Below, in pieces: positions 1 through 34,968 of a stretch of DNA of 34,968 nucleotides. The DNA is from Octopus bimaculoides (taxonomy: Eukaryota). Where the stretch lies: assembly GCF_001194135.2 (NCBI RefSeq), contig NC_068982.1, positions 63,259,810 to 63,294,777 on the forward strand, written 5' to 3'. The notes under the pieces are model-generated. The model was not told the DNA's origin. It worked only from the letters and a program-made list of their open reading frames with translations, and searched no databases. A program made the position numbers and the translations under genes. How positions within the stretch are numbered: position 1 is the stretch's first letter; each line of letters starts with the position of its first letter.

Positions 1-60
<60 letters not shown>
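1..60. repeat. Compound (AC)n(AT)n microsatellite
   Basis: About 20 AC units directly followed by about 10 AT units. Confidence 0.98.
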
Positions 61-566
61 TGCATATTTTCCTCCTAATTTCATTCCCAAAGCAATGATA
101 AGCCAGAGGTTATTAGTAGAAAACACGAGCAAAAGCTGCCACTCAGTAAAGCCTAATCCGATGGTATATAGTTACCGAGTGAATTCCTTATCCATATAGC
201 CATACTTGCACTTGCTATAAGTGCAACTCTGGAATCTAAAGCTAGTTGCCTAATGGGAAATAATCAACCTTTCTTTACATTAATCGTGTACTTGAATAAT
301 CGCTTGTACATATACAATACTAATTGTTCCTTTGTATGTATTAGAAGTAGAAGTTGTATTAAACTTACAGCATTAATTTAGTATTTGAATTAGAAATAGC
401 AGTAGATAACAGAATAAGGTGATCATTGTGTGAAATTACTTGTAATATTTAACGTTGAAGTTCAGGTTTCAAATTTGCTTTTTATCAGTTCAGGGTTGCT
501 AAGAAGAGACCATGTGTTGCTTTCATGGACAGTTAGAATAGTATTTTTCAAATAGAGTAGTGACTA

Positions 567-775
567 GAGAATCGAGAGAGCACTGAGTAAAAGATATTGT
601 GGTATTCATTGGATATCGCTGAATGCTCACGTTGAAATCTCTTGAGACAGGCTGTGCGTTTCACTTCTACTTTACTGATATATGTAGTAGTCAAACATTT
701 AAAATCAATCCAACCTAGTCGTCAATTTTAAATGAGTGGCTTTGTATTTGAGAACAGGCATCAATAAACAATGAG
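567..775 (+). mobile_element. Highly diverged tRNA-derived SINE remnant (family A-like)
   Basis: 'agaatcgagagagcactgagtaaaagatattgtggtattc...gttgaaatc' loosely follows the head of the family A copies at 16900-17295 (agaatcgttagca...atgcttagcggtatt...gagttcaaattc). Eye alignment only. Confidence 0.35.
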
Positions 776-914
776 TGGTACTTCAGGCAGATTCAGCCTT
801 AAAAAAAAAAATTATTTCACTTTAACTAATATTGTTGAATATTCTTTTCGTTTAATTGCAATTCAAATGAGTATGAAGCCACGTCTGCCGTTGTCAGAAA
901 TCAATATTTAAAAA

Positions 915-1110
915 CGTGGCTGATCTGTAAATTTGGCAGAAATGTTAGGATGCCAGGATTAGTATTTTGGTCTTATTCCTTTGTACTCAAAGTACAAATT
1001 CTGCAGTCTTTGACTTTATAATTAAGTAACAGTAATAATACACTGCAAATATATAGTCGATTATCCTTCCTCTACTAGAGAAATTGTCCTTGTCTTAAAT
1101 CTAAACAAAT
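915..1110 (+). mobile_element. Diverged family A SINE copy
   Basis: Shares ordered blocks with 16900-17105: ttggcagaa..gttag, aagtacaaattctgc (B-box-like), gacttt, aattaagta, gtcgatta, aaattgtccttgt...aaa. Confidence 0.5.
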
Positions 1111-1578
1111 CAATATTTTGCAGGTGGGGAAGAAGCACATCGGATAAGCAGAACAGTTCACAAAGTGAGCTAATCAATGGTCATATTCGATCAGTTGTTG
1201 TTGGTTTGTTACTATGTTTACGTTGGTAATAGTACAAGAGAAATATAGACGAAGGCGAATTAGTTTCTCTAACGCAATAAATTTCTTAAATAAATCAAAA
1301 ACGGCAATAATTATTTTTTTAATAAAAGAATACAAAATGAATTTTGTTATGAATGTGGGAAATATAATGTATGGTGTATTTCAATTATCAGTAGCTTAGT
1401 TAGCATGTTTCTTTCCTATAAAAGTCGATAAATTACAACAAACTACTAATTTACTAATATCAATTCAATCGAATCGAAAAAAGAATGCCTCTCTTGCCCT
1501 CGAGTTCAACAATAACTATACATCATTTACATGAAGGCCAACGCAGCATATGTCATATGTTATAAATACTTACAAACA

Positions 1579-1580
<2 letters not shown>

Positions 1581-1648
<68 letters not shown>
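1581..1648. repeat. Compound (CA)n(TA)n microsatellite at the 3' end of a minus-strand SINE
   Basis: Direct reading. Confidence 0.97.
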
Positions 1649-1651
<3 letters not shown>

Positions 1652-1944
1652 GCATTCTGCCGGTTACGACGATGCGAGTTTCAGTTAATCCGATGAACGG
1701 AAAAGCCTGCTCTTGATATTAGCGTGTAAGTGGTTGAGCACTCCACAAACACGTGTACCCGTAACAGAGTTTGAGGGAAATTCAACATGGCACAGAGTGT
1801 GACAAGGCTGGCCCTTTGAAATACAGATACTATTCATTCTTGCTAACTGAGTGGACTGGCGCAACGTGAAATAAAGTGTCTTGTTCAAGGACACAACGTG
1901 CCGCCAGATATTGAACTTACGACCTTACGATCGTCAGATATACC
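1649..1944 (-). mobile_element. tRNA-derived SINE with CORE-like domain (family C), 5'-truncated
   Basis: The reverse complement reads ...gtcgtaagttcaatatc (B-box-like) ggcggcacgttgtgtccttgaacaagacactttatttcac, resembling the CORE motif tgtgaccttgggcaagtcactt. A body of about 200 bp follows and ends in a microsatellite. Confidence 0.7.
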
Positions 1945-3469
1945 CATGTGTATGATAAACATATACTTGATCTTCTTGTGAAGTCATGTTTCGTGTGTAG
2001 ATGCAAAATCTTTCTTCAAAGGTGAATGCAGAACGAACACACTAGCTCCATTGTATTCACTACGAGTTACTACGGTTTCCTTAATTCCCTGTTTCAACAA
2101 GATTTCAATTAGATAATAGTAAAGAAAAATGGATTGAAATCTTCAATATGGCCTGAATCGCTACCATCACTTTCGTCACCACTTTCCAATTCTTTTCCAA
2201 AGTACCCAACCATATTTGATCGTTGCCATATTGCTATATTTCATATATTTTAATAAATAGTGAAGAAAAAAAGAAAAAAGAAAGAATTATTAGATTGAGT
2301 GCAGCAGAACAAGAAGAGGAAAAACGCTGAACACAATTCCTTGAGTTTAATTACCCTCATTATATCAGAAAACAATATTGCAATATTTTATCTTCTGTTG
2401 GATGAAAAAATTATTATTATAAAAGATGTAAGGAATTATACGCAACTTATTGAAACAACATTGTAAGGGAAGTGCTTTGGATATGACACCCAGATGGAGT
2501 AAATACTATATAAGTTGATAGCAACTTAAAATTTCAAAGCCATTTATATTCGATAAGTTAACGAGCAGGAAGTGTTGTATCAGAAGCTGAATGCTATCAC
2601 ATCATTTGGAAATAAGAAATATCGATACCCTGAAAGTTAATTGATATTCTAAATTTTAAGCTCACTCTGGCGAAGTGTACCGTTCCTTAACTTTTGCAAT
2701 TGAACAACGGCTGGCGAGGTCGATGTAGTTAATGTTCCTATTGAATAGTTACAATTTGATAACCACTTGAAAAATGGACTGGAAGAAATTCCAAAGAGAG
2801 AGGTTCTGGGGAAGAACAATTGAGTTAGAAGGATCTGAGGCCGATATTAGTGAATTCTACTCCACTTGAATTTAGAAAAAAGGAAAAGAGGATGAAAAAC
2901 AAGCCAGTCTATGTAATAGTGGCAGAATGTATTGAAAGTAAATTGAAATTTCTTGAATCTCTCTATAAGAATGTTTTGAAAACATTTTGTACTATTTATT
3001 TCGGAACCAGGTATAAAAAGCTAATGTATAAATTACATAACATAATCTGTCACAATTTTTTCTGAGAAAAAGGAATTATGTTTGCCTCCCTGACAATGGA
3101 TAGACTGCTTCATAATAATCAATCATACTACTTATATGTTTATCCGTATTTCGACACTTAATCAATGAATCAATAGCTCTGTTCCCCTTTTCTGATAAGT
3201 ATAGTTATTGGTATAGCTTTATGGTTCTGTGCCTTGTCCACGCAACATTACTCTTTACGCTCCACTGCCCAATTGTCCTATTTCAAACATCTGAAGACTT
3301 CTCTCTAAACTTGACCCAACGCATCAAATTTTTTCTATTCACGCACATATCATTTGGCATATTCATCTCTAAGGCACAAATATCACAAACATCTACAATC
3401 TGTTTTCAATGTTCCAGAGGCATCTTCTAATCAACTTCATTCAACAAGAAAGGAAATACCACAGGTTCC

Positions 3470-4800
3470 TTCGAATCAACAAGACCACCGCCACCACTCA
3501 AGACTATAATCCTCTCATTTAATCAAGCACCTCACCAGATAACTCTCCCCTGTATTCATCAAAAACTTCAAAATCTCCCTTTCTATGGTAGTATATCCTT
3601 ATATTTGTGATGTTCCAGTATGTTACCTTTCAGGAAAACACATTCCTTGTGACTCAGCCAGCTATCGTCGTATTGCTCTTCTCACATCTCTAAAATAATG
3701 ACGTTCGCTAACATCTTGAATTCTTCTTTTTCCTCAATGGCCATCTTCATGGCTTTCGATCTTGTCTGACATGTAAATCTCTTCTAAAAACTTCCATCCG
3801 ACGGCTCCATCCATCTCTTATCTTTTCTATTGGTAGCTTCCAGTATTCAAGCAGTTCTTTCTATTCCACTCTCAACTAAATCTGGTATGCGCCAGGATTA
3901 GGGTTTTTCTCCCATCTCTTTCTTCTATGACCTTATTTCTGTCATATCCAACAACACTAACACGTGCAAATTATAAAGACCACCATTAGCTCCCAAACCT
4001 TCCTCAACCATGATCTTCTACAGACAATCTAAACACTACACGTCTAACCTACACTTATCCATGGAAGGTGATTTATTAGGGCTGCACTTATCTTATGTAT
4101 TCTACCAAGAAAAGAACTCAAGTATACTCGTAGCAAGAGAACACCACCATATTTCCAGGCATGAGCCGCACTCAGCTCAAGACCATGATGTTGACTCTGA
4201 AATTTTAGACCTCATTATTATCATGAACATGTGACAAATTCACTTTGTCAATATAGCTACGAACACCTCTCAAAGACTGGTCCTTCTCTTCAGCAATAAT
4301 CTCTATTATTCATGACACTCTAGAAAGTTCACCTGACATTCGCAAAAGCTAATAGTTCCTACGTTTGGGACGGTACTGTTCCTATGCGCACAGACATTCG
4401 GGACTGAAACCAGAGGAGAAGAGTCACTCAACAAATTTGCATTAAATCATTCACAGTCATGCTCCATATTCTGGTCCACAAACATGTTTTGTCTCTGCCT
4501 TTTGTGTCGCTACAACAATTACCTCCGTTTCACGGAGCGAGCTGGTAACGAACCTCTGTACCCCGGTACATCCGAATGTCTCGTCAATCTACGTCTTCTC
4601 ACCTTTGCTTTCAAGATCCCCGGCAGCACACTTGAAATTTTAACCATTTCTTCTTTCATAGATCTCGGAACTGCAGCACGTGTCTTTTGTGCTGATGTTA
4701 GCTTGGATTAATTAAAATCTAACGTTAACTACATCCATTAACCGACGTTGGAGGGTTTGTAATGATCATCATCAGTAAGACAGAATGTAAATAAAGAATG
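3470..4800 (+). pseudogene. Decayed CR1/L2(Jockey)-group LINE ORF2 (reverse transcriptase to 3' end)
   Basis: Ordered RT motifs across frames: LSPVFIKNFKISLSMVVYP...SASYRRIALL (3543-3695; cf. NYRPIALL); HLHGFRS (3742-3762; cf. QYGFR); AFDLV*HVNLF*KLPSDG (3752-3805; cf. KAFDRVWH..L..KL.SYG); SGMRQD*GFSPISF (from 3881; cf. GVPQGSVLSP); HFVNIATNTSQRLVLLF (about 4240-4290); KSNVNY near the C-terminus (about 4715); A-rich tail aataaag near 4790. Many stops and frameshifts. May extend upstream to about 3200. Confidence 0.85.
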
Positions 4801-4936
4801 AGAGACAAACACACATATATTAGCGCCTATAGCACATATTTCACTCAATGAAATTCTGTGCACGATCTTCAGGCTACAACCTTATAATATAATCTATAGA
4901 GAGGTTAATTGAGTAAGCCATCAGCATATAGACTTT

Positions 4937-5220
4937 GACATACATACATACATACATTCATACATACAAACAAACATACACATATACATACATACATGGT
5001 TATACATTTCATATTCAAACATATATATGTGTATATGTACACATATACGTTGATTATGTATTTTGTATATACATATATATACATGAATGTTTCTGCATTA
5101 TTGCATATATCTGTATTTAAATGAGTGTGTGGGTGCGCGCGCCTGTGTATATGCGTTTGTGTCACGCACAACACATTCACACACATATATATTCCTGTTT
5201 ATACGTGTGTCCGTCTGTAT
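4937..5220. repeat. (TACA)n/(TA)n/(CA)n low-complexity mosaic
   Basis: Direct reading. Confidence 0.9.
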
Positions 5221-5625
5221 ATAAGGATATGTCCGTATTCGTCTGATCATATTGTATTTATATTCTCGTATTTTTTTGCCTAGTATACAAGTACTGACTA
5301 CTTTATTCTTATTTTCTTGCACTATCATGAATTAATCAGTTTCTTTGCCTGTCAAGGACTGTCTGGCTTTGTTGACAACTCTGTTGTTATATGTATAATA
5401 CAACTAACGAAAGCCTGTGTATGTATTTGAGGAGACAAACAGGAAAAGAGAACTCAAAACGTAAATATATAAATACATATTCTACCAAACGTTACAGAGC
5501 GACTCAAGAACCAAGATTTTCATTGTATGGCATTTATCAAACTTATCAAAACTGAAAAATTGCCAATGCACAATAATCTCGGCGTTTTATCCATTCTGTA
5601 ACTTCTACCAATTCATACATGCTTT

Positions 5626-5630
5626 CACAC

Positions 5631-5689
<59 letters not shown>

Positions 5690-5690
5690 T
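5626..5690. repeat. (CA)n microsatellite
   Basis: Direct reading. Confidence 0.97.
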
Positions 5691-5924
5691 GAATTCAGTG
5701 TGCGTTGCTTTTGTTGCTTAGCACCAGGTAAACCACAACTGATTAGGAATATGACCGAAAGTTTTCCAGGTATGGCATCCCATCCTTCTGTCTGATATTA
5801 CCCAATATATCCTTTACACACAATACAGAAAGGACTATATTATCCCAGAGCCCATTTTTCATTAGATGTCTTCGTCATATTCTGAAGTGATTAACAGCCA
5901 GGAGGAATATAATTGCTAAGAAAG

Positions 5925-6040
5925 AATATGACCAGTACTACAACTTGATAATATTCGATAACGTCTATTATGGAAGATGGAAGCAACATTATTTTCACCA
6001 GGTTCGACCCAGAATGTAGAAACATTACAAAATAGTACAC
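5925..6040 (-). mobile_element. Diverged internal fragment of family A SINE
   Basis: The reverse complement 'tacattctgggtcgaacctggtgaaaataatgttgcttccatcttcc...tcaagttgtagtactgg' parallels 'tatgttctgagttcaaattccgccgaagtcgactttgcctttcatcc...agttgcgtactgg'. Confidence 0.4.
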
Positions 6041-6904
6041 TTGATACGCCTTTATAGTTCCTAACATATATATCTGGGGAAGAAAAATATTCAATTTAAT
6101 CCTACTTTCTTTATCAATCTAGAGATTTCCACAGAGACATGGAGTCTGGGAAAGTAAATGCATGTAAAGCAATTTGTTCTGCACTCTTTCGATATCAGGC
6201 ATCAACTTGAATGTTATAAGGTTACTCTTAATAATAATAAATCTAGTATCTATAAGTTTGAGCTGAATTTCATTGTAAAGGTCACTAAAACTTTGATATC
6301 AGCAGAACAGAATCACTGCTTTGATTTAGAGGAAGAAACAAGCATATTTAGCTAGGCCTTTGTATTAGTTACCATAAATATAACATCAACAAAAATGATA
6401 TAAAGTTCTTAGAAAAGTCAACTCACATTCTACTAATACAGGGCCAAATAATCTGTCCCTTCGGTTCTTTTTCCTCCATTATCTTCTTTGTTTAACATGA
6501 GAAATCTGATTATTTGTTGTGTTTTTTTCTTCTTATTCTAACCAGTCACTATTTTTCTTTTCAACGTAATTGACAGCTAAACAACTCCAAATCAATTCGT
6601 GAATGTCGGGCATTTAAAAAAAAAAAACTTTATCTCAGCCTTCAATATTTCATTCCGATCACGTGAATATTTGTGTTAGCCATCGATTATTTTCTTTCTT
6701 TTTGCATATTTTCACTTTATTCTTCTGGTTTTGATTGTTTTCTTGTCCTTTTCGTGCTCGTTCAGTGTTTTACTCCATTAATTTTCTGTTTTCTATTCTT
6801 TTCTTTTATTTTCTAATTCCCATCTCATTTTTCTCGTTTCTCTATTCTTCTTAAACTTCTTTCTTTTCTCTTCCTTCTTCATTCTTCTACTTCTTTCTGT
6901 CTTT

Positions 6905-7028
<124 letters not shown>

Positions 7029-7966
7029 NNNNNNNNNNNNNNNNNNNNNNNNNNNNNNNNNNNNNNNNNNNNNNNNNNNNNNNNNNNNNNNNNNNNNNNN
7101 NNNNNNNNNNNNNNNNNNNNNNNNNNNNNNNNNNNNNNNNNNNNNNNNNNNNNNNNNNNNNNNNNNNNNNNNNNNNNNNNNNNNNNNNNNNNNNNNNNNN
7201 NNNNNNNNNNNNNNNNNNNNNNNNNNNNNNNNNNNNNNNNNNNNNNNNNNNNNNNNNNNNNNNNNNNNNNNNNNNNNNNNNNNNNNNNNNNNNNNNNNNN
7301 NNNNNNNNNNNNNNNNNNNNNNNNNNNNNNNNNNNNNNNNNNNNNNNNNNNNNNNNNNNNNNNNNNNNNNNNNNNNNNNNNNNNNNNNNNNNNNNNNNNN
7401 NNNNNNNNNNNNNNNNNNNNNNNNNNNNNNNNNNNNNNNNNNNNNNNNNNNNNNNNNNNNNNNNNNNNNNNNNNNNNNNNNNNNNNNNNNNNNNNNNNNN
7501 NNNNNNNNNNNNNNNNNNNNNNNNNNNNNNNNNNNNNNNNNNNNNNNNNNNNNNNNNNNNNNNNNNNNNNNNNNNNNNNNNNNNNNNNNNNNNNNNNNNN
7601 NNNNNNNNNNNNNNNNNNNNNNNNNNNNNNNNNNNNNNNNNNNNNNNNNNNNNNNNNNNNNNNNNNNNNNNNNNNNNNNNNNNNNNNNNNNNNNNNNNNN
7701 NNNNNNNNNNNNNNNNNNNNNNNNNNNNNNNNNNNNNNNNNNNNNNNNNNNNNNNNNNNNNNNNNNNNNNNNNNNNNNNNNNNNNNNNNNNNNNNNNNNN
7801 NNNNNNNNNNNNNNNNNNNNNNNNNNNNNNNNNNNNNNNNNNNNNNNNNNNNNNNNNNNNNNNNNNNNNNNNNNNNNNNNNNNNNNNNNNNNNNNNNNNN
7901 NNNNNNNNNNNNNNNNNNNNNNNNNNNNNNNNNNNNNNNNNNNNNNNNNNNNNNNNNNNNNNNNNN
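7029..7966. other. Assembly gap (938 N)
   Basis: N run flanked by (TAA)n and (TA)n. Confidence 1.
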
Positions 7967-8261
7967 TATATATATATATATATGTATGTATGTATGTATA
8001 TATAAATTATGCAAGTTGTATAATTCTGCATATTATGCATAGTTATATAACGTAGGTTGCTATCTCACTATGCTATCTCATTAATAATGTTATGACAAAG
8101 TTGTGTACTTACATCAATATAAATTTAAATAGAGAAAAACAAAACACAGATGAAACAAATCTATGACAATTCATACCTACAGGCACATCAATATTATAGA
8201 GATCAATAGAAGATACCAAGAGACGATTTGCTAATATATACAACAGAACTTCATACATTCA

Positions 8262-8415
8262 TATGTATGTATGTATGTATGTATGTATGTCTGTATGTAA
8301 GTACGTACGTGTGTATGTATGTATGCAGGTGTGGATGTATGCACGTACGTACGTGTGTATGTATGCATGAATGTATATATGCATGCATGCATGTATGTGT
8401 GAATGTGTATGTATG
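8262..8415. repeat. (TATG)n-based low-complexity mosaic
   Basis: Direct reading. Confidence 0.9.
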
Positions 8416-8600
8416 TATAGTGATCTATTTATATACAGAGATTGACAATACTTTTCATGCTATGACAGCGAATAGATTTTTGTATTTCTCACAAATAAAT
8501 ATTAAGGATTGCGGGATATTTCGTGCCAGTTAGCAAAAACATGTTATTTCATTTTAAAAAACACACACCACACATGCAGAAAAATAGGAAAATTAAAACA

Positions 8601-8606
8601 CACGCA

Positions 8607-8647
<41 letters not shown>

Positions 8648-8722
8648 AGACACACACGTTCACACATACGTACACACACGCGCACGCTCAAACACACACA
8701 CACACACACATACACACACATA
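8601..8722. repeat. Interrupted (CA)n microsatellite
   Basis: Direct reading. Confidence 0.93.
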
Positions 8723-8835
8723 TGTACTGTTGAAAGAGCGTCCTCTGCCCATGTCTGCCTAAGTATACATACATCCATACATGCATAGTATGTAAAACGA
8801 CTATTACACATTTATATATAAGGAATATATATATG

Positions 8836-9164
8836 NNNNNNNNNNNNNNNNNNNNNNNNNNNNNNNNNNNNNNNNNNNNNNNNNNNNNNNNNNNNNNNNN
8901 NNNNNNNNNNNNNNNNNNNNNNNNNNNNNNNNNNNNNNNNNNNNNNNNNNNNNNNNNNNNNNNNNNNNNNNNNNNNNNNNNNNNNNNNNNNNNNNNNNNN
9001 NNNNNNNNNNNNNNNNNNNNNNNNNNNNNNNNNNNNNNNNNNNNNNNNNNNNNNNNNNNNNNNNNNNNNNNNNNNNNNNNNNNNNNNNNNNNNNNNNNNN
9101 NNNNNNNNNNNNNNNNNNNNNNNNNNNNNNNNNNNNNNNNNNNNNNNNNNNNNNNNNNNNNNNN
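8836..9164. other. Assembly gap (329 N)
   Basis: N run. Confidence 1.
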
Positions 9165-9257
9165 GCTTTTCTTTTTGGGAGGGGGAAGGAAAAAAAAGGG
9201 GGGGTCGATCAAAAGGGATCGTAGGAAGGAAAAGGGGGTAGTTCGATCAAAAGATAG

Positions 9258-9258
9258 C

Positions 9259-9300
<42 letters not shown>

Positions 9301-9445
9301 TACACATATATACTGTGGATATACGTACATATATATATGTATATATATATATTATGTAATATATAACGCATGGTATATATATATATATGTGATAAATATG
9401 TGTGTGTGTATGAGCATGCGTGTGCGTGCGTGCGTGTGTGTGTGC
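9258..9445. repeat. (GATA)n, (TA)n and (GT/GC)n microsatellite mosaic
   Basis: Direct reading. Confidence 0.92.
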
Positions 9446-9681
9446 AATATATAATATATGATGTACATGATGTTTATGGGGCAAATATCTGATATAGATC
9501 TCAATGCAATGGAATGGAGTAGATTATGACCAAACGCGCCAACCTAGTTACCTGTAATGCCCCCCCCCCATCGCACAAACAGCGCGTAGGTTCGTTATTT
9601 TTTTATGATCTATCATGATTAGCCAAAGGCAAAATTCGAAGAGATAAATTTTCCCCCTACATAATAAAAGAATGTTCGTAT

Positions 9682-9723
<42 letters not shown>

Positions 9724-10492
9724 ATACATACAGACAGAGAGACAGATATATGTATGTGTGTGGAAGTGGAGTATACACGAGGTTGTCTCACTGTGTATCT
9801 GTTCAGCACATACTGTGTGAGTTTGCGCTTAAGATTAATACTATCATTGAACAGCCACTAAAAAACGCAGCATTATTTTTTAGTTTCATACAATGTACTC
9901 GTGTTCGGTGATCAGGCGATATTTTCTCACATTTTGTTAAAACAGCTCTGCAGCTATTACTGTTTAAACTATGACAGTTTTGATGACTGCGACGGCAAAT
10001 CTGTACCCAAAATCCTCAGTGTACTTTTAATCTTTTAATCGAACTTGTATTGATGTTGAACATGCGTTTTTAGTACAGCTGAAATATCAGTTTTGTTTGA
10101 CACTATTTCAAAGACAACAACAGAAGGGAAAACAAATGAAATAGATAGAAAAGAAAAATTAAAGAAAAGAAAAGTAGCAATGAAGAAAAATCGGTAAAGT
10201 TTCACGAGAACCGTCGCTGAACAATCCATCAAGTTTGCACCAGTTAGTATATGTACGGATGTATGCACAAACACACACGCACAGACGCACAAAAACACAC
10301 ACATACACACATACGCACAAACATTCGGATACGCACTAACACACACACACATATATTATCGACAAATACATGCATGCATATCTATAGATATATGTATGGC
10401 TGAATTGGTATATATGTGTGTGTGTGTGTTTGTAAATAACACATCCCTGTATTTATATACGTGCAAGCGTGTGTATATGTGTGTGTACATAC

Positions 10493-10496
<4 letters not shown>

Positions 10497-10563
<67 letters not shown>

Positions 10564-10651
10564 AAGAGAGAGACACACACACAGAAAGAGAGACACAGAA
10601 AGAGAGACACAGAAAGAGAGAGGGACAGAGAGACAGACATATAGATAGATA
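10497..10651. repeat. (GA)n-(GACA)n microsatellite with a 14-bp (CAGAAAGAGAGACA)n derivative
   Basis: (GA)n to about 10538, (GACA)n to about 10562, then about three 14-bp units at 10581-10620. Confidence 0.93.
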
Positions 10652-10770
10652 NNNNNNNNNNNNNNNNNNNNNNNNNNNNNNNNNNNNNNNNNNNNNNNNN
10701 NNNNNNNNNNNNNNNNNNNNNNNNNNNNNNNNNNNNNNNNNNNNNNNNNNNNNNNNNNNNNNNNNNNNNN
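10652..10770. other. Assembly gap (119 N)
   Basis: N run between (GATA)-type repeats. Confidence 1.
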
Positions 10771-10793
10771 ATAAGTAGATAGATATATTGATT

Positions 10794-10820
<27 letters not shown>

Positions 10821-10828
<8 letters not shown>

Positions 10829-10980
10829 TGCTTGATTGTTAGATAGATTGCTTAATTGTTAGATAGATTGCTTGATTGTTAGATAGATTGCTTGATTGTT
10901 AGATAGATTGCTTAATTGTTAGATAGATTGCTTGATTGTTAGATAGATTGCTTGATTGTTAGATAGATTGCTTGATTGTT
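10821..10980. repeat. 20-bp minisatellite, 8 units (AGATAGATTGCTTGATTGTT)
   Basis: Eight contiguous units. Units 2 and 5 carry CTTAATT instead of CTTGATT. The array continues directly from an (AGAT)n array. Confidence 0.98.
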
Positions 10981-11419
10981 AGATAGATATGCATGCGCAT
11001 CTATGAATTAGCAAGAGTCACACTGAAAATCCAAGAAATTGTTAGAAATTCTAGAATAAGAGGAATAGCATAAAAATTAAAAATAAAAATAATTTTCCAT
11101 GGAACAAATAAATCCTATTTACTTTAGCTTTTAATCCATGTATTCAATTCATGCAAAGTACATCATTATTTGCTTCATTGTGAATAGATGGTGCATAGAC
11201 AAAATGGTTCAACAGTCGAGATGTTACAAATCCGTTACAAATACATATTTAATTTAATCTCATACGCACACGTTTGCATGTACACACACGCGCACACACC
11301 CACACGCACACACACACAGAAACAACCACACACACACACTCATACACATGTTCATGTACATATATACACATGTTTGTGTGGAAAGAGAGAGTGAGAGAGA
11401 ATATATATTCCCCCACTTA

Positions 11420-12400
11420 TGGATGTTATAAGGCCTTCGACATGCTAACTTTCTACAGAGCATAATCAAAGCCACAACTGACTTAACTTCATCCTTAGCC
11501 TCCATCTTGAAGCTAAATACAAGGAATGGTTGTATTTTCATTGATAAAATACGATATGGCAGAGATATTCCAAGGGGTCAGTCTCTCTGTGATGCTAGTC
11601 ATATTTTTATCAACACCCCTGTCAGTTATGTTGAGAAAGTCTGAAGAATATCTCATTGGTTCACAGGGAGAAAGAAATACCAAAATCATGCACTACTTAT
11701 TTGTGAATGACTTGAAGCTGTACGCTATGATATGCATGATATATTTTTTTAAAAAGCCTGATTTGGTTGCAACTTTCTCAAAGAATATAGGGATGGTGTT
11801 TGGTCAAGATAAATGTTCCTATATGATTGTGAAGTGAAGGGAAAATGTAAACCAGGCTAGAAGCATCAACCATCAATGATTTGACTTTTATCCCGATAAG
11901 TGTTGTGGAATACTACAGGTATTAACCGATAAAACGTGATGTGGCCATGAAACTGTACAGTGAGATCCATCAGAAGAATAATTCCAGGGAACAAAGGCAT
12001 AAGAGCCTAAACGTAGGGTAGATACCATAACCACTTATGAAAGGAGAGTCCCTGTGAATGTTCCTGTGAAAACCTCAATAAAACGTAAATAACAAATGAG
12101 GCGTAATGATTTGGGACAGAAAAGAGAAACTCTGAGGTAGTGGAAGTCAGTTGCCCACTCGATGTCAACATAAAGCTAAATATTGGCGAAAAATAAAAAG
12201 CCTATGCTGAACTACCGAGAAATTTAAAGATATTCCACCAGGACTACTAGTTTAGATTAATGCACATAATTAATGAATATTTGGATATGTAACCAAGTGA
12301 CTCAGCACCAATCTTGAGACTATAGGGTTCTCAAAACCAGAAAGTAGAAAGCTAATTACAAAACTGCAGATACATACAAGCCATCAAAGTATGTATATCT
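11420..12400 (+). pseudogene. Decayed R4/Dong-type (RLE-endonuclease) LINE: RT fragment joined to the C-terminal restriction-like endonuclease
   Basis: YKAFD (about 11427-11441); ORF 11526-11837 IFQGVSLSVML...KIMHYLFVNDLKLYA...TFSKNIGMVFGQDKC (cf. GIFQGDSLSP...ISHLLFVDDLKLYA...FS.DIGM.FG.DKC); NVPVKTSIK (about 12057); EVVEVSCPLDVNI (12134-12172, RLE motif); LETIGFSKPESRKLITKLQI (12313-12372). Confidence 0.85.
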
Positions 12401-12588
12401 TAGCAAAAGTTGGGCATATAGTTATGTATACATATGCCTAGTCATGCAATTATATATGTGAGACATATACAACAAAACTAAACATATTGATCTGCACTGT
12501 AAAATGACTGACGGCAAATACTTTCTCATATACATACCTTTATGCACAACTACCCTGTTCATGTTGAAATTCCATATATAGTAGATCA

Positions 12589-12736
12589 AGAGGCAGACAA
12601 ATAATGCAGTGGATGGACAATACCATGAGCTGGTTCAACAAGAGTGGCAAGGCAGATGGGGGAGTCGAGCTTAATCGGGAAGACATTCATTGTGGTGTCA
12701 ACAATGCACCGCGGGTCTACGATACATGACGACGAC
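12589..12736 (+). mobile_element. 3' terminus of an RTE-clade LINE
   Basis: Open frame RGRQIMQWMDNTMSWFNKSG...NREDIHCGVNNAPRVYDT* (cf. RGRP..RW.DNI..W...DR..W) followed by a TGACGACGAC short-repeat tail typical of RTE 3' ends. Confidence 0.65.
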
Positions 12737-12881
12737 AAAGTGGGACAGTAAAACTATGTACGACTTTTCTCAAGTTTAAAATGTGAACTTTTGTTATCTA
12801 CAATCCAATGATGGGGCTTTGCATCTTTCTTAGAAACCAGCTCATTCCCTAATGGAAGATTTCAAATGCTTTAAAGTAGAG

Positions 12882-13002
<121 letters not shown>

Positions 13003-13790
13003 TAGATGACAATAGTTTACCGAACATCTATAATTGACACTAAAAGCATGCAAGTATCTGAGAAAATTGTATGTATTTTAGAAAGCATGCATGTAAAATT
13101 CAGCATATGAGCCCATGATTTATATACATACATGTAGGGAATATAAGGACATGCACACATATACACATACTTATACACATACGCTCAAACACACACACAT
13201 ATACACAAGCACTGACGCATAAATGGATATACAAAGTGCACGCAGTGAAATATACACGCTGTTCATAATTAATGTCACCAGAAATTATATGTATTGAATT
13301 ATTCATAGATAGTCATCTATATAATCAATATTAACTAGCTTACAACTAACTTCCGATTAAAATAGCACTATATTGTGTTTATGAGACAGAATTTAAATAT
13401 TTTGCTGCGTTTTAATATTATGGCCAAGGCCTTGTTTGGTATTTGTACAAATGTTGGTCCGTGTTTTCACTCAAAATTTGTAGATTTATGTCTATGTTTG
13501 GAGTCATAATAATGCCTGAAGAATTATACATAGTGGTTACTAGAAAAGGAATAAAATTCCGAAATCGGAGAGTTAAAAAAACATATCCTATGCCATTCAT
13601 TGGCAATTTTCTAAAAACAAAAAGAAAAATAGTAATCAGTGGTAAGTTGGGAAATGTATGTATGTATTGTGCGAATATCTATCTGTCTGTCTCTCTATCT
13701 ATGTATCTATTAATCCATCAATCTATTCACTGATCTCTCTCTCACTATCTATCTATCTTCCATATATATGAATATATGTGCATATATATA

Positions 13791-14241
13791 NNNNNNNNNN
13801 NNNNNNNNNNNNNNNNNNNNNNNNNNNNNNNNNNNNNNNNNNNNNNNNNNNNNNNNNNNNNNNNNNNNNNNNNNNNNNNNNNNNNNNNNNNNNNNNNNNN
13901 NNNNNNNNNNNNNNNNNNNNNNNNNNNNNNNNNNNNNNNNNNNNNNNNNNNNNNNNNNNNNNNNNNNNNNNNNNNNNNNNNNNNNNNNNNNNNNNNNNNN
14001 NNNNNNNNNNNNNNNNNNNNNNNNNNNNNNNNNNNNNNNNNNNNNNNNNNNNNNNNNNNNNNNNNNNNNNNNNNNNNNNNNNNNNNNNNNNNNNNNNNNN
14101 NNNNNNNNNNNNNNNNNNNNNNNNNNNNNNNNNNNNNNNNNNNNNNNNNNNNNNNNNNNNNNNNNNNNNNNNNNNNNNNNNNNNNNNNNNNNNNNNNNNN
14201 NNNNNNNNNNNNNNNNNNNNNNNNNNNNNNNNNNNNNNNNN
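13791..14241. other. Assembly gap (451 N)
   Basis: N run flanked by (AT)n. Confidence 1.
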
Positions 14242-14533
14242 ATATATATATATATATATAGGAGGAGGAGTAGGGGCCGAAACCGGACGTGGTTCCTCCT
14301 GATGATGTCTTGAGCTAACTGGATCCTATAAAGGAGCTGTTGTGGTAGCAGACCACGAAACATGGTTTGGGAGTTCTATACTTTTGTGGAATGTGGGGCC
14401 ACCCCTTAACTATTATTGTTCTCAGGTGTATTCTGACCCAGAGGAGTAGTACCTATCATGTAAGGGGCAATGGTTTAATTAGCATGCCATAAAATTACCT
14501 CTGACAGAGGGTCACTCTATGTATGTACGCATG

Positions 14534-14574
<41 letters not shown>

Positions 14575-14895
14575 NNNNNNNNNNNNNNNNNNNNNNNNNN
14601 NNNNNNNNNNNNNNNNNNNNNNNNNNNNNNNNNNNNNNNNNNNNNNNNNNNNNNNNNNNNNNNNNNNNNNNNNNNNNNNNNNNNNNNNNNNNNNNNNNNN
14701 NNNNNNNNNNNNNNNNNNNNNNNNNNNNNNNNNNNNNNNNNNNNNNNNNNNNNNNNNNNNNNNNNNNNNNNNNNNNNNNNNNNNNNNNNNNNNNNNNNNN
14801 NNNNNNNNNNNNNNNNNNNNNNNNNNNNNNNNNNNNNNNNNNNNNNNNNNNNNNNNNNNNNNNNNNNNNNNNNNNNNNNNNNNNNNNNNNNNNNN
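14575..14895. other. Assembly gap (321 N)
   Basis: N run flanked by (GT)n and (AT)n. Confidence 1.
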
Positions 14896-16145
14896 ATATA
14901 TATATATATATATATGCACACACATACATACACACATAAGCATATATACATGCACACACATACACACACGTAGAAGGAGGAGGAAAGAGAGTGAGAGGAA
15001 GAAAGAAAGAAAAAAGAAACAAAGAAAGAAAAAAGAAACAAAGAGAGAGGGAGTGAGGGAGATTTGTTGACAATTAAATAGAACAGAAGGGTTATTGTCC
15101 GTAGAGACTAACCTTCGATAAAAAATTTGGTTTGCAGATGGCGTTACAATTCCATTAGCAAAGACAGCTAAGTGTTGTTATGTAGAACACTTCTGAGTTA
15201 ATTACAGCTCTTATGTTATATACAGAACATCAGAAAACCCTTCGCAGTCACGGTGTGTGTCGTCTAGTGGAATTGAAGGACTTCGTAATAGAGGAAACGA
15301 CAAAGCCGCAATGAATAAACGTCTAAAATGGCTAGAGGTGTGGCTATTAAGATAATTAAAATACATACAGACGTTTGAAGGTGTTTCTTGTAATTGAAGA
15401 GCTTAAAGTTATCGATTAGCCATCTCGAACACAAGTTCTGAGTCGTCTTTGAAATCACGGGGACACTTTTAACGAGATCATTAATGAGGAATAAATAATC
15501 TTAAAGAATATGATGAGGCAATATTTTTACAAATTAGGTGGAGGCTCCTGTGAACTTTTTCAATGATTCTGCTTGATTATAAGAAGTTTCATTTACATTA
15601 AATCGTAGAAATAGAGGTGGACACCTAATTATTAACTAATTATTGCTTTAGTTGCATATTTTCTTTCATTATTTCTCAAAAATACAAATAAAATGCGATA
15701 CTTTGAGCAGTTCATTGTGTTCCTTTACATACATCAAAGAATATAAATTTCCAATCAAGAAAATTCCTCGGAATTTCTTTCATATATTTTGACATGTATA
15801 TGATAAATATATAAAGTTAATTACTGACAGATCCTTGTTAGTTGATTTAATCTACAGTAAACTAATAATGAGTGGGTGTTGTGTGTGCGTGTGCACGTGT
15901 ACACCAGCCTCGCTTCTAAACAAATATATTCTTTATCCTTTTACAAGTTTCAATAATCGACTCCGACGATACCGAATTATTGCCTTCAAAATCTTGAGTG
16001 AATCGCATAGACTTCTGCACTAAAACTATTTCTAACTTGGTACTTTATAGATTTTTGCTTTCTAACTGCTATATTGCGAGAAATAAAAAAGATGACAACC
16101 ACAGAAATTTAAGCATACATAAAGGCATACACGCTTACACCCACT

Positions 16146-16176
<31 letters not shown>

Positions 16177-16309
16177 ACACACACACACACACATGTATAA
16201 TGACATTAAGCTCCATAAACTCCTCCATTCAGCAAAACCTAACACAGCAACGTATCCACTAACATGAGATCATAGCAGAAGACACCCCAGTCTATCTCTC
16301 TCACTCCCC

Positions 16310-16315
16310 CCTCTC

Positions 16316-16385
<70 letters not shown>
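16310..16385. repeat. (CT)n microsatellite
   Basis: Direct reading. Confidence 0.97.
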
Positions 16386-16388
<3 letters not shown>

Positions 16389-16611
16389 CTCTGCATATAT
16401 ATCTGCTCACTGCCTTCTTATAGAAAAGACGTATTTTTTCTGTCTCTTCTCTCATGCACGTCTATCTTAAGCGTTCATAATTTTTCTATCGTCTTGGCTT
16501 AACAGCCCTCACTGTTTGTTTTACTATCTTGTTCTCACTGCCCTGTTCTTACTGTTTTTTTATTGTGTTGTTCTTACTGTCCTGATATATCAAAACAATA
16601 GGGATGTCTAA

Positions 16612-16790
16612 GGCGGCGAGATGGCAGAAACGCCGTGCGAAATGCTTAGTTCAAATTCCGCCGAGGTCGACTTTGCCTTTCATCCTTCGGGGTTGATAAA
16701 TTAAGTACTAGTTGCGTACTGGAGTCGATCTAATCGACTGGACCCCTCCCACAAAATTTCGGGCCTTGTGCCTAGAGTAGAAAAGAATAA
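16612..16790 (+). mobile_element. Family A tRNA-derived SINE, copy 1 (two small deletions in the head)
   Basis: ggcggcgagatggcagaa (A-box-like)...agttcaaattcc (B-box-like)...gggccttgtgcctagagtagaaaagaat tail. Near-identical to 16900-17105. Confidence 0.9.
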
Positions 16791-16899
16791 TTGAGATGTC
16801 GCACGCAGACGAAATGCGCAAATATCTAACGGAACCAGATCTTTAAGACAGTGTCAACACACCTTTATACACAGACGTCATTATTAATATAAATCAAAA

Positions 16900-17105
16900 G
16901 GCGGCTTACTGGCAGAATCGTTAGCAGGCTGGGGGAAATGCTTAGCGGTATTTCCCCTGTCTTTATGTTCTGAGTTCAAATTCCGCCGAAGTCGACTTTG
17001 CCTTTCATCCTTTCGGGGTCGATAAATTAAGTACTGGGGTTGATCTAATCTACTGACCCCACCTCAAAAAAAAAATTTCGGGCCTTGTGCTTAGAGTAGA
17101 AAAAA
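16900..17105 (+). mobile_element. Family A SINE, copy 2
   Basis: ggcggcttactggcagaatcgttagc (A box)...gagttcaaattcc (B box)...gggccttgtgcttagagtagaaaa. Confidence 0.92.
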
Positions 17106-17295
17106 TCGTTAGCACGCTGGGGAAAATGCTTAGCGGCATTTTGTCCGTCATTACGCTCTGAGTTCAAATTCTACCGAAGTCAACTTTGCTTTTCAATCTT
17201 CCGGAGTCGATAAAATATGTATCAGTTGAGCAGAGGGATTTATGTATCCCCCTCTCCAAATTTTCCGGCCTTGTTCCTAAATAGAAAGAATTATT
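17104..17295 (+). mobile_element. Family A SINE, copy 3 (different subfamily, fused to the tail of copy 2)
   Basis: aatcgttagcacg...gagttcaaattct...cagttgagc...ggccttgttcctaaatagaaagaattatt. The 3' half differs from copies 1 and 2. Confidence 0.88.
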
Positions 17296-17992
17296 GATAT
17301 AAAGAAAGGATTATTAATATCATTGGCATCGTGCAAGAAAGTGTGATGATGTATACGGAGGAATATATGACTTCTGAATATCCTGAAGACTTCTATGTCG
17401 CATTCATGTAAAAGCATGCAAATCGTTAGATCACTACGTATGAGGTGTCGCAATGTCAAACTCCAGGTCACATTTGAAATGAAGATAATAAACTGACCAA
17501 TGCATAAATGAGAACAGGAAACGGATATGTTCTAATCTTTATTGATCTGTCTCCTGAAATTACAGCATCACCGAAGAATTGATTATCAGAAAATACTCCA
17601 TAACACTTTTTAATCAGCGGAGGTTTCAACGCGTGTCCACAAACGAAATACTGAATCTTGCAAATCTCATGTAAAATTTGCTAGAGTGATAAATATCAAA
17701 AGCTATCGAGTTAATATAAGATAGACAAAAGATTTTGGTGTTTATTTTTGTTTTTGCTGTTGTAGCTCCCATTTCTTGTTGATATGGTTGTGATTGCTGT
17801 TGAAATTATTATTTGTTCTTGTTGTTGTTGATCTTCTTCAGCTGTTCTTTTTCTTCTTTCCTTCTTTTTCATCTTTTTTCGATGGCCAGATAACTGAAGG
17901 GATGGTGGCGTGCATTTCCGCCCCGACATCCGAAACTCGAAGTTTTATCATACCTTCCGAATAATTGTCACATATTATTTACAGATATATAT

Positions 17993-18287
17993 NNNNNNNN
18001 NNNNNNNNNNNNNNNNNNNNNNNNNNNNNNNNNNNNNNNNNNNNNNNNNNNNNNNNNNNNNNNNNNNNNNNNNNNNNNNNNNNNNNNNNNNNNNNNNNNN
18101 NNNNNNNNNNNNNNNNNNNNNNNNNNNNNNNNNNNNNNNNNNNNNNNNNNNNNNNNNNNNNNNNNNNNNNNNNNNNNNNNNNNNNNNNNNNNNNNNNNNN
18201 NNNNNNNNNNNNNNNNNNNNNNNNNNNNNNNNNNNNNNNNNNNNNNNNNNNNNNNNNNNNNNNNNNNNNNNNNNNNNNNNNNNNNNN
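17993..18287. other. Assembly gap (295 N)
   Basis: N run. Confidence 1.
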
Positions 18288-19166
18288 AGTTTTTGTGATC
18301 TTTTTGCTGCTTTTTAATAAAGTATATATATGTATACATACATACGTACGTACATACATACATAAATACATACATACATGCATACATACACACACACACA
18401 CAAACGTAGACCTTAATGTCCCTTGTCGCCCGTACCTTAAATTGACATAGTGATCATCTCCTACCGATTATTTATTGTTCTCACCTTCTACTAAATTTAA
18501 TGACTGCTTATGAATTATTCTTCTAATTACGGATGTAATTTCAATAAATAATAATTTCGTCTCAGCACATCAAGATTAGTAGTCTGCATTTAACAATGCG
18601 CGCGTGCACACCTCTGTGTGTAGGGTACAGCTGCCAAATTTGATGTGTCGAGTTGAAAATAACTTTTGATTAATTGAAATTGTACCCGTAATGAGAAAAA
18701 TATTAATTAGCGTTCGTTAAGTTTAGTTATATTTAATTGATGTTCTATTAGGCAAAGACAGAGACAAGAAAGAGAAATGATCGGTAGCAATTGTATGTAA
18801 ATGCAAATACAGTAGAAAGTGATAAATGCTAGATTTCATATAATAAGTATCTTTTACATAATCTGCATAATTAAGTTTTCACTCTGACTTAGCTTTCATG
18901 TTTAAGAGGTACAATAAGTTCCGTATGCCAAACATCATGACCAACATATTATGACAATACTTTCACATATAAACATACAAACACGCAGACACACACGCAC
19001 GCACACGCAAACGCGCACGCATACACACACACACACACACTGACACTCAGATACACACACAAAGAACATTAATACTCATTTCATGGGAGATATTAATGTT
19101 AGTGACCGCAAGCTAAAACCGTAAACGTAAAATTAGTAGATATATATAAAAGAATTATATATAACA

Positions 19167-19329
19167 TGAGTGGCTGTGTGGTAAATAGCTTGCTTACCAA
19201 TTGCATGGTTCTGGGTTCAGTCCCACTGCGTGTCACCTTGGGCAAGTGTCTTCCACTATAGCTTCGGGCCGACCAAAGCCTTGTGAGTGGATTTGGTAGA
19301 CGGAAACTGAGAGAAGCCCGTCGTATATG

Positions 19330-19380
<51 letters not shown>

Positions 19381-19595
19381 GTGTGTGTATATTTCTTTGT
19401 GTCTGTGTTTGTCCCCCCAACATCGCTTGACAACCGATGCTGGTGTGTTTACGTCCCCGTAACCTAGCGGTTCGGCAAAAGAGACCGATAGAATAAGTAA
19501 TAGGCTTACAAAGAATAAGTCCTGGAGTTGATTTGCTCGTCTAAAGGCGGTGCTCTAGCATGGCCACAGTCAAATGACTGAAACAAGTATAAGAG
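19167..19595 (+). mobile_element. Family B tRNA-derived CORE-type SINE, near full length, with internal microsatellite and 7-bp TSD
   Basis: A box tggctgtgtggtaa (19171), B box gggttcagtccc (19213), CORE-like caccttgggcaagtgtctt (19235), internal (TA)n(TATG)n at about 19324-19390, tail aagtataagagtataa. TATAACA lies at 19160-19166 and 19596-19602. Confidence 0.92.
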
Positions 19596-20441
19596 TATAA
19601 CACGGACACTTTTTCTAATCACCAGCTTTGCTAAGAATAGGAAGCAAAACATTCCGAAGCCACAAAAATTAACTCTAGATTTTCACAGGCATGGCTGGAA
19701 ACACTAAGTGAAATAAAGATTGCGTCTTACATATGCAAAATTGCAAAGAGGAATGTCAGTTAACTTGATATCATGATTTCGAATTTAGCGCCAAAATATG
19801 TTTTTGATTCCCCTCAGCCAAGTCTACTAGTAACAAACTCATATATCACTTCAACCAATGCCTGTTTTCTTTTCAGTGCCCAAGCTGTACTTAGAAAAGT
19901 GAACTAAGCGAATACAATTTTTTTCTTAAATATATAAAGAACACTAATACACATGAGAGAAACAAATTATTTTTCATGTTTGTATATGTTATAAATTGCA
20001 TAGTCCAATTATACATTTTACAAGGTAATACAGATATTGAAAACTAGCTCATCAGATTTATAAAATATCATGGTTACATCGATTCTTCAACTCCAATATA
20101 CACATACAAAGAGCCATCTTCAAATATTAATTACAAGGACAATAACGAAATATATGCTTATAAATGAACAGTAATATTTAGAAATGCATATATACGCAAG
20201 CATCCATGCAGTTATGTAGTTAATCTTCCCTAGTTAAACAGGAAAAAAATCTTTAACAAGAAGAAAATTCCCATGCATAATTTCAAGCATGCCACGGATC
20301 AATGACTGTGTGATATGTCCTGAAATTGCAATAGATTTAGTGATTTATCAAACGTCGTTGTAGTCAGGAATGAAAACTTCAGCTGGTTTGCCCGGATGAT
20401 CTCTATTGCTTATGACTCAGGACACAAGACGTTTACACACA

Positions 20442-20501
20442 TCCATCCATCCATCCGTACATACATACATACATACATACATACATACATACATACATAC
20501 A
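20442..20501. repeat. (CATC)n-(CATA)n microsatellite
   Basis: Direct reading. Confidence 0.95.
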
Positions 20502-23500
20502 TTTGAGGCGGTTTTCCAAATCCAACCTTACAAGTGAATATTTGTAAGATATTCCAAAGATTCTCCATCTAAAATTCTTTAAGCGAACAGGTGCACACAT
20601 TTGGTTGTGTGCCTCGATATCTCAATCAGCTCCAATTCAACTACATATTTGCAAACACCGGGTACTGTCTTAACTCAAAATGTTTTGTCTCTTTGCCAGC
20701 GACCGGCTTGAACTCTTTTAAGAAGAACTTAAATAAAACTAAAAGAAAAAAAAAGCATACAAGCATACATGGTTTCTGATTCAGCATTATTCATAGTCTA
20801 GTGTTTTGTGAATCGAGACTGTTCGCTTCATAAGTGAGTAGTCAATCAAACTAATTATGTATGTGTCTTAGAAAACTTCACATTATGTTTCCACAAATAG
20901 TGAGTGTATTCAACATTTTGGTTACGTTTGAATTACAATGAACTAAGTTGTAATGAACTACCATCTTCATTTCAATAGCACAAGGCGACATTTTATAAAC
21001 ATTTGTTTAAACCAATTGTCTTGGACAAAGAATCTGCTTGGAATAAATTTTGCAGTTATTCAAATGAGCTATTTATTTTGTCTGATGAAATATCGGTTAT
21101 ATATGAAGATGGCTAATGCAAAACACTAGTATGACTTTTGCTTGTTGACCTCTCATTCCAATTTCAACTGTAGTTTTGCAAATTTTGAAGTCGCAAATCT
21201 TTTTTTTCAAAACGTTATGAACACCTCTTATTAATTATATTTGAAAATTTGAATTCTTTCGTATAGAGGAAAAACTAAATAATGTTACCTGAAGCTAAAA
21301 ATTCCTTTAATAAATATATTTTTCAGAACTATCTAAATTAAATGGATAATTAATAAATAAAAAAAAGCATGATCTTCGAAATAAGAGACATCATTAAAGA
21401 ATATAGTTTAAAATAATTCTTCGCTGAAATTTTCTGTGACATAGTTATTACATTCGCGTATTTCTTCTCTGTTTCTTCATATTGCAAATACTCACACACA
21501 TTATCACGTACACATACATTATGATGCTTGCATGATTGACTGTACACATACATGATTATATATGACGTATTGTACAGAACACATGATGCTAAGATCATTA
21601 AAACTACTGCTGTCGCCTATTACTTACCCTACATATTGAATAAAATTTTTATCGAAGTAATTGTATACTGAAATACACTTGACGTATTTCAGAGCACAAA
21701 TATATTTTTCAATATTCTATGAAAAAAATTACAACTGTATTAATATACAACTACTTACAATGGATCTTGAAGATTTTTCTTTGCCAATTAAAACAAATAT
21801 CGTATTATCAATACCACACACACATGCATACACGCACAAACACACACACACACACACACACACAGTTATAAACATATGTATATGTGTGTGTACACATATA
21901 CTTCAATATGTTTTTATTCAGTAACTTGTCTCAGACTTTGGGCTGCAGACAGGGTGGGGAACGATACTGACGCTTCTAGTCATTCATATGGACCCCAAAA
22001 TTTAGTTTATATTTGGATTCTACTGGACGTCTTTTCCCAAAATAATTACGTTATCAATATCTCTATTAGTAGTCAAACCATCTCGATCTTATGGAATAAA
22101 TTTTACATCGTATTTTTCTGAACATACGATCAGTTAAAACTAATATTTAATATGGGTAAACATTGTATATTCTAATACTACAATGAAAAGCAGTGAAAAA
22201 AAAAGACACTATTAAGATACATATGCGCGGATTCAATTATGAGAACTATAGAAGATTACATAAATAACCGTTCATTGAGATTAAATAAGATGAGTATCTC
22301 TAAAAGGATTGAAAACAGGTAGGAGGAGAACGATTTAGCAAGAAGGATAAATGTAGGAGAAAGATTGAGAAAGGTGTTTGGAGGGATGTAGGAGCCATGA
22401 AAATGGTTCTAAACAAATGGGCGAGTGGCAATGTTGCTCAATATGTACTGAATTATGAAATTATGTGTAAGGAATTATGTTGCAAGTATTTATTTGCAAC
22501 AGTTATTTAAGGTTCAGAAGCTTGACCCGTTAGGCCTAATAGTTTGAACCGATTACAGTAGGTCTTAATAAAATATCGCTTAGTGGAAGGCGTTTTCTAC
22601 GTGAATAAATTCACTTCGTGTAACCGGTTCTGCTCTTCAAATTGCCCCACTATAAATTATTGCTTTAAATATTATTCATGAATTTGTGTTTCTTATGAAG
22701 ACTGTTTTCTGGTATTTTAGTTTCACGTCAATTTTATCTTACATTATATTTATATGTCTTTCACATACTATAAATTTCTTCCTATCGATTGAGAATTCAT
22801 CGCAGATAGGCTTTTAGTATCTTTTATTTAATACTCTGAATTCATTTAAGTATGTCTGAAAAGTAATCTTTCGGAATCTGACAAGTTTCATATAAAGAAT
22901 TTAATTAATCTGAACTCTAAAGAAACCGTTTTCAAAGCAATCTAAATGTTCACAGCATGTCAGCAACCTACATTAGCTTAGAAGGTTGCATGGTGTATAT
23001 GAATCTTCACGTGTAAATGCGCGCACACACAAACAGATTACAAGATACACACTTGCTTACAAGCATATATGCATGTGTGTGTTTGTGCACGCGAATTTGT
23101 CTTTGTGTATGTGTGTGTTCCTGTATATTTATGTGCGTTTGTGTAAAAAGACAACAATAAGGAGATAAGAATTTTGTGATAAATAGCAATGCAAAGCTAG
23201 AATGAAAAATCAGAGGTGAACACCCTTTTCACTTTCATATTAGTAGAGAAATATAAATTCAAAAATTGCTTTAAAAAAGTTATGTCAAGAAGAATGTTAC
23301 ACAGACGAAAGGTCATTTCAAGTAGTTGGAAGTGATCTAAAATTTAAATGAACACAATCTCAATGCAAATAACTTTATATTCATAAAAGAAAGCAATATC
23401 TTGAGAATAAGAAATGTAATGTAAATTGTATTGACAAAGCAAAGAAATATAATTAGTTTTTTATTCTAGTGTTCTATCTATTTTCCATGGATGCGAATTA

Positions 23501-23575
23501 AGTTTAGAGACATTCAGAAAGATCGGCGCGAATGATGTGAATCATACCAGATTTGACATTGACTATTTTTTTTAG

Positions 23576-23625
23576 TAGACCGGCTTTCTAATGTGCCCTA
23601 CATATTTCAAACTACGTACACACCT
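23576..23625. repeat. Copy 1 of an exact 50-bp direct repeat (copy 2 at 25002-25051)
   Basis: tagaccggctttctaatgtgccctacatatttcaaactacgtacacacct, identical at both sites, 1,426 bp apart. Confidence 0.98.
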
Positions 23626-24507
23626 CACTAAAAGCGTTTCCTATCTTTGACTAAATTTGATTTATTCCATACGCTATGCTGTTGGTCACATCAGCAAGAC
23701 TATTTGACGATCCGGGATTGCCAACTTATTCATCTATATTTTCAGCTACTCGTTAGATTCACTGTGACTTCAGTTACTCAACGTCATTATACACATAGCT
23801 CAGTCCCTCCTGAAACAAGTATGTCCTTCGAGAGAAACTTCATTGAAAGCCACTAATCTGTACTAATGACTACTCATGCTGTATGTCGGTCTGGGACGCT
23901 GTAGGGATGACATTATTAATGTAGACAGTTGAAGATAAAAAGATTCATTTCTGCACCGTTGGCATCAACAGAGAATGAATGTGAGGGCTATAAATAGGTG
24001 TGACAGCTGAAATATCTGAGGACGATTGAGAGATGGATGTGCTTGATGCAGCAAGAGGCAGCGTCGAAGAGTAGTTCTTTTTCGAAGGCTTTCAAATTAC
24101 GCTTATTGATTCAGGTCTAATTGAATCAATGGAAAATATTGTTTGAGCCAGAGTTACTAGGAGTATTAATTTCTGATTTTTAGTTGAACGGTGTGTGACA
24201 TGAAGATAAGAATCTATACATAATTATACACAGCCTTTCTGATTAAAGTTTGAATATAGAGGTTTGCGGGACCAGTAACGAGAAATTAAGTGATGAAAGA
24301 TTGGTGTCTAGGAGCATAATTGAATGCATATTTTATGTAATATTAAAAGATTACGTGTGTATCAATGCTGTAACGATATTCACAGATATTAGGAAAGAAT
24401 ATCCAAATTTTCCATAGGGTGTCGTGCTTATTAAATTAGATATACACATATAATTACTTATACATACAAATTCCTTCTTATAAATAATAAGCGGTAATAA
24501 GCAAATG

Positions 24508-24545
<38 letters not shown>

Positions 24546-24576
24546 AGAGAGAGAGAAAGACAACAGCACATACAAC

Positions 24577-25617
24577 TCCTACATAACAATGGTATTAGTA
24601 ATTACACTTAAAGCTAGACTGCAAGTTTATAACGACATTAATAAAGAAGCCAGTATCATCACGGCTAGGTTAAAATTAGATTTTTTTTAAATAGTGATCG
24701 TTCCTATCTACAAGATAAGTTTTGATAATATAGAAAGTTTTTGTTTATTAGATGCTGCTATGATAGGCTCAAAGTTGGTCGTGGGTGAGTAGGATAGCCT
24801 TAAGGTAGATCTATTAAAAATAGAGTAATATTTATGTTGACAAAGGAAGTTGGAGTCAAGTATATTAAAAAAGGATTTAGCTAAGCTCTTAATATTTAGT
24901 GAGAAGGAAGGTGTACACCATAGAATAGAGCGTCTACCGCTTTTGTTTTTAGTTGCTTAAGAGTAGTGTTATCTATATTTTTAGAAATTAGAGGCGGGTA
25001 ATAGACCGGCTTTCTAATGTGCCCTACATATTTCAAACTACGTACACACCTTGTTGTTAGCTGTTTTAGTTTTTGACTTAGTGTTATATGTGTGCGTGTC
25101 GGGTCTAAGTTGTCTTAATCTGGGTTCTCCCGGGGTTCTAGTATTGTGTATGTGTGGTCTGTTGTGATTCTGGTGGTTGGCATGTCGTTGTGATATTATT
25201 TGAGATACATGTTGCTTAAGCCTAGTATTAGAGATGTATTTTATTTGTTGGGGGAAGCCATTGGCAGCGAGCGCTTTGTTGTAATATGGGGCGTGGTTAT
25301 TGAATATTTCCTCAGTGGATGAGAGGTCAGATATACGAATTGAGATACCCGTAACTATATATTCAAAGGTGGACTTGTGGTGATTAGAATTAATGTCTGT
25401 AGTGGTTAGGTTCATGATATGGAGAGTACTGGAAGGTTTCTAAGTTTAAAGTTACATCTAGAAAATTTGTGTGGCTTTGTGAGAAGTTTCAAAAGTAACA
25501 GATAGATTGAGGCTAGAGAAAAAAATGTGTAGATCTTTCCTAGTTCTTTCTAAAAGAGGCTTCATCTCTGCAGAGATCTCCCTTGATGTTAAGGAACATA
25601 TATTTTCCTACTAGTTC
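24577..25617 (-). pseudogene. Decayed Penelope-like retroelement (RT C-terminal half, linker and probable start of GIY-YIG)
   Basis: Minus-strand motifs in order: ELVGKYMFLNIKGDLCRDEA (25617-25558; cf. ELVG.Y...GLYRDDG); LERTRKDL; NFLDVTLNL (25467-25441); SNHHKSTFEYIVTGISIRISDLSSTEEIFNNHAPYYNKAL (ORF 25415-25038); RRSILWCTPSFSLNIK (about 24936-24885); IFNRSTLRLSYS (24821-24786); NVV...YVG (24639-24577, GIY-YIG-like, tentative). Confidence 0.88.
25002..25051. repeat. Copy 2 of the exact 50-bp direct repeat, inside the Penelope linker
   Basis: Identical to 23576-23625. Confidence 0.98.
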
Positions 25618-26354
25618 TCCTCTCAGAATTAGGTGTTAAGGCAGTTGTTTGTATTATAATTAATATTAAAACGAGATGTTATCTTAACAGTATTATCAGA
25701 GTCAGAATTACTTTTATTTAAAGAATCGAAATCTAGTTCAGGCAAACTATCATTAGAGTTAATTTCACTATTCACACTATCTATTCTACTCTTGTTTACA
25801 GATCTTAAAGTTGATTTTAATTATAGTGTAGCATGATACGAGAGATCCTGGCATAGAAAGTTAGTAATCTTCAAGCATGTACGCAGATAGTATAGATGGC
25901 AAAAGTTTAACAATATATTATAAAGAGAGATTGATACCCATCGTAATTTATACACGTCGTCGTATATCGAAGACAATGGAATTTTCGATAAGCTGACAGT
26001 TATTAATACAACTCAAGCTTTAGCAACTAAAACTACTAAATATGTGAATGAAAATCTGGGAATTTCATAGCCAAAAGGTATTTGTTATAAAAATATAACC
26101 CGTTTAGATAATCCTCAGGCCCGATTACCTTCCAGTTGTTTACATCGCCGCGTGGAGATAAGTAAATGATTAACAAGTGTAGTCACAGCAGAAATGTTAA
26201 GTTGGAAAAAAAATCAAATGTAAACAACACGAAGGTAATGCGACCTGGTTCTGTGTGTCCTACAAGTTATGCAGCAAATATTGTGTAGCAAGAAACATAT
26301 GTGGTTTTTATTTACCTTTTCCACTCTTTAATTTCTCGGATATTTATATCATTC

Positions 26355-26469
26355 TTATGTAAGGATGTTGCTGATAGTGACTTCGAAGTGTCGGTAAGTT
26401 AAGCCATCGTCGGACGATGGCTTAGTTGGCCGATACTTTGAAGTCACTGTCAACGACATTCTTGTATAA
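26355..26469 (+). other. 56-bp ungapped inverted repeat with 3-nt loop; candidate hairpin RNA or palindromic element
   Basis: Pairing i with 52824-i gives 44 Watson-Crick pairs, 10 G:U pairs and 2 mismatches on the + strand. The inverted repeat is certain; its function is not. Confidence 0.9.
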
Positions 26470-27146
26470 CAGTAATAAATTTACATTCTACAGAAGTAAA
26501 CCATCAGCTTAATGTAAAATCGCTTTTAATATAACTGAATATAAAAACAAGTATTAATGTGTGTGTGTGTGTGTGTGTGTGCGTGTGTGTGTGTGTGCGT
26601 GTGTGTGTGTGTGTGCGTGTGTGTGCATAGAGATGTCTGTATACATTATGAGGTGGTTGCATGTACAGGGTTGGACAAAATAATGGAAACACCTAGCATC
26701 ATAGCATTATAATTGAAATATCTATAAAACTGCTAAAAGTTTGTTTATTTTTGTTTTTTGATTTATTATTAGTGTTGCTTAATACGTGTTGCTAAAAGTG
26801 ATGTTTCTGTTCGGATATCATCAGAAAAAGGTAATTAAAATTCATTAAAATGACAGATCAATCGGACTTTCAAAAGGGTCAAATTGTCGGTGCTCGTAAG
26901 CAAGATGCTAGCGTAACGAAAACTGGCGAAATGTTTGGTGTATCAAGAAGTACTGTCTCAAAAGTAATGACAACCTTTGAGAAAGAGGGAAAAACTTCCT
27001 CGTCAAAACAAAACTTCGGAAGAAAACCAAAACTTTCTGATAGGGACGTCGGACTCTTAGGCAAATTGTTAGAAAGGATCACAAAAGTACAACTCCCAAA
27101 ATTACTGCAGAGCTTAATGTCCACCTCGAGAACCCAGTTTCTACAA

Positions 27147-27159
27147 AGATCGGAAGAGC
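27147..27159 (+). other. Illumina adapter read-through (AGATCGGAAGAGC) at the contig end
   Basis: Exact 13-mer of the universal TruSeq adapter start, immediately before the N gap, interrupting the transposase reading frame. Confidence 0.93.
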
Positions 27160-27598
27160 NNNNNNNNNNNNNNNNNNNNNNNNNNNNNNNNNNNNNNNNN
27201 NNNNNNNNNNNNNNNNNNNNNNNNNNNNNNNNNNNNNNNNNNNNNNNNNNNNNNNNNNNNNNNNNNNNNNNNNNNNNNNNNNNNNNNNNNNNNNNNNNNN
27301 NNNNNNNNNNNNNNNNNNNNNNNNNNNNNNNNNNNNNNNNNNNNNNNNNNNNNNNNNNNNNNNNNNNNNNNNNNNNNNNNNNNNNNNNNNNNNNNNNNNN
27401 NNNNNNNNNNNNNNNNNNNNNNNNNNNNNNNNNNNNNNNNNNNNNNNNNNNNNNNNNNNNNNNNNNNNNNNNNNNNNNNNNNNNNNNNNNNNNNNNNNNN
27501 NNNNNNNNNNNNNNNNNNNNNNNNNNNNNNNNNNNNNNNNNNNNNNNNNNNNNNNNNNNNNNNNNNNNNNNNNNNNNNNNNNNNNNNNNNNNNNNNNN
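27160..27598. other. Assembly gap (439 N) inside the Tc1 element
   Basis: N run. It would contain the first catalytic Asp (WSDE motif). Confidence 1.
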
Positions 27599-28988
27599 GC
27601 AAATCCGCCGGCCCACTGGTTTCCCTTCACGGCATAATTAATAGTCAAGACTATTTAAGCATTTTATCTGATCAAATTTATCCTATGGTTGCGAAACTGT
27701 TTCCGGAGAGAAACGCAGTCTTTCAGGATGATAATACACCAATTCACAGAGCTAAAGTTGTTACTGAATGGCACGAGGAACATTCTAGTGAAATTGAGCA
27801 TCTTATCTGGCCACCACAGTTCCCAGATCTCAATATTATTGAACATTTATAATGCATTTTAGAAAAACAAGTAAGGAGTCGATATCCTCCACCATCATCA
27901 CTCCAAAAACTGGAGACTGTTTTAGTTGAAGGATGGACAAAAATTCCTCTAGAAACAATTCAAACTTGTACGAATCCACACGTCGTAGAATTCAAGCTGT
28001 AATTACTGCCAAAAGCGGTCCTACCCCATATTAAAATAAATTCGTTTGAAATTTTAAGGTGTTTCCATTATTTTGTCCAAACCCTCTATGTATTTGTATG
28101 ATATCCTCGATCAATCAATCAACGTGACAATTCTCTCAAGAATTCGTTATATTTGAAATTATGTATATATGATGGTTTGCCCAGATTTCGACTGTTGAGT
28201 TGCTGTAGTTTTATGTGTAGTCTTAGTATCTTAGGTTAAAACAGTCAAACTGTTGTAATCCTCATTTAATATCCACTGGTTATACAACTTGAAACTACAT
28301 TTAGCTGTTATTGAAATATGTTTTAAATTAATGTAAACATTTTCCAATTTTGCAGCGTTTGAAATAGAATTTTGTATCAAATTATAAGAGAATGAAAGGA
28401 AGAGGATGATATTTGGCAGTATTGTGTAATATTTATAAGCAGTTATATTAATCATTAATAATATTAGAGAACATTCTATTTAAACAGTCTGGCAGCGGAA
28501 TTTGCTTACAAAAACACTTTTCCAGATTTAAATTTAATTACATATAGTGAAATGTATTCAAGATATTAAAAAGTGCAAGAAATAGAAAACTATTAAACGA
28601 TAGCTTTTAAAAACGGAACAAAACTCATAATTTCAAGAAATATTGTAACAGCTTGTTTGCTTAAATTGCAGTCGAAATCAGGTAATTGGCGGGATGCATT
28701 GTACTTAAAACTTATTCAAGAACATTTAATTTAAATACACGTGTGTCTATTTAATATAGATTAGAAAAAATGGTACGGAAAGACTCAGTTATATTAAATT
28801 AAGAAATTTAAATTTTAACTATTGGACAAAACTTTTATTTAACGCTTTCCACGGCAATACAAGACGAATATTATGAGTGCATTCCGTCTAAATGCAACGA
28901 TTTTGCATTTACTTCCATTCGAGAAATGTAGATACACACACACAAACATACATATATCAATGTATGTGCGAATATACAGTTGAATTTT

Positions 28989-29176
28989 AAATTTTGGCAC
29001 AATGCAATTTAGGGATAGGGGCAAGTCGATTTCATCGACCCCAGCACTCAATTAAGACTTCTTTTATCGACGCCGAAAGGGTGAGAGACAAAGTGAAACT
29101 CAGCAGAATTTGAACTCAGACTGTAAAGACAGACGATATGCCACTAAGCTCGGCATATTAACGATTCTGCTAGCTT

Positions 29177-29178
<2 letters not shown>
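28989..29178 (-). mobile_element. Family A SINE on the minus strand
   Basis: The reverse complement reads gcaagctagcagaatcgttaa...gagttcaaattctgc...cctttcggcgtcgataaaa...ctggggtcgatgaaatcgacttgcccc...tgtgccaaaattt, matching 16900-17295. Confidence 0.88.
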
Positions 29179-29275
<97 letters not shown>

Positions 29276-29325
29276 TACACATACACACACACACACGCAC
29301 GCACACACACGCATACACGCACGTA
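29178..29325. repeat. Long (AC)n microsatellite
   Basis: About 40 pure AC units plus an interrupted tail. Confidence 0.98.
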
Positions 29326-30828
29326 TATGTGTATACGTGTTTTCGGACGATTGTAGTTCCTGTCTCTATATATGTATATAGTTCCGTGCTTTAACTAGAG
29401 CATTGCAGCATTTTAGCACCTATTTCTTGCAATGTGTTCCTAACACCCTAGTCATATTTAATGACATTTATAGTTTTCCTTTTTGGTAAAACATTGCAAA
29501 CCGCTGTCTATTTTAATTTTATGAACACGCATCAGCGATTCGCTAAATCATCCATAGTCCGAAATCTACCGAAGTCGAGCGAATCCTTACTGATGAGGCA
29601 ACTGAAATTGAAGAAACCGAATTTATTGTAGGGAATTCTCGAACAGTGTTTTCGGGCGATTGTTGTCCCTGTCTGTAAATATGCATACAATTATGTGCTT
29701 TGTGTTATACTTCTCTTGCTTACTTACAATGAATAGAGTAATAATCCAGATAAGCGTGTTGTCTGTGGTTCAATATACTTCTCTCGTTTACTCGCAAAGA
29801 AGAAAACACAGGGCTACTCCAGATAGGTGTAAAGTCTGTTTACTCCAACTGTAAGACACAAGACTGTGCGTGCGTGCGTGCGTGCGTGCGTGCGTTCGTG
29901 CGTAGGTTCATATTGCAGATATTTAGTATTTTATTTACTTGAGATGTTTAATGGTTTGAATGACTTTTTCATAGCAGAGTTCGGCCTTTGGTTTTAGGTA
30001 TTATCCAAACACGAATAATTTTACTATTTCTACGTATGTTTAATTTTATGCGATTGATTAATCTAGTTGAAAAATTTTTTGTTAAGATCTGCATCATCCT
30101 AAGTGTAAATAAGAGAGTCTAGATTTCAGGGGTTCTAAGTTATTTGTTAATCTCATTTAAATACTCAGTGCCAGTTTTGGTACGCACTCATTATTTAGAG
30201 GTTACGCGTTATTTTCCTTTTTTTTTTTTTCTGTTTCCCTAATTTAACTGATCAGTTTCTTTCACTTTAACTGTATATGCTTTGATTGTTGAATATTATT
30301 CATTTGTGAAAACAACATAATCACTCTGATAATAGCGAAAAGGTCATCTTCGAAACTTGAAAGTAGTGATTTCCTGGAGGACATCTCTTATATTCAAAAC
30401 TAAATTTACTATTTACTTAAACTTGTTTATTTAATTAATATCTTTTTGAATTTTCGTAGTACACACACTAGAATATTCTTTCTTTTATTCATTCTTTCTG
30501 TCATAAATAGATACTAAATAAATATGCAAATAAAGTATAATGATGGACAATGTTATCATTACTCTAAGTAGTTTTACTGATTTTCTTAAAAAAAATTACC
30601 TGACAGTGAAGTTCTATTTGTACGAATGCTATATATTCTTTTGTTGTTTTCAAATATTATTCGTTCAAATAAGTTGACGCTTTTTTCATCTATTTTAACA
30701 TAATGATAGTATGATTAAGCGACTAAACAATTTGTTAGATATAAATTTGTCTAAGTTTCATACCCTCTATGTACTTAACTGTTTGTCTATTTTTTCTATA
30801 TTTTCATGTATAGATATAAATATATATA

Positions 30829-31326
30829 NNNNNNNNNNNNNNNNNNNNNNNNNNNNNNNNNNNNNNNNNNNNNNNNNNNNNNNNNNNNNNNNNNNNNNNN
30901 NNNNNNNNNNNNNNNNNNNNNNNNNNNNNNNNNNNNNNNNNNNNNNNNNNNNNNNNNNNNNNNNNNNNNNNNNNNNNNNNNNNNNNNNNNNNNNNNNNNN
31001 NNNNNNNNNNNNNNNNNNNNNNNNNNNNNNNNNNNNNNNNNNNNNNNNNNNNNNNNNNNNNNNNNNNNNNNNNNNNNNNNNNNNNNNNNNNNNNNNNNNN
31101 NNNNNNNNNNNNNNNNNNNNNNNNNNNNNNNNNNNNNNNNNNNNNNNNNNNNNNNNNNNNNNNNNNNNNNNNNNNNNNNNNNNNNNNNNNNNNNNNNNNN
31201 NNNNNNNNNNNNNNNNNNNNNNNNNNNNNNNNNNNNNNNNNNNNNNNNNNNNNNNNNNNNNNNNNNNNNNNNNNNNNNNNNNNNNNNNNNNNNNNNNNNN
31301 NNNNNNNNNNNNNNNNNNNNNNNNNN
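30829..31326. other. Assembly gap (498 N)
   Basis: N run near (AT)n on both sides. Confidence 1.
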
Positions 31327-31627
31327 TGTGTAATATATATATATATATATATAAAGTTAGTAAACCAAATATGTTGTAGTACAGAAGAACATGAAGAGAG
31401 AAACATGAAAATTTATTTAAATTTACACACACACGCCCTTGCATACATACACTCACACACCCACATACACACAGACACGCACATTTAATCGGTTTCACAA
31501 TTGATTGTCATATGTGTATGTTATACGGGACTATGTTGCAAACTGTATCTCATCTGCACATAGTCCTGATATTCGTTTGTTTGTTTCAGATAATGCTTTT
31601 TACATCACTATCAGTTAACGCACATGT

Positions 31628-32153
31628 TGATTGGTTGAGGATGCTCACGTGGTCAGGTCAGGGAATTTTCGTTCAGTTTTAATGGATGTTGTGAAAATCT
31701 AGAAACAAATAATTACTTTTTATTCATTTTCAGCAATTTTCCTCTCGTAAGGGTTATGCACTCCAAGTACTTTATAGCTTAAAAGTAACATTTCTTTTTC
31801 AGCCGTTTTGACTAAACTTTGGTCAGATAAACCGAACCATTCACAAAATCAGTAACTATGACAAAAAATTGATACGCCTTGCCTAAATAAGATAATAACA
31901 CTATGTACAGCCACTGAGTACAACCAAAAGGTTAAAACAGCTCTAAATTTGCACGCCACTTCCAGTTGATATGTCATATGACAGATCAATAGGTTCATAG
32001 CTATTGATCTGTCATTTGACATATCTACTGGACGAAAGTTTTGACGTGACCTTCCCGCATGGTTATCACATGACCTGAGCATAGATAGCTACGGAAAACT
32101 TATCAAACATTTCCTTAGCAGAAATTCCCCACGTGACCATCCTCAACCAATTA
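31628..32153. repeat. Segment bounded by imperfect inverted repeats (about 32 bp) - possible non-autonomous DNA transposon
   Basis: Left 31628-31668 tgattggttgaggatgctcacgtgg[tcaggtcag]ggaattt versus the reverse complement of 32122-32153 taattggttgaggatggtcacgtggggaattt (2 substitutions, one 9-bp indel). Confidence 0.65.
31961..32032. other. 32-bp stem / 8-nt loop hairpin
   Basis: tccagttgatatgtcatatgacagatcaatag-gttcatag-ctattgatctgtcatttgacatatctactgga; 30/32 Watson-Crick pairs and 2 T:T mismatches. Confidence 0.92.
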
Positions 32154-32895
32154 ATCTGCACGTCATCTTATCTTCCACTGCGACTTTATCAAGAAATCTC
32201 AAACTTCCCCGATCGCAATCACCAAATGGCCTGAAGAGATGCGCATAGTGCGAATATGTGTGTGTGTGTGTGTTTGTGTGAGTGTGTGTGTGTGTGTGCG
32301 TGCGTGTGTGTGTGTTTGTGTGCATGTGTGTGGGGGGTTGTGTGTGTGTGCGTATGTGTGTACTTGAAAATGGTTTCTTGGTGTTAAGGCGTGTATTAGT
32401 CTGTTGCTGTCACTCAGTTATGATACCATCAGTTATTTTTTTATAGTCATGGGCCCATGTGCTGCGGACTGAATGTTAACGGGATCGTAGCACCGCTTTC
32501 AGAGCAGACTGCAGTTTGATGTATTTAACGACCGTGGTAGGAAAAGCAAGATCAGCGACGTTCTTTCTATTGATTGGCACTTAAAGTTAGTAGAATATTC
32601 TTAAGGTTGGTAGAGCATGCAGTTTCTTTCGGACAAAGAGATGACAATCAGTAGTTCCAGTTGAATAAGGAGGGATCCTTTCGAGGATATTTTATTTGTT
32701 ATATTGTGAAAGGAATACCAATGTTTCAGAGACTCCAGAGGAAGCGCAAAACAGAGACGGAGTTTTCTCTATCCCTGCACGTAAAGAAGTGTATGATCCA
32801 TGCGTTGTGTGTATCATCTCTTAAAGTTGTTGATTACTTCGCCGAAATTACTTCAATCATGACATTCAAAGGAATTACTTAATGAATATACATAC

Positions 32896-33340
32896 AGCGC
32901 CGGCGTGGTTGTTTGGTAAAAATTTTGTTTCTCAACATCATGGTTTGGGATTCAGTCCCACTGCATAGCGCCTTGGGCAAGATATCTTCTGCTGTAACCT
33001 CGAGTCGACCAAAACTTTGGGAGTGGATTTGGTAGACGGAAACTAAAAGAAGACCATCGTATACCTGTATATATATATATATATATATATGCGTGTGTGT
33101 ATTCGTGTCAGTGTTTGTCCATACATCCACCCCACTACTGCTTGATAACCAGTTTTGGTGTGTTTACATCCCGTAGCCTAGCGATTAGGCAAAAATGTAC
33201 GATAGAATAAGTACCACGCTTGAAAAAGAGAGAAGTATTAGGGTCGATACATTCCACAAAAATTCTTCAAGGCAGTGCCCCAGCATGGCCGCAGTGTAAT
33301 GACTGCAACAAGTAAAGTATAAAAGGTAACAGATAAAAGA
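32896..33340 (+). mobile_element. Family B CORE-type SINE, older near-full-length copy
   Basis: Collinear with 19167-19595: tggttgtttggtaa, gggattcagtccc, ccttgggcaag, gtggatttggtagacggaaact, internal (TA)n, gatagaataagtac, cagcatggccgcagt. Confidence 0.9.
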
Positions 33341-34053
33341 CTTAGGTGTATAGATAAATACACACACACACACACACCACACAAACACACACATACACAC
33401 ACACACACACACACATATGTATGTGTGCTTGAGTATGTAACAATGTCACGGTATTCGATATCGATTTTCTTTTTTTCCACTTATATTATCAATCCTTAAT
33501 TTTCAGTCTTCCCACTGCATCATATCAAACCCTTTTTGCTAGGAGTGTTTTGCCTGTTTTCCCTTGTATTATTTCATCCTTCATGACCCTGTCTCTTTCG
33601 CCGCCTTCTTTTCTATATCACCAGCATTGTATCTCTTTTTTTTAAATTCTTCATCTTTCCCTATCTTTGACAGCATATCTATGTATTTACATCATCCTGA
33701 TTTATTCGTTAAAGACGAGGTGAAGCTTCGCCTAAATATACAACGAGACATTACATATTACTAGTCATAAATTAATAATCCTACAGCAACTTACATCGAT
33801 CGCAAAAATAGAAATTTTCCATTACAAAGCTTTCGGCGCATATGGTTTTTGTCCTGGTTTATGTTACTAGACAATATATTTACTGCTCTAACCTAATCTC
33901 TTACTTCTTGAGACAAAGATAAATATTGGGATAATAATCGTATAAATATATACCAAGACATGTAAGATTACATCATATATTTACTTCTATGGCATATAAA
34001 TCTTTTTACTCTCTCCTTTCTCTCTCTATCTCTACCCCCACCTTTTGTATGTA

Positions 34054-34100
<47 letters not shown>

Positions 34101-34397
34101 NNNNNNNNNNNNNNNNNNNNNNNNNNNNNNNNNNNNNNNNNNNNNNNNNNNNNNNNNNNNNNNNNNNNNNNNNNNNNNNNNNNNNNNNNNNNNNNNNNNN
34201 NNNNNNNNNNNNNNNNNNNNNNNNNNNNNNNNNNNNNNNNNNNNNNNNNNNNNNNNNNNNNNNNNNNNNNNNNNNNNNNNNNNNNNNNNNNNNNNNNNNN
34301 NNNNNNNNNNNNNNNNNNNNNNNNNNNNNNNNNNNNNNNNNNNNNNNNNNNNNNNNNNNNNNNNNNNNNNNNNNNNNNNNNNNNNNNNNNNNNNNNN
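34101..34397. other. Assembly gap (297 N)
   Basis: N run flanked by (AT)n. Confidence 1.
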
Positions 34398-34520
34398 TAT
34401 ATATACTTTTATAAACGTAAATATATATATATATATACTTTCAAATACACATACACATATATATCCAAGTGTGTGCATATGTGTGTGTGTTTGTGTGTGC
34501 GTGTGTGTGCGGGGTGGGGG

Positions 34521-34671
34521 TGTATATGAGGGACTTTTCCCAGTTTCTGCTTGCTAAATCCACTCTGAAAGCTTTGGTCACCCGAGTCTACAGAAGATGA
34601 CACTTGCCCAAGTGTGACATACCGGAATCATGTGTTGGGAAGCAAATCTCTTACCATACAACAACGTCTGC
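34521..34671 (-). mobile_element. 5' half of a family B CORE-type SINE (minus strand)
   Basis: The reverse complement reads gttgttgtatggtaagag...cacttgggcaagtgtcatct...gggtgaccaaagctt...gtggattt...gaaactggga and then runs into (CA)/(TA) repeats. Confidence 0.8.
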
Positions 34672-34930
34672 AAATCATATTTGTAATATCCTACAGATGG
34701 GCAATGCAACAGCTAAAGCATGAGTTATGTTCAAACTAACGTAGTAATGTATCAAAGAATTTATGAATTTCCATCCAAAATTTCTAGTTATTGCTTTATT
34801 CATTCAATGCTAAGCGGCACCAGCCTAATAGACTTCCCATAATGTGATAGCCGGAAGATATAGCAATATAGCATAGGGGCTTTTTCTGAGTGCACTCAAA
34901 ACGTTTCATATATACGAACATAAAGGATAC

Positions 34931-34934
<4 letters not shown>

Positions 34935-34968
<34 letters not shown>
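34935..34968. repeat. (GT)n microsatellite at the window end
   Basis: Direct reading. Confidence 0.98.

What the first reader, a model, noticed from the sequence alone, without database searches (positions are those of the whole stretch)
26355..26469. 56-bp hairpin with strong one-strand G:U bias: candidate structured RNA (pri-miRNA/hpRNA) or fossil of an A-to-I-edited hairpin
Seen: an ungapped stem (i pairs with 52824-i, loop CGG at 26411-26413) with 44 Watson-Crick pairs, 10 G:T pairs, 1 A:C and 1 A:G on the + strand. The G:T differences are split 5/5 between the arms. A neutrally decaying DNA palindrome should gain G:T and A:C about equally on one strand; 10 versus 1 has a one-sided binomial p of 12/2048, about 0.006 (8 versus 1, p about 0.02, in the core 26361-26463, which limits post-hoc end selection). 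Inference: either + strand RNA pairing is under selection, or the copy derives from an ADAR-edited dsRNA (A:U to G:U) that was reverse-transcribed. Geometry is partly miRNA-like: a 5' cut at 26372 would leave an 11-bp basal stem and put UG (26358-26359) at -14/-13. Against this, there is no CNNC at about +17, and the apical 16-bp extension with a 3-nt loop is atypical. Established: coleoid cephalopods have expanded miRNA repertoires and extensive A-to-I editing. No part of this hairpin matches any transposon recognised in the window.
Basis: partly seen in the sequence, partly recalled or inferred. Interest (0 to 1): 0.75.

Follow-up and report, generated by a model that had tools for sequence, protein, structure and literature searches.

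The report
Octopus palindromic hairpin with wobble bias
A 115-131 bp single-copy DNA palindrome in transposon-rich non-coding octopus DNA really does fold far better as + strand RNA because nearly all its arm differences are G:U wobbles, but it does not look like a microRNA gene, and such palindromes are common in octopus genomes, so it is most likely an ordinary inverted-repeat relic with an unexplained strand bias that rests on few sites.

Summary
Positions 26355-26469 form an ungapped 56-bp stem with 44 Watson-Crick, 10 G:T, 1 A:C and 1 A:G pairs. RNA MFE is -73.8 kcal/mol on + and -50.7 on -. The symmetry is a DNA-level palindrome: it passes through the "loop" to one central base (26412) and extends to 26347/26477.

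Ten G:T among 12 mismatches has P of about 1e-4 to 3e-3 under strand-symmetric neutral decay. It rests on only 12 sites. Neighbour-base tests for ADAR, APOBEC-like and CpG deamination are all non-significant.

It matches no Rfam family at gathering score and has no second copy in the window. The accessible collections, which hold almost no octopus DNA, also gave nothing.

The canonical pri-miRNA reading is disfavoured: the stem is 56-65 bp without a bulge, the loop is 3 nt and CNNC is absent.

Shared repeats with an O. bimaculoides contig support an octopod origin. Published work reports that this genome is exceptionally rich in near-perfect inverted repeats, roughly one per window of this size.

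Best reading (about 0.45): a neutral palindrome relic, either a fold-back duplication or a MITE-like element. Selection on + strand RNA pairing and strand-coordinated deamination (including an ADAR-edited retrocopy) remain open. The deciding data (genome copy number, orthologues, small-RNA and RNA-seq reads) were out of reach.

The parts
26355..26469 (+). Core hairpin: ungapped 56-bp stem (26355-26410 pairs with 26414-26469) with 44 WC, 10 G:T, 1 A:C and 1 A:G. The wobble pairs make the + strand transcript the better folder.
26347..26477 (.). Full DNA palindrome: 65-nt arms 26347-26411 and 26413-26477, 77% complementary, no indel.
26411..26413 (.). Centre of symmetry. C26411 and G26413 are complementary, so only base 26412 is unpaired in the DNA symmetry. 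As RNA it is a 3-nt CGG loop.
26397..26427 (+). Apical 14-bp segment, separated from the lower stem by the single transversion mismatch A26396:G26428. Perfect except for the tandem wobble pairs G26398:T26426 and T26399:G26425.
26342..26346 (.). Left copy of a candidate 5-bp target-site duplication, ATTTA, next to the palindrome end. Not significant.
   Evidence: 13% of flank shuffles give a direct repeat of 5 bp or more
26479..26483 (.). Right copy of the candidate ATTTA duplication, if the element is taken as 26347-26478. Not significant.
26558..26625 (+). Context: (TG)34 microsatellite 88 nt downstream of the hairpin. It would be the 3' tail if the hairpin were part of a + strand retroposed unit. 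About 16 arrays of this type occur in the window, so the proximity may be coincidence.
26666..28086 (+). Context, not part of the hairpin: a Tc1/mariner copy with ~28-bp terminal inverted repeats and TA flanks. It carries an HTH_23 N-terminus and a DDE_3 catalytic domain, and is interrupted by an assembly gap at 27160-27598.

Best explanation
This is a DNA-level palindrome of 115-131 bp in transposon-rich, apparently non-coding DNA of an octopus genome. It most likely arose in one step as a perfect inverted duplication, either by fold-back or template-switch repair, or as a terminal-inverted-repeat-only (MITE-like, foldback) transposon remnant. It has since diverged by point substitutions only. 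It belongs to the very abundant class of near-perfect inverted repeats that make the octopus genome rich in potential dsRNA. If the + strand is transcribed, it would form a 56-65 bp intramolecular duplex. Such a duplex is a substrate for ADAR, and possibly Dicer, rather than for Drosha. It is not a canonical miRNA gene. On this reading the excess of G:T over A:C has no function and is a small-sample extreme.

Shown: the structure, the symmetry, the single copy in the sequence available, and the lack of any family match. Inferred: the origin by inverted duplication or transposon, and neutrality.
For: The symmetry passes through the loop to a single central base and continues into AT-rich flanks beyond the stable stem. 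There is not one bulge or indel in 65 paired positions. Both features are typical of a DNA duplication event and atypical of evolved RNA hairpins.

No Rfam family reaches threshold and no tRNA or Pol III-type head lies nearby. No exon-like ORFs appear in the window. The neighbours are a Tc1/mariner copy, an octopus-specific transposon fragment, SINE-like repeats and many microsatellites.

A second ungapped hairpin with a 32-bp stem lies 5.5 kb away, at 31961-32032. Porath 2017 reports 4.4e-3 of O. bimaculoides loci in near-perfect inverted repeats. That predicts about 150 nt of such structure per 35-kb window, so a hairpin here is the expected background.

Neighbour-base signatures of ADAR, APOBEC-like and CpG deamination are all absent.
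Against: Ten of 12 arm differences are the one class that keeps + strand RNA paired. P is 1e-4 to 3e-3 under strand-symmetric neutral decay, against only two or three comparable hairpins in the window. The flank shows no compositional skew. Only one transversion in 12 differences is also low (P = 0.02-0.06). CpG observed/expected is 1.41 against 0.76 for the window, which is weak evidence (P = 0.09). A chance explanation is therefore uncomfortable unless many windows were screened. No transposon hallmark was demonstrated either: the ATTTA duplication is not significant and no second copy was found.
Confidence: 0.45

Rival explanations
1. A + strand structured RNA under selection for pairing. 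The palindrome is transcribed and used as a long hairpin, for example an hpRNA-type endo-siRNA or non-canonical small-RNA precursor, or a dsRNA-binding or ADAR-recruiting element. Wobble-creating transitions are tolerated while A:C mismatches and transversions are purged.
For: 10 G:U against 1 A:C and 1 transversion mismatch, split 5/5 between the arms. The + strand is 23 kcal/mol more stable than the - strand. There are no indels and CpG is retained. The flank has no skew.
Against: There is no evidence of transcription, and no homologue or family was found. The palindromic loop and the complete absence of bulges point to a recent DNA event rather than a long-maintained RNA. To my knowledge hpRNA and endo-siRNA pathways have not been documented in cephalopods. 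The base rate of functional hairpins among roughly 1e5 genomic palindromes is very low.
Confidence: 0.2
2. A genomic fossil of A-to-I hyper-editing. A perfect A:U-rich hairpin RNA was edited by ADAR on both arms (A:U to I:U), then reverse-transcribed and inserted, fixing about ten A-to-G changes on the + strand.
For: The changes are transitions only, coordinated on one strand and present in both arms. Reverting G to A gives an ancestor of 34% GC, like the surrounding genome, whereas the C-to-T model gives 51%. O. bimaculoides shows the strongest hyper-editing among the metazoans surveyed (PMC5625713). A (TG)34 array lies 88 nt downstream on the same strand and could be a retroposon tail.
Against: The ADAR 5' neighbour rule is not detectable (5' G at 2/10 against 9/27, P = 0.69), and there is no 3' A enrichment (3/10 against 6/27). 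There is no poly(A) tail and no significant target-site duplication. No source copy or family is known. It would also require germ-line retroposition of an unrelated hairpin RNA.
Confidence: 0.1
3. Strand-coordinated DNA damage. During the break-repair or fold-back event that created the palindrome, or later replication stress at it, the + strand was exposed as single-stranded DNA. Its cytosines were deaminated (G:C to G:T), giving a one-off cluster of C-to-T changes.
For: The pattern is transition-only and confined to one strand. Palindromes are break-prone, and resection clusters are strand-coordinated (established knowledge, not tested here).
Against: The implied ancestor has 51% GC, well above any 2-kb stretch of the window (maximum 39%). 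There is no TpC or CpG context enrichment. About 10 of 27 cytosines would have to be hit without any change visible in the flanks, and the flanks cannot be polarised here.
Confidence: 0.1
4. A member of a multi-copy MITE or foldback transposon family, or the 3' module of a SINE or LINE, whose consensus is itself a palindrome. On this reading the bias is family history or chance. This overlaps the best explanation in origin but predicts many dispersed copies.
For: It is a short, AT-flanked, perfect-symmetry palindrome with a possible 5-bp ATTTA duplication. The neighbourhood is transposon-dense. Palindromic repeats account for heavy editing in another species, the frog (PMC5625713).
Against: No other copy or fragment was found in the 35-kb window, even at word size 7, or in 12.6 kb of O. 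bimaculoides DNA. The arms are unrelated to the neighbouring Tc1 terminal repeats. The duplication is not significant. This test has power only against families of several tens of thousands of copies.
Confidence: 0.1
5. A canonical Drosha/Dicer pri-miRNA, an octopus-specific novel miRNA.
For: The hairpin is strong and favours the + strand. UG lies at -14/-13 relative to one possible cut site. Coleoids have many novel miRNA families (PMC9699675).
Against: The stem is 56-65 bp where about 35 bp is usual. The loop is 3 nt where about 10 nt or more is usual. There are no bulges and no CNNC. Basal pairing continues past the junction that the UG argument needs. No Rfam miRNA family reaches threshold. 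No hairpin substring appears in the Zolotarov 2022 supplements, although these do not hold precursor sequences.
Confidence: 0.03

Closest known systems
Near-perfect inverted repeats that form hyper-edited dsRNA in Octopus bimaculoides (Porath et al. 2017, PMC5625713)
   Same: A short intramolecular inverted repeat in non-coding octopus DNA, able to form a long and nearly perfect RNA duplex. The abundance reported there predicts about one such structure per window of this size.
   Different: That class was defined at more than 95% arm identity, whereas this one is 79% Watson-Crick. Editing in that class is seen in RNA while the genome keeps A. Here the G's are in the DNA. Transcription of this locus is unknown.
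Palindromic MITE hairpins that became small-RNA precursors (human MADE1 / miR-548 family; own knowledge)
   Same: An 80-130 bp almost perfect palindrome made of two abutting inverted repeats with a minimal centre, lying among Tc1/mariner elements. Such a palindrome can be read through and folded into a hairpin RNA.
   Different: MADE1 has thousands of copies, TA duplications and terminal repeats homologous to Hsmar1. Here no second copy was found, there is no similarity to the adjacent Tc1 terminal repeats, and the duplication is ambiguous.
Drosophila hpRNA endo-siRNA loci (own knowledge)
   Same: An inverted-duplication origin, a long bulge-free stem, and wobble pairs tolerated on the transcribed strand.
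   Different: hpRNA stems usually run to hundreds of bp with sizeable loops, depend on Dicer-2/AGO2 and have identifiable target genes. None of this is known or testable here, and the pathway is not established in cephalopods.
Canonical animal pri-miRNA (MirGeneDB criteria; Zolotarov et al. 2022, PMC9699675, for octopus)
   Same: A strand-specific stable hairpin in a lineage with an expanded miRNA repertoire.
   Different: Stem length, loop size, lack of bulges, lack of CNNC, and no family match.
Editing footprints in retrocopies (APOBEC G-to-A and ADAR A-to-G clusters in mammalian retroelements; own knowledge)
   Same: A cluster of substitutions that are transition-only and coordinated on one strand.
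   Different: Those footprints are recognised by comparison with a family consensus within retroelements that carry insertion hallmarks.

Membership tests
Canonical pri-miRNA | Stem of about 35 bp (roughly three helical turns) between the basal and apical junctions | tested here: not met
   Ungapped stem of 56 bp, or 65 with the extension
Canonical pri-miRNA | Flexible apical loop of about 10 nt or more; imperfect stem with bulges | tested here: not met
   3-nt loop whose outer bases are complementary; no bulge; two 1x1 mismatches only
Canonical pri-miRNA | Processing motifs: basal UG, apical UGU/GUG, 3' CNNC | tested here: inconclusive
   UG lies at -14 only for a cut at 26372. CNNC is absent at 26470-26473. 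The loop CGG carries no UGU/GUG.
Canonical pri-miRNA | Match to a described miRNA family | tested here: not met
   Rfam 15 gives nothing at gathering score. The best hits are 26 bits against thresholds of 200 and 100.
Canonical pri-miRNA | Paired ~22-nt reads with 2-nt 3' overhangs and 5' homogeneity | not testable with these tools
   No small-RNA read data are accessible
MITE / foldback transposon | Terminal inverted repeats, small size, no coding capacity | tested here: met
   A 131-bp palindrome; only ORFs of 34 aa or less. This feature is trivially met by any palindrome.
MITE / foldback transposon | Target-site duplication flanking the ends | tested here: inconclusive
   ATTTA lies on both sides of 26347-26478, but 13% of flank shuffles do as well. 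A TA duplication cannot be told apart from the palindrome itself.
MITE / foldback transposon | Multiple dispersed copies; terminal repeats related to an autonomous element | tested here: inconclusive
   No copy in the window or in 12.6 kb of O. bimaculoides, and no similarity to the adjacent Tc1 terminal repeats.
ADAR-edited retrocopy | A-to-G cluster relative to a source copy or consensus | not testable with these tools
   No paralogue or orthologue is accessible. The direction of change cannot be polarised.
ADAR-edited retrocopy | ADAR neighbour preference (5' G depleted; in invertebrates 3' A favoured, PMC5625713) | tested here: inconclusive
   5' G at 2/10 against 9/27 (P = 0.69); 3' A at 3/10 against 6/27 (P = 0.68)
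ADAR-edited retrocopy | Retroposition hallmarks: 3' tail and target-site duplication | tested here: not met
   No poly(A) tail. There are an AATAAA at 26474-26479 and a (TG)34 array 88 nt downstream, but no bounded unit could be defined.
hpRNA / endo-siRNA locus | Transcribed long inverted repeat yielding 21-nt siRNAs with a target gene | not testable with these tools
   No expression data. A six-frame search of the hairpin against 5.8 billion proteins found nothing, so no coding-gene source for the arms was detected.

The most novel reading that the evidence does not exclude
The one-strand, transition-only divergence is a heritable imprint of an RNA-level process on an octopus hairpin. One form is an A-to-I hyper-edited hairpin transcript copied back into the germ line, which would be a route by which cephalopod editing writes into DNA. 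The other is a + strand hpRNA-type small-RNA locus kept paired by selection, a class not yet described in cephalopods.
Probability: 0.25. Interest if true: 0.7.

Novelty: new member of a known kind. Interest (0 to 1): 0.3.

Why it matters
If the bias is real biology, it would bear on two open questions in cephalopod genomics. The first is whether the massive A-to-I editing of dsRNA leaves any heritable trace in the genome. The second is whether coleoids possess long-hairpin (siRNA-type) small-RNA genes alongside their expanded miRNA set. A genome-wide census of G:T against A:C asymmetry in the roughly 1e5 octopus palindromes, oriented by transcription, would answer the first directly. This locus shows what the signal would look like. 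If the bias is chance, the locus is one more of the inverted repeats that make octopus transcripts rich in ADAR substrates and has no further interest.

Tried and rejected
(1) Rfam at gathering score on the whole window, and at E <= 10 on 26200-26650. Only sub-threshold generic long-hairpin miRNA models matched.

(2) Copies in the window. Arm and apex patterns with 3 mismatches, and blastn at word size 7, found only the self inverted repeat.

(3) Exact-ORF look-ups of the 34-aa ORF spanning the hairpin and of a neighbouring 125-aa ORF. Neither is on record.

(4) A six-frame concatenated translation of the hairpin against the 5.8-billion-protein collection. No hit at E <= 10.

(5) The degenerate arm pattern GAYAGTGACTTCRAAGTRTCGG in viral, prokaryotic-genome and metagenome contigs. 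The scans returned 0, 0 and 1. The single hit (L001) is a phage-like contig with no hairpin, which is the number expected by chance.

(6) The Tc1 transposase N-terminus as a handle to same-genome DNA. The best hits are 58-77% identical and come from other organisms. L004 shares only the Tc1 copy.

(7) The neighbouring transposon fragment as a handle. It gave one O. bimaculoides protein and a 12.6-kb contig. This supports an octopod origin but is too little DNA for a copy-number test.

(8) The Zolotarov 2022 supplements. They hold no hairpin substrings, and they also lack the let-7 sequence, so they contain no precursor or mature sequences. This is not a valid MirGeneDB test.

(9) A background G:T against A:C ratio from other inverted repeats in the window. 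The pooled count is only 2 against 2 mismatches, too few to serve as a baseline.

(10) ADAR, APOBEC-like (TpC) and CpG context tests. All are non-significant.

(11) A target-site duplication scan with a shuffle control. Not significant.

(12) tRNA or SINE head upstream. None found.

(13) Considered and rejected: an assembly fold-back artefact, because the arms differ at 21% of positions; local compositional skew, because the flank is balanced; and a parvovirus-like terminal hairpin, because no viral ORFs lie nearby.

Full report
OBSERVATION

The hairpin is real and lies at the stated coordinates. Pairing i with 52824-i over 26355-26410 gives 44 Watson-Crick pairs, 10 G:T, one A:C (C26371:A26453) and one A:G (A26396:G26428). 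In five of the wobble pairs the G sits in the left arm, and in five in the right.

- As RNA the + strand folds into a single uninterrupted stem at -73.8 kcal/mol (z = -15.5 against dinucleotide shuffles). The - strand reaches only -50.7 kcal/mol because every wobble becomes an A:C mismatch.
- DNA parameters give the same ordering, -34.7 against -26.7.
- One correction to the description. C26411 and G26413 are also complementary, so the sequence is an odd-length palindrome centred on the single base 26412.
- The symmetry continues, more weakly, to 26347/26477. These are 65-nt arms at 77% complementarity, with 49 WC, 11 G:T, 2 A:C and 2 other pairs.
- No indel occurs anywhere in the 65 positions.

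IS THE BIAS MORE THAN CHANCE?

- Two-sided binomial P values are 0.012 for 10 v 1, 0.039 for the core (8 v 1) and 0.022 for the extended palindrome (11 v 2).
- The near-absence of transversions adds information. Under strand-symmetric neutral decay, 10 or more of 12 mismatches falling in one wobble class on either strand has P = 1e-4 to 3e-3, for transition/transversion rate ratios of 2 to 6.
- One transversion or fewer in 12 has P = 0.02-0.06.
- The 355 bp upstream show no G+T excess (172 v 183), so local skew is not the cause.
- After masking simple repeats, only two other inverted repeats of note exist in the window, so the within-window multiplicity is small.

The pattern is therefore statistically unusual. 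It still rests on 12 sites, and I do not know how many windows the scan screened.

CONTEXT

The window is a gappy eukaryotic draft with nine runs of N. It is full of microsatellites (53 TRF rows) and has no convincing exon.

- About 200 bp downstream of the hairpin lies a Tc1/mariner copy at 26666-28086. It has ~28-bp terminal inverted repeats, TA flanks, and HTH_23 and DDE_3 domains.
- Upstream, at 24711-25550 on the - strand, lies a frame-shifted transposon fragment. Its only strong relative among 5.8 billion proteins is an Octopus bimaculoides protein (49% identity, E = 2e-56).
- The O. bimaculoides contig that encodes this protein shares three further repeat segments with the window at 80-90% nucleotide identity.
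- The repeat at 19200-19330 is, from my own knowledge, the abundant octopus SINE.

An octopod origin is thus supported, although the species was not proven.

THE HAIRPIN ITSELF

The hairpin matches nothing else in the window, including the Tc1 terminal repeats. It matches no Rfam family at gathering score. The E-value search gives only generic long-stem miRNA models at 26 bits against thresholds of 100-200. No tRNA-like head lies nearby.

BASE RATE

Porath et al. 2017 (PMC5625713) report that O. bimaculoides has the strongest hyper-editing signal among the metazoans they surveyed. They also report that 4.4e-3 of random 50-bp loci lie in near-perfect inverted repeats, an exceptionally high value. 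That fraction predicts about 150 nt of such structure in a 35-kb window. This agrees with what is seen: this hairpin plus a second one at 31961-32032. The second has a 32-bp stem, an 8-nt loop, two T:T mismatches and equal stability on both strands. A stable hairpin in octopus DNA is therefore ordinary. Only the strand bias is not.

WHAT IT IS NOT

A canonical pri-miRNA is disfavoured for five reasons.

- The stem is 56-65 bp rather than about 35 bp.
- The loop is 3 nt and is itself part of the DNA symmetry.
- There are no bulges.
- CNNC is absent.
- The UG-at-minus-14 argument needs the basal junction at 26361, although pairing runs on to 26355 and beyond.

The supplements of the octopus miRNA paper contain no substring of the hairpin. 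They also contain no miRNA sequences at all (let-7 is absent), so this is not a valid MirGeneDB test.

WHAT COULD EXPLAIN THE BIAS

Three explanations remain open.

(a) Chance on a neutral palindrome.

(b) Selection for + strand RNA pairing. Wobble-creating transitions are tolerated, and A:C mismatches and transversions are purged.

(c) A strand-coordinated deamination burst. This could be ADAR editing of the hairpin RNA followed by reverse transcription (A to G). It could instead be cytosine deamination of exposed + strand single-stranded DNA (C to T).

I could not polarise the changes, because no paralogue or orthologue is reachable. The indirect tests gave little.

- The 5' neighbour of the ten candidate edited sites is G in 2/10, against 9/27 for unedited A (P = 0.69). 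The 3' neighbour is A in 3/10 against 6/27. So the ADAR motif reported for invertebrates is neither seen nor excluded.
- TpC and CpG contexts are not enriched for the C-to-T model.
- Reverting G to A gives an ancestor of 34% GC, like the surrounding genome. Reverting T to C gives 51%, higher than any 2-kb stretch of the window. This favours the A-to-G direction only if the palindrome was made from local sequence.
- No poly(A) tail and no significant target-site duplication mark an insertion. ATTTA flanks 26347-26478, but 13% of shuffles match it.
- A (TG)34 array lies 88 nt downstream on the same strand and could be a retroposon tail. Such arrays occur about every 2 kb here.

WEIGHING

I took the neutral likelihood of the pattern as about 1e-3 and the likelihood under (b) or (c) as about 0.3-0.5. 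I took priors of a few per thousand for (b) and (c) among roughly 1e5 genomic palindromes. On those figures the three explanations come out at comparable posterior weight. Allowing for selection of the finding by the scan tips the balance towards chance. My estimates are:

- 0.45 for a neutral palindrome relic;
- 0.2 for a selected + strand RNA, with about 0.03 in addition for a canonical miRNA;
- 0.1 each for an ADAR-edited retrocopy, for single-strand C-to-T damage, and for a multi-copy transposon family.

All of these share the same origin: a one-step DNA inverted duplication or a terminal-repeat-only element.

LIMITS

No octopus genome, read data or MirGeneDB sequences could be searched. 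The three protein searches and the metagenome scan are spent. The copy-number test covers only 35 kb plus 12.6 kb, so it can exclude only families of several tens of thousands of copies. The decisive steps are all routine and are listed separately.

VERDICT

The miRNA reading is unlikely. The nature of the strand bias is unresolved. The locus is most simply a new example of a known and abundant kind of octopus inverted repeat. Interest is modest (0.3). There is a roughly one-in-four chance that it records an RNA-level process, which would be considerably more interesting.

Noticed in passing
window 31961-32032: A second ungapped hairpin: 32-bp stem, 8-nt loop, 30 WC plus two T:T mismatches, and no wobble pairs. 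It is equally stable on both strands (-46.4 and -46.7 kcal/mol, z about -10 and -9). By length it is closer to a pre-miRNA than the reported finding, and it served as a strand-symmetric comparator.
   Followed up: partly
window 26116-26247: A third inverted repeat lies 130 bp upstream of the finding: 30-nt arms (83% complementary) around a 72-nt spacer. Four of its five arm differences are transversions. It is possibly a small MITE-like unit, starting CAGG and ending CCTG.
   Followed up: no
window 26666-28086: A Tc1/mariner copy with ~28-bp terminal inverted repeats (CAGGGTTGGACAAAATAATGGAAACACC), TA flanks, an HTH_23 N-terminus and a DDE_3 domain. It is interrupted by an N gap at 27160-27598. 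Its closest protein relatives in the collection are only 58-77% identical and come from other animals (for example Oratosquilla) or unnamed ENA contigs.
   Followed up: partly
window 24711-25550 (- strand): A frame-shifted transposon-like coding fragment. Its only strong homologue is O. bimaculoides 'GATA zinc finger domain-containing protein 14-like, partial' (P0121, 49% identity, no Pfam domain). It appears to be an octopus-restricted repeat annotated as a gene.
   Followed up: partly
window 19200-19600, 32880-33160 and 1650-1826: SINE-like and other interspersed repeats. The segments at 19493-19600 and 1650-1826 are shared at 80-90% identity with O. bimaculoides contig LGKD02023778.1 (L002). 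The segment at 19200-19330 looks like the abundant octopus SINE (own recollection). ARAGORN calls no tRNA in the window.
   Followed up: partly
whole window: Microsatellite density is extreme: 53 TRF rows in 35 kb, with about 16 (CA/TG)n arrays. There are also nine assembly gaps. The (TG)34 array at 26558-26625 is complementary to the (CA)n array at 29178-29322, so the two could form a ~70-bp duplex across 2.6 kb.
   Followed up: no
L001 (JACCDL010449971.1) 58-79: The only metagenome match to the 22-nt arm pattern lies in a phage-like contig with no hairpin. It is a chance match at the expected rate.
   Followed up: yes
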